DNA of 13,620 nt from a virus. Taxonomy: Duplodnaviria; Heunggongvirae; Uroviricota; Caudoviricetes. Below, in pieces: positions 1-13,620 of this stretch. The translations under genes were made by a program, and so were the position numbers. Positions within the stretch are counted from its first letter, which is position 1. Each line of letters starts with the position of its first letter. The stretch lies in IMG/VR virus record IMGVR_UViG_2565956608_000003, one strand, 5' to 3'. The notes beneath the pieces were generated by a model. That model worked only from the letters and a program-made list of their open reading frames with translations. It was not told the origin of the DNA and made no database searches.

Positions 1-1
1 G

Positions 2-403
2 GGGCTGAATCATTACCGTGATAACGCCATAACCTACAAAGAGCAGCGCGATAAAAAAGTCAGTGAGCTGGAGCAGGCAAATGCAACCATTACTGATATG
101 CAGCAGCGCCAGCGTGATGTTGCTGCACTCGATGAAAAATACTCAAGGGAGTTAGCTGATGCGAAAGCTGAAAATGATGCTCTGCGTGATGATATTGCCG
201 CTGGTCGTCGTCGGTTGCGCATCAGAGCAGTCTGTCCAGCCGTGCGTGAAGCCACCGGCACCACCGGCGTGGATGATGCAGCCCGCCCCGGACTTACTGA
301 CGCCGCTCAACGGGATTATTTCACCCTCAGAGAGCGAATCGCAACCAGCGACAGAATGATTCGGGGATTGCAGGAATATATCCGCACCCAGTGCATTAAG
401 TAG
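2..403 (+). CDS. Rz: Rz i-spanin, 5'-truncated by the window edge
   Basis: Frame open from base 2 ([18 protein letters not shown]...), continuous with track ORF 98..403; the translation closely matches my recollection of lambda Rz ([38 protein letters not shown]); stop TAG 401-403. Confidence 0.9.
159..359 (+). CDS. Rz1: Rz1 o-spanin lipoprotein, embedded in the +1 frame of Rz
   Basis: 66-aa ORF entirely inside Rz in another frame; [20 protein letters not shown] has a signal peptide and lipobox Cys, followed by a Pro-rich tail ([15 protein letters not shown]); closely matches recalled lambda Rz1; SD-like AAGGGAG about 7 nt upstream of ATG 159. Confidence 0.85.
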
Positions 404-426
404 TCTTTTTATTATCCGGAGGATGT

Positions 427-666
427 ATGAAGAAATTACTGGTAACCGTAAAGCCCTTTAACGGAACAATTCCGTTTCGGATTTTACAGCGTGGTCGTGT
501 TCTGGCTGAAGGTACATTCAGTGGTAAATGCACGGAATGTTATTCACGAATATATGAAGTGGATGCCTCGGATGAAGATATAACCGTTGAGTGTAATGCC
601 GGGATTGTATCGGCCACATTGCTTCATGGGCGAATTGGGTTGTCGCTGGAGGATGCAGGCAAATGA
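427..666 (+). CDS. Hypothetical small protein (79 aa), unknown function
   Basis: Track ORF; GGAGG(A) 418-423 about 4 nt upstream of ATG 427; lies between the lysis cassette and the HNH gene; I recognise no motif. Confidence 0.6.
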   Translation: MKKLLVTVKPFNGTIPFRILQRGRVLAEGTFSGKCTECYSRIYEVDASDEDITVECNAGIVSATLLHGRIGLSLEDAGK

Positions 667-851
667 ATTACCAACTGGCAAAACTTTATCGTGGTAAACA
701 TTTCGTAGGGTATGGGATTGCAGTTAATGGTGAGTTACTGGAAGGGCAGCTTTCCGCCAGGACAGAGTCACGTGGAGGCGAGCCACCAACAGTCACTGTG
801 ACTTTCAGACTGACAGCAGAACATATTGAGAATCAGCCGTCATTCAACTGA
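663..851 (+). CDS. Hypothetical small protein (62 aa), unknown function
   Basis: Track ORF; ATG 663 overlaps the upstream stop as ATGA (664-666), suggesting translational coupling; GGAGG at 648-652; I recognise no motif. Confidence 0.55.
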   Translation: MNYQLAKLYRGKHFVGYGIAVNGELLEGQLSARTESRGGEPPTVTVTFRLTAEHIENQPSFN

Positions 852-869
852 ACAGGGTGTGAGGTATTT

Positions 870-1220
870 ATGCCATCACGAATCCCACGCGCCTGCCGTA
901 AGCGTGGATGTGCAGGTACAACCACAGACAGTTCTGGTTACTGCGATAAACATCGTGGCGAAGGATGGGTACAGCATCAACGCGGACTGAGCCGCCACCA
1001 GCGTGGCTATGGCTCGAAATGGGATGCCATACGTGCGCGCATACTGAAGCGTGATAATCATCTGTGTCAGAACTGCCTGCGCAATGGGAGAGCCGTTGAA
1101 GCCAGAACTGTGGACCACATCATTCCGAAAGCTCATGGTGGCACGGATGCAGACAGTAACCTGCAGAGTCTGTGCTGGCCCTGTCATAAAGCAAAAACAG
1201 CGCGTGAACGCATCAACTGA
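870..1220 (+). CDS. HNH endonuclease (packaging-associated, HK97 gp74-like)
   Basis: HNH signature DHIIPKAHGG...SNLQSLCWPCH with Cys pairs CQNC and CWPC (zinc-finger type), plus an N-terminal Cys cluster; sits directly upstream of the small terminase gene, as in HK97-like phages; GAGG 861-864 before ATG 870. Confidence 0.9.
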   Translation: MPSRIPRACRKRGCAGTTTDSSGYCDKHRGEGWVQHQRGLSRHQRGYGSKWDAIRARILKRDNHLCQNCLRNGRAVEARTVDHIIPKAHGGTDADSNLQSLCWPCHKAKTARERIN

Positions 1221-1367
1221 TAACAGTTCCTATCTGCAGGGGAGGGGCGGGTCAAATCTCTGCAACCCTGGCTGCTCAGTACCGCCGCCTGACCTTTCCT
1301 CGCATCGCCGCAGGTTCGAAAACTTTTTTTTGGAATGTGATTAAATGATTGATAGGTAAAACCGATT
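1221..1367 (+). other. Candidate cos / terminase-recognition region (HNH-to-TerS intergenic)
   Basis: 147-bp non-coding gap in an otherwise tightly packed operon; G-rich tract GGGGAGGGGCGGG (1239-1251), CGCCGC twice (1283-1288, 1306-1311), T8 run (1324-1331). Position matches where cos lies in HK97-like genomes. Exact cut site not determinable by eye. Confidence 0.35.
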
Positions 1368-1850
1368 ATGTCTGGACCCCCGAAAACCCCGCCACGCCTG
1401 CATTTGATACGAGGCAACCCCTCAAAGCGGCCAGTTAAAGACCTCAAAAAAACCGCTAAAAAGGATGAAAAAGGTCTCCCTAAAATTCCGCAACATTTAG
1501 GGGCGCAGGGGAAGTACTGGTTCAGGCGAATGGCGGAAGAGCTGAATGCGGAAGGGATCATTTCTCAGCTTGATGCGCGTGCGCTTGAGCTACTGGTGGA
1601 AGCCTATACCGAATACCGGCATCACTGCGAAACACTCGATGTTGAGGGGTACACCTACCGCTCGGAAACGCAGAACGGTGATGTGCTGATTAAGGCACAC
1701 CCAGCTGCTGCGATGAAAGCGGATGCCTGGAAGCGGATCCGGGCGATGCTTGCAGAATTTGGTATGTCACCGGCAAGCCGGGCAAAAGTAAATACCGCCG
1801 GACCGGATAATGTTGATCCGCTGGCAGAGCTTTTAAAAGCGAGAGACTGA
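1368..1850 (+). CDS. Terminase small subunit (P27-like family)
   Basis: 160-aa ORF immediately upstream of and overlapping (TGATG) the large terminase gene; basic N-terminus (PKTPPRLHLIRGNPSKRP) and overall look recall the P27-family small terminase. Confidence 0.8.
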   Translation: MSGPPKTPPRLHLIRGNPSKRPVKDLKKTAKKDEKGLPKIPQHLGAQGKYWFRRMAEELNAEGIISQLDARALELLVEAYTEYRHHCETLDVEGYTYRSETQNGDVLIKAHPAAAMKADAWKRIRAMLAEFGMSPASRAKVNTAGPDNVDPLAELLKARD

Positions 1851-3607
1851 TGGCAAAAGTGGCTGACGGGATCCGCTACGCCGAACGTGTTGTTGCAGGA
1901 GAAATTGTTGCTGGCGAATTTGTCCGCCTGGCCTGCCAGCGTTTTCTTGATGATCTGAAGTACGGCGAAAAGCGGGGGATTTATTTCAGTGAACCCCGTG
2001 CGCAGCACATCCTGAATTTCTACAAATTTGTGCCTCATGTAAAAGGGGCACTGGCAGGCCAGCCCATTGAGTTGATGGACTGGCATGTATTTATCCTCAT
2101 TAATATTTTTGGTTTTGTCATTCCGCTGGTCAATGAAGAAACCGGGGAAGTTGTCATGCGCAGCGATGGCAGCGGACGTCCGGTGATGGTGCGCCGGTTC
2201 CGGACGGCGTACAACGAAGTCGCCCGTAAAAACGCAAAATCAACCCTGTCATCGGGTATCGGCCTGTATATGACGGGGGCAGATAGTGAAGGCGGAGCTG
2301 AGGTGTATTCAGCCGCAACCACGCGTGACCAGGCCAGAATCGTGTTTGAAGACGCCAAAAATATGGTCAGAAAAGCCCGGTCGACACTCGGGCGGTTGTT
2401 TGATTTCAACAAGCTGGCGATTTACCAGGAGCAGAGCGCATCAAAATTTGAACCGCTTTCCTCGGATGCAAACAACCTGGACGGTCTGAACATCCACTGC
2501 GCCATTATTGATGAGCTGCATGCACATAAAACCCGCGACGTGTGGGACGTTCTGGAGACGGCAACCGGTGCCCGTCTGCAGTCTCTGTTATTTGGCATCA
2601 CCACGGCTGGCTTTAACAAGGAAGGGATTTGTTACGAGCAGCGTGATTACGCCATCAAGGTATTGCGAGGCTATAACAGCGACGTGGAGGGCGCGGTAAA
2701 AGACGACTCCTACTTTGCGATCATTTACACGCTCGATGAGGGAGATGATCCGTTTGATGAAACGGTCTGGCAGAAAGCGAATCCTGGCCTGGGCATCTGT
2801 AAACGCTGGGATGATCTGCGTCGTCTGGCGAAAAAAGCGAAGGAGCAGGTCTCTGCGCGGGTGAATTTTTTTACCAAACACATGAATGTGTGGGTCACTG
2901 CCGAATCTGCCTGGATGGATATGATTAAGTGGGAGAAGTGCGAATACATTGCTCCACAACATGAGCTGAAAACATATCCCATGTGGGTCGGCGTCGACCT
3001 TGCTCATAAGATTGATATCTGTGCGGCGGCAAAACTCTGGCGAACCGATAACGGACATGTTCATGCTGATTTTAAATTCTGGCTTCCGGAAGGACGGCTG
3101 GAACGATGCTCGCGGCAGCAGGCAGAACTTTACCGGAAGTGGGCGGAGATGGATAAGCTCATCCTGACGGATGGTGATGTTATCGATCATGCTCAGATAA
3201 AAAGTGACTTACTGGAATGGATTGGCGGTGAAAACCTCAGGGAACTGGGATTTGACCCGTGGAGCGCAATGCAGTTCAGCCTGGCACTGGCTGAAGAAGG
3301 GATACCGCTGGTGGAGGTTCCGCAGACGGTCCGCAATCTGTCAGAGGCCATGAAGGAAACGGAATCACTGGTTTATGCCGGGCGTTTCCATCACAGCAAT
3401 CATCCGGTCATGAACTGGATGATGTCTAACGTTACTGTAAAACCGGACAAAAACGACAACATCTTCCCGAATAAATCCACGCCGGAAGCCAAAATCGACG
3501 GCCCTGTTGCGCTTTTTACAGCCATGAGCCGCTTTCTGGTAAATGGCGGGGGCGTGAATGACTTTCTGTCCACGCTTGATCCTGATGAGGACTTGTTAAT
3601 TCTGTGA
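1850..3607 (+). CDS. Terminase large subunit
   Basis: 585-aa ORF; Walker B-like HCAIIDELH; possible deviant Walker A around ARKNAKST; C-terminal nuclease-like region (WVGVDLAHKIDICAAA); position between small terminase and portal. Confidence 0.9.
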   Translation: MAKVADGIRYAERVVAGEIVAGEFVRLACQRFLDDLKYGEKRGIYFSEPRAQHILNFYKFVPHVKGALAGQPIELMDWHVFILINIFGFVIPLVNEETGEVVMRSDGSGRPVMVRRFRTAYNEVARKNAKSTLSSGIGLYMTGADSEGGAEVYSAATTRDQARIVFEDAKNMVRKARSTLGRLFDFNKLAIYQEQSASKFEPLSSDANNLDGLNIHCAIIDELHAHKTRDVWDVLETATGARLQSLLFGITTAGFNKEGICYEQRDYAIKVLRGYNSDVEGAVKDDSYFAIIYTLDEGDDPFDETVWQKANPGLGICKRWDDLRRLAKKAKEQVSARVNFFTKHMNVWVTAESAWMDMIKWEKCEYIAPQHELKTYPMWVGVDLAHKIDICAAAKLWRTDNGHVHADFKFWLPEGRLERCSRQQAELYRKWAEMDKLILTDGDVIDHAQIKSDLLEWIGGENLRELGFDPWSAMQFSLALAEEGIPLVEVPQTVRNLSEAMKETESLVYAGRFHHSNHPVMNWMMSNVTVKPDKNDNIFPNKSTPEAKIDGPVALFTAMSRFLVNGGGVNDFLSTLDPDEDLLIL

Positions 3608-3624
3608 AACAGCTTATTACTGAT

Positions 3625-3765
3625 ATGACCGGGCTGATCGGTTTCGGTTTGCTCACTGCTGGCGTTTATCTGTATGCAGGTCTGCCAGCGTCTCTGATGC
3701 TGTCGGGCTGTTTGTTGCTGCTTTATGCACTGGTGGTGTCCATGAGGAGAAAACATGCTTCTTGA
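3625..3765 (+). CDS. Putative small hydrophobic protein (46 aa from ATG 3625; in-frame GTG 3604 would give 53 aa), not in the supplied ORF track
   Basis: My translation: MTGLIGFGLLTAGVYLYAGLPASLMLSGCLLLLYALVVSMRRKHAS, two hydrophobic stretches and a basic C-terminus; fills the otherwise empty TerL-portal gap and overlaps the portal start by 11 nt; no strong SD seen. Confidence 0.35.
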   Translation: MTGLIGFGLLTAGVYLYAGLPASLMLSGCLLLLYALVVSMRRKHAS

Positions 3766-4981
3766 TGCTCTGTTTCGCAGTGAGCCTCTGGAAAATCCCT
3801 CGGTTCCGGTAACCGGAGAGGCCGCTGAGACGGATAATATTTTTGCCCGGGATGTGTATGTCAGTCCGGAAACATCCATGAAGCTGGCTGCTGTCTATGC
3901 CTGTATTTATGTTATTTCATCCAGTGTGGCTCAGATGCCCCTGCATGTGATGCGAAAAACGAATGAGCATGTTCAGCCGGCACGCGATCACCCGTTGTTC
4001 TGGCTCGTTCATGATGAACCTAATGCCTGGCAGACCAGCTATAAGTGGCGGGAACTGAAGCAGCGTCATGTGCTGGGGTGGGGCAATGGTTATACGTGGG
4101 TAAAACGTAATCGTCGTGGCGAGGTTACCAGTCTTGAATGCTGTATGCCATGGGAAACCACGTTACTTAACACCGGAGGGCGTCATACCTACGGTGTGTA
4201 TAACGAAGAGGGTGCATTTGCGGTAAGTCCGGACGACATGATCCATATCAGGGCGCTGGGAAACAATCAGAAAATGGGACTGAGTCCGATCATGCAGCAT
4301 GCTGAAACCATTGGTATGGGAATGAGTGGTCAGCAGTATACCAGTGCTTTTTTTAACGGTAATGCCCGTCCTGCCGGGATTATTTCTGTGAAAAATGAAC
4401 TGAACGAACAGAGTTGGAGCAGGCTCAAGAATATGTGGCAGCGGGCGGTGACAGCGCTTCGCAGTCAGGAAAATAAAACCATGCTGCTGCCTGCGCAACT
4501 GGATTACCGCGCTCTGACAGTTTCTCCGGTGGATGCTCAGATCATTGATATGACCAAGCTGAACCGGTCGATGATTGCCGGGATTTTTAATGTCCCGGCG
4601 CACATGATTAATGACCTGGAAAAAGCCACATTTTCGAATATTACGCAGCAGGCGATTCAGTTTGTTCGCTACACGATGATGCCCTGGGTTGCGAACTGGG
4701 AGCAGGAGCTTAACCGTCGCCTGTTTACCCGTACAGAACGGGCTGCCGGGTATTACGTTCGTTTCAACCTCACGGGGTTGCTCCGTGGGACCCCACAGGA
4801 GCGTGCGCAGTTCTATCACTTTGCCATTACAGATGGCTGGATGAGCCGGAATGAAGCCAGGGCATTTGAGGATATGAACCCGGTTGACGGTCTGGATGAA
4901 ATGCTGGTCAGCGTAAATGCAGCAAATCCGTTGAATAACTTTAAAGATACGAAAGGCAAAGAGGAAAAGAACGATGAATGA
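3755..4981 (+). CDS. Portal protein (HK97-like family)
   Basis: 408-aa ORF after the large terminase; strong SD GAGGAG 3744-3749 five nt before ATG; size and synteny (portal-protease-capsid) typical of HK97-type head modules. Confidence 0.9.
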   Translation: MLLDALFRSEPLENPSVPVTGEAAETDNIFARDVYVSPETSMKLAAVYACIYVISSSVAQMPLHVMRKTNEHVQPARDHPLFWLVHDEPNAWQTSYKWRELKQRHVLGWGNGYTWVKRNRRGEVTSLECCMPWETTLLNTGGRHTYGVYNEEGAFAVSPDDMIHIRALGNNQKMGLSPIMQHAETIGMGMSGQQYTSAFFNGNARPAGIISVKNELNEQSWSRLKNMWQRAVTALRSQENKTMLLPAQLDYRALTVSPVDAQIIDMTKLNRSMIAGIFNVPAHMINDLEKATFSNITQQAIQFVRYTMMPWVANWEQELNRRLFTRTERAAGYYVRFNLTGLLRGTPQERAQFYHFAITDGWMSRNEARAFEDMNPVDGLDEMLVSVNAANPLNNFKDTKGKEEKNDE

Positions 4982-5573
4982 CCGTGAAACGCGCTGTTAC
5001 AGCGGGGAGGTGCGGGCGGAACAATATGATAATGCCCCGACCCACATTCTGGGCTATGGCTCGGTATTTAACAGTCGTTCAGAACCTCTGTGGGGATTTC
5101 GTGAAATCATCAAGCCGGGGGCTTTTGATGATGTACTGAATGATGATGTACGTGGCTTGTTTAATCATGATCCTAATTTCATTCTCGGACGAAGTTCTGC
5201 CGGCACGTTGTCATTGTCGGTGGATGAACGCGGTTTACGTTATGACATTGTTGCACCGGATACTCCGACTATTTGTGACCTGGTGCTGTCTCCAATGTTG
5301 CGTGGTGACATTAATCAGTCCTCGTTCGCGTTTCGTGTCGCCCGTGACGGAGAGAGCTGGTATGAAGACGACGAGGGGATTGTTATCCGGGAAATCACGC
5401 GCATTTCTCGTCTGTATGACGTCAGCCCGGTGACATATCCGGCCTATCAGGACGCAGACTCTGGTGTCCGCTCAATGAAAGCCTGGCAGGAAGCGCGGGC
5501 GAGTGGTGCGCTGAAGAAAGCTGTTAACGAACGAATGGCGCGTGAGCGTCTTTTGACCCTTCTTAATGCATAA
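4974..5573 (+). CDS. Prohead maturation protease (HK97 family)
   Basis: 199-aa ORF overlapping the portal stop by 8 nt (ATGAATGA); sits between portal and major capsid; GAGGA 4961-4965 upstream. Confidence 0.85.
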   Translation: MNDRETRCYSGEVRAEQYDNAPTHILGYGSVFNSRSEPLWGFREIIKPGAFDDVLNDDVRGLFNHDPNFILGRSSAGTLSLSVDERGLRYDIVAPDTPTICDLVLSPMLRGDINQSSFAFRVARDGESWYEDDEGIVIREITRISRLYDVSPVTYPAYQDADSGVRSMKAWQEARASGALKKAVNERMARERLLTLLNA

Positions 5574-5587
5574 GGATACTACTGACG

Positions 5588-6805
5588 ATGAAACTTCATG
5601 AGATGAAGCAAAAACGAAACACCATTGCAAAGGATATGCGTGCACTGCATGAAAAAATTGGTGATAACGCATGGACTGATGAGCAACGGGCAGAGTGGAA
5701 CAGGGCGAAAGCTGAGCTGGATGCGCTGGATGAGCAAATCGCCCGTGAAGAAGAGTTGCGCCGTCAGGATCAGGCATATGTGGATGAGTCCGGGCCGGAA
5801 GAGCGCCAGAATAATGAGGCGGAGAACGGGAAAAAGGCGGTGGAAGAGAAGCGCGCTGCGGCATTTAACCGTTTTCTGCGTGCCGGATTTGCAGAACTGA
5901 ATGCTGAAGAGCGTAATCTGATGCGTGAACTGCGGGCTCAGAGTGTAACAACGGATTCTCAGGGCGGATATACGGTGCCCACGCAGATGCGTAACAAAAT
6001 CATTGACACCATGAAGGCTTATGGCGGGATTGCCAGTGTGGCGCAACTTCTGACCACATCAACCGGGCAGGATATCACCTGGTCAACGTCTGATGGCACG
6101 ACTGAAGAGGGCGAACTGCTGGCGGAAAATACAGCCGCAACGGAACAGGATGTGACGTTCGGGACCGCTATTCTGGGGGCTAAAAAGCTGTCATCAAAAA
6201 TAATTCGTGTGTCCAATGAGCTGCTCCAGGACAGTGGGGTGGATATTGAATCTTATCTGGCAAACCGTATTGCCCAGCGTATTGGTCGTGGAGAGGCAAA
6301 ATATCTGGTTCAGGGGACCGGAACGGGATCACCGTTACAGCCAAAAGGGCTGGCAGCGTCGGTGACGGGAACCATCCAGACTGCAGCCTCTGCCGCTTTC
6401 ACCTGGAAAGAAATGAATGCCCTGAAACATGCCATTGATCCGGCATATCGTGGTGGGCCGAAATACCGCTGGGCATTCAATGATGCCACATTGCAGACTA
6501 TTGAAGAGATGGAGGATGGACAGAAACGCCCGTTATGGCTGCCGGATATTGCAGGCGGTACGCCGGCTACTGTGCTGGGGATCCCTTATGTTATTGATCA
6601 GGCTATTGACGGGATTGGTACCGGAAAAAAATTCATTTTCCTGGGGGATTTCAACCGCTTTATCATTCGCCGCGTTACTTATATGGAACTGAAACGTCTG
6701 GTTGAGCGTTATGCTGAGTTTGATCAGGTGGCATTTCTGGCTTTCCATCGTTTTGACTGTGTGCTGGAAGATGTGGCAGCCATCAAGGCGCTCACTGGCA
6801 AATAA
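5588..6805 (+). CDS. Major capsid protein (HK97 fold) with N-terminal scaffolding delta domain
   Basis: 405-aa ORF; the N-terminal ~100 aa are charged and coiled-coil-like (ELDALDEQIAREEELRRQDQ...), typical of a delta domain, followed by a capsid-like body; directly follows the protease. Confidence 0.9.
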   Translation: MKLHEMKQKRNTIAKDMRALHEKIGDNAWTDEQRAEWNRAKAELDALDEQIAREEELRRQDQAYVDESGPEERQNNEAENGKKAVEEKRAAAFNRFLRAGFAELNAEERNLMRELRAQSVTTDSQGGYTVPTQMRNKIIDTMKAYGGIASVAQLLTTSTGQDITWSTSDGTTEEGELLAENTAATEQDVTFGTAILGAKKLSSKIIRVSNELLQDSGVDIESYLANRIAQRIGRGEAKYLVQGTGTGSPLQPKGLAASVTGTIQTAASAAFTWKEMNALKHAIDPAYRGGPKYRWAFNDATLQTIEEMEDGQKRPLWLPDIAGGTPATVLGIPYVIDQAIDGIGTGKKFIFLGDFNRFIIRRVTYMELKRLVERYAEFDQVAFLAFHRFDCVLEDVAAIKALTGK

Positions 6806-6826
6806 CCACTCGTTGTTCAGTTACAG

Positions 6827-6848
6827 ACCGCGCCGACGCGGTTTTTTT
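6827..6848 (+). terminator. Rho-independent terminator-like hairpin after the capsid gene
   Basis: aCCGCG-ccga-CGCGGt stem-loop followed by T7 (6842-6848), 22 nt after the capsid stop. Confidence 0.55.
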
Positions 6849-6881
6849 ATGCCCGCACAGTGTTGCGGGCAGGAGTTTCTG

Positions 6882-7199
6882 ATGGCAGCAATAGTGGAAA
6901 AACTCAGGGCGCAGTGCCGTATTGATACAGATGATGCAACTGATGATGAGTTACTGATGCTGTATTTCCGGGCTGCCTGCCGCAAGGCAGAAAATTTTAT
7001 CAACCGTAAGCTTTATGAGGAGACGGTGCCAGAAGGTGATCCTGAAGGGGTGCTTATAGCTGATGATGTTTTGCTGGCGCTCATGTTGCTGGTCGGGCAC
7101 TGGTACGAAAACCGGGAAAATTCCTCAGATGTCAGCAAGGCACCAGTCCCGTTTGGTTTTTCTTCTCTTCTGGAGCCTTATCGTTTTATTCCTTTGTAG
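6882..7199 (+). CDS. Head-tail connector protein (HK97 gp6-like)
   Basis: Track ORF 6702..7199 begins inside the capsid gene and spans the terminator; the realistic start is ATG 6882 with AGGAG 6871-6875 six nt upstream; ~105 aa, first gene after the capsid as in HK97-type modules. Confidence 0.7.
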   Translation: MAAIVEKLRAQCRIDTDDATDDELLMLYFRAACRKAENFINRKLYEETVPEGDPEGVLIADDVLLALMLLVGHWYENRENSSDVSKAPVPFGFSSLLEPYRFIPL

Positions 7200-7207
7200 G
7201 AGGAGAC

Positions 7208-7546
7208 ATGCAGGCGGGCAGATTACGTGATCGCGTAATTATTCTGAATGTCACCACCGCCCGCTCTCCGTCAGGGCATCCGGTGGAGACGGTGACGGAG
7301 GGAGCTACCGTATGGGCAGAAGTTAAGGGTATCAGCGGGAGGGAGATAATCTCAGGCGGAGCAGAAACCGCTCAGGCTACGGTCAGAGTCTGGATGAGAT
7401 TCCGGCGCGATGTGACAGCGACTTCACGTCTGAAAGTGCTGACCGGTGCATTCAAAGGCGCGATTCTGGGTATAGAAGGTCCACCAATACCGGATGCACG
7501 CGCTACCCGGCTTGAAATGCTCTGCAGCCTGAAGGGAAATGTGTGA
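7208..7546 (+). CDS. Head-tail adaptor / head closure protein
   Basis: 112-aa ORF; AGGAGG immediately upstream of ATG 7208; assignment from size and synteny. Confidence 0.7.
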   Translation: MQAGRLRDRVIILNVTTARSPSGHPVETVTEGATVWAEVKGISGREIISGGAETAQATVRVWMRFRRDVTATSRLKVLTGAFKGAILGIEGPPIPDARATRLEMLCSLKGNV

Positions 7547-7992
7547 TGGATTTCAGTCTTGATTTTTCCGGCCTGGCGGATATTGCACGGGATTTGGAGG
7601 CGCTCAGCAGGGCAGAAAACAATAAGGTTCTGCGCGATGCCACCCGTGCCGGTGCTGAAGTTATGCGGGATGCAGTTGTTGAACGTGCGCCGGAGCGAAC
7701 CGGGAAACTGAAGAAAAATGTGGTTGTTCTCACTCAGCGTTCAAAGCGTCGGGGGGAAATTATCTCGGGTGTCCACATTCGCGGACGGAACCTGCGAACC
7801 GGAAACAGTGATAACAGCATGAAAGCCAGCGATCCCCGAAATGCATTTTACTGGCGCTTTGTGGAGCTGGGAACGATAAACATGCCCGCGCATCCATTCA
7901 TTCGTCCGGCTTTCGATACGACAGAGGAGCTGGCGGCGCAGGTTGCCATACAGCGAATGAATCAGGCTATTGATGAGGTCTTAAGTAAATGA
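7546..7992 (+). CDS. Tail component, HK97 gp10-like
   Basis: Track ORF starts at GTG 7543; ATG 7546 overlaps the upstream stop (TGATG); ~148 aa; assignment from size and synteny. Confidence 0.7.
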   Translation: MDFSLDFSGLADIARDLEALSRAENNKVLRDATRAGAEVMRDAVVERAPERTGKLKKNVVVLTQRSKRRGEIISGVHIRGRNLRTGNSDNSMKASDPRNAFYWRFVELGTINMPAHPFIRPAFDTTEELAAQVAIQRMNQAIDEVLSK

Positions 7993-8333
7993 GGGAGGGC
8001 ACACTGTATTCCCTGTTGTCTCAGCTGGCCGGAGGACAGGTTTATCCTTATGTGGTCCCGCTGACGGAGGGAAAGCCTGCGGTATCTCCGCCGTGGCTGG
8101 TGTTTTCTGTGGTGTCTGACACGGCATCTGATGTGCTTGATGGGCAGGCTGAATCCAGAATTACCGTGCAGATCGATGTCTGGGCGACAGTACCTGATGA
8201 CGCAGATAATATTCGTGAGCAGGCGCTTGATGCGGTAAGAAAACTGGCACCCTCCGTTATTTCTAAAACGCAGGGGTATGATCCTGACTCCCGTCTGAGC
8301 AGAGCCACGCTTGAATTTCAGGTAATAGCCTGA
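7989..8333 (+). CDS. Tail terminator / tail completion protein (lambda gpU analogue)
   Basis: 114-aa ORF overlapping the upstream gene by ATGA; immediately precedes the major tail gene. Confidence 0.6.
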   Translation: MREGTLYSLLSQLAGGQVYPYVVPLTEGKPAVSPPWLVFSVVSDTASDVLDGQAESRITVQIDVWATVPDDADNIREQALDAVRKLAPSVISKTQGYDPDSRLSRATLEFQVIA

Positions 8334-8352
8334 GGTCGTTAATGATTTACCC

Positions 8353-8375
8353 ACCCGCCGCTGGCGGGTTTTTTT
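8353..8375 (+). terminator. Rho-independent terminator-like hairpin upstream of the major tail gene
   Basis: aCCCGCC-gct-GGCGGG followed by T7 (8369-8375), then AGGAG and ATG 8393. Confidence 0.55.
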
Positions 8376-8392
8376 ATTTTCAGGAGACGAGT

Positions 8393-9097
8393 ATGTCCTC
8401 TAATTTTGAGCGTTCGCAACTGACGAAAATTATGATTTCGTCTGCACCGGTAACAGCAGAAACCCTGGATTCTGCCAGCTATCTTGGCCTGAGCTGTACA
8501 ATCAAAGAGGTGCAGTTTACCGCAGGACAAAAGCAGGATATTGATGTCACCACGCTGTGTTCTGTTGAGCAGGAAAATATTAACGGCCTTGGGGCTGCTT
8601 CAGAGATTTCCATGTCAGGCAACTTTTATCTGAATGCTGCCCAGAACGCGTTGCGCAGTGCCTATGACAATGACACCACGTATGGCTTTAAAGTTATTTT
8701 TCCGTCAGGCAACGGATTTACCTTTATGGCAGAGGTGCGTCAGCATACCTGGTCTGCAGGAACCAATGGTGTTGTGGCTGCAACGTTTTCCCTGCGTCTG
8801 AAAGGTAAACCTGTGCTGACGACAGAGCCGCTGAAAGTGAAGGTCGATTTAAAAAGCACGCTGCGGGTTTCTTCCGGAGCGAAACTTGAAATGGCGGTTG
8901 AGGCTGCGGGGGGTGTGCCGCCTTATTCTTATGCCTGGAAAAAAGGTGGTTCTCCTGTTTCCGGACAGACGGCGGCAACGTTCAGTAAGGCATCAGCAGC
9001 ATCCGGTGATGCCGGTGCGTATACCTGCGAGATTTCTGATTCAGCAAGCCCTGTTAACAAGGTGACCTCCACTTCCTGCACTGTAACCGTCAGTTAA
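8393..9097 (+). CDS. Major tail (tube) protein with C-terminal Ig-like domain
   Basis: Track ORF 8342..9097 reads through the hairpin; realistic start ATG 8393 (AGGAG 8382-8386, 6-nt spacer). C-terminal ~90 aa (PPYSYAWKKGGSPVSGQ...GAYTCEISDSA...CTVTVS) looks like an Ig-like module, as on lambda gpV. Confidence 0.8.
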   Translation: MSSNFERSQLTKIMISSAPVTAETLDSASYLGLSCTIKEVQFTAGQKQDIDVTTLCSVEQENINGLGAASEISMSGNFYLNAAQNALRSAYDNDTTYGFKVIFPSGNGFTFMAEVRQHTWSAGTNGVVAATFSLRLKGKPVLTTEPLKVKVDLKSTLRVSSGAKLEMAVEAAGGVPPYSYAWKKGGSPVSGQTAATFSKASAASGDAGAYTCEISDSASPVNKVTSTSCTVTVS

Positions 9098-9111
9098 TGA
9101 GGATGGATGTG

Positions 9112-9483
9112 ATGACTAAAAATATCCGTAATCTGGCACTGGCAACGATGTCGGGGTTTCGCCATAAAACCGTTGATGTGCCTGAATGGGAGGGAGCAAC
9201 GGTTGTGTTACGGGAACCTTCTGCAGAAGCCTGGTTGCGCTGGCAGGAGATCGTTAAAGCAAAAGATGATGAGACACCGTTATCCGTTGCGGAGCGCGCC
9301 CGCCGAAATCTGGAGGCAGATGTTGAACTGTTCATTGATGTTCTGTGTGATACCGGACTGCAACCCGTATTTTCAGAGGATGATCGTGAACAGGTGATTG
9401 CCGTGTATGGCCCGGTGCATGCGCGGCTTCTTCGGCAGTCTCTGGAACTGATCAGTGATGCCGGCGAGGTTAAAAAAAAGTAG
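9112..9483 (+). CDS. Tail assembly chaperone (lambda gpG analogue)
   Basis: ORF between major tail and tape measure genes; likely start ATG 9112 (GAGGA 9099-9103) rather than 9097; ends ...GEVKKK-TAG directly on an A-rich slippery site. Confidence 0.8.
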   Translation: MTKNIRNLALATMSGFRHKTVDVPEWEGATVVLREPSAEAWLRWQEIVKAKDDETPLSVAERARRNLEADVELFIDVLCDTGLQPVFSEDDREQVIAVYGPVHARLLRQSLELISDAGEVKKK

Positions 9484-9785
9484 CGCTTCCGGGGATGCGT
9501 TTTCTGATGATGCTGGCGCTCAGGATGGGGCGCACATTGTCAGAGTTACGCCGGGAAATGTCCGCATCAGAAATCATGATGTGGGCAGAATTTGACAGGT
9601 TCAGCCCGCTGGGTGACGAGCGGGCTGATATCCGGGCTGCCCAGATTGTTTCAGCTGTTTACGGTGCGCAGGGGGTCAAAGTGCCACTGAATGATGCGCT
9701 TCTTCAGTGGGAGCAGGAGCAGACAGAAGGCGTCTCAGATCCATTTGCCGGACTGGAAAACGCGCTTTTAATAGTGTCTCAGTGA
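9112..9785 (+). CDS. Tail assembly chaperone frameshift fusion (lambda gpGT analogue), by -1 slip at 9474-9480
   Basis: The -1 frame is closed by TAA at 9471-9473 and opens exactly at the heptamer A-AAA-AAG, then runs stop-free to 9785; ATG 9495 has no SD, arguing against independent initiation. Confidence 0.7.
9474..9480 (+). other. Slippery heptamer A-AAA-AAG (programmed -1 frameshift site)
   Basis: Read directly from the sequence; zero-frame stop TAG follows at 9481-9483. Confidence 0.7.
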
Positions 9786-9793
9786 GTCAACAT

Positions 9794-9815
9794 AACCGCT
9801 TCGGCGGTTTTTTTT
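9794..9815 (+). terminator. Rho-independent terminator-like hairpin between GT and the tape measure gene
   Basis: AACCGC-ttcg-GCGGTT stem with a UUCG-type tetraloop, followed by a T-run to 9815. Confidence 0.6.
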
Positions 9816-9825
9816 CGTCCGGAGA

Positions 9826-12800
9826 ATGAGTGTGGCGACATTACGTGAACTGATTATTAAAATCTCGGCAAATTCCCGGTCATTCCAGTCAGAGATCTCC
9901 CGGGCTTCGCGTATGGGGCAGGATTACTACCGTACCATGCAGAACGGAGGCCGACAGTCCGCTGCTGCATCCCGTGAAATGCGGCGTGCACTGGCAGAAG
10001 TGACGGATCAGATAAATACAGCTAAATCTTCGGCACTGAACATGGCGGGGGCATTTGCCGGGGCTTTTGCTACCGGTCATCTTATTTCTCTCGCCGATGA
10101 GTGGAATTCAGTAAATGCCCGTCTGAAGCAGGCCTCACAGTCCAGTGATGATTTTCAGTCATCACAGCGTGAATTAATGGCGATCAGCCAGAGAACGGGG
10201 ACGGCTTTTTCTGATAACGCCAGCCTTTTTGCCCGCTCTGCAGCTTCCATGCGGGAGTATGGTTACAGTTCTGAGGAGGTACTGAAAGTCACCGAGGCGA
10301 TCTCCACGGGCCTGAAATTATCCGGTGCCAGTACAGCAGAAGCCAGTTCGGTGATCACGCAGTTCAGTCAGGCTCTGGCGCAGGGAGTGCTGCGCGGTGA
10401 AGAGTTTAACTCGGTGAATGAGAACGGCGATCGTGTTATTCGTGCTCTGGCTGCGGGAATGGGAGTTGCCCGTAAGGATCTGAAGGCCATGGCGGATAAC
10501 GGAAAGTTGACCGCCGATAAGGTTGTTCCTGCACTGATTAGTCAGCTTGGGGCATTACGTGATGAATATGCGGCAATGCCTGATACGGTTTCATCCTCTG
10601 CAACCAAAGTTGAAAACGCCTTTATGGCCTGGGTTGGTGGTGCGAACGAGGCAAGCGGAGTGACGAAGACGCTCTCCGGTGTGCTGAATGGTATTGCAGG
10701 CAATATTGACACCGTGGCAACCGCTGCCGGTGCTCTGGTTGCCGTCGGGGTAGCCCGATATTTTGGCAATATGGCGTCGTCTGCTGGATCTGCAACTGCC
10801 GGATTAATTACTGCAGCCAGAAACGAAGTGGCTCTTGCTGAAGTGCAACTTCGGGGGACACAGATAGCAACCGCCAGGGCGCGTGCGGCGGTTTATCGTG
10901 CGCAACAGGCGGTTGTTGCTGCTCGCGGTACCGAAAGGCAGGCCGCAGCAGAAGCGAAGCTGACAGCTGCCCAGGTGTCACTTACCCGTAATATTGCGGC
11001 CAGAACAGCGGCACAGACAACGCTGAATAATGTTACGTCAGTGGGGAGTCGTTTATTAAGTGGCGCGCTGGGGCTGGTTGGTGGTGTGCCGGGACTCGTC
11101 ATGCTGGGGGCTGCGGCCTGGTACACGATGTATCAGAATCAGGAGCAGGCCAGAGAATCTGCACGCCAGTATGCCGCAACAATCGACGAAATTCGCCAGA
11201 AAACGTCGGCAATGTCGCTTCCTGAAGCGTCAGATAATGAGGAAAAGACGCGACAGGCACTGAAGGAGCAAAACAGGTTAATTGACGAGCAGAAAAGTAA
11301 GATTAAATCCTTACAGGAAAAAATTGCTGGCTATCAGTATGTGCTGGCAAACCCGGGCTGGACAACCGATAACGGTTTTATGATTAACCACATGACGTCG
11401 GTAAAAACTGTCACAGAAGGGCTTGCAGAAGCAACAAATCAACTGGCAGTTGAACAGTCTCGCCTCACTCAAATGCAGGGCAAAGCGCAATCCATTCAGG
11501 ATGTGCTTGCCGGGCTGGAGGAGCGACGGGTGGCGTTGATCCGTCAACAGGCAGCGGAACAAAACAAAGCGTATCAGTCCCTGTTGATCATGAATGGGCA
11601 GCATACCGAGTTTAATCGCCTTCTCGGGCTCGGTAATGAATTACTTCAGCAGCGACAGGGGCTGGTGAATGTACCGTTACGGCTACCACAGGCAACCCTG
11701 GATGATAAACAGCAGACCGCACTGAATAACAGCGAGCGCGAACTGGCTCTGTCCCGCCTGAAGGGGGAAGCTCGTGAGCGTGCCCGCCTGGGTTATGCTG
11801 CGGATGATCTCGGCTTTGTGGGAGAGGCGTATCAGACAGCAAGACTGAATTATATAAATAACTCACTGGATGCATGGCGAAATAACCAGGCAAATAAACC
11901 CAAAGCGCATAAAAAGACCGAAGCGGAAAAAACAGAGGATATTTATAAACGGCTGATTAAACAGCAAAAAGAACAGATAGCACTGGCAGGGCAGAATACT
12001 GAACTGGCTAAGATGAAATATCAGGTCAGTCAGGGCGAATTATCAACCCTGTCAGAAGCGCAGAAAAAAACGCTTTTGCAGAATGCAGCACTTATCGACC
12101 AGAAAAAGATTCGTGAGCAGCTTGCTGCGTATGAGAGCAGTCTGGCGGACAGTAATGCCAGTGTCAGAGCATCAAATGAGGCTCAGTTACTGGGATATGG
12201 TGAAGGCTCACGGATGCGTGAACGACTTCAGGAAATGTGGAGCATCCGGCAGGAGTTTGAGCAGAAAAATAACGAGCTACTGAGACAGTATCAGGCCGGA
12301 GAAATTGAAGAAGCCCTGTGGAAACAGGAGAAAGAGCTGAATAAAAAATATCTGGAAGAGCGTCTCAGCGATCAGCAGGATTATTATGCAAAGGCTGATG
12401 CTTTACGCAGTAACTGGAATGCCGGGCTCAAAGAGGGGCTGACGAACTGGGCAGACAGTGCCACCGATTATGCTTCGCAGGCGGCAGATGCTGTCGTTTC
12501 CACGATGGACGGGCTGGTATCAAATATTTCCGATGCACTGGCCGGGAATGTTGTGGACTGGAGGAACTGGGGGAGTTCAGTTCTCCGGGAAGTTTCAAAA
12601 ATTCTGATGAATGCAGCCATTGTTAACGGACTGAAATCACTCTCCGGTGCCGGAGGGTGGCTTGGTACGGTCGGCGGATGGATTTCGGGGGCAGTGGCAA
12701 ACGCAAAAGGTGGTGTTTACACATCGGCAAATCTGAGTGCGTACAGCAACAGCATTGTGGACACGCCCACGTACTTTGCGTTTGCAAAAGGGGCCGGGCT

Positions 12801-13059
12801 GATGGGGGAAGCCGGACCTGAAGCCATTATGCCCCTGACCCGGGCGGCGGATGGCTCGCTGGGCGTACGCGCGGTGGGCAGTATGAACGGCAGTGCCGGT
12901 CTGGTGTATTCCCCGGTCTACCACATCGCCATTCAGAATGACGGGGCTAACGGACAGATAGGGCCGGAGGCGGCAGGCAGTCTTGTGCAGCTGATTGACC
13001 AGCGGGTGCAGGCGGTGATGCTGTCCATGCGACGTGACGGAGGAATGCTGAGTGGCTGA
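9826..13059 (+). CDS. Tail tape measure protein (lambda gpH-like C-terminus)
   Basis: 1077-aa ORF after the chaperone pair; Gly/Ala-rich hydrophobic segments near the N-terminus and centre, long coiled-coil-like middle, C-terminus (HIAIQNDGANGQIGPEAAG...RRDGGMLSG) resembling recalled lambda gpH. Start could be ATG 9826 or in-frame GTG 9832 (better spaced from GGAG 9821-9824). Confidence 0.9.
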   Translation: MSVATLRELIIKISANSRSFQSEISRASRMGQDYYRTMQNGGRQSAAASREMRRALAEVTDQINTAKSSALNMAGAFAGAFATGHLISLADEWNSVNARLKQASQSSDDFQSSQRELMAISQRTGTAFSDNASLFARSAASMREYGYSSEEVLKVTEAISTGLKLSGASTAEASSVITQFSQALAQGVLRGEEFNSVNENGDRVIRALAAGMGVARKDLKAMADNGKLTADKVVPALISQLGALRDEYAAMPDTVSSSATKVENAFMAWVGGANEASGVTKTLSGVLNGIAGNIDTVATAAGALVAVGVARYFGNMASSAGSATAGLITAARNEVALAEVQLRGTQIATARARAAVYRAQQAVVAARGTERQAAAEAKLTAAQVSLTRNIAARTAAQTTLNNVTSVGSRLLSGALGLVGGVPGLVMLGAAAWYTMYQNQEQARESARQYAATIDEIRQKTSAMSLPEASDNEEKTRQALKEQNRLIDEQKSKIKSLQEKIAGYQYVLANPGWTTDNGFMINHMTSVKTVTEGLAEATNQLAVEQSRLTQMQGKAQSIQDVLAGLEERRVALIRQQAAEQNKAYQSLLIMNGQHTEFNRLLGLGNELLQQRQGLVNVPLRLPQATLDDKQQTALNNSERELALSRLKGEARERARLGYAADDLGFVGEAYQTARLNYINNSLDAWRNNQANKPKAHKKTEAEKTEDIYKRLIKQQKEQIALAGQNTELAKMKYQVSQGELSTLSEAQKKTLLQNAALIDQKKIREQLAAYESSLADSNASVRASNEAQLLGYGEGSRMRERLQEMWSIRQEFEQKNNELLRQYQAGEIEEALWKQEKELNKKYLEERLSDQQDYYAKADALRSNWNAGLKEGLTNWADSATDYASQAADAVVSTMDGLVSNISDALAGNVVDWRNWGSSVLREVSKILMNAAIVNGLKSLSGAGGWLGTVGGWISGAVANAKGGVYTSANLSAYSNSIVDTPTYFAFAKGAGLMGEAGPEAIMPLTRAADGSLGVRAVGSMNGSAGLVYSPVYHIAIQNDGANGQIGPEAAGSLVQLIDQRVQAVMLSMRRDGGMLSG

Positions 13060-13393
13060 GATAAAAACGCTGCATCTGGTCCCGCGTGAAGGGATGCAGG
13101 TGAGTGAGAAACCGTCGGTGGTGAGGGTTCGGTTTGGTGACGGTTATGAACAGCGCCGCCCCACAGGACTGAATCCTCAACTGAAGACGTTTCAGGCGGT
13201 GTTCCGGGTGACGGATGAGTCAACCCGGCGCTGGCTGGATGAATTTTTATCCTGGCATGGTGGTTACCGTGCCTTTTTGTGGCGACCGCCGAAACATAAC
13301 CGGACGGTGAGGGTGGTGTGTCGGGAGTGGAGCGTCACGGATAACGCCCGGTACAGTGATTTCAGCTGTACGATTGAGCAGGTGGTGAACTGA
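13052..13393 (+). CDS. M: Minor tail protein M (lambda gpM homologue)
   Basis: 113 aa; shares VRFGDGY.QR.P.GLN..LKT, GG..FLW.PP and the C-terminal EQVVN with recalled lambda gpM; overlaps the tape measure 3' end by 8 nt. Confidence 0.9.
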   Translation: MAEIKTLHLVPREGMQVSEKPSVVRVRFGDGYEQRRPTGLNPQLKTFQAVFRVTDESTRRWLDEFLSWHGGYRAFLWRPPKHNRTVRVVCREWSVTDNARYSDFSCTIEQVVN

Positions 13394-13620
13394 TGCAGGA
13401 TATCCGACAGGAAACACTGAATGAATGCACCCGTGCGGAGCAGTCGGCCAGCGTGGTGCTCTGGGAAATCGATCTGACAGAGGTCGGTGGAGAACGTTAT
13501 TTTTTCTGTAATGAGCAGAACGAAAAAGGTGAGCCGGTCACCTGGCAGGGGCGACAGTATCAGGCATATCCCATTCAGGGGAGTGGTTTCGAACTGAATG
13601 GCAAAGGCACCAGTACGCGC
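13393..13620 (+). CDS. L: Minor tail protein L (lambda gpL homologue), 3'-truncated by the window edge
   Basis: Start overlaps the M stop (TGATG); the 76 translated residues (MQDIRQETLNECTRAEQSASVVLWEIDLTEVGGERYFFCNEQNEKGEPVTWQGRQYQ...) are near-identical to my recollection of the lambda gpL N-terminus. Confidence 0.92.
   Translation, partial: MQDIRQETLNECTRAEQSASVVLWEIDLTEVGGERYFFCNEQNEKGEPVTWQGRQYQAYPIQGSGFELNGKGTSTR

Follow-up and report, generated by a model that had tools for sequence, protein, structure and literature searches.

Two unrelated small genes abut between the lysis and packaging modules of an Escherichia coli prophage

Two short open reading frames, ORF1 and ORF2, lie between the lysis genes and the packaging genes of the Caudoviricetes DNA studied here (IMG/VR record IMGVR_UViG_2565956608_000003), and the end of the first overlaps the start of the second. 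Do they form a pair with a common task, or do they owe their contact to something else? We call the whole stretch of 13,620 nucleotides the window. The initial annotation of the window had described the two frames as a translationally coupled two-gene cassette of small proteins (79 and 62 aa, sharing an ATGA at 663–666), with Rz/Rz1 on one side and an HNH gene on the other. The lengths and the overlap were borne out in the sequence, and the position was confirmed by a spanin match upstream and an HNH match downstream, the latter followed by both terminase genes. The features of the region are as follows.

1–403, plus strand: 3' part of the Rz (i-spanin) gene, clipped by the window edge (PF03245, E 7e-40; phrog_13, E 3e-48)
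159–359, plus strand: Rz1 (o-spanin) ORF, inside Rz in another frame (ORF list and translation)
418–422, plus strand: Shine-Dalgarno sequence GGAGG of ORF1, with the ATG 4 nt downstream (sequence)
427–666, plus strand: ORF1, 79 aa (phrog_2571 domain match, dN/dS, AF2 model)
648–652, plus strand: Shine-Dalgarno sequence GGAGG of ORF2, 10 nt ahead of the ATG and within the tail of ORF1 (sequence)
663–851, plus strand: ORF2, 62 aa, a frameshifted phrog_10235 allele (phrog_10235, E 2e-28; family alignments)
837–838, plus strand: site of a 1-nt deletion in ORF2 (nucleotide alignment with seven relatives)
870–1220, plus strand: HNH endonuclease gene of an HK97/P27-type packaging module (PF01844, E 2e-16)
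1368–1850: small terminase gene (TerS), P27-type
1850–3607: large terminase gene (TerL)

A prophage of E. coli SCU-116 (NZ_CP051719.1) matches the whole window at 100% identity, and both ORF1 (WP_023150316.1) and ORF2 (WP_023150317.1) are annotated there as hypothetical proteins. The Rz gene, labeled "lysis protein" in SCU-116, is where the lysis cassette ends. The N terminus of Rz1 is of the lipoprotein type (..LVVVGC), the lipobox being taken straight from the sequence. Downstream of TerL follows an HK97-type head and tail module. Within the ORF1-ORF2 interval, all minus-strand frames in the ORF list are 46 aa or shorter. The Shine-Dalgarno sequence of ORF1, described as strong from the outset, was found as the GGAGG at 418–422.

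The HNH-TerS intergenic region (1221–1367), which corresponds to the place of cos in HK97-like phages, has a G+C-rich start (ggggaggggcggg) and a T-run ahead of TerS. Upstream of the window, SCU-116 carries three tRNA genes (Ile, Arg, and Arg) and a truncated DNA methyltransferase gene (L002, 2221–2807); this block sits between the Q antiterminator and holin genes, an arrangement similar to that in the late regions of Stx phages, and is without stx.

Coding status and expression signals

Both ORFs are genuine, conserved protein-coding genes. Pairwise Nei-Gojobori comparisons over codons 1–54 of ORF1 gave a median dN/dS of 0.29 over all pairs, with values of 0.18–0.61 for the window against single relatives. 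Over codons 1–58 of ORF2, the median was 0.19, synonymous sites being saturated in comparisons with relatives of 47–58% identity. Homologues of ORF1 fall into 63 clusters of a 5.8-billion-protein collection, every one of them from E. coli, Shigella, or Salmonella, and 198 stretches in IMG/VR encode it. For ORF2, we found 14 homologous clusters and 74 IMG/VR loci; an exhaustive search of its profile against 1.84 billion representatives returned 50 matches at E ≤ 1e-3, including 28 at E ≤ 1e-10. A scan of genome contigs yielded two Citrobacter loci only.

The G+C content of ORF1 (45%) and ORF2 (46.6%) is below that of Rz, HNH, and TerS (53–54%) and of the window (52%), so that both ORFs are 6–8 points richer in AT than their flanks, in agreement with an earlier impression gained by eye. 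Their GC3 values (0.39–0.40) are likewise lower than those of neighboring genes (0.48–0.58). In consensus scans of window positions 1–1500, the plus strand showed no sigma-70-like promoter, and neither strand held a terminator-like site; promoter and terminator scans around ORF1 in two further loci (L001 and L025) gave nothing convincing. Rfam held no relevant match. As no promoter or terminator was found between the ORFs and the lysis genes, both are probably expressed late, from a read-through transcript; given that no promoter of their own was found, expression in the lysogen would be unexpected.

Neither protein has a transmembrane segment (maximum 19-residue hydropathy of 1.04 for ORF1 and 0.68 for ORF2), and neither has a signal peptide, a hydrophobic leader, or a lipobox. 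The first reading of the sequence had recognized no motif in either protein, and database searches led to the same result: single-protein searches of Pfam, NCBIfam, PADLOC, and PDB sequences returned zero matches for either ORF, no toxin, antitoxin, or defense domain appeared in Pfam, NCBIfam, or PADLOC at E values up to 1–10, and profile searches of the PDB gave nothing significant. When 30 family members were scanned against Pfam, SET7_N (MORN-like) came up with a best E value of 6e-4; this was below the gathering score, and the candidate was set aside. In a literature search, the RefSeq accessions and PHROG identifiers were mentioned nowhere.

Relatives of ORF1 and ORF2

ORF1 matched phrog_2571 with an E value of 5.4e-25, and the match covers only positions 100–172 of the 291 in the profile. 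Compared directly with a 286-aa protein of that family (P0078), it is 43% identical to residues 101–169 (E 8e-14). A full-length phrog_2571 member from phage PhiR46_1 (XSB42772.1) covers profile positions 1–291. By these alignments, ORF1 is a homologue of one phrog_2571 domain, not a full-length member. The parent proteins, 276–286 aa long, are encoded in E. coli and Shigella prophages between Rz and the terminase genes, and neither a Pfam domain nor a solved relative was found for the family. Beside ORF1, nothing remains of the N- or C-terminal parts of the large protein.

Some prophages contain both ORF1 and a full-length phrog_2571 copy (L091/L004). In this arrangement (E. coli DG342-2, 2491–2592 and downstream), the HNH gene after ORF1-ORF2 is cut to ~34 codons; behind it come phrog_2571 in its full length and a region of the lambda-Nu1 type, another mosaic joint.

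The AF2 model of ORF1 has six strands (pLDDT 84, pTM 0.70), with a pLDDT of ~92 over residues 1–68 and of <50 over the tail, residues 69–79. ORF1 is thus a soluble protein, of which residues 1–68 are predicted to be a stand-alone, six-stranded β-sandwich and residues 69–79 to be a disordered tail, a nonconserved product of read-through. Relatives of ORF1 are mostly 74 aa long and end in ..SAxLQPVC or ..SATLLPVS; the lengths found among them are 69, 74, 79, 88, and 89 aa. Those with the matching type of Rz start 23 nt past the Rz stop codon. At one locus (L025), the lysis cassette ahead of ORF1 is unrelated and differs in its endolysin and spanin, yet ORF1 has kept the ~18 nt that precede its ATG. 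The region from Rz through ORF1 codons 56–57 recurs, at ~84% nucleotide identity and without ORF2, in Stx1a-, Stx2a-, and Stx2c-converting phages and in many EHEC genomes.

The 90% identity cluster that holds the 79-aa ORF1 (P0184–P0197) has as its representatives unrelated, partial "helix-turn-helix/DNA-binding" proteins. A helix-turn-helix identity for ORF1 was ignored as an apparent clustering artifact in the protein collection.

ORF2 matched phrog_10235, a family of small, β-rich proteins from Enterobacterales phages, over positions 4–65 of 67 (E 1.9e-28) and keeps the conserved motifs KLYRG..F.GYGIAV.G.LL and F.L...ENQ. The consensus E. coli form has 66 aa and ends in ..ENQPVIKLNRV; in the window, the protein ends in ..ENQPSFN, directly followed by the stop codon. 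The cause is a deletion at 837–838, where the window reads CC and seven of seven aligned relatives read CCC or CCT. Without the shift, the frame would run to a TGA at 860–862, 7 nt short of the HNH start codon; the ORF2-to-HNH gap in the window is 18 nt. Owing to the frameshift, ORF2 is without the last conserved strand (..VIKLNRV). Since the exact 62-aa form is present on 104 contigs, it is a circulating allele and no assembly error. AF2 modeled the intact 66-aa form as four β-strands and a short helix (pLDDT 83).

The core of phrog_10235 spans ~65 residues (kiQLAkLYRG..F.GYG.AVdG.LL..Q.st.i.T....P.i...F.l..e..EN...I.l). It occurs as proteins of 66–71 aa, in C-terminally extended forms of 104–112 aa, and as the C terminus of proteins of 284–293 aa (P0130 and P0135; L162, 4001–4882). 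The middle part of these larger proteins contains a short motif common to lambda J and the central tail fiber of F2-pyocin (partial PF09327 match; PDB 25vf, E 1.6e-4), and many relatives have the N-terminal 80–200 residues in common and differ in their C termini. One viral contig (L130) carries two tandem ORF2-family genes, at 2481–2666 and 3001–3312.

An ORF2-family gene lies directly upstream of HNH in 53 of the 74 IMG/VR loci, the two genes overlapping by up to 12 nt or standing up to 10 nt apart. The adjacency spans HNH types that are 37–44% identical, and TerL types that are ~28% identical, to their counterparts in the window. Klebsiella phage KpF5 has the same arrangement (WMM91436.1), and in Yersinia phage P840 an ORF2-like domain is encoded directly downstream of HNH; the P840 paper does not discuss ORF70–72. 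At 16–18 loci (16 of the 74 in the neighbor census), the ORF2-family gene is followed by a pair of glycosyltransferase genes (phrog_1579 and phrog_854), and HNH usually comes next. The pair encodes proteins of 485 aa (phrog_1579) and ~197 aa (phrog_854) (L112, 3001–5717; L106, 1900–6034; L162, 4001–7760). In three of the glycosyltransferase loci, the ORF2-like gene and its two glycosyltransferase neighbors are flanked by the genes for the major capsid protein and the head-tail adaptor. From these two kinds of location, the trio looks like a mobile unit of three genes, which might serve to glycosylate virions. The recurrent tight packing of ORF2-like genes against HNH or glycosyltransferase genes is the sole hint of a functional link.

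Inheritance of the two genes and the slot that they occupy

Our results show that ORF1 and ORF2 are not a conserved cassette. They are separate, optional genes that are inherited independently, ORF1 traveling with the ends of lysis cassettes and ORF2 with the HNH gene. The families are unrelated, with an hhalign probability of 0.2%, which also rules out that the two genes are paralogs. Some part of window positions 380–900 was matched in 595 of 5426 complete E. coli genomes, and the whole stretch was present in 30. In IMG/VR, 6 of the 80 ORF1 loci retained held both genes, as did 8 of the 74 ORF2 loci; the exact ORF1 allele was on 134 contigs, compared with the 104 for ORF2. Loci with only one of the genes dominate, and co-inheritance as a unit, as expected of a two-gene pair, was not what we found. 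The term cassette therefore does not fit, as only a small share of the loci with one gene also have the other.

The junction bears the marks of mosaic exchange. From ORF2 codon 6 onward, the sequence recurs elsewhere at 96–97% identity, together with the HNH-terminase module and without ORF1. Comparison of window positions 1–1500 with representative relatives by blastn placed mosaic breakpoints at ~409, 597–625, 678, and 853/869. A locus that has no ORF1 (L097) carries a different ribosome-binding site and diverges from the window upstream of ~678. In close relatives, the spacer GGATGCAGGCAAATGA is 1 or 4 nt shorter, so that ORF1 runs on to 88–89 aa; in other relatives, a TGA in place of CGA stops ORF1 ~10 codons sooner, at 68 aa, after ..LLHG. 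Because the joint is so unstable among the nearest relatives, we regard the ATGA overlap as something that the join produced in one lineage, not as conserved coupling. The description of the genes as translationally coupled is thus not upheld, neither by these relatives, with their 1- and 4-nt indels or earlier ORF1 stop, nor by ORF2 itself, which has a GGAGG of its own at 648–652.

The HNH gene of the window is present in 1011 of the 5426 E. coli genomes (865 records with at least 95% nucleotide identity). ORF2 lies ahead of a window-type HNH in 81 of these 1011, and ~92% are without it; in the HNH loci that lack ORF2, homology to the window begins at 853 or 869–870. In JP538, an identical HNH protein (WP_001140099.1) is encoded 42 nt after Rz (L214, 2476–2517). 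The spacer there contains a 30-nt piece that is 97% identical to ORF2 codons 8–17 (window 685–714), and to judge from this match, the piece looks like a deletion scar left by the loss of ORF2.

Other prophages have other genes at this place. The slot of MS15047 (L213, 1683–1976) holds iss, a serum-survival lipoprotein gene and bor homologue, on the opposite strand, and that of AR_0089 (L003, 2256–2741) holds a GNAT acetyltransferase gene, also on the opposite strand, plus ORF2; the HNH/TerS sequence of both is 96–98% identical to the window. At L025, where TerL is 99% and TerS 97% identical to the window, ORF1 is accompanied by two other small ORFs. Varied occupants and the empty slot of JP538 together indicate that the Rz-HNH interval is a hypervariable cargo slot. 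ORF1 and ORF2 are optional occupants of it, missing from otherwise near-identical prophages. The presence and absence of the genes across related prophages, which had been proposed as a check, thus support one half of the initial annotation, in which this was a position where lambdoid phages carry nonessential cargo, and contradict the other half, joint inheritance as a cassette.

A DUF4406/nucleoside 2-deoxyribosyltransferase-like gene directly after Rz is another recurrent occupant of the slot, seen in PhiR46_1 (L007, 2609–2920) and in Yersinia phage P840 (L006, 2074–2400).

Explanations weighed and comparison with known systems

We consider it likely that ORF1 and ORF2 are two unrelated, dispensable, probably late-expressed accessory genes that abut at a recombination joint in a variable slot. 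The setting is a lambdoid, HK97-like E. coli prophage, with the slot between the Rz/Rz1 lysis cassette and the HNH-terminase module. One unit, ORF1 with its own ribosome-binding site, follows the last lysis gene, and the other, ORF2, is of a family that usually lies against HNH or the glycosyltransferase pair. Joining of the two units in one lineage would then have created the ATGA overlap as a by-product. Both proteins would be made late, by read-through from the lysis genes. As neither ORF has an enzymatic signature, they are most likely small binding modules, which may tune a process and would be dispensable for lysis and packaging.

A closer tie of ORF2 to its neighbors is conceivable. It might be an accessory subunit or regulator of cos cleavage by HNH and terminase, co-expressed with them and acting in packaging, and its place beside HNH in 53 of 74 loci, across divergent HNH and TerL proteins, would fit such a role, as would the like arrangement in KpF5 and the domain after HNH in P840. 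We nevertheless give this role only a small chance. ORF2 precedes HNH in just 81 of 1011 genomes, JP538 has lost ORF2 and still encodes an identical HNH protein, and L025, with its near-identical TerL (99%) and TerS (97%), has other genes ahead of HNH; the glycosyltransferase pair is the neighbor in 16–18 loci, three of them located among capsid and adaptor genes, and the frameshifted allele of the window still persists on 104 contigs. Rather improbable is a broader proposal in which the phrog_10235 domain is a small adaptor for the enzyme encoded downstream and, separately, ORF1 is a domain mimic of phrog_2571. As an adaptor in cos-type Enterobacterales phages, ORF2 would direct the packaging HNH nuclease or the virion/DNA glycosyltransferase pair to its substrate; as a mimic, ORF1 would interfere with the full-length phrog_2571 proteins that co-resident or competing prophages encode.

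ORF1 could also be a decaying, functionless fragment of a phrog_2571-type gene, kept for lying within the late operon. Its match is confined to profile positions 100–172 of 291 (residues 101–169 of the 286-aa protein), its C terminus is variable and its GC low, and the N- and C-terminal domains of the large protein have left no flanking trace. Decay is unlikely, however, for a gene with dN/dS values of 0.18–0.61 (median 0.29), a strong Shine-Dalgarno sequence of its own, and an ATG exactly at the domain boundary; moreover, the intact 74-aa form is found in hundreds of genomes, with 198 stretches in IMG/VR, its fold is predicted to be independent (pLDDT ~92), and it has been kept behind two different lysis cassettes. 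Very improbable is a co-functional, translationally coupled pair, be it toxin/antitoxin-like, anti-defense, or for exclusion. The ATGA overlap in the window would speak for it, together with the exact pair in an E. coli prophage lineage (30 complete genomes) and the lysogenic-conversion genes that the cargo slot houses in relatives, but a distribution in which each gene mostly occurs without the other largely refutes it. In addition, indels or an earlier stop abolish the overlap in the closest relatives, ORF2 has its own Shine-Dalgarno sequence, and we found no toxin-antitoxin match in PADLOC or Pfam and no promoter of the pair's own. The toxin/antitoxin-like pair that had been suggested is thus countered by unrelated families, independent inheritance, an unconserved overlap geometry, and the lack of a PADLOC match. 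Finally, we consider rejected that one or both ORFs are chance frames in a noncoding spacer: they are short, and the other frames of the region contain many spurious ORFs of 60–140 aa, but both are under purifying selection, ORF2 is conserved at 47–55% identity across genera and has 50 cluster representatives in the 1.8-billion-protein library, and the AF2 models are confident.

With accessory genes at a recombination joint as the preferred reading, the best description of ORF1 and ORF2 is the one that had been offered as a fallback, conserved phage proteins of unknown function. Their matches are to phrog_2571 and phrog_10235, no homology to characterized proteins came to light, and both are conserved as coding sequence. 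What looked like a mystery cassette becomes two catalogued, uncharacterized phage gene families, and mosaic recombination explains the apparent operon; as separate optional genes in a variable prophage slot, they are an ordinary finding. Relatives of ORF1 lie directly behind the lysis genes in many Stx-converting EHEC phages and, from this position, would be co-transcribed with the late (stx-lysis) transcript. The adjacency of ORF2 to HNH and glycosyltransferase genes is a lead toward an accessory factor that might act in HNH-dependent cos packaging or in modifying the virion, and natural knock-outs for comparison already exist in JP538 and in the frameshifted allele of the window.

Compared with phrog_2571 proteins, ORF1 shares the slot between the lysis genes and terminase and 43% identity over the central domain. 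It differs in lacking the ~100-aa N-terminal part and the ~115-aa C-terminal domain and in being a stand-alone protein of 74–79 aa with its own Shine-Dalgarno sequence. ORF2 resembles phrog_10235 over nearly the whole profile and in the position of the family upstream of HNH, whereas the window's copy is frameshifted, and other members have C-terminal extensions (71–112 aa) or are part of 284–293-aa proteins.

In lambda-like phages, the interval from Rz to cos classically carries the lipoprotein genes of Bor and Iss, lambda bor being an example. ORF1 and ORF2 are like them in the slot used, in their presence or absence among near-identical prophages, and in their AT-richness relative to the flanks. 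Bor and Iss, however, are encoded on the opposite strand, have their own expression in the lysogen, and are lipoproteins, whereas ORF1 and ORF2 lie on the late-operon strand and are without a promoter, signal peptide, lipobox, or sequence similarity to Bor and Iss. A moron, in the sense of Hendrix and Juhala, combines patchy presence with its own promoter and terminator and a deviant base composition. ORF1 and ORF2 agree with this definition in presence or absence and in base composition and differ from it in that consensus scans found no promoter or terminator of their own.

An HNH packaging factor of the HK97 gp74 type was reportedly described by Kala et al. in 2014. ORF2 is genomically tied to an HNH gene of this type (for its context, see PMC3592412), beside cos and terminase; it is itself no HNH protein, and it is missing beside most copies of the window's HNH gene. 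A component of the packaging module would be expected to be co-conserved with HNH, TerS, and TerL, and ORF2 departs from this pattern, being ahead of HNH in the 81 of 1011 genomes and absent from JP538. Taken together, these comparisons place ORF1 and ORF2 as new, uncharacterized members of catalogued phage families, in the case of ORF1 at the domain level only.

What the first reader, a model, noticed from the sequence alone, without database searches (positions are those of the whole stretch)
1221..1367. Probable cos / packaging recognition region adjacent to the HNH and terminase genes
This 147-bp non-coding gap lies exactly between the HNH endonuclease and the small terminase, where cos sits in HK97-like genomes. 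It contains a G-rich tract (1239-1251), two CGCCGC copies (1283-1288, 1306-1311), short direct repeats of TCTGCA (1233-1238, 1259-1264) and a T8 run (1324-1331). If this is an active phage, its genome ends should map here.
Basis: inference. Interest (0 to 1): 0.4.

Follow-up and report, generated by a model that had tools for sequence, protein, structure and literature searches.

The report
HK97-type phage cos packaging site
The 147-bp gap between the HNH nuclease and small-terminase genes is almost certainly the prophage's cos site, where replicated DNA is cut into unit genomes for packaging; this is an ordinary, expected feature of HK97-like phages, although never annotated in E. coli genomes.

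Summary
Aligned with relatives whose ends are known (SfI ends sequenced from virion DNA; HK97 record ends, which match published numbering; the phiP27 cos-site annotation; Proteus phage Pm34 record ends on the opposite strand), the predicted cohesive end is a 10-nt 3' overhang, CGCCGCCTGA (1283-1292), with nicks at 1282|1283 (bottom strand) and 1292|1293 (top strand). The gap has three parts. (1) A G-rich block (1239-1262) is shared by phages with unrelated small terminases, and Bacillota phages carry recognisable versions; it always lies 25±1 nt from the cleavage core. (2) The cleavage core. (3) A block at +5..+39 (1297-1331, including the second CGCCGC and the T8 run) is nearly invariant only among phages with this TerS type. 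It sits where HK97 TerS binds (+15..+29). The TCTGCA and CGCCGC "repeats" are at chance level (P=0.36), and the first TCTGCA copy is not conserved. TerL is an HK97 gp2 homologue and the HNH is gp74/GVE2-like. No virion ends were tested. Verdict: a new member of a known kind, of low-to-moderate interest. The deep conservation of the G-block is the only possibly new point.

The parts
870..1220 (+). HNH endonuclease gene (gp74-like packaging accessory nuclease)
   Evidence: Pfam PF01844, E=1.9e-16. Matches PDB 5H0M, the Geobacillus virus E2 HNH, at E=2.4e-15. 37% identical over 70 aa to HK97 gp74, E=6e-12.
1239..1262 (+). G-block GGGGAGGGGCGGGTCAAATCTCTG (-54..-31 from the top-strand nick). It is the conserved upstream cos element; its binding partner is unknown (inferred to be TerL/HNH, or cosQ-like).
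   Evidence: 11 G in 13, P=0.001, unique in the window. Conserved with HK97, SfI/SfV, phiP27, Pm34 and mEp235 although their TerS proteins are 14-26% identical between types. The exact 14-mer occurs in at least 120 IMG/VR contigs, mostly between an HNH gene and a Terminase_4 gene. Of 80 Bacillota loci chosen by HNH homology, 64 match a G-run..ATC(T/C)C..A(A/G)CGG pattern. Spacing to the cleavage core is 25±1 nt.
1263..1282 (+). Spacer of variable sequence but fixed length between the G-block and the cohesive-end sequence. The predicted bottom-strand nick is after 1282.
   Evidence: No indels between the G-block and the cleavage core in any aligned phage. 60% of columns vary among close relatives. 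The Pm34 record, deposited on the opposite strand, starts at the equivalent of 1282.
1283..1292 (+). Predicted cohesive end CGCCGCCTGA, a 10-nt 3' overhang. The top-strand nick is at 1292|1293 and the bottom-strand nick at 1282|1283.
   Evidence: Aligns without gaps to the SfI cos TGCCCGCCCC (virion-end sequencing), the phiP27 cos-site CGCCCGCCCC and the last 10 nt of the HK97 record, CGCCGCCAAA. HK97 record position 1 equals the published +1. The chimeric head of the Fraca record joins at the +1 equivalent.
1297..1331 (+). Predicted small-terminase binding site (cosB-like), +5..+39: TCCTCGCATCGCCGCAGGTTCGAAAACTTTTTTTT. It contains the second CGCCGC and the T8 tract (1324-1331).
   Evidence: Nearly invariant (1306-1329 at 9/10 or better) among 10 phages whose TerS is 59-75% identical, and absent from phages with other TerS types. 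Mean pairwise identity is 0.89 against 0.735 for the terS CDS, and higher in 28 of 28 pairs. Only 9.7% of columns vary in 64 close relatives, against 37% at terS third codon positions. It occupies the same position as the HK97 TerS site at +15..+29.
1342..1354 (-). Exact match to the IHF consensus WATCAANNNNTTR (TATCAATCATTTA); a tentative host-factor bending site.
   Evidence: The only exact match in the 13.6-kb window. Retained in 59 of 64 close relatives, but by my own reading of the alignment not in the Klebsiella, mEp235 or Pm34 relatives.
1368..1850 (+). Small terminase (TerS, Terminase_4/P27 family)
1850..3607 (+). Large terminase (TerL), an HK97 gp2 homologue
   Evidence: Pfam TerL_ATPase and TerL_nuclease. 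The only PDB sequence hit is 6Z6D, HK97 TerL, E=1e-35.

Best explanation
The gap is the cos site of an HK97/phiP27-type temperate phage. During late infection or induction, the TerS ring binds the conserved block just downstream of the cut (about +14..+37: CGCCGCAGGTT, then GAAAAC, then T8). It recruits or halts the TerL motor there. TerL and the adjacent HNH nuclease then make two nicks 10 bp apart in the GC-rich core (1282|1283 on the bottom strand, 1292|1293 on the top strand), giving a 10-nt 3' cohesive end, CGCCGCCTGA. DNA to the right (terS, terL, head and tail genes first) is packaged until the next cos. The G-block at -54..-31, held exactly 25 nt from the core, is a third element, probably read by the conserved nuclease/motor components rather than by TerS. 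Shown here: the homology, the positions of relatives' ends, the conservation pattern, and the protein families. Inferred: cleavage in this element, which protein binds which block, and any role of IHF.
Confidence: 0.85

Rival explanations
1. It is cos by descent but no longer in use. The prophage is cryptic or defective, so no ends are ever generated here.
For: Only 13.6 kb is visible, so the integrity of the rest of the prophage is unknown. About 20% of complete E. coli genomes carry this module, and many resident prophages are defective.
Against: The HNH, terS, terL, portal, protease and capsid ORFs are all intact. The TerS-site block is under visible purifying selection among 64 relatives. 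Closely related sequences occur in deposited phage records, and mEp235 and Pm34 share the same TerS type and site.
Confidence: 0.1
2. It is a cos region, but the nicks lie elsewhere in the gap, for example about 17 nt upstream where the SfV and SfIV records break, or with a different overhang length.
For: SfV and SfIV records start 17 nt upstream of the SfI start. One HK97 paper writes 12-nt overhangs in its discussion.
Against: The SfI ends were sequenced directly and gave 10 nt. The HK97 numbering matches its record. The Pm34 and HK97/SfI breaks are exactly 10 nt apart. [quoted passage not shown]
Confidence: 0.04
3. It is an ordinary intergenic regulatory region (RBS, promoter or terminator, or a small RNA) with no packaging role, and the phage packages by headful (pac).
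For: The last ~15 nt before the ATG are conserved and look like an RBS. Some records annotate small hypothetical ORFs across the gap.
Against: No promoter-like or terminator-like site. No Rfam hit in the gap. RNA folding z=-0.17. TerL is of the HK97 cos type. Relatives have defined ends.
Confidence: 0.01

Closest known systems
Bacteriophage HK97 cos (10-nt 3' overhang; TerS gp1 site at +15..+29; TerL gp2; HNH gp74)
   Same: Position between the HNH and terS genes. The 9-nt core ACCGCCGCC is identical. A G-run + TCAAATC block lies at the same distance upstream. A GC-core + T-tract block lies at +14..+37, where HK97 TerS binds. TerL is homologous (E=1e-35) and the HNH is homologous.
   Different: TerS belongs to a different sequence family (18% identity), so the downstream block differs (CGCCGCAGGTTCGAAAAC-T8 against CTAACCCGA-T7). 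The last 3 overhang bases differ. The HK97 HNH stop lies about 265 nt from the G-block, against 18 nt here.
phiP27 / SfV / SfI / ST64B / e14-type cos (cos-site annotated in NC_003356; SfI ends determined experimentally)
   Same: 81% DNA identity through the HNH gene into the gap. The G-block and spacer are nearly identical. The cleavage core has the same length and register. TerS is in the same Pfam family, Terminase_4.
   Different: The overhang is CGCC-CGCCCC or TGCCCGCCCC, against CGCCGCCTGA. TerS is only about 20% identical, and the downstream block is T7-ATACCCGCGAAAAAT rather than the window's block. The gap is 125 bp, not 147 bp.
mEp235 / Proteus phage Pm34 / Klebsiella phage 1 LV-2017 cos regions (not annotated as cos)
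   Same: All three elements and the TerS type (64-75% aa identity for mEp235 and Pm34). The TerS-site block is nearly identical.
   Different: Point differences in the overhang (CGCCGCCTAG, CGCCCCCTTA). The exact IHF consensus is not conserved.
Phage lambda cos (cosQ-cosN-cosB, 12-nt 5' overhang, gpNu1 R sites, IHF site I1)
   Same: The same logic and order: an upstream element, then the nicking site, then a downstream TerS-binding region next to terS. There is a possible IHF site. The layout of lambda cos is from general knowledge.
   Different: The overhang has the opposite polarity. Lambda has no HNH protein, its TerS is unrelated, and the window has no triple R-site arrangement. It is not a member of this family.

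Membership tests
HK97-type (HNH-dependent, 3'-overhang) cos site | Lies between a gp74-like HNH gene and terS/terL at the start of the head-gene operon | tested here: met
   ORFs and Pfam; HNH against gp74, E=6e-12
HK97-type (HNH-dependent, 3'-overhang) cos site | The large terminase is of the HK97 gp2 family | tested here: met
   The only PDB sequence hit is 6Z6D, E=1e-35
HK97-type (HNH-dependent, 3'-overhang) cos site | Sequence homology to a cleavage site mapped experimentally in a relative | tested here: met
   Gap-free alignment to the SfI cos (virion-end sequencing), HK97 ends and the phiP27 cos-site
HK97-type (HNH-dependent, 3'-overhang) cos site | Virion DNA has fixed ends with a 10-nt 3' cohesive overhang at this site | not testable with these tools
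   Needs virion DNA or reads. Indirect support only: the Pm34 and Fraca record junctions
HK97-type (HNH-dependent, 3'-overhang) cos site | A specific TerS binding site 15-29 bp downstream of the cut | tested here: inconclusive
Lambda-type cos (5' overhang, gpNu1/gpA, cosB R sites + IHF) | gpNu1-type TerS with repeated R sites; no HNH | tested here: not met
   TerS is Terminase_4. The only direct repeats in 1150-1450 are 6-7-nt two-copy chance-level families. An HNH gene is present. There is a single IHF-consensus match
pac / headful packaging signal | TerL of a headful clade; terminally redundant, permuted ends | tested here: not met
   TerL matches only the HK97 cos TerL. Relatives have defined ends. 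The ends of this element were not tested

The most novel reading that the evidence does not exclude
The G-block (G-run + TCAAATC(T/C)C) is an obligatory third element of HNH-dependent 3'-cos sites, and I did not find it described in the library I could search. It would be a docking or ruler site for the conserved TerL/HNH (or portal) components, setting the two nicks about 25 and 35 nt downstream. It has been retained from enterobacterial to Clostridia/Bacilli phages while TerS and its site were swapped repeatedly. Functionally it would be the long-missing cosQ-like or nuclease-positioning signal of the HK97 system.
Probability: 0.35. Interest if true: 0.55.

Novelty: new member of a known kind. 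Interest (0 to 1): 0.3.

Why it matters
Knowing the exact cos position lets this very common E. coli prophage family be oriented and annotated correctly; the cos core is in about 1,070 of 5,426 complete genomes and never annotated. It also predicts virion ends for PhageTerm-type analyses, and flags which short DNA segment could make plasmids or satellites packageable by these phages. The tripartite anatomy gives testable predictions for the HK97 packaging model: the TerS site co-varies with TerS type, while the upstream G-block, at fixed spacing, is shared by phages of different phyla. HK97 work so far has mapped only the downstream TerS site.

Tried and rejected
1. Treating TCTGCA x2 and CGCCGC x2 as functional repeats: rejected. 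They are at chance level (P=0.36), and the first TCTGCA is not conserved.
2. Terminator or promoter in the gap: none found.
3. Known RNA family or stable RNA structure: none.
4. mEp235 record ends as evidence: rejected, because the record starts at the terS ATG.
5. SfV and SfIV record ends: these lie 17 nt upstream. I treated them as deposit convention, not a measured end.
7. Literature on the G-block: the 14-mer occurs in no relevant paper in the library. Kala 2014, Weiditch 2020 and Recktenwald 2002 are not held, and there is no paper describing the Pm34 ends. 'Not described' therefore means only 'not found here'.
8. The viral-contig scan with TerS returned only relatives at 97% identity or more. 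These were useful for polymorphism but not for deep footprinting.
9. The IHF site as a family feature: rejected beyond the close E. coli relatives.

Full report
OBSERVATION. The window carries a lysis-to-head gene run: Rz (98-403), two small ORFs, HNH (870-1220), TerS (1368-1850, Terminase_4), TerL (1850-3607), portal, S78 protease, HK97-fold capsid protein, and tail genes up to a tape-measure-sized ORF.

I tested the motifs against 5000 dinucleotide-preserving shuffles. The repeated hexamers are unremarkable: 3 observed against 2.1 expected, P=0.36. The T8 run (P=0.005) and the G tract (11 G in 13, P=0.001, unique in the window) are not expected by chance.

WHAT IT IS. A megablast of 900-1700 against deposited phages hit phiP27, whose record carries a 10-bp misc_feature 'cos-site' (CGCCCGCCCC) under the match. 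A more sensitive search with 1201-1400 found 72 records. In several of them the record ends within tens of bases of the match.

I rebuilt the end-to-start junctions of HK97, SfI, SfV, SfIV and ST64B and aligned them with the gap, then added Proteus phage Pm34 and mEp235. The results were:
- The HK97 record ends ...GACCGCCGCCAAA| and SfI ends ...GACTGCCCGCCCC|. Both breaks, and the phiP27 cos feature, fall on the same columns, equivalent to window 1283-1292 (CGCCGCCTGA), with no gaps.
- The SfI cohesive end (5'-TGCCCGCCCC-3') was obtained by sequencing virion DNA ends directly (PMC3636060).
- HK97 record coordinates reproduce the published cos numbering (T16, G:C at 21, A-tract 24-29; PMC11331095), so record position 1 is the true +1.
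- Pm34 is deposited on the opposite strand and breaks at the equivalent of 1282|1283, exactly 10 nt upstream. That is what a full-length bottom strand of a genome with a 10-nt 3' overhang would give. I could not find how the Pm34 ends were determined.
- An independent hint comes from the assembly of phage Fraca. It begins with a 124-nt head, part of which matches a TerL-internal segment, and this head joins the family sequence at the +1 equivalent (CCTCTTTTCACATCG...).

I therefore predict nicks at 1292|1293 (top strand) and 1282|1283 (bottom strand).

ANATOMY. The gap has three conserved elements.

(a) The G-block, 1239-1262 (GGGGAGGGGCGGGTCAAATCTCTG; -54..-31).
- It is shared with HK97, SfV/SfI, phiP27, Pm34 and mEp235, although their TerS proteins are only 14-26% identical between types.
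- Its exact 14-mer occurs in at least 120 IMG/VR contigs. Chance matches are expected in a collection of that size, and several hits are clearly unrelated. Most, however, lie 0-32 nt after an HNH gene and 89-125 nt before a Terminase_4 gene. These include contigs related to Oscillospiraceae, Erysipelothrix and Streptococcus phages.
- To avoid ascertainment by the motif, I took 80 loci from diverse Bacillota genomes chosen only by HNH homology. A G-run..ATC(T/C)C..A(A/G)CGG pattern was found in 64 of them. Most of the remainder look similar by eye.
- The distance from ATC to the core is 25 nt in 75 of 80 exact-14-mer contexts, and 24-26 nt in all 64 Bacillota loci that match the pattern.
- The distance to the HNH stop is free: 18 nt here, about 265 nt in HK97, and about 750 nt in PhiR49_2-type loci, where an insert with a 171-aa ORF sits between an intact HNH ORF and the G-block. 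The block therefore belongs to cos, not to the HNH gene.

(b) The cleavage core.
- ACCGCCGCC is identical to HK97.
- Among loci with the same TerS there are two alleles of equal length, CGCCGCCTGA and CGCCCGCCAA. The second is mostly linked to a diverged HNH allele.

(c) A block at 1297-1331 (+5..+39).
- It is nearly invariant among ten phages of E. coli, Klebsiella, Morganella and Proteus that share this TerS type (59-75% aa identity). It is absent from phages with other TerS types.
- Its mean pairwise identity is 0.89, against 0.735 for the terS coding DNA, and it is higher in all 28 pairs.
- Among 64 close relatives only 9.7% of its columns vary, against 37% at terS third codon positions.
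- It coincides in position with the experimentally defined HK97 TerS site (minimal +15..+29; +7..+37 used for cryo-EM). It has the same make-up: a short GC core followed by an A/T tract, which in HK97 must stay A/T-rich for binding.
- SfV/phiP27-type sites (ATACCCGCGAAAAAT) and the Bacillota sites (CGCGCAAAAATCGCG) have the same character.

The first CGCCGC is the cohesive end itself.

PROTEINS.
- TerL has a single PDB sequence match, HK97 TerL 6Z6D (E=1e-35).
- The HNH matches the Geobacillus virus E2 packaging HNH 5H0M (E=2.4e-15) and HK97 gp74.

MECHANISM (inferred by homology). The model follows published HK97 work (PMC9410871, PMC10359639, PMC11331095).
- TerS bound at the downstream site marks cos and stalls the incoming motor.
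- TerL, stimulated by the HNH protein, makes the staggered cut. [quoted passage not shown]
- The next genome is packaged starting with terS.
- The G-block would already lie inside or at the portal/TerL assembly when the cut is made. It is conserved independently of TerS and sits at a fixed distance from the nicks. My best guess is that it is read by the conserved TerL/HNH (or portal) components as a positioning or termination signal, analogous in position to lambda cosQ. This step is speculative.

A single exact IHF-consensus match lies at 1342-1354 on the minus strand. It is the only one in the window and is kept in 59 of 64 close relatives. It is lost in more distant members of the family, so an IHF role is tentative.

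ALTERNATIVES. No promoter-like or terminator-like site, Rfam family or RNA structure (z=-0.17) accounts for the conservation. Headful packaging is disfavoured by the TerL family and by the defined ends of relatives. The main residual uncertainties are whether this particular prophage is active, and the exact nick positions.

NOVELTY. This is an expected HK97/phiP27-type cos site, so it is a new member of a known kind. It is widespread: the cos core is found in 1,073 of 5,426 complete E. coli genomes and is never annotated. The cross-phylum conservation and fixed spacing of the G-block were not found in the literature I could search. Key papers are not held, so this is a lead, not a claim of discovery.

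Noticed in passing
window 1245-1258; loci L098-L297: The 14-mer GGGCGGGTCAAATC and close variants follow the HNH gene in phages of Enterobacterales and of many Bacillota (Clostridia, Bacilli, Negativicutes). They always lie 25±1 nt from a GC-rich core (AACGGGCGTGGGG in Bacillota).
   Followed up: yes
L018, L029, L045, L048; L003 (phage PhiR49_2) 1321-2072: Homology to the window breaks after about 1149 and resumes exactly at the first base of the G-block (1239). In between are an alternative HNH 3' end and a ~750-bp insert with a 171-aa minus-strand ORF that has no Pfam match (a moron?).
   Followed up: partly
L301 (Escherichia phage CharmingMan, PP925830) about locus 500-560: The ~21-27-bp segment holding the cleavage core is inverted relative to all other family members: CCTTAGGCGGCGGTCCTTTGG is the reverse complement of CCAAAGGACCGCCGCCTAAGG. 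It is flanked by GCGCC...GGCGC. This is either a real inversion or an assembly artefact at the cohesive ends.
   Followed up: no
L002 (Escherichia phage Evi, LR597642) 1640-1935: The record replaces the equivalent of window 1142-1323 (HNH 3' end, G-block, cleavage core, most of the TerS site) with an inverted copy of terS nt 1446-1564, joined at the T-run. This is probably a misassembly across the physical genome ends.
   Followed up: partly
L302 (Escherichia phage Fraca, LR597645) 1-125: The record starts with a 124-nt chimeric head, part of which (positions 15-58) matches a TerL-internal segment. The head joins the family sequence at the predicted +1 of cos.
   Followed up: partly
window 1280-1294 equivalents in L018-L097: Two equal-length alleles of the cohesive-end sequence (CGCCGCCTGA and CGCCCGCCAA) occur with the same TerS. 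The second is mostly linked to an HNH allele of about 82% identity. This suggests recombination breakpoints at or near cos.
   Followed up: partly
window 1342-1354 (-): The only exact IHF consensus (WATCAANNNNTTR) in the 13.6-kb window lies in the gap, between the T8 run and the terS RBS.
   Followed up: partly
window 427-666 and 663-851: Two small overlapping ORFs (79 and 62 aa) lie between Rz and HNH and have no Pfam match.
   Followed up: no
window 1236-1335 in E. coli genomes: The cos core is present in 1,073 of 5,426 complete E. coli genomes (up to 4 copies per genome, one copy on a plasmid). No feature is annotated over it in any listed record.
   Followed up: partly

Follow-up and report, generated by a model that had tools for sequence, protein, structure and literature searches.

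A 53-residue helical-hairpin protein of family phrog_7105, encoded between the large terminase and portal genes of an HK97-like cos prophage, and its possible role at the inner membrane

The slot between the genes for the large terminase subunit (TerL) and the portal protein is occupied in several well-known phages by a small gene of the PHROGs family phrog_502, annotated as "membrane protein". Members of this family are found in phages phiP27, ST64B, SfI/SfII/SfIV and phi467 and in many E. coli and Salmonella prophages. PHROGs assigns the family to the category "moron, auxiliary metabolic gene and host takeover", whereas the GenBank records of phiP27, SfII and 118970_sal3 label the gene "putative integral membrane protein" and four others (ON470580, ON470603, ON470584 and PQ793804) label it "head-tail joining protein W". 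The latter name is that of gpW of phage lambda, a soluble connector protein. Two further systems are relevant for comparison with a small hydrophobic protein at this site. Class II holins and pinholins, such as S21 of phage 21, consist of two transmembrane helices with a charged or basic C-terminus and are encoded in the lysis cassette. In phage T4, the portal (gp20) dodecamer assembles on the inner membrane with the phage protein gp40 and the host protein YidC (PMC4493910).

The DNA analyzed here, termed the window, is a stretch of 13,620 nucleotides from a Caudoviricetes record (IMGVR_UViG_2565956608_000003). It carries a late operon on the + strand in the order HNH, TerS, TerL, small ORF, portal, protease and capsid, with genes for an Ad1 adaptor, an Hc1 head closure protein, Neck1 and a tail terminator further downstream. 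The TerL gene (1850..3607; TerL_ATPase plus TerL_nuclease) and the portal gene (3755..4981; PF04860, E 1.9e-100) delimit an interval of 147 bp (3608..3754). A preceding sequence-only reading had described this interval as a gap containing an ORF at 3604..3765 that ends inside the portal start; all of these coordinates hold, but "gap" is a misnomer for the interval, which is taken up by a gene overlapping its neighbors on both sides. The small ORF (3604..3765, + strand) encodes 53 amino acids plus a stop, (M)KQLITDMTGLIGFGLLTAGVYLYAGLPASLMLSGCLLLLYALVVSMRRKHAS. Its GTG start overlaps the TGA stop of TerL in a GTGA (3604..3607), and its own TGA stop (3763-3765) lies 11 nt into the portal gene, which begins with ATG at 3755, resulting in an overlap (3755..3765) that is also 11 nt long in SfV-type relatives. 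The ORF has 53 residues when counted from GTG 3604 and 46 when counted from ATG 3625. Both lengths had been reported correctly, but comparative evidence identifies GTG 3604 as the true start and the 53-residue form as the product, because residues 2-7 (K-x-L-I-x-D) are conserved, D7 without exception among close family members, and because an ATG at the homologous position starts the gene in all 80 related loci. The corresponding junction is ATGA in 43 of 44 unique relatives, none of which 43 has a Shine-Dalgarno (SD)-like motif upstream; the window type alone has one (GAGGA, 3587-3591, 12 nt upstream of the start). As the small ORF usually lacks an SD of its own, ribosomes that end at the TerL stop would seem to resume translation at the GTGA overlap (ATGA in relatives), making it a putative site of termination-reinitiation coupling. 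The SD of the portal gene, GAGGAG (3744..3749), is located 5 nt before its ATG and inside codons M47-R48-R49, and a purine-rich AGG-GGG or AGG-AGA is present at this position in 44 of 44 unique sequences. The R48 codon (AGG) is therefore under dual constraint, and the conservation of R48 as an amino acid is confounded to that extent.

The small ORF is almost certainly genuine: a late gene, carried by an HK97-like cos prophage and encoding a helical-hairpin protein of the uncharacterized family phrog_7105. The product matches phrog_7105 with an E-value of 9.4e-20 (71.2 bits), its residues 1-52 aligning with the whole 52-position profile. Members from Ralstonia, Vibrio K265 and metagenomes also match this profile. 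An open frame of 53 codons, taken alone, is weak evidence, the chance being (61/64)^53 or ~0.08 per frame by our own calculation, and it is conservation that decides the status of the gene. The ORF is intact in 80/80 related IMG/VR loci, where it is 53 residues long in 77 and the order TerL, small ORF, portal is kept in every case. Its frame is open in all 43 unique related nucleotide sequences, whereas each of the remaining five frames is interrupted by stops in 32 to 43 of them. The entropy summed over codon positions 1, 2 and 3 is 31.2, 16.5 and 58.4, respectively (variability 3>1>2), and dN/dS ranges from 0.14 to 0.82 with a median of ~0.35, at a dS near saturation. An exhaustive profile search (E<=1e-3) recovered 286 clusters at 50% identity, nearly all of 45-60 residues and matched end to end, with peptide conservation reaching down to ~30% identity; 107 clusters at 90% identity come from Enterobacterales, Ralstonia, Hamiltonella and Arsenophonus. 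The synonymous-substitution analysis that had been proposed as a check thus speaks for a gene, and the frameshifts or stops in close relatives that had been named as a ground for rejection are absent from the 43 unique sequences. The alternative offered at the time, a fortuitous ORF in a regulatory spacer, and its variant, a mere translational coupler whose peptide sequence is irrelevant, would explain why the ORF contains the SD and start of the portal gene, why it is apparently coupled to TerL by reinitiation, and why a frame of this length needs no more than the ~8% chance given above. Neither accounts for amino acids conserved across the 286 clusters with near-invariant G and D positions, for the codon-position pattern and a dN/dS below 1, or for a peptide that is kept in high-GC Ralstonia. 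A regulatory spacer is further opposed by the lack of any promoter-like or terminator-like site on the + strand in 3300-4000 and of any Rfam match in 3400-3950. By these comparative data, a fortuitous or merely coupling ORF is effectively refuted. An antisense ORF of 159 codons (3400..3879) was also considered and dismissed as a real feature, its frames being closed in 42-43 of 43 relatives.

The gene is not new, as it is already known to databases as "hypothetical protein". It is present as a CDS in GenBank phage records and in the RefSeq/PGAP annotation of ~630 E. coli genomes, including the ST131 strains EC958 and JJ2434, so that the description of the ORF as untracked is correct for the size cut-off of the earlier reader but not for the public record. 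The RefSeq record of SfV omits it. The ORF shows no sequence-level difference from phrog_7105, a family that is unnamed, lacks a Pfam model and is experimentally uncharacterized. A Pfam scan of the window protein gave no family at E<=1, a sequence-profile search of the PDB gave only noise (E>0.2; light-harvesting and ND3 helices), and a Foldseek search of BFVD, which is uninformative for a hairpin of 53 residues, gave only uncharacterized hairpins (E>=0.28). Literature searches yielded no functional study of the gene, the matches being generic statements on holins or unrelated work. The gene nevertheless belongs to the region of the tailed-phage genome that is conserved most strongly and has been studied best, occurs in hundreds of E. 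coli genomes and has relatives in the classic phages SfV, phiP27, ST64B and SfII. Annotation practice is also concerned, in that the gene itself is omitted from the SfV record while its phrog_502 relative is mislabeled as head-tail joining protein W, a label that traces to position.

The predicted protein is a two-helix hairpin. Transmembrane helix 1 (codons 8-25; 3625..3678) contains the near-invariant G13 and G20 and a Y22-L23 motif; the turn GLPAS (codons 26-30; 3679..3693) is tight, essentially uncharged and predicted to be periplasmic; transmembrane helix 2 (codons 31-47; 3694..3744) contains the conserved L31 (85%) and G35; and the basic C-terminal tail RRKHAS (codons 48-53; 3745..3762) is predicted to be cytoplasmic. 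The two hydrophobic stretches and basic tail noted from sequence alone correspond to residues ~8-25, ~31-47 and 48-53. An AF2 model gives a helical hairpin (mean pLDDT 91.1) with helices at residues 2-25, where the pLDDT exceeds 90, and 27-52. Among 111 diverse family members, D7 is conserved in 85%, G13 in 97%, G20 in 99%, G26 in 95% and G35 in 100%, and the window protein has all five residues of this signature together with the typical length of ~50 residues. Counting K and R together, the C-tail has a mean of 1.98 per sequence, compared with 0.24 for the loop; a C-tail with one or more of these residues is present in 96% of the family. Family conservation, purifying selection, the confident hairpin model and the charge distribution agree with the original impression of a small two-pass membrane protein. 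The protein is very probably inserted in the inner membrane with both ends cytoplasmic (N-in/C-in) and a periplasmic turn of five residues, and G13, G20 and G35 would pack the helices together. Only ~7 residues per end would then be exposed to the cytoplasm, and these are poorly conserved except for D7 and the basic tail.

Comparison with phrog_502 places this family as a remote homologue of the window protein and not as its own family, as judged at the profile level. Both proteins occupy the TerL-portal slot and share a two-transmembrane hairpin in which glycines are conserved, followed by a tail that is polar or basic. The phrog_502 protein, however, is 60 residues long and contains a WSW motif and the turn YPPAG; its gene starts in the intergenic space, with spacing of its own in place of ATGA coupling; and its portal is only 28% identical to that of the window. 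BLASTP between the window protein and the slot protein of phi467 gave no alignment. At the profile level, hhalign of the phrog_7105-type family against phrog_502 gave a probability of 93.9% (E 1.6e-7 over 49 columns), the counterpart scored 19 bits, a value reached by 0 of 2000 shuffles (peak 10.9), and the cross-matches between phrog_7105 and phrog_502 in PHROGs are reciprocal. The window protein itself matches the phrog_502 HMM secondarily (E 1.3e-6), against 9.4e-20 for phrog_7105. In addition, phrog_502 also occurs beside TerL backbones of the window type.

Small two-transmembrane genes in this slot are not restricted to these phages, as 6 of the 18 phage lineages sampled for this portal family have one. 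The remark that a membrane peptide is unexpected in a packaging module is not borne out by this survey, nor by the membrane-protein labels in the phiP27, SfII and 118970_sal3 records. Within the SfV-type and P27-type portal clades, the small gene is invariably present. It is absent from HK106/HK97, Caulobacter TMCBR4, Moraxella Mcat30, Pseudomonas BR52a, Klebsiella ST16-OXA48phi5.3, Bacillus Booya, Paenibacillus and Vibrio 11E33.1, all with the same portal family. The TerL-portal junction also harbors unrelated cargo: Streptococcus phage Javan575 has Phd/Doc there, and Javan426 and SpongeBob have small ORFs for soluble products. Slot proteins of 68-72 residues that end in a two-transmembrane hairpin occur in Clostridium phiCT19406C and Parageobacillus NIIg3.2. 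The Clostridium protein matches phrog_1142 (2.6e-7) and, weakly, DUF1056 (PF06341; E 0.094, 13.4 bits against a gathering threshold of 22.2 bits), and one distant member of the window family touches phrog_1142 (E 0.034). DUF1056, phrog_1142 and phrog_26072 comprise small proteins of Firmicute phages, whereas the window protein has no DUF1056 match at E<=1. Against the family HMM, the two Firmicute slot proteins score 5.6 and 1.7 bits (shuffle p ~0.01 and ~0.05), and tblastn with the Clostridium protein recovered only itself. These proteins are regarded as positional analogues, and homology to DUF1056 is unproven. A DUF1056-type gene between terminase and portal in Lactococcus phage r1t was discarded as a parallel, since the gene order of r1t differs.

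Regarding its genetic context, the small ORF is integral to the operon and not an insert, because there is no promoter or terminator on the + strand, its GC content (0.49) resembles that of the flanks (0.48-0.53), and it overlaps both neighbors. Across the 80 IMG/VR loci, the portal is 54-89% identical to that of the window (76-89% in 79 of them), and TerL is either ~35% or 72-88% identical. Alignment of the window with phi467 shows 94-99% nucleotide identity from HNH to ~3530 and ~45-50% from ~3557 onward, locating a mosaic joint with P27-type prophages at ~3530-3557, just upstream of the last 15 TerL codons (DFLSTLDPDEDLLIL; 3560..3604). These codons specify an acidic tail, DFLSxLDPDxxLLxL, which follows the portal type across two TerL backbones. 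The small gene directly precedes a PF04860 portal gene and overlaps with it in the window (11 nt), in 80/80 IMG/VR loci and in five of the six sampled distant members with a readable context, a seventh (P0211) being on a contig that is too short. Four of the five (P0195, P0139, P0166 and P0243) have the order TerL, small gene, portal; in P0155 the gene directly precedes the portal (4-nt overlap) with no TerL upstream. The exception is P0170, a clear member (52 bits), which adjoins replication and capsid genes and has no portal in the 5.4 kb seen. The remote phrog_502 homologue, in the same slot, likewise has beside it a portal that is comparably diverged (28% identical). On this comparative evidence, the small gene is to be counted with the portal side of the operon, ~15 TerL tail residues, small ORF and portal being inherited together while the remainder of TerL is exchanged.

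As to function, we tentatively propose, with low confidence, an inner-membrane accessory that is produced late under translational coupling and serves portal or prohead assembly, or packaging; the explanation as a whole, in which this proposal is the most speculative part, stands at about even chances. The small protein would be synthesized alongside TerL and directly before the portal, and it might anchor to the inner membrane either the nascent late mRNA and portal or the early prohead or packaging complex. T4 gp40, acting with YidC on the gp20 portal, is likewise a small membrane-associated phage factor tied to portal function, and its example shows that portals can be initiated at the inner membrane; T4 is, however, a distantly related myovirus whose assembly relies on a scaffold, and the likeness to gp40 would be loose and purely functional. 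The T4 gp40 gene is not known to adjoin gene 20 in the manner of the small ORF and portal. Several observations weigh against an assembly role. Many phages of the same portal family lack the gene, so that, as the HK97-type relatives demonstrate, the protein is not essential to this portal family in general; any gene lying between a co-adapted TerL tail and portal would be co-inherited through linkage alone; P0170 retains the gene with no portal in the sequence seen; the sister family phrog_502 is filed under moron and host takeover functions; and the exposed ends are short and, D7 and the basic tail apart, poorly conserved.

The main rival is a host-directed membrane protein, acting for example in superinfection exclusion, host takeover or membrane physiology, which has nothing to do with the portal and is trapped between the co-adapted TerL C-terminal tail and portal. 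This possibility, which we consider rather doubtful, draws on the PHROGs category of phrog_502, the unrelated cargo at the junction in Javan575, Javan426 and SpongeBob, the dispensability of the gene in many related phages, and conservation that favors the membrane-embedded part over the cytoplasmic tails; an exclusion membrane protein encoded within a late operon has a precedent in HK97 gp15. The hallmarks of a moron, which in the sense of Hendrix/Juhala is an autonomous transcription unit of atypical composition, are however missing, as the ORF has no promoter or terminator of its own and no atypical GC, and it overlaps both neighbors. If linked to reinitiation, its expression would accompany that of the late genes only, too late for exclusion and silent in the lysogen, and the slot and portal overlap persist from 88% to 28% portal identity and in the TerL-less P0155. 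Defense HMMs of PADLOC-DB matched neither the window protein nor its phi467 counterpart at E<=1. Were the protein host-directed after all, it would show that a cargo gene can become fixed inside the terminase-portal interface.

A lysis protein, that is, a hairpin like a class II holin, pinholin or antiholin that couples the packaging stage to lysis timing, would share with the window protein its small size, two transmembrane helices, predicted N-in/C-in topology, short basic C-tail, late expression and glycines typical of helix-packing membrane oligomers. It is improbable, since holins of this class are located in the lysis cassette, which lies elsewhere in these phages, upstream of HNH (Rz/Rz1 at 98-403 in the window; a "lysis protein" before HNH in phi467), and no endolysin gene adjoins the small ORF. 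There is also no conserved dual-start motif, M8 being specific to the window type, and the sole holin match in Pfam scans of family members (Phage_holin_3_6, E 6.3) is noise. More improbable still is a virion component or ejection protein, in which case a small hydrophobic peptide would be packaged close to the portal and would aid DNA across the inner membrane at the next infection. Close linkage to portal and head genes and a hydrophobicity suited to membrane insertion upon ejection are consistent with it, but two strongly hydrophobic helices would enter the membrane of the producer cell co-translationally, the known membrane-crossing component of siphophages is the tape-measure protein, and literature searches gave no report of such a virion peptide. 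The reading as a gpW-like head-tail joining (head completion) protein, suggested by the four records cited above and by the similar size and position of lambda W between A and B, is highly unlikely and already contradicted. Unlike gpW, the window protein is almost wholly composed of two hydrophobic transmembrane helices; it matches no Pfam gpW/connector family at E<=1, and the operon already has an adaptor, head closure protein, Neck1 and tail terminator downstream.

Returning to the assembly accessory, SfV/P27-type HK97-like cos siphophages might begin head assembly, or dock their packaging complex, at the inner membrane via a dedicated hairpin tether of ~50 residues that is encoded directly before the portal and would have co-adapted with it and with the C-terminal tail of TerL. 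This analogy-based extension is unlikely as it stands, and it would have wide consequences if correct. It would introduce a gp40-like step into a phage group thought to build its heads free in the cytoplasm, and the textbook view of HK97-type head assembly would have to be revised if the protein helps with portal or prohead assembly, or with packaging, at the membrane. A family of several hundred clusters, found in very common prophages of E. coli, Shigella, Salmonella and Klebsiella, would thereby gain a function, with relevance to the engineering of such phages and to the biology of prophage induction. In mosaic prophages, the co-inherited block of TerL tail, small ORF and portal in itself marks module boundaries cleanly.

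An HK97-like cos siphophage or prophage is the source of the window, which comprises its late operon. Rz/Rz1 spanin genes (98-403 and 159-359) are separated from an HNH endonuclease gene (870-1220) by two unknown ORFs (427-666 and 663-851; phrog_2571, partial, and phrog_10235). These are followed by TerS (1368-1850, Terminase_4), TerL (1850-3607), the small ORF (3604..3765, plus strand, 53 aa), the portal (3755-4981, PF04860), a protease (4974-5573), the major capsid protein (5588-6805), the adaptor, head-closure, neck and tail-terminator proteins and lastly the major tail protein, chaperone and tape measure. The last two bases of the GTG start of the small ORF open the TerL stop codon (GTGA), and its TGA stop lies 11 nt within the portal gene. 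An open frame of 53 codons has a calculated chance of ~0.08 per frame and is by itself weak evidence; conservation decides whether the gene is real.

The small ORF is a real, conserved late gene encoding a small hydrophobic hairpin. Its product aligns along its entire length with the PHROG family phrog_7105 (E 9.4e-20), and homologues of 52-53 aa, in the same position and with the same overlaps (TerL stop by 4 nt, portal start by 11 nt), are present in Shigella SfV, Morganella IME1369_02, Edwardsiella EPP-1, Klebsiella vB_VIPKPNMC05 and E. coli 733R5. The homologue of the high-GC Ralstonia phage YO140_1 keeps the position with slightly different spacing. A profile search of a word-indexed protein collection yielded 107 clusters at 90% identity, distributed over Enterobacterales, Ralstonia, Hamiltonella and Arsenophonus, none of which carries a name, and an exhaustive hmmsearch of 1.84 billion representatives yielded 286 clusters at 50% identity (E<=1e-3), nearly all of 45-60 aa with full-length matches. 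The ORF is intact, with an ATG start, in 80/80 IMG/VR loci (53 aa in 77, 49 aa in two and 52 aa in one). None of the 43 unique nucleotide versions has a stop in this frame, whereas each of the five alternative frames is closed in 32-43 of them; entropy summed over the first, second and third codon positions is 31.2, 16.5 and 58.4, respectively. By the Nei-Gojobori method, pairwise dN/dS ranges from 0.14 to 0.82 (median ~0.35), synonymous sites being close to saturation; the corresponding values are 0.05-0.10 for the portal and 0.11-0.29 for the C-terminal 200 codons of TerL. The sequence-only reading had reported a small hydrophobic ORF between TerL and the portal, with coordinates that were correct throughout, and had proposed conservation and synonymous-substitution analysis as the check; both the open frames and the dN/dS values bear the observation out, and frameshifts with intact flanks, which it had named as refuting, were looked for in relatives and none was found. 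Rare E. coli length variants (P0004-P0012, 1-3 members each) diverge at differing internal points and are probably truncated or disrupted copies, which may come from degraded prophages or contig ends. A 159-aa antisense ORF (3400-3879, minus strand) is spurious, since stops interrupt the reverse-strand frames in 42-43 of the 43 relatives.

Translation of the small ORF is interlocked with that of TerL and the portal. Conservation extends over residues 2-7 (K2, hydrophobic residues at 4 and 5, and D7, found in every member of the close family and in 85% of the whole family), and all relatives have ATG at the homologous start position, indicating that the product is the 53-aa GTG form rather than a 46-aa form from ATG 3625, whose M8 is found only in the window type. 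A Shine-Dalgarno (SD)-like motif is absent upstream of the small ORF in 43 of 44 unique sequences, the single exception being the window type, with GAGGA 12 nt upstream within the codons of the acidic TerL tail. An ATGA/GTGA junction without an SD points to probable termination-reinitiation coupling to TerL. The portal SD, GAGGAG (3744-3749), is located 5 nt 5′ of ATG 3755 in the codons of M47-R48-R49. The R48-R49 codons AGG AGA (3745-3750) double as this SD and are AGG-GGG or AGG-AGA in all relatives, so that conservation of R48 is confounded by dual coding and the SD constraint. No promoter-like or terminator-like sites were found on the plus strand flanking the small ORF, its GC content (0.49) equals that of the flanks, and the region has no Rfam match.

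AlphaFold2 modeling with a 111-sequence family alignment gave a two-helix hairpin (helices 2-25 and 27-52, mean pLDDT 91.1). Kyte-Doolittle hydropathy is high at residues 8-25 and 31-47, and the GRAVY value is 0.99. Among the 111 diverse members, mean K+R is 1.98 in the C-tail, 0.24 in the turn and 1.0 in the N-tail, with at least one such residue in the C-tail of 96%; from this distribution, the positive-inside rule predicts cytoplasmic termini and a 5-residue periplasmic turn, and the product is probably an N-in/C-in inner-membrane protein. The earlier proposal of a small membrane protein thus stands as a two-helix hydrophobic hairpin gene, and its 46-aa start is replaced on account of the conserved residues 2-7. 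The conserved positions (D7 85%, G13 97%, G20 99%, G26 95% and G35 100%, as well as L23, L31 and an aromatic position 22) combine glycines in a helix-packing pattern with a single juxtamembrane acidic residue.

Public annotation already includes both the gene and its family, with the function uncharacterized. The exact sequence is a "hypothetical protein" in GenBank phage records (e.g., URC08916.1 in ON470583) and in the PGAP annotation of ~630 complete E. coli genomes, including MS8345 (100% match) and the ST131 strains EC958 and JJ2434; the description of the ORF as untracked therefore does not hold. In SfV (NC_003444.1, 2289-2450), the RefSeq and GenBank records lack the 53-aa gene and begin the portal CDS 48 nt ahead of the homologous GTG start, using a frame that overlaps the small ORF. 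The sister family phrog_502 is labeled "putative integral membrane protein" or "membrane protein" (phiP27, ST64B, SfI, SfII). A few records (ON470580, ON470603, ON470584, PQ793804) call the phrog_502-type protein in this slot "head-tail joining protein W", apparently a label carried over by position from lambda W, as the sequence is a membrane hairpin. No relatives were found in Pfam, PADLOC or PDB, BFVD held nothing beyond uncharacterized hairpins, and no functional work on the gene was found in the full-text literature. The present analysis adds the portal-side cassette structure, the translational architecture and a profile-level link between phrog_7105 and phrog_502. The two families appear to be remote homologues by profile comparison: hhalign gave a probability of 93.9% (E 1.6e-7, 49 columns), PHROG cross-hits are reciprocal, and the small protein of E. 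coli phage phi467 scored 19.0 bits against the family HMM (maximum of 2000 shuffles, 10.9), although whole-sequence shuffles and profile methods are lenient toward transmembrane composition.

The small ORF is inherited with the portal. Over the 80 IMG/VR loci, portal identity to the window portal is 54-89% (76-89% in 79), and TerL falls into two classes of ~35% and 72-88% identity. The converse also occurs: phage phi467 and ~300 E. coli genomes share HNH, TerS and TerL with the window at 94-99% nucleotide identity to ~3530, and from ~3557 on the identity to phi467 falls to ~45-50%. Beyond the joint, the two-TM protein of phi467 is a different one of 60 aa (phrog_502, E 7e-27), and its portal shares just 28% identity. 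Which tail ends TerL (the last ~15 residues) depends on the portal type and not on the backbone: DFLS(S/T)LDPD(D/E)(D/E)LL(I/L)L (DFLSTLDPDEDLLIL in the window) occurs on both backbones, themselves ~35% identical, wherever an SfV-type small ORF and portal come next, while the window-type backbone of phi467 ends in ...EPEPDLSEHLVSVGIRSL. The TerL tail, small ORF and portal therefore form one co-inherited cassette. The C-terminus of lambda gpA is a prohead-binding specificity element, which makes a portal-docking role of the TerL tail plausible; the match between tail and portal type across the two backbones suggests a docking tail swapped together with the head module. The mosaic joint is sharp, about 50-75 nt 5′ of the TerL stop (window 3530-3604; 2730-2808 in locus L002; loci L003-L096). 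Seven distant members were sampled by exact-sequence lookup. The order TerL, small gene, portal was found for P0195, P0139, P0166 and P0243; P0155 is immediately 5′ of a portal (4-nt overlap) with no TerL before it, and the contig of P0211 is too short to read gene context. P0170 (78 aa, 52 bits; 3001-3237 on a metagenome contig) is a clear family member preceded by primase (Zn_Ribbon_Prim) and AAA_25 genes and followed by a 99-aa ORF and then by a Phage_capsid gene, and the visible stretch contains no portal; it may belong to a satellite-like or rearranged element.

The TerL-portal slot was surveyed in 18 lineages of phages whose portals are of the PF04860 type. Six of them carry a small two-TM gene there (window/SfV, Ralstonia, P27/phi467, Vibrio K265, Clostridium phiCT19406C and Parageobacillus NIIg3.2), so that a membrane peptide here is less unexpected than the sequence-only reading had held. 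The Vibrio protein is a clear homologue (39 bits), and the two Firmicute proteins have no significant similarity to the family HMM (5.6 and 1.7 bits) and are treated as positional analogues; the Clostridium protein gives only a grazing match to Pfam DUF1056 (E 0.094). Three lineages carry other cargo, namely Phd/Doc (Javan575) and soluble small ORFs (Javan426, SpongeBob). Eight have TerL and the portal side by side, with no annotated gene between them (HK106, Caulobacter TMCBR4, Moraxella Mcat30, Pseudomonas BR52a, Klebsiella ST16-OXA48phi5.3, Bacillus Booya, a Paenibacillus phage and Vibrio 11E33.1), and in Javan102 a MerR-family regulator, not TerL, is 5′ of the portal. The Phd/Doc toxin-antitoxin pair of Streptococcus phage Javan575 lies at 129-754 of its locus, implying that the junction takes unrelated cargo in other lineages too.

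As for function, the protein is tentatively proposed to assist, at the membrane, in the assembly of the portal or prohead or in packaging. Probably produced by reinitiation downstream of TerL, the hairpin would insert co-translationally, bringing the ribosome and late mRNA, and hence the nascent portal, to the inner membrane, where its short cytoplasmic ends might bind the portal or the TerL tail. A precedent is T4, in which the gp20 portal assembles at the inner membrane with gp40 and YidC (PMC4493910). However, the cytoplasmic exposure of the protein is tiny, its conservation is mostly inside the membrane, many relatives, HK97-type phages included, lack the gene, and co-inheritance with the portal could be explained by linkage alone. 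The main rival, only slightly less likely, is a membrane protein directed at the host and trapped in the cassette; readings as a lysis-related protein, a virion component, a gpW-like protein or non-coding DNA are less likely or excluded. A demonstrated membrane-linked assembly role would raise the importance of the gene substantially.

Elsewhere in the window, the Rz-like i-spanin gene (phrog_13, 98-403) encloses a +1-frame Rz1 o-spanin gene (159-359, lipobox VVGC), placing the lysis cassette upstream of the packaging genes, with its holin and endolysin outside the window. The tail assembly chaperone gene ends in ...GTT AAA AAA AAG TAG (9469-9483). The eight-A run in it (9472-9479) provides a slippery site (A AAA AAG), and an ORF in the -1 frame (9495-9785) continues to 9785, which is the usual G/GT programmed-frameshift arrangement.

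Follow-up and report, generated by a model that had tools for sequence, protein, structure and literature searches.

The 76-nt gap between the major capsid gene and the head-tail connector gene of an E. coli prophage holds two G+C-rich hairpins with a run of seven thymines (T7) between them, and this combination is real and non-random. We propose that the gap acts as a conserved intercistronic RNA element, built of two parts, across which expression falls from the head-shell to the neck genes, a reading that we favour and consider a little short of probable. The evidence comes from the anatomy of the gap, from the conservation of the element at the same junction in related phages and from the covariation of its second hairpin.

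The capsid–connector gap in its operon

The window, by which we mean the whole stretch of 13,620 nt that was analysed, is the late operon of a lambdoid E. coli prophage with an HK97-type head. Pfam matches run in the order small and large terminase, portal, S78 prohead protease, HK97-fold capsid protein (5588–6805), gp6-like connector (6882–7199), head completion, gp10-like, tail completion and tail tube, and they bear out the initial annotation in placing the capsid gene upstream and the connector gene downstream of the gap. The DNA of the window is 99.6–99.8% identical to that of several E. coli temperate phages, in whose records the capsid gene is annotated as "major capsid protein", and the segment 6700–6960 is present in 713 of 5426 complete E. 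coli genomes (~13%), with matches of 100% in strains ATCC 43886 and M217. Among the near-identical records, phage Evi has a lambdoid genome in which a Q antiterminator and the S, R and Rz lysis genes are annotated upstream of the terminase genes. Because Q is annotated upstream, the late operon is expected to be transcribed by a Q-modified, terminator-resistant polymerase; Q-modified polymerase, as with the Q proteins of lambda and phage 21, resists intrinsic terminators. We infer the action of Q on this operon from the database annotation and from what is known of lambdoid phages. The features under study are as follows, all on the plus strand.

5588–6805, plus strand: major capsid protein gene, HK97-fold, 405 aa (Pfam Phage_capsid PF05065, E = 2e-70)
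6827–6842, plus strand: hairpin 1, ACCGCG-CCGA-CGCGGT, a short G+C-rich stem-loop with the shape of an intrinsic terminator (direct reading, terminator scan, folding energy)
6842–6848, plus strand: T7 run, a U-tract in RNA, followed by AT at 6849–6850 (direct reading)
6850–6871, plus strand: hairpin 2, (T)GCCCGCA-CAGTGT-TGCGGGC(A), a strong sense-strand RNA hairpin that separates the U-tract from the Shine-Dalgarno sequence (energy, covariation, covariance model)
6871–6875, plus strand: Shine-Dalgarno sequence (SD) of the connector gene, AGGAG, abutting hairpin 2 (direct reading)
6882–7199, plus strand: gp6-like head-tail connector (Ad1 adaptor) gene, 105 aa (Pfam Phage_connect_1 PF05135, E = 5.7e-14)
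8354–8375, plus strand: sister terminator-like site, CCCGCC-GCT-GGCGGG followed by T7, between the tail-completion and major tail genes (strict scan)
9796–9815, plus strand: sister terminator-like site, CCGC-TTCG-GCGG followed by T8, between the tail chaperone and tape-measure genes (strict scan)

The capsid gene stops with TAA at 6803–6805 and the gap extends from 6806 to 6881. Its length of 76 nt and the positions of both hairpins, the T7 run and AGGAG, as first reported from the letters, were all recovered when we read the sequence directly. The arms of hairpin 1 are CCGCG (6828–6832) and CGCGG (6837–6841) around the loop CCGA (6833–6836), with a possible outer pair A6827-T6842; its energy is -8.7 kcal/mol for the core and -10.7 kcal/mol when extended to 6825–6844. 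Hairpin 2 has the arms GCCCGCA (6851–6857) and TGCGGGC (6864–6870) and the loop CAGTGT (6858–6863), can be lengthened by the pair T6850-A6871, and reaches -16.1 kcal/mol for the core and -17.7 kcal/mol for 6850–6871. AGGAG begins at the base immediately 3' of hairpin 2, and the connector ATG lies at 6882. The fold of the 76-nt gap (-32.2 kcal/mol) is far more stable than those of 200 dinucleotide shuffles (-19.6 ± 2.9 kcal/mol; z = -4.41), none of which was as good, and both hairpins are also predicted within a 131-nt context fold.

Hairpin 1 has the stem of an intrinsic terminator, with 5–6 bp, or up to 8 when A-U and G·U pairs are counted, and a 4-nt loop, and the T7 run begins at its last stem pair, on the coding strand and in an intergenic position. 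Such a stem belongs to the weak, short end of the range of E. coli terminators. Hairpin 1 and U7 are thus best read, from their sequence, as a canonical but weak putative intrinsic terminator. A loose scan of the window for terminators gave no overall enrichment (18 sites vs 13.6 ± 4.2 expected). Under a strict definition (a stem free of mismatches with 4 bp or more, 3 or more of them G-C, a loop of 3–8 nt and, directly after the stem, a run of 6 T or more) exactly three sites were found in the window, starting at 6828, 8354 and 9796, all on the coding strand and all in intergenic gaps, with none on the minus strand; the mean in 300 shuffles was 0.03 and no shuffle reached three. The stem-loop at 9796–9815 is identical in its letters to hairpin 1 of other members of the family described below. 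The second hairpin is absent both there and at 8354–8375.

Several other identities for the two hairpins were considered and rejected. A bidirectional or opposite-strand terminator does not fit, as the reverse complements of both hairpins precede A-runs or mixed sequence, and hairpin 2 is not a second canonical terminator, since no T-run adjoins it (AGGAGTTTCTG). At its gathering thresholds Rfam 15 gave no match anywhere in the window, and with permissive E-values only chance-level matches appeared in 6700–7000 (at most 15 bits, E at least 0.3). A REP or transposon-like palindrome was likewise dropped, the element having no Rfam match and no other copy within the window. RNase III sites call for about two turns (~20 bp) of double-stranded RNA with little interruption. 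The stem of hairpin 2, at 8 bp in the window and 8–14 bp in the family, falls short of ~20 bp even when weakly extended by pairing of the U-tract with the SD, and an RNase III site was therefore set aside.

Conservation and covariation of the two hairpins

The same architecture is found in phage records of ~69% DNA identity, namely Klebsiella phages, E. coli 733R5, SfV and a Morganella phage. To avoid ascertainment bias, we took capsid homologues, one genome per species, and read the 130 nt 3' of each capsid stop. In that sample, all Enterobacterales members with 66–79% capsid identity have the element, and the carriers span Enterobacteriaceae, Erwiniaceae, Yersiniaceae, Morganellaceae, Pectobacteriaceae and Hafniaceae-like genera. 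Their common layout is a CCGC/GCGG hairpin with a GNRA, UUCG or 5–6 nt loop, then T7, a second hairpin that starts with RTGCCYG, and the SD. Hairpin 1 of the window is a register-shifted variant of this layout, with ACCGCG/CGCGGT in place of CCGC/GCGG.

A covariance model (R1) built from 67 unique elements was searched against 77 sources. It returned 44 matches of 42–74 bits, every one at a capsid–connector junction and all in Enterobacterales or their phages; the window is among them, matched at 6820–6884 with 45.5 bits (E = 3e-14). The next best matches, at 24 bits or less, are ordinary terminator-plus-SD sites. Within the family, hairpin 1 has a median energy of -8.3 kcal/mol (range -5.6 to -10.3), and the T-run of the 67 unique members is T7 in 62, T8 in four and T6 in one. 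Hairpin 2 has a median stem of 9 bp (8–14), loops of 3–7 nt and a median energy of -18.3 kcal/mol (range -14.4 to -25.3). The distance from the U-run to hairpin 2 is 0–2 nt in 58 of 60 members and that from hairpin 2 to the SD is 0–2 nt in 51 of 60. The sequence of the 6–8 nt immediately 3' of the U-run (RTGCCYG) is highly conserved, more so than pairing alone would demand.

Covariation was computed on a MAFFT alignment (A3) of the 67 unique homologues that had not been fitted to any structure. Hairpin 2 cells were paired in 92% of cases, vs 46–53% when the partners were slid, and individual pairs changed on both sides:

Pair 36–58: CG 42, UA 20, UG 4
Pair 39–55: AU 20, GC 19
Pair 40–54: AU 21, GC 14
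Pair 31–66: AU 17, GC 13, GU 15

Across the family, the pairs of hairpin 2 comprise 559 Watson-Crick, 85 G·U and 7 A·C. As a G·U pair turns into A·C on the other strand, the count of 85 vs 7 indicates that the sense RNA folds, rather than a DNA palindrome or an antisense RNA. By this evidence, hairpin 2 is a conserved sense-strand RNA structure. The covariation of hairpin 1 is uninformative, because CCGC/GCGG hardly varies; what supports this hairpin is that its shape is kept, both in the register-shifted variant of the window and in the unrelated hairpins of distant relatives.

In 27 of 29 of these more distant relatives, the capsid stop is followed at once by a single stable hairpin (-11 to -41 kcal/mol). 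Their T-runs occur mainly in Pasteurellaceae, and none were found in Halomonadaceae or Marinobacter. In strength and position, hairpin 2 corresponds to this single post-capsid hairpin, and we read it as the mRNA element common to the whole family.

The second hairpin is largely particular to the capsid–connector junction. A scan of viral contigs for CCGC-TTCG-GCGG-T7 gave 89 unique sites, 68 of them without a second hairpin, so terminators of this kind do not as a rule come with a second hairpin. Many of these generic sites precede tape-measure genes and have the SD right after the U-run, as at 9796–9815, and those that are followed by RTGCCYG and a hairpin lie mostly at the capsid–connector junction. 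The exact pattern GCGGTTTTTTTRTGCCYGC had 101 unique matches in viral contigs, 37 of them at this junction and the others after mixed genes, including those for KilA-N, Mu-F-like head morphogenesis proteins and tail terminators. A general rule joining T7 to RTGCC was dropped, as outside the homologous junction the pattern finds mostly generic terminators. A few look-alike two-hairpin sites were also seen at different late-operon junctions of unrelated phages, after genes for Mu-F-like head proteins or tail terminators, in a search whose pattern required the motif.

Possible roles at the junction

In the reading that we favour, Q-modified polymerase would mostly read through hairpin 1 and U7 during lytic growth, and the pair would mainly stop polymerase that is not Q-modified, for example in stray or prophage-state transcription; non-Q transcripts stopped at U7 would gain a protected 3' end. 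In the read-through mRNA, hairpin 2 may block 3'-to-5' exonucleases, in which case the segment ending with the capsid gene would outlive the downstream segment. A stable stem-loop does lie 3' of the upstream, more abundant cistron, the position expected of an exonuclease barrier. In addition, the U-tract and the purine-rich SD, which flank hairpin 2 at 0–2 nt, could form U·G and U-A pairs that extend the helix, and the extended helix would leave ribosomes less access to the connector gene. An HK97-type virion contains ~12 copies of the connector vs ~415 copies of the capsid protein, figures that do not come from this phage. The initial annotation had suggested partial termination as a way to set the stoichiometry of capsid to downstream proteins, with the second hairpin possibly modulating connector translation. 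The terminator-like nature of hairpin 1 and a possible effect of hairpin 2 on RNA stability or connector translation are consistent with the evidence: hairpin 2 covaries as a sense-strand RNA hairpin, and in silico it and the U-tract make the SD less accessible. Stoichiometry by partial termination is the weakest part of that interpretation, given the Q annotation, the terminator ahead of a tail gene, the relatives without a T-run and the small masking of the SD in the window.

The predicted effect on connector translation was assessed with partition-function folds of the 67 elements. In these thermodynamic predictions, made on related sequences that are not independent samples, the median probability that the SD is unpaired is 0.12 in the read-through RNA and rises to 0.42 when the U-tract becomes CA repeats or when the RNA starts inside the U-tract, and the accessibility of the connector ribosome-binding site (RBS) is 0.15 vs 0.51 for that of the capsid gene in these loci, rising to 0.37 with hairpin 2 disrupted in silico. 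In the window itself the predicted masking of the SD is small (0.34 vs 0.39–0.41). Covariation cannot probe the pairing of the U-tract with the SD, since the former does not vary and 16S rRNA limits how the latter can change; whenever a purine-rich SD stands beside a U-run, an alignment will score the two as "paired". The accessibility predictions fit the claim made in the title of a 1988 paper by Sampson et al. (PNAS 85:5439), in which translation initiation is said to control the relative expression rates of the lambda late genes. A bolder model, which we consider doubtful, would give U7 a dual role, serving as the terminator U-tract during transcription and, in the read-through mRNA, as an anti-SD held against the connector RBS by hairpin 2. 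Cleavage or termination in the U-tract would then unmask the RBS, and the element would be a terminator-coupled attenuator, conserved in enterobacterial prophages and absent from Rfam.

One competitor would be a leaky terminator and nothing more, in which hairpin 1 and U7 end a fixed fraction of transcripts, capsid mRNA exceeds downstream mRNA and hairpin 2 is secondary, acting for example as G+C-rich DNA just downstream of the release site through which termination is tuned. The canonical shape and the nearly invariant T7 run speak for it, as do the conservation of RTGCCYG after the U-run beyond pairing needs, the putative terminators that the HK97 and SfV records annotate at this junction, and a post-capsid position that mirrors T-phi of phage T7 (PMC6068830). 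However, a Q antiterminator is annotated and hairpin 1 is weak (4–6 bp, ~-8 kcal/mol), and an effect of the DNA duplex does not explain why the arms of hairpin 2 covary with a G·U bias in the sense strand. Moreover, relatives in Halomonadaceae and Marinobacter have the hairpin but lack the T-run, and a similar terminator stands ahead of the abundant major tail gene. The presence of a comparable terminator before a high-copy gene means that these sites cannot all be simple step-down devices, a point that also weighs against the reading that we favour. We regard the leaky terminator by itself as unlikely. The near-invariance of U7 argues for selection on real termination or on some other function that depends on the U-tract, an RNase E site for example, and it too counts against our reading, as a pure stability model leaves U7 unexplained.

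Such a U-dependent function is at the centre of a processing model, in which RNase E would cut the U7-R-U linker, so that the capsid message ended in hairpin 1 as its 3' cap and the neck message began with hairpin 2. Hairpin 2 would there block 5'-end-dependent RNase E, the two segments would decay independently and cleavage would free the SD. RNase E prefers U-rich single strands, and 5'-terminal stem-loops of the ompA type stabilise mRNA, and we counted both in favour of processing, together with the invariant A/U-rich single-stranded linker that has stable hairpins within 0–2 nt on either side and the greater accessibility of the SD in RNA that starts in the U-tract (median 0.42 vs 0.12). 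Against it, generic intra-operon terminators of the same phages do without a second hairpin (68 of the 89 unique CCGC-TTCG-GCGG-T7 sites), and distant relatives manage with a single hairpin. Processing in the U-rich linker is as coherent an account of the element as the barrier and translation reading, and we give it a low probability, similar to that of the leaky terminator.

A role at the level of DNA, with the 40-nt island serving as a linker for exchange at a module boundary or as a palindromic protein site and the RNA folds being incidental, draws on mosaic joints that are located inside the element. One locus (L019) has the capsid gene of the window (99.8% aa) and both hairpins, followed by an SfV-type SD and connector (48% aa), and in another (L068) an unrelated capsid gene (25% aa) and a hairpin 1 of SfV type precede hairpin 2 of the window and its connector (98% aa). 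In 85 of the 713 E. coli genomes the match covers less than 80% of the query, and the three partial matches that are listed break at window positions 6871, 6838 and 6844. Yet sequence changes freely in the inner stem and loop of hairpin 2 without loss of complementarity, and the 85 G·U vs 7 A·C pairs mark an RNA helix of the sense strand rather than a DNA palindrome bound by a protein. Conservation alone would be expected to bring about recombination at such an island, and the joints are no evidence of selection for it; we consider this role very improbable. Still less credit is due to the idea that hairpin 2 is a translational operator, through which a phage protein (capsid, scaffold-domain or connector) would feed back on connector synthesis. 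There are precedents in the coat protein of RNA phages and in RegA of T4. The hairpin abuts the SD, its lower stem (UGCCYG/CRGGCA) is conserved beyond pairing needs and the second hairpin is confined to this junction, all points in favour of an operator. Known operators, however, carry their specificity in the loop, unlike hairpin 2, whose loop and upper stem vary in length (stems of 8–14 bp, loops of 3–7 nt) and in sequence.

Known systems and significance

The record of the HK97 late operon (GenBank NC_002167; Juhala et al. 2000, J Mol Biol 299:27) resembles the window in its operon layout and annotates putative terminators at three junctions, one after the major head gene gp5 and one ahead of each of the major tail and tape-measure genes, the junctions at which the window has its three strict sites. 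In contrast to the window, its gp5–gp6 gap is 33 nt long and contains one strong hairpin (GGGGGCGGG-GAAA-CCCGCCC) with only TTTT and no second hairpin; the junction has no match to the covariance model, and the capsid protein of the window is only distantly related to gp5. The gap between orf5 (capsid) and orf6 of SfV (GenBank U82619) is a true homologue of the whole element, scoring 69 bits with the model, and consists of hairpin 1, T7, GTGCCCGC...GCGGGCAC and AGGAGG. The "putative rho-independent terminator" annotated there at 5547–5584 covers hairpin 2, the SD and the ATG and leaves out hairpin 1 and T7. From these coordinates, the record labels as a terminator the hairpin that has no adjacent U-tract, and the two-part nature of the site is not recorded.

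In phage T7, T-phi lies directly downstream of capsid gene 10A and terminates incompletely, so that downstream genes are still expressed (PMC6068830). As in the window, a terminator hairpin is located between the major capsid gene and the SD of the next structural gene. T-phi differs in that it acts on T7 RNA polymerase, has a single long hairpin, operates without Q-type antitermination and shares no sequence homology, and its termination has been measured, whereas the site in the window is known from its sequence. In the P22-like phage L, a terminator is predicted after the procapsid module of an antiterminated late operon; its authors say that terminators of this kind are not unique, call their roles "not known" and suggest either partial termination or the stopping of non-antiterminated transcription (bioRxiv 10.1101/2020.10.05.325894). 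We adopted their second suggestion as the main termination role proposed for hairpin 1 and U7. Phage L differs from the window in its P22-type capsid family and in that no second hairpin is described, and its terminator is a prediction only.

Intercistronic stabiliser hairpins set differential expression in several systems, including the malE-malF REP, Rhodobacter puf and lambda tI, which is both a terminator and an RNA stabiliser. Hairpin 2 and the relatives that have only a hairpin share with these a stable stem-loop directly 3' of a more abundant upstream cistron. Unlike the REP case, the element bears no sequence relation to REP, and Rfam gives no match.

A terminator-like hairpin after the capsid gene is an already known and annotated feature of HK97-type operons. 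Our literature searches turned up neither 3'-end mapping nor RNA-seq for phages of this group, nor any description of the conserved two-part design, the covariation evidence for hairpin 2 or its clamp-like placement between the U-tract and the SD. Papers on phage genomes have long remarked on terminators that lie within antiterminated late operons, and the element, very common and clearly defined, is a good case on which to study what they do. Should the proposed role not hold, what is left would be an ordinary post-capsid terminator with a neighbouring stabiliser hairpin. Should it be true, the element could also serve as a compact part for tuning expression in synthetic operons. From a biological perspective, if the two-part design sets the capsid-to-neck ratio, it would represent a post-transcriptional mechanism for virion stoichiometry in HK97-type lambdoid phages.

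Mosaic joints inside the capsid-connector element

In mosaic genomes, recombination joints map inside the two-hairpin element that lies between the capsid and connector genes (window 6838-6871; loci L019 and L068 and the E. coli genome matches H65-H67). L019 carries a capsid gene and hairpins of the window type, joined to a Shine-Dalgarno (SD) sequence and connector of the type found in the related phage SfV. In L068, an unrelated capsid gene (25% amino acid identity) and an SfV-type hairpin 1 are joined to the hairpin 2 and connector of the window. Query coverage was below 80% in 85 of the 713 matching E. coli genomes, and, among the matches listed, three partial ones break at window positions 6871, 6838, and 6844.

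Annotation of the SfV, HK97, and major tail genes

At the same junction in SfV, the annotated "putative rho-independent terminator" (U82619 5547-5584, equivalent to L004 1711-1748) comprises hairpin 2, the SD, and the orf6 start codon, and the upstream hairpin with its T7 run lies outside that feature. In the HK97 gp5-gp6 gap (L202 1687-1719), the sole SD-like sequence for gp6 is GGAGG, which lies ~27 nt from the gp6 ATG, either at the 5′ arm of the hairpin that follows the capsid gene or within that arm. Either this hairpin would bridge the distance from SD to start codon, or a normal SD would be missing for gp6.

Two further features lie downstream in the window:
8342-9097, major-tail open reading frame as listed; the same CDS is annotated in the near-identical phage Evi
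9796-9815, pre-tape-measure terminator, CCGC-TTCG-GCGG followed by T8

A strict terminator (8354-8368, plus T7) falls inside the first 17 codons of the major-tail frame. An in-frame ATG is found at 8393, with AGGAG upstream at 8382-8386, and is the likelier start compared with 8342. The HK97 major-tail homolog starts downstream of that phage's annotated terminator. The start in public annotations is probably 51 nt too early.

Related sites at other junctions

The letters of the 9796-9815 terminator are identical to those of hairpin 1 in other family members. Dozens of viral contigs (L208, L223, L225, L233, L249, and others) carry a terminator of this type 5′ of a tape-measure gene with N-terminus MATLRELIIKISAN. 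An SD directly follows in every case, and none of these sites has a second hairpin.

Unrelated phages (viral contigs L011, L086, L055, L079, and L120) also have look-alikes, consisting of a terminator, T7, an RTGCCCGC hairpin, and an SD, at different junctions of the late operon, 3′ of Mu-F-like head morphogenesis genes and of tail-terminator genes; these look-alikes come from a pattern scan that itself required the motif and gives no frequency. The covariance model built on the family gave weak matches (18-24 bits) in relatives from Pasteurellaceae and Paraferrimonas, just 5′ of the capsid start (around 1440-1510 in L160, L161, L183, L157, and L187), which suggests that these relatives carry a terminator-plus-SD site at the protease-capsid junction.

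Follow-up and report, generated by a model that had tools for sequence, protein, structure and literature searches.

A conserved terminator-like hairpin precedes the major tail gene in the late operon of HK97-like Escherichia coli prophages

The late operons of lambdoid phages are turned on by Q antitermination (PMC2629481; PMC7547250), and the experimentally established terminator tR' of lambda lies directly after PR', where it yields a short RNA (PMC7547250). Terminators are also a component of morons, each of which consists of an inserted promoter, an ORF and a terminator (PMC3594210), and predicted stem-loop terminators delimit the late-gene clusters of the siphophage SPP1 (PMC6316719). 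The sRNAs of EHEC prophages map near PR' and not to the tail region (PMC4104026). The closest described counterpart of the element considered here is found in the record of HK97 (NC_002167), which carries a 'putative' terminator at 6692-6719 between gp11 and gp12; the same element is annotated as a 'rho-independent terminator' in HK633 (6695-6722) and mEpX1 (6645-6670). Further terminators are marked in all three records behind the capsid and tail genes and ahead of the tape-measure gene. RNA polymerase loaded with Q resists intrinsic terminators for tens of kilobases. A search of the accessible literature turned up no mapped transcript ends, reporter assays or in vitro termination assays for this element or its HK97 counterpart, nor any experiments on internal terminators in the late operons of HK97-like phages.

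The DNA examined is a stretch of 13,620 nt from IMGVR_UViG_2565956608_000003, referred to in its full length as the window, and it represents the late (structural) operon of a temperate E. coli siphophage of the HK97-like prophage type. Phages Evi, vB_EcoS-733R4 and 640R1 are 96-98.5 % identical to the window, and the locus is present in ~17 % of complete E. coli genomes; E. coli SCU-116 (NZ_CP051719.1) carries this prophage, with the hairpin at about 3,668,341-3,668,357. Gene assignments made with Pfam give the capsid (5588-6805), a gp6-like connector (6882-7199), the head closure protein (7208-7546), an HK97-gp10-like protein (7543-7992) and the HK97 gp11-like tail completion or tail terminator protein (7989-8333 on the + strand, with its TGA stop at 8331-8333). 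The last of these matches PF11367 (Tail_completion_gp17, E 2.7e-11), and in the identical locus in RefSeq it is labelled 'tail completion protein gp17'. There follow the major tail (tail tube) protein of 234 amino acids (8393-9097, + strand), chaperone G (9112-9483), chaperone T (9495-9785) and the tape measure (from 9826/9832). In the tail tube protein, Pfam finds a C-terminal Ig-like domain (Ig_2/Ig_3) and weak matches to tail-tube families; PDB matches of the protein are limited to the Ig-like domain, and no structure of HK97 gp12 was found.

The tail completion and major tail genes are separated by an intergenic gap of 59 nt (8334-8392). Its first 19 nt (8334-8352) form a non-conserved spacer that contains a spurious ATG at 8342 and in which relatives cannot be aligned; among 30 loci, the 20 nt located 5' of the stem contain 7 % G versus 26 % in the adjoining coding DNA. 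The spacer is followed on the + strand by the hairpin ACCCGCC-GCT-GGCGGGT, with arms at 8353-8359 and 8363-8369, a loop of 3 nt at 8360-8362 and a predicted dG of about -12 kcal/mol. Six of its seven pairs are GC and make up the core stem CCCGCC/GGCGGG (8354-8359/8363-8368). Directly abutting the stem is a T-tract (8369-8380, a U-tract on the RNA) composed of T7 (8369-8375), an A and T4 (8377-8380). The Shine-Dalgarno sequence AGGAG (8382-8386) lies 6 nt 5' of the ATG at 8393, with GGAG occupying the same place in relatives, and the distance from stem to ATG is 23 nt. The sequence thus confirms the first-pass annotation in its description of a terminator-like hairpin and a run of seven Ts between the tail-terminator and major tail genes, with the SD and ATG immediately after them.

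A hairpin of this quality is rare by chance. A consensus scan ranked 8353-8369 as the top terminator-like site of the window. Strict criteria called for a perfect stem of at least 6 bp with at least 5 GC pairs, a loop of 3-8 nt and no fewer than 6 T among the 8 nt that follow. By these criteria the + strand of the window has two sites (6827-6842 and 8354-8368), and the - strand has none. Among 500 dinucleotide-preserving shuffles, the mean was 0.016 strict sites per strand and only 1.4 % of the shuffles contained any, making sites of such strength ~60-fold rarer in shuffled sequence. Weaker terminator-like sites are uninformative, because a generic scan of the window finds 18 of them against 13.6 expected. 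Taken in its entirety, the 76-nt region shows no unusually stable fold (z = -1.4), and a search of the whole window against Rfam at E <= 1 produced no family match at the hairpin. The signal is the local hairpin with its T-run and not a larger structure. One larger structure, sequestration of the Shine-Dalgarno sequence, was considered on account of the minimum free energy fold of the window, in which the SD region is base-paired to CCUGAG from the gp11 stop. This pairing is not conserved; the probability that the SD pairs with sequence 5' of the hairpin averages 0.21 over 30 loci and is 0.02 in the window, and the reading was rejected because of this inconsistency.

The mechanically called ORF 8342..9097 does run through the hairpin, as its translation confirms, and this adds MIYPPAAGGFFYFQETS. 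The idea that the region is coding, with the tail protein beginning at 8342 and the hairpin a chance feature of its CDS, can draw on the presence of GAGG 5 nt upstream of ATG 8342, on the shared frame of 8342 and 8393, and on the long form annotated in the GenBank records of Evi and 606R7. Against it, HK97 gp12 and other homologues align over their full length, at 72-78 % identity, to the product that starts at 8393, and all begin at the equivalent position; MS(A/S).. opens the protein at the corresponding ATG in HK97 gp12, BP-4795, FSL SP-016, a Klebsiella phage and Aeromonas AsXd-1. The RefSeq/PGAP CDS in the identical E. coli locus starts exactly at the equivalent of 8393, and the short form was likewise chosen by the curators of the HK97-family records (HK97, HK633, mEpX1). 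Of the 31 related loci, 14 leave no possibility of an upstream extension. The closest clade has three homopolymer alleles, and the hairpin is intact in each of them: T3/T7 in the window, where the 8342 extension is in frame; T4/T6 in Evi and 606R7, where it is also in frame and the peptide is frame-shifted (MILPTRRWRV.. versus MIYPPAAGGF..); and T4/T7 in phi467 and 569R6, where the extension is out of frame. Because homologue starts, RefSeq and frame-breaking indels all agree, the extension is non-coding, and a coding origin of the hairpin has a negligible probability. The correction of the start to 8393 proposed in the first-pass annotation therefore holds, and these comparisons place the true start of the major tail gene there. 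The GenBank records of Evi, 606R7 and BP-4795 over-call the tail-tube ORF by at least 17 codons, so that the present result corrects a recurrent annotation error.

Comparison with HK97 indicates that the hairpin of the window is the orthologue of the putative gp11|gp12 terminator. In HK97, HK633 and mEpX1, as in the window, the element lies at the junction of the tail-completion and major tail genes and on the identical strand, with a CCCGCC...GGCGGG stem, a T-run, AGGAG and an ATG ~20 nt further on. The blastn alignment to HK633 and mEpX1 starts at query position 154, corresponding to window position 8353, and a covariance model (R1) built from the loci described below, which was also used for their structure-aware alignment, matches the window with an E of 7e-14 and HK97 with an E of 8e-17. 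The flanking proteins of the two phages have diverged to different degrees, with 72 % identity in the tail-tube protein (80 % in its N-domain) and 50 % in gp11. The HK97 element differs in its loop (AGAT versus GCT in the window) and in a stem lengthened by A-U pairs. HK97 also has an extra terminator right after the tail gene (7443-7462), whereas the corresponding gap in the window is only 14 nt (9098-9111) and contains no terminator.

The conservation of the element extends well beyond HK97. Loci were gathered from 10 phages and from 25 prophages in species-representative genomes, and 31 distinct loci were analyzed; the genera sampled include Serratia, Symbiopectobacterium, Pectobacterium, Leclercia, Klebsiella, Raoultella, Kosakonia, Enterobacter, Superficieibacter, Brenneria, Providencia and others. 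All 31, from Escherichia to Providencia and Aeromonas, have a GC hairpin that runs directly into a T-run a short distance 5' of the tail-gene ATG, and HK022 carries the hairpin even though its flanking genes have no nucleotide similarity to the window. Across these loci the stem is 5-9 bp long, the loop is 3-6 nt, the predicted dG ranges from -6.3 to -15.5 kcal/mol and the distance from stem end to ATG is 18-26 nt. The 8 nt following the stem contain at least 5 T in every locus (mean 6.5), and the T columns vary little or not at all in alignments of relatives.

The stem has been maintained while its sequence changed. The 31 loci contain 25 distinct stem-loop sequences, and in the structure-aware alignment 93.9 % of cells are paired, versus 37-53 % when the 3' partner is slid. 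Changes on both sides occur at 4 of 6 pairs and amount to 15 compensatory cells, examples being a C-G pair at the base of the stem that is A-U in Klebsiella and a G-C pair that is A-U in Providencia. The covariation score was reached by none of 500 shuffles, although these statistics are inflated by the relatedness of the loci and by an alignment that was fitted to the structure. The existence of 25 different stem-loop sequences with compensatory changes indicates that the structure is under selection. More specifically, the hairpin combines the attributes of an intrinsic terminator, namely a GC stem-loop, an abutting U-tract, a position on the transcribed strand in non-coding DNA and compensatory changes, and it is very probable that it represents a selected RNA element of the terminator type.

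The hairpin also coincides with a boundary of sequence conservation. Distant blastn matches in ~140 phage records, among them Stx phages, HK633, mEpX1, Klebsiella phages and Aeromonas AsXd-1, begin at query positions 154-156 (window 8353-8355), where the hairpin itself starts; the sequence 5' of it is not conserved among relatives. A mosaic joint at this point was considered and set aside; gp11 is a faster-evolving homologue (50-56 % amino acid identity versus 74-84 % for the tail-tube N-domain), and the hairpin marks a conservation boundary and not necessarily a site of recombination.

The first-pass annotation had offered three explanations for the placement of a terminator upstream of this gene, and these differ greatly in how well they fit. 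An overlapping promoter, by which the terminator would end the head transcript and a new tail transcript would start at the same place, is unsupported. Apart from its position, the only thing in its favor is a weak TTTTAT (8372-8377) that is readable as a -10. A scan of the window found no promoter-like site here, and there is no sigma-70 pair of -35/-10 hexamers with a spacing of 16-18 that would yield a leader including the SD; with a -10 at 8372-8377, transcription would begin within the SD or beyond it. The -35 that it requires (8349-8354, ACCCAC) is poor and falls in sequence that is not conserved among relatives, and the stem and ATG are only 23 nt apart. A promoter is thus highly improbable. 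Read-through under late antitermination fits best of the three explanations, since all terminator features are kept over the 31 loci and a Q gene lies upstream on the same strand in Evi. Along a single strand, this phage has Q (PF03589 Antiterm, E 7e-51) followed by S, R and Rz and then by the terminase, head and tail genes; the Q context is taken from Evi, which is 96-98 % identical, and the window itself ends short of Q and the late promoter. The description of the placement as counterintuitive does not stand, because the element is conserved and already annotated in HK97 and is therefore expected for this phage type.

Under the reading preferred here, the hairpin is most likely an ordinary terminator that would be overridden by the phage's own Q during lytic growth. 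Behind unmodified RNA polymerase, the nascent RNA would fold into the GC hairpin of 6-7 bp, and the polymerase would release at the U-tract, at approximately 8370-8380. The polymerases stopped in this way would be those originating from spurious or moron promoters, together with leaky transcription in the lysogen. Polymerase would be loaded with Q at the late promoter, which lies beyond the window at a distance of several kb upstream, and the Q-loaded polymerase, unable to form terminator hairpins, would read through. The tail tube would then be translated from its own strong, uncoupled SD and ATG 13-24 nt further on, and the U-rich, hairpin-flanked leader would be a by-product that may also suit efficient independent translation initiation. 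The outcome would be a locking of tail-gene expression to Q, because unmodified polymerase stops and Q-modified polymerase bypasses the site. This full mechanism, an intrinsic terminator in a Q-dependent late operon that is overridden by Q and ties tail expression to it, is judged to be somewhat better than an even proposition. If Q read-through is nearly complete, the element would be silent in lytic growth, and its very strong conservation would need a benefit in the lysogen or from insulation.

The pre-tail hairpin is accompanied by sister elements in the same operons. In the window, a hairpin and T-run at 6825-6844 on the + strand follow the capsid gene (stop 6805) and correspond to an HK97 putative terminator at the same junction (5192-5213). 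A second sister on the + strand, AACCGC-TTCG-GCGGTT with a T-run (9794-9809), lies between chaperone T (stop 9785) and the tape-measure gene and corresponds to the HK97 putative terminator at 8398-8422. Model R1 matches this junction in the window over its full length (9785-9828, E 6.6e-8) and in most of the other loci. When ~5.7 kb surrounding the tail gene was scanned in each of the 31 loci, 93 terminator-like sites lay on the coding strand and 27 on the opposite strand. The site before the tail gene is unidirectional and was found by the scan in 30 of 31 loci, the 31st being visible by eye and to the model; the site before the tape-measure gene is present in ~27 of 31 and is often bidirectional; and the site that follows the capsid gene, with the tail gene as reference at about -1470 to -1840, is present in ~17 of 31. 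By this count, the pre-tail element is the best conserved internal terminator in these operons.

The presence of at least three terminators at conserved boundaries (capsid|connector, completion|tube and chaperone|tape measure) is what might be expected of leaky attenuators, at each of which a fraction of Q-modified polymerases would terminate to give a gradient of head > neck > tail > tip for timing or stoichiometry. However, stoichiometry would call for the reverse of a drop in transcript level ahead of the second most abundant virion protein, and Q-modified polymerase is highly terminator-resistant over long distances. Attenuation under Q is therefore considered improbable.

The sister elements also bear on the possibility that the hairpin is an aid to translation, insulating the tail-tube RBS from upstream structure while the U-rich tract serves as an S1-binding or standby site. 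The rationale would be a need for very high, uncoupled translation of a protein of ~200 copies that follows one of 6 copies. Compatible with this are the tight spacing of stem and ATG in all 31 loci, the U-rich tract that is always just 5' of the SD, and the isolation by a gap of the tail gene from upstream genes that are translationally coupled through ATGA-type overlaps at 7543/7546 and 7989/7992. Tight spacing, however, is expected anyway in compact phage genomes, and predicted SD accessibility is not notably high (mean P(paired) 0.72). The same hairpin, T-run, SD and ATG arrangement precedes the low-copy tape-measure gene, which argues for a generic layout of a terminator in a gap. Conversely, no leader of this kind precedes the high-copy capsid gene, where the protease ORF ends at 5573 and the capsid ORF starts at 5588, and lambda V, separated from U by a gap of 7 nt without a terminator, has no hairpin. 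A device for high expression is accordingly disfavored, and a role in translation carries little probability. The Sakai prophage Sp15 also has a lambda-type U|V junction without the hairpin. Because both lambda and Sp15 lack it, the element is a trait of the HK97-type tail module and not a requirement of Q control.

The remaining explanation offered in the first-pass annotation, a stability or processing site, is doubtful although it has several points in its favor. Once an endonuclease had cut the long late transcript, the hairpin might shield the 3' end of the upstream head and neck mRNA against 3'-5' exonucleases; if the cut fell in the AU-rich tract, it might mark the 5' boundary of a discrete tail mRNA. 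Together with 9794-9809, it would bracket a stable MTP-G-T segment of ~1.45 kb. Segments of polycistronic operons, including papBA, do differ in stability. In the window, the MTP-G-T block is bounded exactly by the hairpins at 8353-8369 and 9794-9809, in HK97 those at 6692-6719 and 7443-7462 enclose the tail-tube gene alone, and the post-capsid hairpin at 6825-6844 is consistent with 3' protection of the mRNA of an abundant protein. The U/A-rich single-stranded tract after the stem resembles the sequence preferred by RNase E. On the other hand, a 3'-protective hairpin at this position would stabilize the mRNAs of low-copy neck genes and not that of the tail tube, and a stem of 6-7 bp is too short for RNase III, which needs ~20 bp or more of dsRNA. 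Moreover, a protective or 5' hairpin needs no abutting U-tract, yet this tract is found in 31 of 31 loci. Termination is favored over a plain stability hairpin because the invariant U-tract directly abuts the stem. The two functions could also be combined, with a Q-gated terminator which, when read through, becomes the 5' boundary of a discrete and unusually stable tail-tube/chaperone mRNA segment (8353-8369 to 9794-9809 in the window; 6692-6719 to 7443-7462 in HK97), so that tail-tube abundance would be set post-transcriptionally. Such a dual purpose is quite unlikely; if true, it would mean that the tail-tube level is set by segmental mRNA stability, like that of the major pilin in pap operons. 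A further, speculative benefit would be a complete shut-off of the tail-tube protein in lysogens by the terminator.

With the Q-overridden terminator as the preferred reading, the significance of the locus lies in the preservation of the HK97-type gp11|gp12 terminator across Enterobacterales and Aeromonas with compensatory changes. Such conservation in an element presumed to be silent under Q is mildly puzzling. The locus thus provides a cheap test case for the role of internal terminators in antiterminated phage operons, whether in lysogen insulation, mRNA segment stability or attenuation.

Among known systems, lambda tR' resembles the putative terminator of the window in being an intrinsic terminator within a Q-controlled late unit, expected to stop unmodified polymerase and to pass Q-modified polymerase; the element of the window differs in lying many kb inside the operon, between structural genes. 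The terminators of the HK97 and HK022 morons, such as the one after gene 15, likewise consist of a hairpin and T-run just 5' of the SD of the next late gene, and model R1 also matches two moron-associated terminators of HK97 (8389-8437 and 13791-13836). The window, unlike a moron, has only a 19-nt spacer between stop codon and hairpin, with no ORF or promoter of its own between the flanking genes, and the element is found in all relatives and not sporadically; identity as a moron was for these reasons rejected. SPP1 shares terminator-like hairpins in the gaps of its structural operon, one of them adjoining the tail tube gene (PMC6316719). Unlike that of the window, this terminator follows the tail tube gene (11,255-11,304, with the 17.1* stop at 11,279), and the gap before the gene (10,470 to 10,484) contains none (PMC6316719). 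The late control of SPP1 is, in addition, not of the Q type. The intercistronic stabilizer hairpins of papBA and the malEFG REP give rise to differential stability of mRNA segments. They offer a possible functional analogy, in that hairpins bracket the cistron or cistrons of the most abundant subunit in a polycistronic message; they have no conserved U-tract after the hairpin, however, and are defined by mapped processing events. Thus, the element before the major tail gene is an ordinary one of a known kind and canonical for this phage type, with a presumed function in termination; the same element has been annotated in HK97 for years.

Among 5,426 complete E. coli genomes, 899 carry the tail-junction locus (window 8250-8550), mostly at 95-100 % identity, with up to four copies per genome and every copy chromosomal; as a prophage tail module it is very common. 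Across 30 loci, comprising window 8334-8352 and its equivalents among the collected phage and prophage loci L001-L034, the spacer of about 20 nt that runs from the stop of the gp11-like tail completion gene to the hairpin ahead of the tail-tube gene is strongly depleted in G and rich in C and A (A.37, C.34, G.07, T.23); in the adjoining coding DNA the G fraction is.26. Of these spacers, that of the window departs most from the typical composition. Such a G-depleted spacer may avoid competitors for folding of the hairpin; alternatively, the C/A-rich stretch may act as a separate element with a role of its own.

The tail-tube open reading frame is drawn too long, across the terminator, in the GenBank records of Evi (listed coordinates 6443-7198), BP-4795 (2910-3755) and 606R7 (443-999), and in BP-4795 the over-long frame shares 70 nt with the upstream gene. 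The record of 569R6 (listed coordinates 90-539) carries a run of N inside the gp11-like gene, and its 'tail completion protein' call is over-long and overlaps the tail-tube coding sequence.

Hairpins also lie at other gene junctions of the window. Two stand in tandem at 6825-6875, between the capsid stop (6805) and the connector ATG (6882, also the RefSeq start): the first is a terminator-like AGACCGCG-CCGA-CGCGGTTT followed by a T-run, and the second, GCCCGCA-CAGTGT-TGCGGGC (6851-6870), adjoins at its 3' end the Shine-Dalgarno sequence AGGAG (6871-6875). Both are read through by the automatically called frame 6702..7199, which begins at TTG. Between the T chaperone and tape-measure genes lies AACCGC-TTCG-GCGGTT, with a UUCG tetraloop and T8 (within 9794-9834), a hairpin that in relatives is often bidirectional, with a 5' A-run and a 3' T-run. 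The listed tape-measure start, ATG 9826, is spaced just 1 nt from GGAG (9821-9824) and is probably two codons too far upstream, because RefSeq takes the in-frame GTG at 9832. Farther downstream, within frame 13052..13393 of the minor tail protein region, lies a fairly strong terminator-like hairpin, GGCATGGT-GGTT-ACCGTGCC followed by TTTTT (13254-13273), which may be a chance feature.

An A8 run (GTTAAAAAAAAGTAG, within 9472-9483) lies directly 5' of the G chaperone stop, with the T frame (9495-9785) next, and looks like the slippery site for the -1 G/GT frameshift that is conserved in the tail chaperones of siphophages. The tail-tube protein carries a C-terminal Ig-like domain (residues ~140-234, window 8810-9097) as an in-frame fusion, common to the tail-tube proteins of the window, HK97, BP-4795 and a Klebsiella phage. 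FSL SP-016, AsXd-1 and about 12 prophage loci lack it, and their proteins measure about 147 aa; the Ig-like domain is gained or lost inside a single tail-tube family.

What the first reader, a model, noticed from the sequence alone, without database searches (positions are those of the whole stretch)
9471..9785. Programmed -1 frameshift in the tail chaperone gene at A-AAA-AAG
The chaperone ORF ends in a run of eight A then G, giving the heptamer A-AAA-AAG (9474-9480) directly followed by the zero-frame stop TAG. The -1 frame is closed by TAA at 9471-9473 and is open from the heptamer for about 100 codons to 9785. The downstream ATG 9495 has no SD. This is the arrangement expected for a conserved G/GT-type frameshift in long-tailed phages, but with a different slip sequence from lambda (G-GGA-AAG as I recall). 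A possible long-range pairing AGCGC (9482-9486) with GCGCT (9526-9530) could act as a downstream stimulator, but I cannot evaluate it.
Basis: partly seen in the sequence, partly recalled or inferred. Interest (0 to 1): 0.55.

Follow-up and report, generated by a model that had tools for sequence, protein, structure and literature searches.

The report
Tail chaperone G/GT programmed -1 frameshift

Summary
A 123-aa chaperone gene (Pfam Phage_TAC_1, 9112-9483) ends GTT AAA AAA AAG TAG. The heptamer A_AAA_AAG (9474-9480) is in slip phase and fills the whole 7-nt stretch where both frames are open. The -1 frame then runs 101 codons to TGA 9783-9785 and encodes a lambda-T-like domain (Pfam Phage_tail_T). 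The genes lie between the tail tube and tape measure genes of an HK97-like E. coli prophage found in about 900 of 5426 complete genomes.

In 83 distinct junctions from many genera, an in-phase slip site lies at a fixed distance (32, 35 or 38 nt) from the T-domain motif. A_AAA_AAG is the commonest form (43 of 83). Codon-position variability switches from the 0 to the -1 frame exactly at the site, upstream of any conserved ATG. HK97, HK106, KS9 and Bcep176 records annotate this frameshift. A cassette with the same A_AAA_AAG_TAG junction from a 63-66% identical homologue gave 7% frameshifting in E. coli (PMC3711429).

No family-wide RNA stimulator was found.

Verdict: interpretation supported, already known, low interest. 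RefSeq and the close phage records annotate G and T as separate genes.

The parts
9112..9483 (+). G-like tail assembly chaperone gene in the 0 frame: 123 aa plus stop. The ORF is open from ATG 9097, but the likely start is ATG 9112.
   Evidence: Pfam PF06222 Phage_TAC_1, E=2.7e-58, covering the full model from residue 6 of the 128-aa ORF. Annotated 9112-9483 in RefSeq and in phage records. The exact 123-aa protein occurs on more than 1000 contigs.
9474..9480 (+). Slippery heptamer A_AAA_AAG in X_XXY_YYZ phase. It is part of an A8 run at 9472-9479.
   Evidence: Sequence. The AAAG core is invariant in 54 of 54 aligned relatives. A_AAA_AAG is found in 43 of 83 distinct junctions counting the window. 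It is among the three most efficient -1 motifs in E. coli (PMC4066793).
9481..9483 (+). The 0-frame stop TAG, immediately 3' of the heptamer. It ends G and is a possible 'shifty stop' stimulator.
   Evidence: The stop directly abuts the slip site in 48 of 83 distinct junctions, including all 13 whose P-site tRNA cannot re-pair.
9471..9473 (+). TAA in the -1 frame. It closes that frame upstream, so entry into the T frame is confined to the heptamer.
   Evidence: overlap of the two open frames = 7 nt.
9480..9785 (+). T extension in the -1 frame: 101 codons (VALPGMRFLMMLALRMGRTL...) plus TGA 9783-9785.
   Evidence: Pfam PF06223 Phage_tail_T, E=3.8e-19. Codon-position variability is in -1 phase from the heptamer onward, and a Pro codon (window 9489-9491) is conserved in 53 of 54 relatives upstream of any conserved ATG.
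9112..9785 (+). The GT fusion product, join(9112..9480, 9480..9785), 224 aa. Inferred to be made by a few percent of ribosomes.
   Evidence: tblastn of the fusion matches relatives in two pieces in two frames. Joined CDSs are annotated in HK97, HK106, KS9 and Bcep176. The efficiency figure is inferred from a homologous cassette that gave 7%.
9487..9556 (+). Predicted hairpin downstream of the site. A role as stimulator is not established.
   Evidence: Minimum free energy -31.7 kcal/mol, z=-2.5. It is not conserved across 54 relatives: no RNAalifold consensus and 55% of cells paired. A core at 9502-9545 is kept in a hand-picked sub-clade with almost no compensatory change. The conserved core starts 21 nt or more after the heptamer.
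8342..9097 (+). Context: the major tail (tube) protein gene with a C-terminal Ig-like domain, immediately upstream.
   Evidence: Pfam Ig_2, Ig_3, Phage_TTP_11 and Phage_tail_2. Annotated as major tail subunit or immunoglobulin domain protein.
9826..13059 (+). Context: the tape measure protein gene, immediately downstream.
   Evidence: Pfam Phage_HK97_TLTM (2.1e-93), TMP_3 and Tape_meas_lam_C. Annotation.

Best explanation
Ribosomes translating the tail assembly chaperone gene (G analogue, 9112-9483) reach A_AAA_AAG at 9474-9480. Most read AAG and then terminate at TAG, giving the 123-aa chaperone. A minority, probably a few percent, slip one base back on the lysine codons. E. coli has a single tRNA-Lys (anticodon mnm5s2UUU) that pairs as well or better with AAA than with AAG. 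These ribosomes continue in the -1 frame with GTA GCG CTT CCG..., giving a 224-aa G-T fusion whose C-terminal part is a lambda-T-like domain.

By analogy with lambda gpG and gpGT, both proteins coat the tape measure protein. The rare T domain recruits the tail tube protein, and the slip fixes the G:GT ratio. Neither protein ends up in the virion.

Shown here: the anatomy, the homology, conservation of the site, and the switch of coding phase at the site. Inferred: the efficiency, the stoichiometry and the assembly role. No conserved RNA structure or Shine-Dalgarno-like stimulator is needed. The abutting stop codon may be the only stimulator.
For: - Anatomy.
- Domains and gene order (tube, then G, then T, then tape measure).
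- Two-frame homology: the fused sequence matches 226 phage records, and 198 of them cover at least 80% of it; the full-length matches among the rows listed are in two pieces, as two reading frames give.
- Site conservation: among 83 distinct junctions from Enterobacterales, Halomonadaceae, Burkholderia, Achromobacter and Pseudomonas, every one has an in-phase slip motif in the overlap. In the 82 relatives the counts are A_AAA_AAG 42, G_GGA_AAG 6, A_AAA_AAC 6, A_AAA_AAA 1, G_GGA_AAC 1 and N_NNA_AAG 26 (the window adds one more A_AAA_AAG).
- Fixed geometry: the motif lies 32, 35 or 38 nt before the LALRxGRT motif, although the G stop wanders from 0 to 33 nt.
- Phase switch: mean column entropy peaks at codon position 3 of the 0 frame upstream of the heptamer (0.76/0.83/1.59) and at position 3 of the -1 frame from the heptamer to the first conserved Met (0.83/0.82/1.49). 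The peptide K-V-x-x-P is conserved there.
- No alternative start: 70 of 83 junctions have no ATG, GTG or TTG in the T frame upstream of that Pro. KS9 lacks the conserved Met altogether.
- Annotated frameshifts: HK97 ('translated due to a -1 frameshift'), HK106, KS9 and Bcep176.
[quoted passage not shown] A G_GGA_AAG relative gave 6% (PMC3711429).
- Motif strength: A_AA.A_AA.G is a top-efficiency motif in E. coli (PMC4066793).
Against: - No experiment was done on this exact sequence.
- RefSeq (PGAP) and the close phage records annotate T as a separate gene, starting at 9507 or 9495.
- A Met codon (window 9507-9509) is conserved in 53 of 54 relatives and lies near the G stop in all lineages. A free T made by re-initiation cannot be excluded as an additional product.
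- The A8 run could also allow some transcriptional slippage, which would give the same protein.
Confidence: 0.9

Rival explanations
1. T is an independent gene. Ribosomes that terminate at TAG 9481 re-initiate at ATG 9495, 9507 or 9510, or initiate there de novo, giving a free 92-96-aa T protein. No fusion is needed.
For: Databases annotate it this way. The Met codon of the F-L-M motif (9507-9509) is conserved in 53 of 54 relatives. In Achromobacter and Burkholderia relatives the G stop overlaps it as TGATG, a classic coupling arrangement.
Against: - There is no Shine-Dalgarno sequence before any of the three ATGs, and the annotated starts disagree.
- The stretch between the heptamer and the Met evolves as -1-frame coding sequence with a conserved K-V-x-x-P, although it contains no start codon.
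- KS9 has Leu instead of Met at the conserved position.
- The in-phase slip site is kept at a fixed distance even where the stop is 30 nt downstream.
- The homologous cassette gave a GST-linked frameshift product, which cannot arise from internal initiation.
Confidence: 0.05
2. Transcriptional slippage. RNA polymerase adds one extra A in the A8 run, and the resulting A9 transcripts encode G-T in frame. The protein would be identical to the frameshift product.
For: The window has 8 consecutive A residues. An A9 DNA variant fuses G and T in L013. The exact fused protein exists on one public contig, which shows the run is indel-prone.
Against: - Known utilised slippage runs are usually 9 A or longer (PMC3711429).
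- In relatives the longest A run at the site is only 3-4 in 32 of 83 junctions and 6-7 in 43 of 83.
- The motif is always in X_XXY_YYZ phase with an invariant final G. That phase constraint matters to ribosomes, not to RNA polymerase.
- A6 and A3 cassettes still gave 6-7%.
Confidence: 0.04
3. A broken gene or a sequencing artefact. An originally continuous G-T gene lost one A from a homopolymer run, so the arrangement is a pseudogene.
For: Homopolymer runs are prone to indels, and A9 variants exist.
Against: - The two-frame arrangement is present in 898 complete E. coli genomes and in 87 IMG/VR contigs carrying the identical 28-mer.
- It is present in about 80 other species with different slip motifs.
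- A stand-alone G product in large excess is the functional design in lambda (PMC5009743).
Confidence: 0.01

Closest known systems
Phage HK97 gp13/gp14 (also HK106, HK022-like phages): tail assembly chaperone with a -1 frameshift extension
   Same: Same Pfam families (Phage_TAC_1 plus Phage_tail_T), same place between the tube and tape measure genes, same -1 direction, and the same distance from slip site to the T motif. About 61% amino-acid identity over the fusion.
   Different: HK97 slips on CGG_GAA_AAG (G_GAA_AAG in slip phase), 15 nt before its TAA stop. It carries a moron (gp15) between T and the tape measure gene. The window uses A_AAA_AAG abutting TAG and has no moron.
E. coli O157 / BP-4795-type prophage Phage_TAC gene tested by Antonov et al. 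2013 (PMC3711429, fs-gene 15618692)
   Same: Identical signal architecture, A_AAA_AAG followed by TAG then C. Same family, at 63-66% identity. Measured at 7% -1 frameshifting in E. coli.
   Different: The codon before the run is AGA (an A6 run) rather than GTT AAA (A8), and the downstream sequence differs. The window's own sequence has not been assayed.
Phage lambda G/GT (Levin, Hendrix & Casjens 1993; Xu, Hendrix & Duda 2004, 2013, 2014)
   Same: Same logic and gene position. The T domain is homologous (PF06223). It is a low-level -1 slip on a heptamer ending in A_AAG, with no RNA stimulator required. The products are chaperones that are absent from virions.
   Different: The lambda heptamer is G_GGA_AAG (from my own knowledge, consistent). 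As far as I recall, lambda G belongs to a different Pfam family from Phage_TAC_1; this was not tested here.
E. coli dnaX tau/gamma frameshift
   Same: Identical heptamer A_AAA_AAG, and the same slippery tRNA-Lys.
   Different: dnaX has a Shine-Dalgarno-like stimulator 10 nt upstream and a hairpin about 6 nt downstream, and reaches about 50%. Its frameshift product is the shorter protein. Here there is no conserved Shine-Dalgarno-like element or hairpin, the expected efficiency is a few percent, and the frameshift product is the longer protein.
IS3/IS911-family transposase orfA-orfB frameshift
   Same: A_AAA_AAG is the dominant motif there too, and a fusion protein is made at a set low ratio from two overlapping ORFs.
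   Different: IS elements usually add a hairpin or pseudoknot and sometimes an upstream Shine-Dalgarno-like element. The proteins are unrelated.

Membership tests
G/GT-type conserved tail-chaperone frameshift of long-tailed phages (Xu, Hendrix & Duda 2004) | Two overlapping ORFs lying between the major tail (tube) gene and the tape measure gene | tested here: met
   Tube gene 8342-9097, G 9112-9483, T frame to 9785, tape measure 9826-13059.
G/GT-type conserved tail-chaperone frameshift of long-tailed phages (Xu, Hendrix & Duda 2004) | The second ORF is in a shifted (-1) frame and has no convincing initiation signal of its own | tested here: met
   The -1 frame is open only from 9474. There is no Shine-Dalgarno sequence before ATG 9495, 9507 or 9510, and annotators disagree on the start.
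G/GT-type conserved tail-chaperone frameshift of long-tailed phages (Xu, Hendrix & Duda 2004) | A slippery sequence in correct phase inside the overlap | tested here: met
   A_AAA_AAG at 9474-9480 fills the whole 7-nt overlap.
G/GT-type conserved tail-chaperone frameshift of long-tailed phages (Xu, Hendrix & Duda 2004) | The slip site and the two-frame arrangement are conserved in relatives | tested here: met
   All 83 distinct junctions have an in-phase motif at 32, 35 or 38 nt from the T motif, and the coding phase switches at the site.
G/GT-type conserved tail-chaperone frameshift of long-tailed phages (Xu, Hendrix & Duda 2004) | The fusion protein is actually made at a low fixed ratio and is required for tail assembly; both proteins are absent from virions | not testable with these tools
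   Indirect only: 7% for the same junction type in a homologue and the lambda data summarised in PMC5009743.
HK97 gp13/gp14 protein family (Pfam Phage_TAC_1 + Phage_tail_T) | Sequence membership of both parts above the curated thresholds | tested here: met
   PF06222 at 195.7 bits (cut-off 25). PF06223 at 69.3 bits (cut-off 25.9).
dnaX/IS911-type stimulated -1 frameshift signal | A Shine-Dalgarno-like element about 6-17 nt upstream of the heptamer | tested here: not met
   The window has GAGG at 9466-9469, only 4 nt from the heptamer. Of 83 relatives, 38 have no GGAG, GAGG or AGGA within 22 nt, and the rest have scattered spacings.
dnaX/IS911-type stimulated -1 frameshift signal | A conserved hairpin or pseudoknot starting about 5-9 nt downstream | tested here: inconclusive
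   The window folds to -31.7 kcal/mol with z=-2.5, and an outer helix starts 6 nt downstream. RNAalifold finds no consensus in 54 relatives, only 55% of cells are paired, and covariation is no better than in the slid controls. The sub-clade core is kept mainly by invariance and starts 21 nt or more downstream.
Programmed transcriptional slippage | A homopolymer run of 9 or more, conserved in length, with no constraint on reading phase | tested here: not met
   The run is A8 here. It is A3-A7 in 76 of 83 relatives, and the motif is always in ribosomal slip phase.

The most novel reading that the evidence does not exclude
In this chaperone family the conserved stimulator may be the 0-frame stop codon that abuts the slip site, not an RNA structure. 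With AAG in the P site and a slowly decoded stop in the A site (TAG-C or TAA-A context), peptidyl-tRNA-Lys alone could slip back. This would be a 'shifty stop', single-tRNA variant of the G/GT frameshift. It would explain why all 13 relatives whose P-site tRNA cannot re-pair (A_GCA_AAG, G_GCA_AAG, G_GTA_AAG) have the stop directly adjacent, although bare A_AAG tetramers are barely shifty without a stimulator. In the window, the A8 run and a lineage-specific hairpin might tune efficiency further.
Probability: 0.3. Interest if true: 0.3.

Novelty: already known. Interest (0 to 1): 0.12.

Why it matters
The main value is practical. RefSeq (PGAP) and the close phage records annotate the two parts as separate genes ('phage tail assembly chaperone' plus 'phage tail assembly protein T' or 'DUF4035 domain-containing protein'), with inconsistent T starts, in about 900 complete E. 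coli genomes. The 224-aa fusion, which is probably the functional form of T, is therefore missing from protein sets. Annotating join(9112..9480, 9480..9785) with ribosomal slippage would correct this.

Biologically the finding adds nothing new to the established G/GT paradigm. The survey of relatives gives one small testable hint: a stop codon abutting the slip site may substitute for P-site re-pairing.

Tried and rejected
The partner is at 9516-9520, not 9526-9530. The pairing starts 1 nt after the heptamer, which would be inside the ribosome. It is absent from the minimum-energy fold. Only 46% of cells pair in 54 relatives, and covariation is below that of the slid controls. Rejected.
- A family-wide downstream stimulatory structure. 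RNAalifold returned zero consensus pairs on 54 sequences. The window's hairpin is paired in 55% of cells, and the outer helix in 29%. Rejected as a family feature.
- A sub-clade hairpin. Pectobacterium and Brenneria relatives fold strongly (z=-6.4 and -4.1). A 12-sequence subset keeps 82% of cells paired. However, I chose that subset by its pairing score, the structure derives from the window, the inner helix is fixed by the LALRxGR codons, and RNAalifold's covariation term is about 0. Left as inconclusive.
- An upstream Shine-Dalgarno-like stimulator. Not conserved.
- Significance of the heptamer count alone. Not significant.
- The Xu et al. 2004 paper is not held in the library. I relied on the HK97 record annotation and on reviews.
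- Tracing the single contig that encodes the exact fused protein, and scanning for the A9 variant.

Full report
**1. The observation**

The sequence at 9460-9500 reads GCC GGC GAG GTT AAA AAA AAG TAG CGC TTC CGG GGA TGC in the frame of the ORF that ends at 9483.
- Eight A residues occupy 9472-9479, and G follows at 9480.
- A_AAA_AAG (9474-9480) is therefore in the X_XXY_YYZ phase that a tandem -1 slip needs.
- The 0-frame stop TAG (9481-9483) follows with no spacer.
- The -1 frame is closed by TAA at 9471-9473 and is then open for 103 codons to TGA 9783-9785.
- So the stretch in which both frames are open is 7 nt long, and it is exactly the heptamer.

The bare heptamer is not statistically remarkable. 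The window has 6 copies against 2.7 expected, and 13 of 200 shuffles reach 6. The two other plus-strand copies inside long ORFs are in the wrong phase. What is non-random is the arrangement and its conservation, described in section 3.

GCGCT is at 9516-9520, not 9526-9530.

**2. What the genes are**

- The 0-frame ORF is a Phage_TAC_1 tail assembly chaperone (E=2.7e-58). The match starts at the Met of ATG 9112, which has GAGGA 8 nt upstream.
- The -1 ORF is a Phage_tail_T domain, the lambda T family (E=3.8e-19).
- Upstream lies a tail tube protein with a C-terminal Ig-like domain.
- Downstream lies an HK97-type tape measure protein.

The region 9097-9800 is 100% identical to a prophage in E. 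coli MS8345, and at least 80% of it is covered in 898 of 5426 complete E. coli genomes. It is 98-99% identical to eleven induced E. coli phages. The surrounding genes are an HK97-like head and tail module: HNH endonuclease, terminase, portal, HK97 protease, capsid and connectors.

RefSeq annotates G (9112-9483) and T (9507-9785) as separate genes. Phage records start T at 9495. Neither annotates slippage.

**3. Evidence from relatives**

A tblastn search with the fused protein found 226 phage records, 198 of them covering at least 80% of the fusion. Among the rows listed, the full-length matches are in two pieces, as expected when the match spans two reading frames.

Several records annotate the frameshift.
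- HK106: joined CDS.
- Burkholderia phage KS9: joined CDS.
- Burkholderia phage Bcep176: joined CDS.

I collected 80 further loci from one genome per species and analysed every junction.

Among 83 distinct junctions, counting the window, all have an in-phase slip motif inside the overlap. The counts for the 82 relatives are below; the window adds one more A_AAA_AAG.

| Motif | Count (82 relatives) |
|---|---|
| A_AAA_AAG | 42 |
| G_GAA_AAG or A_GAA_AAG | 13 |
| A_GCA_AAG, G_GCA_AAG or G_GTA_AAG | 13 |
| G_GGA_AAG | 6 |
| A_AAA_AAC | 6 |
| A_AAA_AAA | 1 |
| G_GGA_AAC | 1 |

- The motif always ends 32, 35 or 38 nt before the LALRxGRT motif of the T domain, although the G stop lies anywhere from 0 to 33 nt after it.
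- In an ungapped 54-sequence alignment the AAAG core is invariant.
- Column variability peaks at codon position 3 of the 0 frame upstream of the heptamer (0.76/0.83/1.59).
- It peaks at position 3 of the -1 frame between the heptamer and the first conserved Met (0.83/0.82/1.49).
- A conserved K-V-x-x-P peptide is encoded in that stretch.
- That stretch contains no start codon in 70 of 83 junctions.
- KS9 lacks the conserved Met.

This is the signature of translation that crosses the junction by changing frame.

**4. Experimental anchor**

Antonov et al. 2013 (PMC3711429) tested two genes of a 41-member 'phage tail assembly chaperone' cluster similar to HK97, using a GST-MBP reporter in E. coli.
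- A G_GGA_AAG_CCG_TAA cassette gave 6 +/- 0.61%.
- The first cassette is identical to the BP-4795-type junction (L003). That homologue is 63-66% identical to the window's fusion and shares A_AAA_AAG, then TAG, then C.
- The cassette stops before the 3' arm of any downstream hairpin, so several percent is reached without one.

Sharma et al. 2014 (PMC4066793) rank A_AA.A_AA.G among the three best -1 motifs in E. coli and A_AA.G as the best tetramer. They also found that tetramers alone are barely above background.

**5. Stimulators**

- The window's 80 nt downstream fold to -31.7 kcal/mol (z=-2.5), with an outer helix beginning 6 nt after the heptamer.
- Across 54 relatives RNAalifold finds no consensus structure.
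- The window's structure is paired in only 55% of cells, the outer helix in 29%, and covariation equals that of the slid controls.
- The inner GCGCUC/GGGCGC helix is imposed by the conserved LALRxGR codons.
- A few relatives fold strongly: Pectobacterium (z=-6.4) and Brenneria (z=-4.1).
- A 12-sequence subset keeps a core hairpin (window 9502-9545) in 82% of cells.
- That subset was chosen by its pairing score, compensatory changes are almost absent, and the core starts 21 nt or more from the slip site.
- I therefore leave a lineage-specific modulatory hairpin as possible but unproven.
- Upstream Shine-Dalgarno-like tetramers are absent in 38 of 83 junctions and scattered in the rest. The window's GAGG is only 4 nt from the heptamer.
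- The most consistent flanking feature is the stop codon itself. It abuts the motif in 48 of 83 junctions.
- It abuts the motif in all 13 junctions where the P-site tRNA cannot re-pair, against 35 of 70 of the others. Fisher p=4e-4, not corrected for shared ancestry.

**6. Mechanism and rivals**

The best explanation is ribosomal -1 slippage of tRNA-Lys on A_AAA_AAG. This could be a tandem A/P-site slip, or a P-site slip with the stop codon in the A site. It would give roughly a few percent of a 224-aa G-T fusion alongside the 123-aa G. By analogy with lambda, G and GT coat the tape measure, the T domain recruits the tube protein, the ratio is about 30:1, and neither protein is in the virion (PMC5009743). 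The assembly role and the ratio are inferred, not shown.

Rivals:
- Independent or re-initiated T from the conserved Met. This is possible as an extra product. It does not explain the -1-phase coding upstream of the Met, the fixed position of the slip site, or the GST-linked product in the reporter.
- Transcriptional slippage on A8. It gives the same protein and may contribute slightly here. It cannot be the family mechanism, because the runs are A3-A7 in 76 of 83 junctions and the motif is always phase-locked.
- A pseudogene or sequencing error. This is excluded by conservation.

**7. Comparison and novelty**

This locus is a member of the HK97 gp13/gp14 family and of the general G/GT frameshift class. 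All sequence-testable defining features are met.

It shares the heptamer with dnaX and the IS3/IS911 elements, but not their Shine-Dalgarno-like or hairpin stimulators. Compared with lambda, the heptamer differs (A_AAA_AAG against G_GGA_AAG). As far as I recall, lambda G also belongs to a different Pfam family from Phage_TAC_1; I did not test that here.

A_AAA_AAG is the commonest motif in this family and has been assayed in a homologue. The finding is correct but already known. Its practical value is to correct the annotation.

Noticed in passing
window 9794-9817: A terminator-like hairpin (AACCGC TTCG GCGGTT followed by T8) sits between the T stop (9783-9785) and the tape measure start (9826), in the middle of the late tail operon. 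The HK97 and HK106 records annotate a putative terminator at the equivalent place, but after a moron gene (gp15) that this prophage lacks. The scan found 1 such site against 0.9 expected in shuffles, so the match alone is not significant.
   Followed up: partly
L013:1636-1660 (Candidatus Symbiopectobacterium endolongispinus); also protein P0003: This relative has A9 instead of A8 at the slip site, which fuses G and T in one frame. Separately, the exact 224-aa fusion predicted for the window exists once in the 15-billion-protein collection, on a single 6250-bp Logan/ENA contig. Either is a homopolymer sequencing error or a real +1 A mutation.
   Followed up: partly
related loci L005, L029, L032, L035, L040, L041, L043, L046, L047, L064, L066, L072, L079: Thirteen relatives have N_NNA_AAG sites (A_GCA_AAG, G_GCA_AAG, G_GTA_AAG) where the P-site tRNA cannot re-pair in the -1 frame. 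All 13 have the 0-frame stop immediately after AAG, against 35 of 70 of the other junctions. This suggests the stop codon acts as the stimulator. The comparison is not corrected for shared ancestry.
   Followed up: partly
L021:1864-1943 (Pectobacterium fontis), L022:1867-1946 (Brenneria salicis): These two relatives have a much stronger hairpin downstream of the slip site than the window (-36.6 and -37.5 kcal/mol; z=-6.4 and -4.1). Relative to the window there are two apparent compensatory changes: AUG/CAU becomes GCG/CGC, with the 3'-arm changes synonymous. This could be a lineage-specific frameshift modulator, or it could be chance in a GC-rich conserved coding stretch.
   Followed up: partly
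window 9097-9114 and 9495-9512: Start-codon ambiguity. The tube gene's stop overlaps an ATG (TAATG at 9095-9099) that opens the G ORF, but all annotations use ATG 9112. T is started at 9495 in phage records and at 9507 in RefSeq, and it is named either 'phage tail assembly protein T' or 'DUF4035 domain-containing protein'.
   Followed up: yes
window 8852-9094: The major tail (tube) protein carries a C-terminal immunoglobulin-like domain (Pfam Ig_2 and Ig_3, residues about 171-250). A second AAAAAAG (8939-8945) lies inside it, but in the AAA_AAA_G phase, so it is not a -1 slip site.
   Followed up: partly
window 1-870 compared with L002: Upstream of the HNH endonuclease gene (870-1220), the window's ORF pattern does not match the gene layout of the otherwise identical MS8345 prophage, which has a YfbU-family gene on the minus strand. 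This suggests a mosaic boundary between the lysis and packaging modules.
   Followed up: no

Follow-up and report, generated by a model that had tools for sequence, protein, structure and literature searches.

A hairpin with the anatomy of a standard terminator at the chaperone/tape measure junction of an HK97-type prophage, and its likely role

By its anatomy, the hairpin that separates the tail chaperone genes (G/GT) from the tail tape measure protein (TMP) gene in the 13,620 nucleotide stretch of phage DNA analysed here (the window) is a canonical Rho-independent (intrinsic) terminator; that transcription ends at this site we infer from this anatomy. It is an ordinary, already known kind of element, and records of the HK97 family have carried a terminator annotation at this position since 2000. 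Its most likely role would be to stop unmodified RNA polymerase in the lysogen and to be overridden by the antiterminator Q in lytic growth. The most interesting by-product of the analysis is an accessory-gene hot spot whose terminator behaves like a piece of the phage backbone.

The window belongs to a lambdoid E. coli prophage of HK97 type and is its late region, with genes arranged in the order HNH endonuclease, terminase, portal, protease, major capsid, connectors, major tail, G/GT, TMP. The HNH endonuclease gene (870-1220) lies directly upstream of the gene for the small terminase subunit (P27 family), which is the usual order in HK97-like packaging modules. The window is 98-99% identical to phages vB_EcoS-689R5, PhiR49_2, Evi and phi467. 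Of 5426 complete E. coli genomes, 877 (~16%) have its GT/TMP junction, in every case on the chromosome. The relevant features are the following:

6825-6844, + strand: third hairpin, AGACCGCG-CCGA-CGCGGUUU followed by U7, 20 nt after the major capsid stop at 6805
8353-8369, + strand: second hairpin, ACCCGCC-GCU-GGCGGGU followed by U7, between the tail-completion stop at 8333 and the major tail start at 8393
9112-9483, + strand: tail assembly chaperone G (Pfam Phage_TAC_1, E = 2.4e-58)
9474-9480, + strand: slippery heptamer A AAA AAG, -1 frameshift giving GT (read from the sequence)
9495-9785, + strand: T segment of the GT frameshift product, ending with TGA at 9783-9785 (Pfam Phage_tail_T, E = 3.1e-19)
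9794-9809, + strand: terminator hairpin AACCGC-UUCG-GCGGUU (read from the sequence, kept in relatives, with covariation among cargo-less junctions)
9808-9815, + strand: U-tract of 8 T, overlapping the 3′ arm of the hairpin without a spacer
9821-9824, + strand: Shine-Dalgarno (SD) sequence GGAG of the TMP gene, 7 nt before GTG 9832
9832-13059, + strand: TMP gene (N-termini of homologues align to the GTG start)

The open reading frame starting at 9495 is in the -1 frame relative to G, and a -1 frameshift is annotated at the homologous gene in the HK97 record. Positions 9472-9480 consist of eight A followed by G, and the heptamer lies just before the G stop codon TAG (9481-9483). The longest reading frame of the TMP gene begins at an in-frame ATG at 9826, merely 1 nt after GGAG. 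This ATG is too near the SD sequence, homologues start with M-A-T-L-R-E-L, and the PGAP and GenBank annotations agree on GTG 9832, which is therefore almost certainly the start codon. In some close relatives the equivalent of the GTG is replaced by ATG (GAGAATGGCG). With the start at 9832 the gap between GT and TMP measures 46 nt, and not the 40 bp given in the preliminary description, which had correctly placed the hairpin in this gap.

The T-segment stop codon is followed by 8 nt (GTCAACAT) and then by the hairpin, whose arms and loop are AACCGC (9794-9799), TTCG (9800-9803) and GCGGTT (9804-9809), exactly the hairpin with a UUCG-type loop that had been noticed before the TMP gene. The stem has 6 bp, with four G-C pairs, and is closed by a C(UUCG)G tetraloop. 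The run of eight T described earlier is there, but only six of them lie beyond the stem, the first two being paired with AA at the stem base. Since the U-tract begins within the 3′ arm, there is no spacer. This arrangement, a hairpin followed by a U-tract without a spacer, is the ‘standard’ terminator geometry (PMC9388147); the hairpin-spacer-U-tract geometry of the hypothetical ‘Q-dependent’ non-standard terminator (PMC9388147) was not found at the site. Among near-identical prophages the length of the T-run varies from 7 to 9. On its 3′ side the T-run is followed by CGTCC, then GGAG, then the TMP start. The hairpin lies on the coding strand, in the orientation of the transcription unit, after the T stop (9785) and before the TMP start; on the reverse strand no U-tract follows the stem.

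The isolated hairpin has a predicted stability of -8.5 kcal/mol (z = -2.3 to -3.1 against shuffled sequences), and 3-4 of 200 shuffles folded as well. In a context of 71 nt its fold was unexceptional (z = -0.29), and it is the weakest hairpin among its peers, at about -8 versus -10 to -12 kcal/mol. A scan of the whole window with a loose terminator consensus revealed no enrichment (18 sites versus 13.6 ± 4.2 expected). Under a strict definition (six or more Watson-Crick pairs in the stem, four or more of them GC, a loop of 3-7, then at least six T) the window has exactly three sites, 6827-6842, 8354-8368 and 9794-9809, each of them intergenic and on the + strand. When the sequence was shuffled 300 times with dinucleotides preserved and both strands were scored, the mean number of strict sites was 0.003, and no shuffle had three. 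Rfam 15 gave no match at the gathering threshold on either strand of the whole window. We also considered an SD-sequestering alternative fold of the attenuator or riboswitch type, in which CUUCGGCGG pairs with CCGGAG containing the SD sequence. This pairing is the minimum-free-energy structure only in the window-type sequence and is absent in L003, L258, L089, L126, L247, L096, L026 and L088 (L numbers denote surveyed loci, see below); the candidate was rejected, being absent from other lineages.

The two other hairpins, 6825-6844 and 8353-8369, lie upstream of the one at 9794 and, as stated in the preliminary description, have the orientation of the operon (+ strand). In the late operon of HK97 four ‘putative terminators’ are annotated: one after the major capsid gene (gp5), one on each side of the major tail gene and one before the TMP gene. 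Three of these four positions are occupied by hairpins in the window, thus the pattern reported earlier for the window had already been annotated in the family. GenBank records ON470583 and PV340570 begin the major tail gene at an ATG that corresponds to window position 8342, which places hairpin 8353-8369 inside the reading frame. ATG 8393 is backed by PGAP and by an AGGAG at 8382-8386, and its product has 234 aa, the same as HK97 gp12; with the start at 8393 and not at 8342, the second hairpin is intergenic. The terminator upstream of the major tail gene was kept in 84 of 90 variants, across major-tail identities down to 50%. Directly after the post-capsid terminator there is a tandem hairpin, GCCCGCA-CAGTGT-TGCGGGC (6851-6870), which lacks a T-run and lies just upstream of the ribosome binding site of the next gene (ATG 6883), so that one gap of 77 nt contains two hairpins. 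In lambda (L265) the sole hairpin with T7 in the first 20 kb (GCCGC-CTGT-GCGGC TTTTTTT) lies between D and E, the major capsid gene; downstream of E there is a hairpin with a UUCG loop but no clean T-run. E, which encodes the most abundant protein, thus has hairpins on both flanks (6101-6121 and 7160-7200). Between T and H of lambda there is no gap.

Conservation of the junction was surveyed in 245 loci encoding relatives of the TMP N-terminus, collected from IMG/VR and from one genome per species; the diversity was supplied by a scan of genome contigs and by two scans that used divergent queries. In each locus the T stop and the start of TMP were located, which gave 96 distinct TMP-proximal sequences. 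The hosts include Escherichia, Klebsiella, Enterobacter, Leclercia, Serratia, Pantoea, Brenneria and Pseudomonas, among others. A hairpin with a T-run ending 12-24 nt upstream of the TMP start was present in 90 of the 96 distinct junctions, and these pre-TMP hairpins have ~25 different stem sequences. Elsewhere in the surveyed loci the background of the scanner was 0.56 sites per kb, about 4% per 75-nt window. By this survey, the pre-TMP and pre-major-tail terminators are near-universal in this tail-module family, with cargo genes or without.

The six exceptions are L241, L093, L195, L090, L102 and L144. Two of them carry cargo on the minus strand, L241 with a hairpin at the T stop instead and L093 without any. 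In L241 this is a strong hairpin (1969-1995), followed by the minus-strand cargo gene. L195, an IMG/VR prophage, has an IS5-like transposase gene between the hairpin and TMP (~685-1653 of the gap), an insertion that probably inactivates tail gene expression. In the cargo-less L090 the hairpin is present, and the U-tract has decayed. The gaps of L102 and L144 (13-22 nt) are too short for a hairpin, and Proteus phage Pm34, which has the same tail module, has no hairpin before TMP. As some relatives with the same tail module thus lack the hairpin (L102, L144, Pm34) or have it decayed (L090), TMP dosage seems to be independent of it. HK022, tried as a cargo-less comparator, was uninformative: it has a different tail module and a 19-nt gap with no hairpin.

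The position of the window hairpin corresponds to the slot of the HK97 moron gp15. In HK97, mEpX1 and HK446 a gene encoding the 62-aa gp15 lies between GT and TMP, and is followed by the annotated terminator ACCCGC-TATCAA-GCGGGT plus T8. Gp15 is a superinfection-exclusion protein expressed from the prophage and is the founding example of a moron (PMC3594210); morons are expressed from repressed prophages through promoter and terminator elements (PMC3594210). In the window the slot is empty. The 46-nt gap contains no open reading frame and is too short to leave room for a promoter; a promoter scan of the part upstream of the hairpin, which comprises the 8 nt after the T stop, gave nothing. The window junction has the 3′ terminator of a moron, and neither the extra gene nor a promoter of its own.

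Most of the surveyed junctions contain AT-rich inserts of 125-2029 nt (30-46% GC), which encode more than 20 unrelated families of proteins of 61-322 aa, nearly all on the + strand and mostly small membrane proteins, lipoproteins and secreted proteins. The GT/TMP junction is an accessory-gene hot spot in HK97-type tail modules. Among the kinds of cargo there are gp15/YebO-like proteins, a zinc-ribbon protein with two transmembrane segments, lipoproteins or secreted proteins, KilA-N/Bro-like and HNH-type proteins and an IS element; the matches are mostly to PHROGs of unknown function. Examples among loci L001-L257 are L026 (2060-2500), L075 (2050-2500), L079 (1975-2500), L083 (2098-2500) and L213 (~2 kb). 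The hairpin lies downstream of nearly all + strand cargo and is absent before TMP in both junctions with minus-strand cargo. Promoter scans of the cargo inserts of L026 and HK97 gave nothing above shuffle expectation.

The window hairpin is identical to the one that always accompanies a cargo gene for a zinc-ribbon membrane protein of 110-114 aa (L026, L081, L088 and others). L026 is homologous to the window (96%) up to 9748 and again from 9794, the first base of the hairpin, which is therefore a mosaic boundary. Comparison of window 9748-9794 with L026 (2023-2468) and L061 (1985-2501) placed one boundary of the cargo cassettes in the last 12-22 codons of T, and the other exactly at the hairpin in L026 and at the start codon of TMP in L061. 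Because the boundaries lie inside the 3′ end of T, the C-terminus of T has been exchanged together with the cargo. The multi-gene inserts of L211, L202 and L213 have two terminators, one after the T stop and one before TMP (within ~40 nt of each end), an arrangement which, together with that of L241, suggests that cargo can enter either upstream or downstream of a terminator already resident there.

Ten cargo-less junctions were aligned (window type, Stx1/2851 phages, Stx2a_F349, Serratia phage OS31, and Serratia, Pantoea and other prophages). Their intergenic region of 32-47 nt consists of the stop codon, the hairpin, the U-tract and the SD sequence only, and in several of them the stop codon abuts or overlaps the stem. 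In this alignment, a small set of related sequences, 98.3% of the cells were paired, and three of the six pairs had changes on both sides. None of 500 shuffles reached the observed covariation score, and shifted registers collapsed. Phage 2851 (AACCGC/GCGGTT) and Stx2a_F349 (AACCTGC/GCAGGTT) differ by a compensatory inserted pair, and the sequence downstream is identical. At ~72% DNA identity, the window and the Stx1 phages agree in the U-tract and in each of the 12 stem bases, whereas the loop (TTCG versus TGAG) and the 8-nt upstream spacer differ. These comparisons show that the hairpin, together with its U-tract, is under purifying selection even where there is no cargo gene. As the U-tract is conserved as well, and a stabilising hairpin needs none, the selected property would be termination itself.

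Prophages with a junction 99-100% identical to that of the window encode a Q antiterminator (PF06530, E = 1.4e-52), which belongs to the Q21 family (PMC9388147). The Q gene was found in these identical-junction prophages, the window itself beginning downstream of the lysis genes. In PhiR49_2 and in the SCU-116 prophage, whose junctions are 100% identical, the layout is the classic lambdoid one, with Q on the strand of the lysis and structural genes and upstream of them. RNA polymerase loaded with Q keeps hairpins from forming and in this way passes standard hairpin/U-tract terminators processively (PMC9388147). Given the standard anatomy of the element and a Q21-type cassette ~13 kb upstream, a stop in the lysogen and read-through after induction are to be expected. 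We therefore favour, with a confidence slightly above even, the interpretation of the element as a Q-overridable terminator or insulator, which would double as the 3′ end of any cargo gene residing in the slot. Prophage Hfq-binding small RNAs of the EcOnc and Pas families, considered as another candidate, map to the Q/pR′/lysis region and not to the GT/TMP junction, and were rejected.

In the proposed mechanism, when an unmodified polymerase pauses on the 8-U tract, the C(UUCG)G-capped hairpin would form in the exit channel, and the transcript would be released at about 9812-9816. In the lysogen, transcription coming from upstream, either from the promoters of cargo genes (morons) or stray and leaky, would be stopped, and TMP and the distal tail genes would stay silent. 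After induction, polymerase loaded with the Q21-family antiterminator at pR′, ~13 kb upstream, would read through, so that the hairpin would have little effect on TMP dosage. When transcribed, the hairpin may double as a barrier to 3′ exonucleases for the major-tail/G/GT message. Termination, Q read-through at this site and a benefit in lysogeny are all steps that we infer from sequence comparison. The conserved terminator before the major tail gene points the same way, as it would be tolerable only if overridden in lytic growth. Against the insulator interpretation count the empty slot of the window, which has no known upstream promoter to insulate against, the weakness of the hairpin relative to its peers and the few relatives that do without one. 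A literature search found no RNA-seq study of HK97-type late operons; Term-seq data of EHEC Sakai (GSE143631, PMC7547250) cover homologous hairpins, which in the lambda-like Sp prophages read AACCGC-TGAG-GCGGTT plus U7.

The preliminary description had proposed that the hairpin attenuates late transcription in lytic growth: a fraction of the transcripts would end here, the TMP and distal tail genes would be transcribed less than those of the major tail protein and the chaperones, and the three hairpins would form a graded ladder. What stands of this proposal is an element of terminator type in operon orientation; as a device for stoichiometry we consider it unlikely. The terminator is modest (-8.5 kcal/mol, 6-bp stem), as a leaky one would be, it precedes the gene of a low-copy protein, its conservation in cargo-less junctions speaks for a function independent of morons, and the late clusters of SPP1 and other siphophages are bounded by terminator-like stem-loops (PMC6316719). 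However, late transcription in these prophages depends on a Q21-family protein, and Q processively prevents terminator hairpins from forming (PMC9388147). The equally conserved terminator (84/90) directly upstream of the major tail gene would be counter-productive, since attenuation there would cut the most abundant tail protein relative to the low-copy connectors, the opposite of a stoichiometric gradient; in lambda, too, the only hairpin with T7 in the first 20 kb precedes E, the major capsid gene. The hairpin is absent from some relatives that have the same tail module, and the site is the gp15 moron slot, where the hairpin follows + strand cargo and is missing before TMP when the cargo is on the minus strand. 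A small residual attenuation at the hairpin may nevertheless take place during lytic growth.

There are two further explanations. If the hairpin, terminating or not, served RNA stability, blocking 3′-to-5′ exonucleases after downstream cleavage, the major-tail/G/GT message would outlive the message of the distal tail genes. Terminator stems protect RNA 3′ ends, according to work cited in PMC4104026, and hairpins flank the cistrons of abundant proteins (after the major capsid and before the major tail gene in the window, on both sides of E in lambda), in HK97 and mEpX1 including a stem-loop without a T-run after the major tail gene. The ~300-nt T segment would gain from a 3′ barrier, being presumably largely ribosome-free because only frameshifted ribosomes translate it. 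A pure stability hairpin would need no U-tract, but the U-tract is conserved with the hairpin in nearly all junctions, and we regard this explanation as quite improbable. The hairpin could also be a functionless relic, the terminator left over from a zinc-ribbon membrane-protein moron whose promoter and gene were lost or recombined away. Its identity with the hairpin of that cargo and the exact resumption of L026 homology at 9794 fit such an origin, as do the decayed U-tract of the cargo-less L090 and the relatives without a hairpin. The compensatory changes in cargo-less junctions argue against a mere relic: divergent cargo-less lineages keep the hairpin along with its U-tract in minimal intergenic regions, and relative to the Stx1 phages (~72% identity) the 12 stem positions and the U-tract were kept while the loop and the spacer were not. 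This makes the relic explanation very unlikely.

The preferred interpretation, a terminator that Q overrides, can be extended to the cargo genes. Because it is kept under selection in several cargo-less lineages, the hairpin behaves as phage backbone and not as imported DNA. On this extension, which is possible but doubtful, the terminator would be a backbone element older than the adjacent morons; overridden by Q in lytic growth and stopping ordinary polymerase in lysogens, it would offer cargo a ‘safe harbour’. A gene inserted with a promoter between the T stop and the hairpin could then be expressed in the prophage, with no read-through into the tail genes. If true, this would account for the gathering of more than 20 unrelated cargo families at one junction, and the ‘moron terminator’ of HK97 gp15 would belong to the phage and not to the moron. 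If the terminators are Q-overridable insulators, this would explain how structural operons can be silent in lysogens and yet host expressed accessory genes, and the terminators would be convenient markers for finding such genes. The gain in annotation is small, a standard terminator being added where records of the HK97 family already mark one; the survey is modestly useful in that it found near-universal terminators even without cargo, and a GT/TMP junction rich in prophage accessory genes.

The closest known counterpart is the ‘putative terminator’ of HK97 (8398-8422 in NC_002167) downstream of gp15, which matches the window element in position, orientation and its CCCGC-type stem with a direct U-tract. 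A ‘rho-independent terminator’ is annotated at the equivalent spot in mEpX1, HK446, HK633 and mEp234. As in the window, the terminator of the HK97 family lies 12-24 nt upstream of a homologous TMP gene and downstream of a homologous G/GT, and belongs to the same set of late-operon hairpins. In HK97, however, it follows the 62-aa gp15, whereas in the window the T stop is followed by the hairpin with no gene in between. The stems differ by a compensatory A-U to C-G change, and the loops are UAUCAA in HK97 and UUCG in the window. The moron units (a concept of Juhala and Hendrix; PMC3594210) are represented in the window by the archetypal chaperone/TMP site and by the terminator half. Unlike them, the window lacks a cargo gene and the space for a promoter, and the hairpin persists in cargo-less lineages.

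Of the regulatory terminators, the lambdoid tR′ is likewise a standard hairpin with a U-tract in a Q-dependent late unit (PMC9388147, PMC7547250). It lies directly after pR′ and is the regulatory switch itself, whereas the window element is ~13 kb downstream, inside the structural operon, and its role is putative. The insulator terminator of Tn916 (PMC11658703) also belongs to a mobile element, here a conjugative one, and has been proposed to block leaky or premature expression of the genes beyond it in the quiescent state and to be overridden by antitermination; as element, host and position differ, the likeness is functional only.

In T7, T-phi is a partial terminator located after the major capsid gene, inside the structural cluster. 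T7 T-phi and the terminators of SPP1 (PMC6316719) resemble the window element as operon-oriented terminators inside a cluster, near genes of abundant structural proteins, and they provide a precedent for attenuation; the late genes of T7 and SPP1, in contrast to those of the lambdoid phages, are not transcribed with a processive Q complex.
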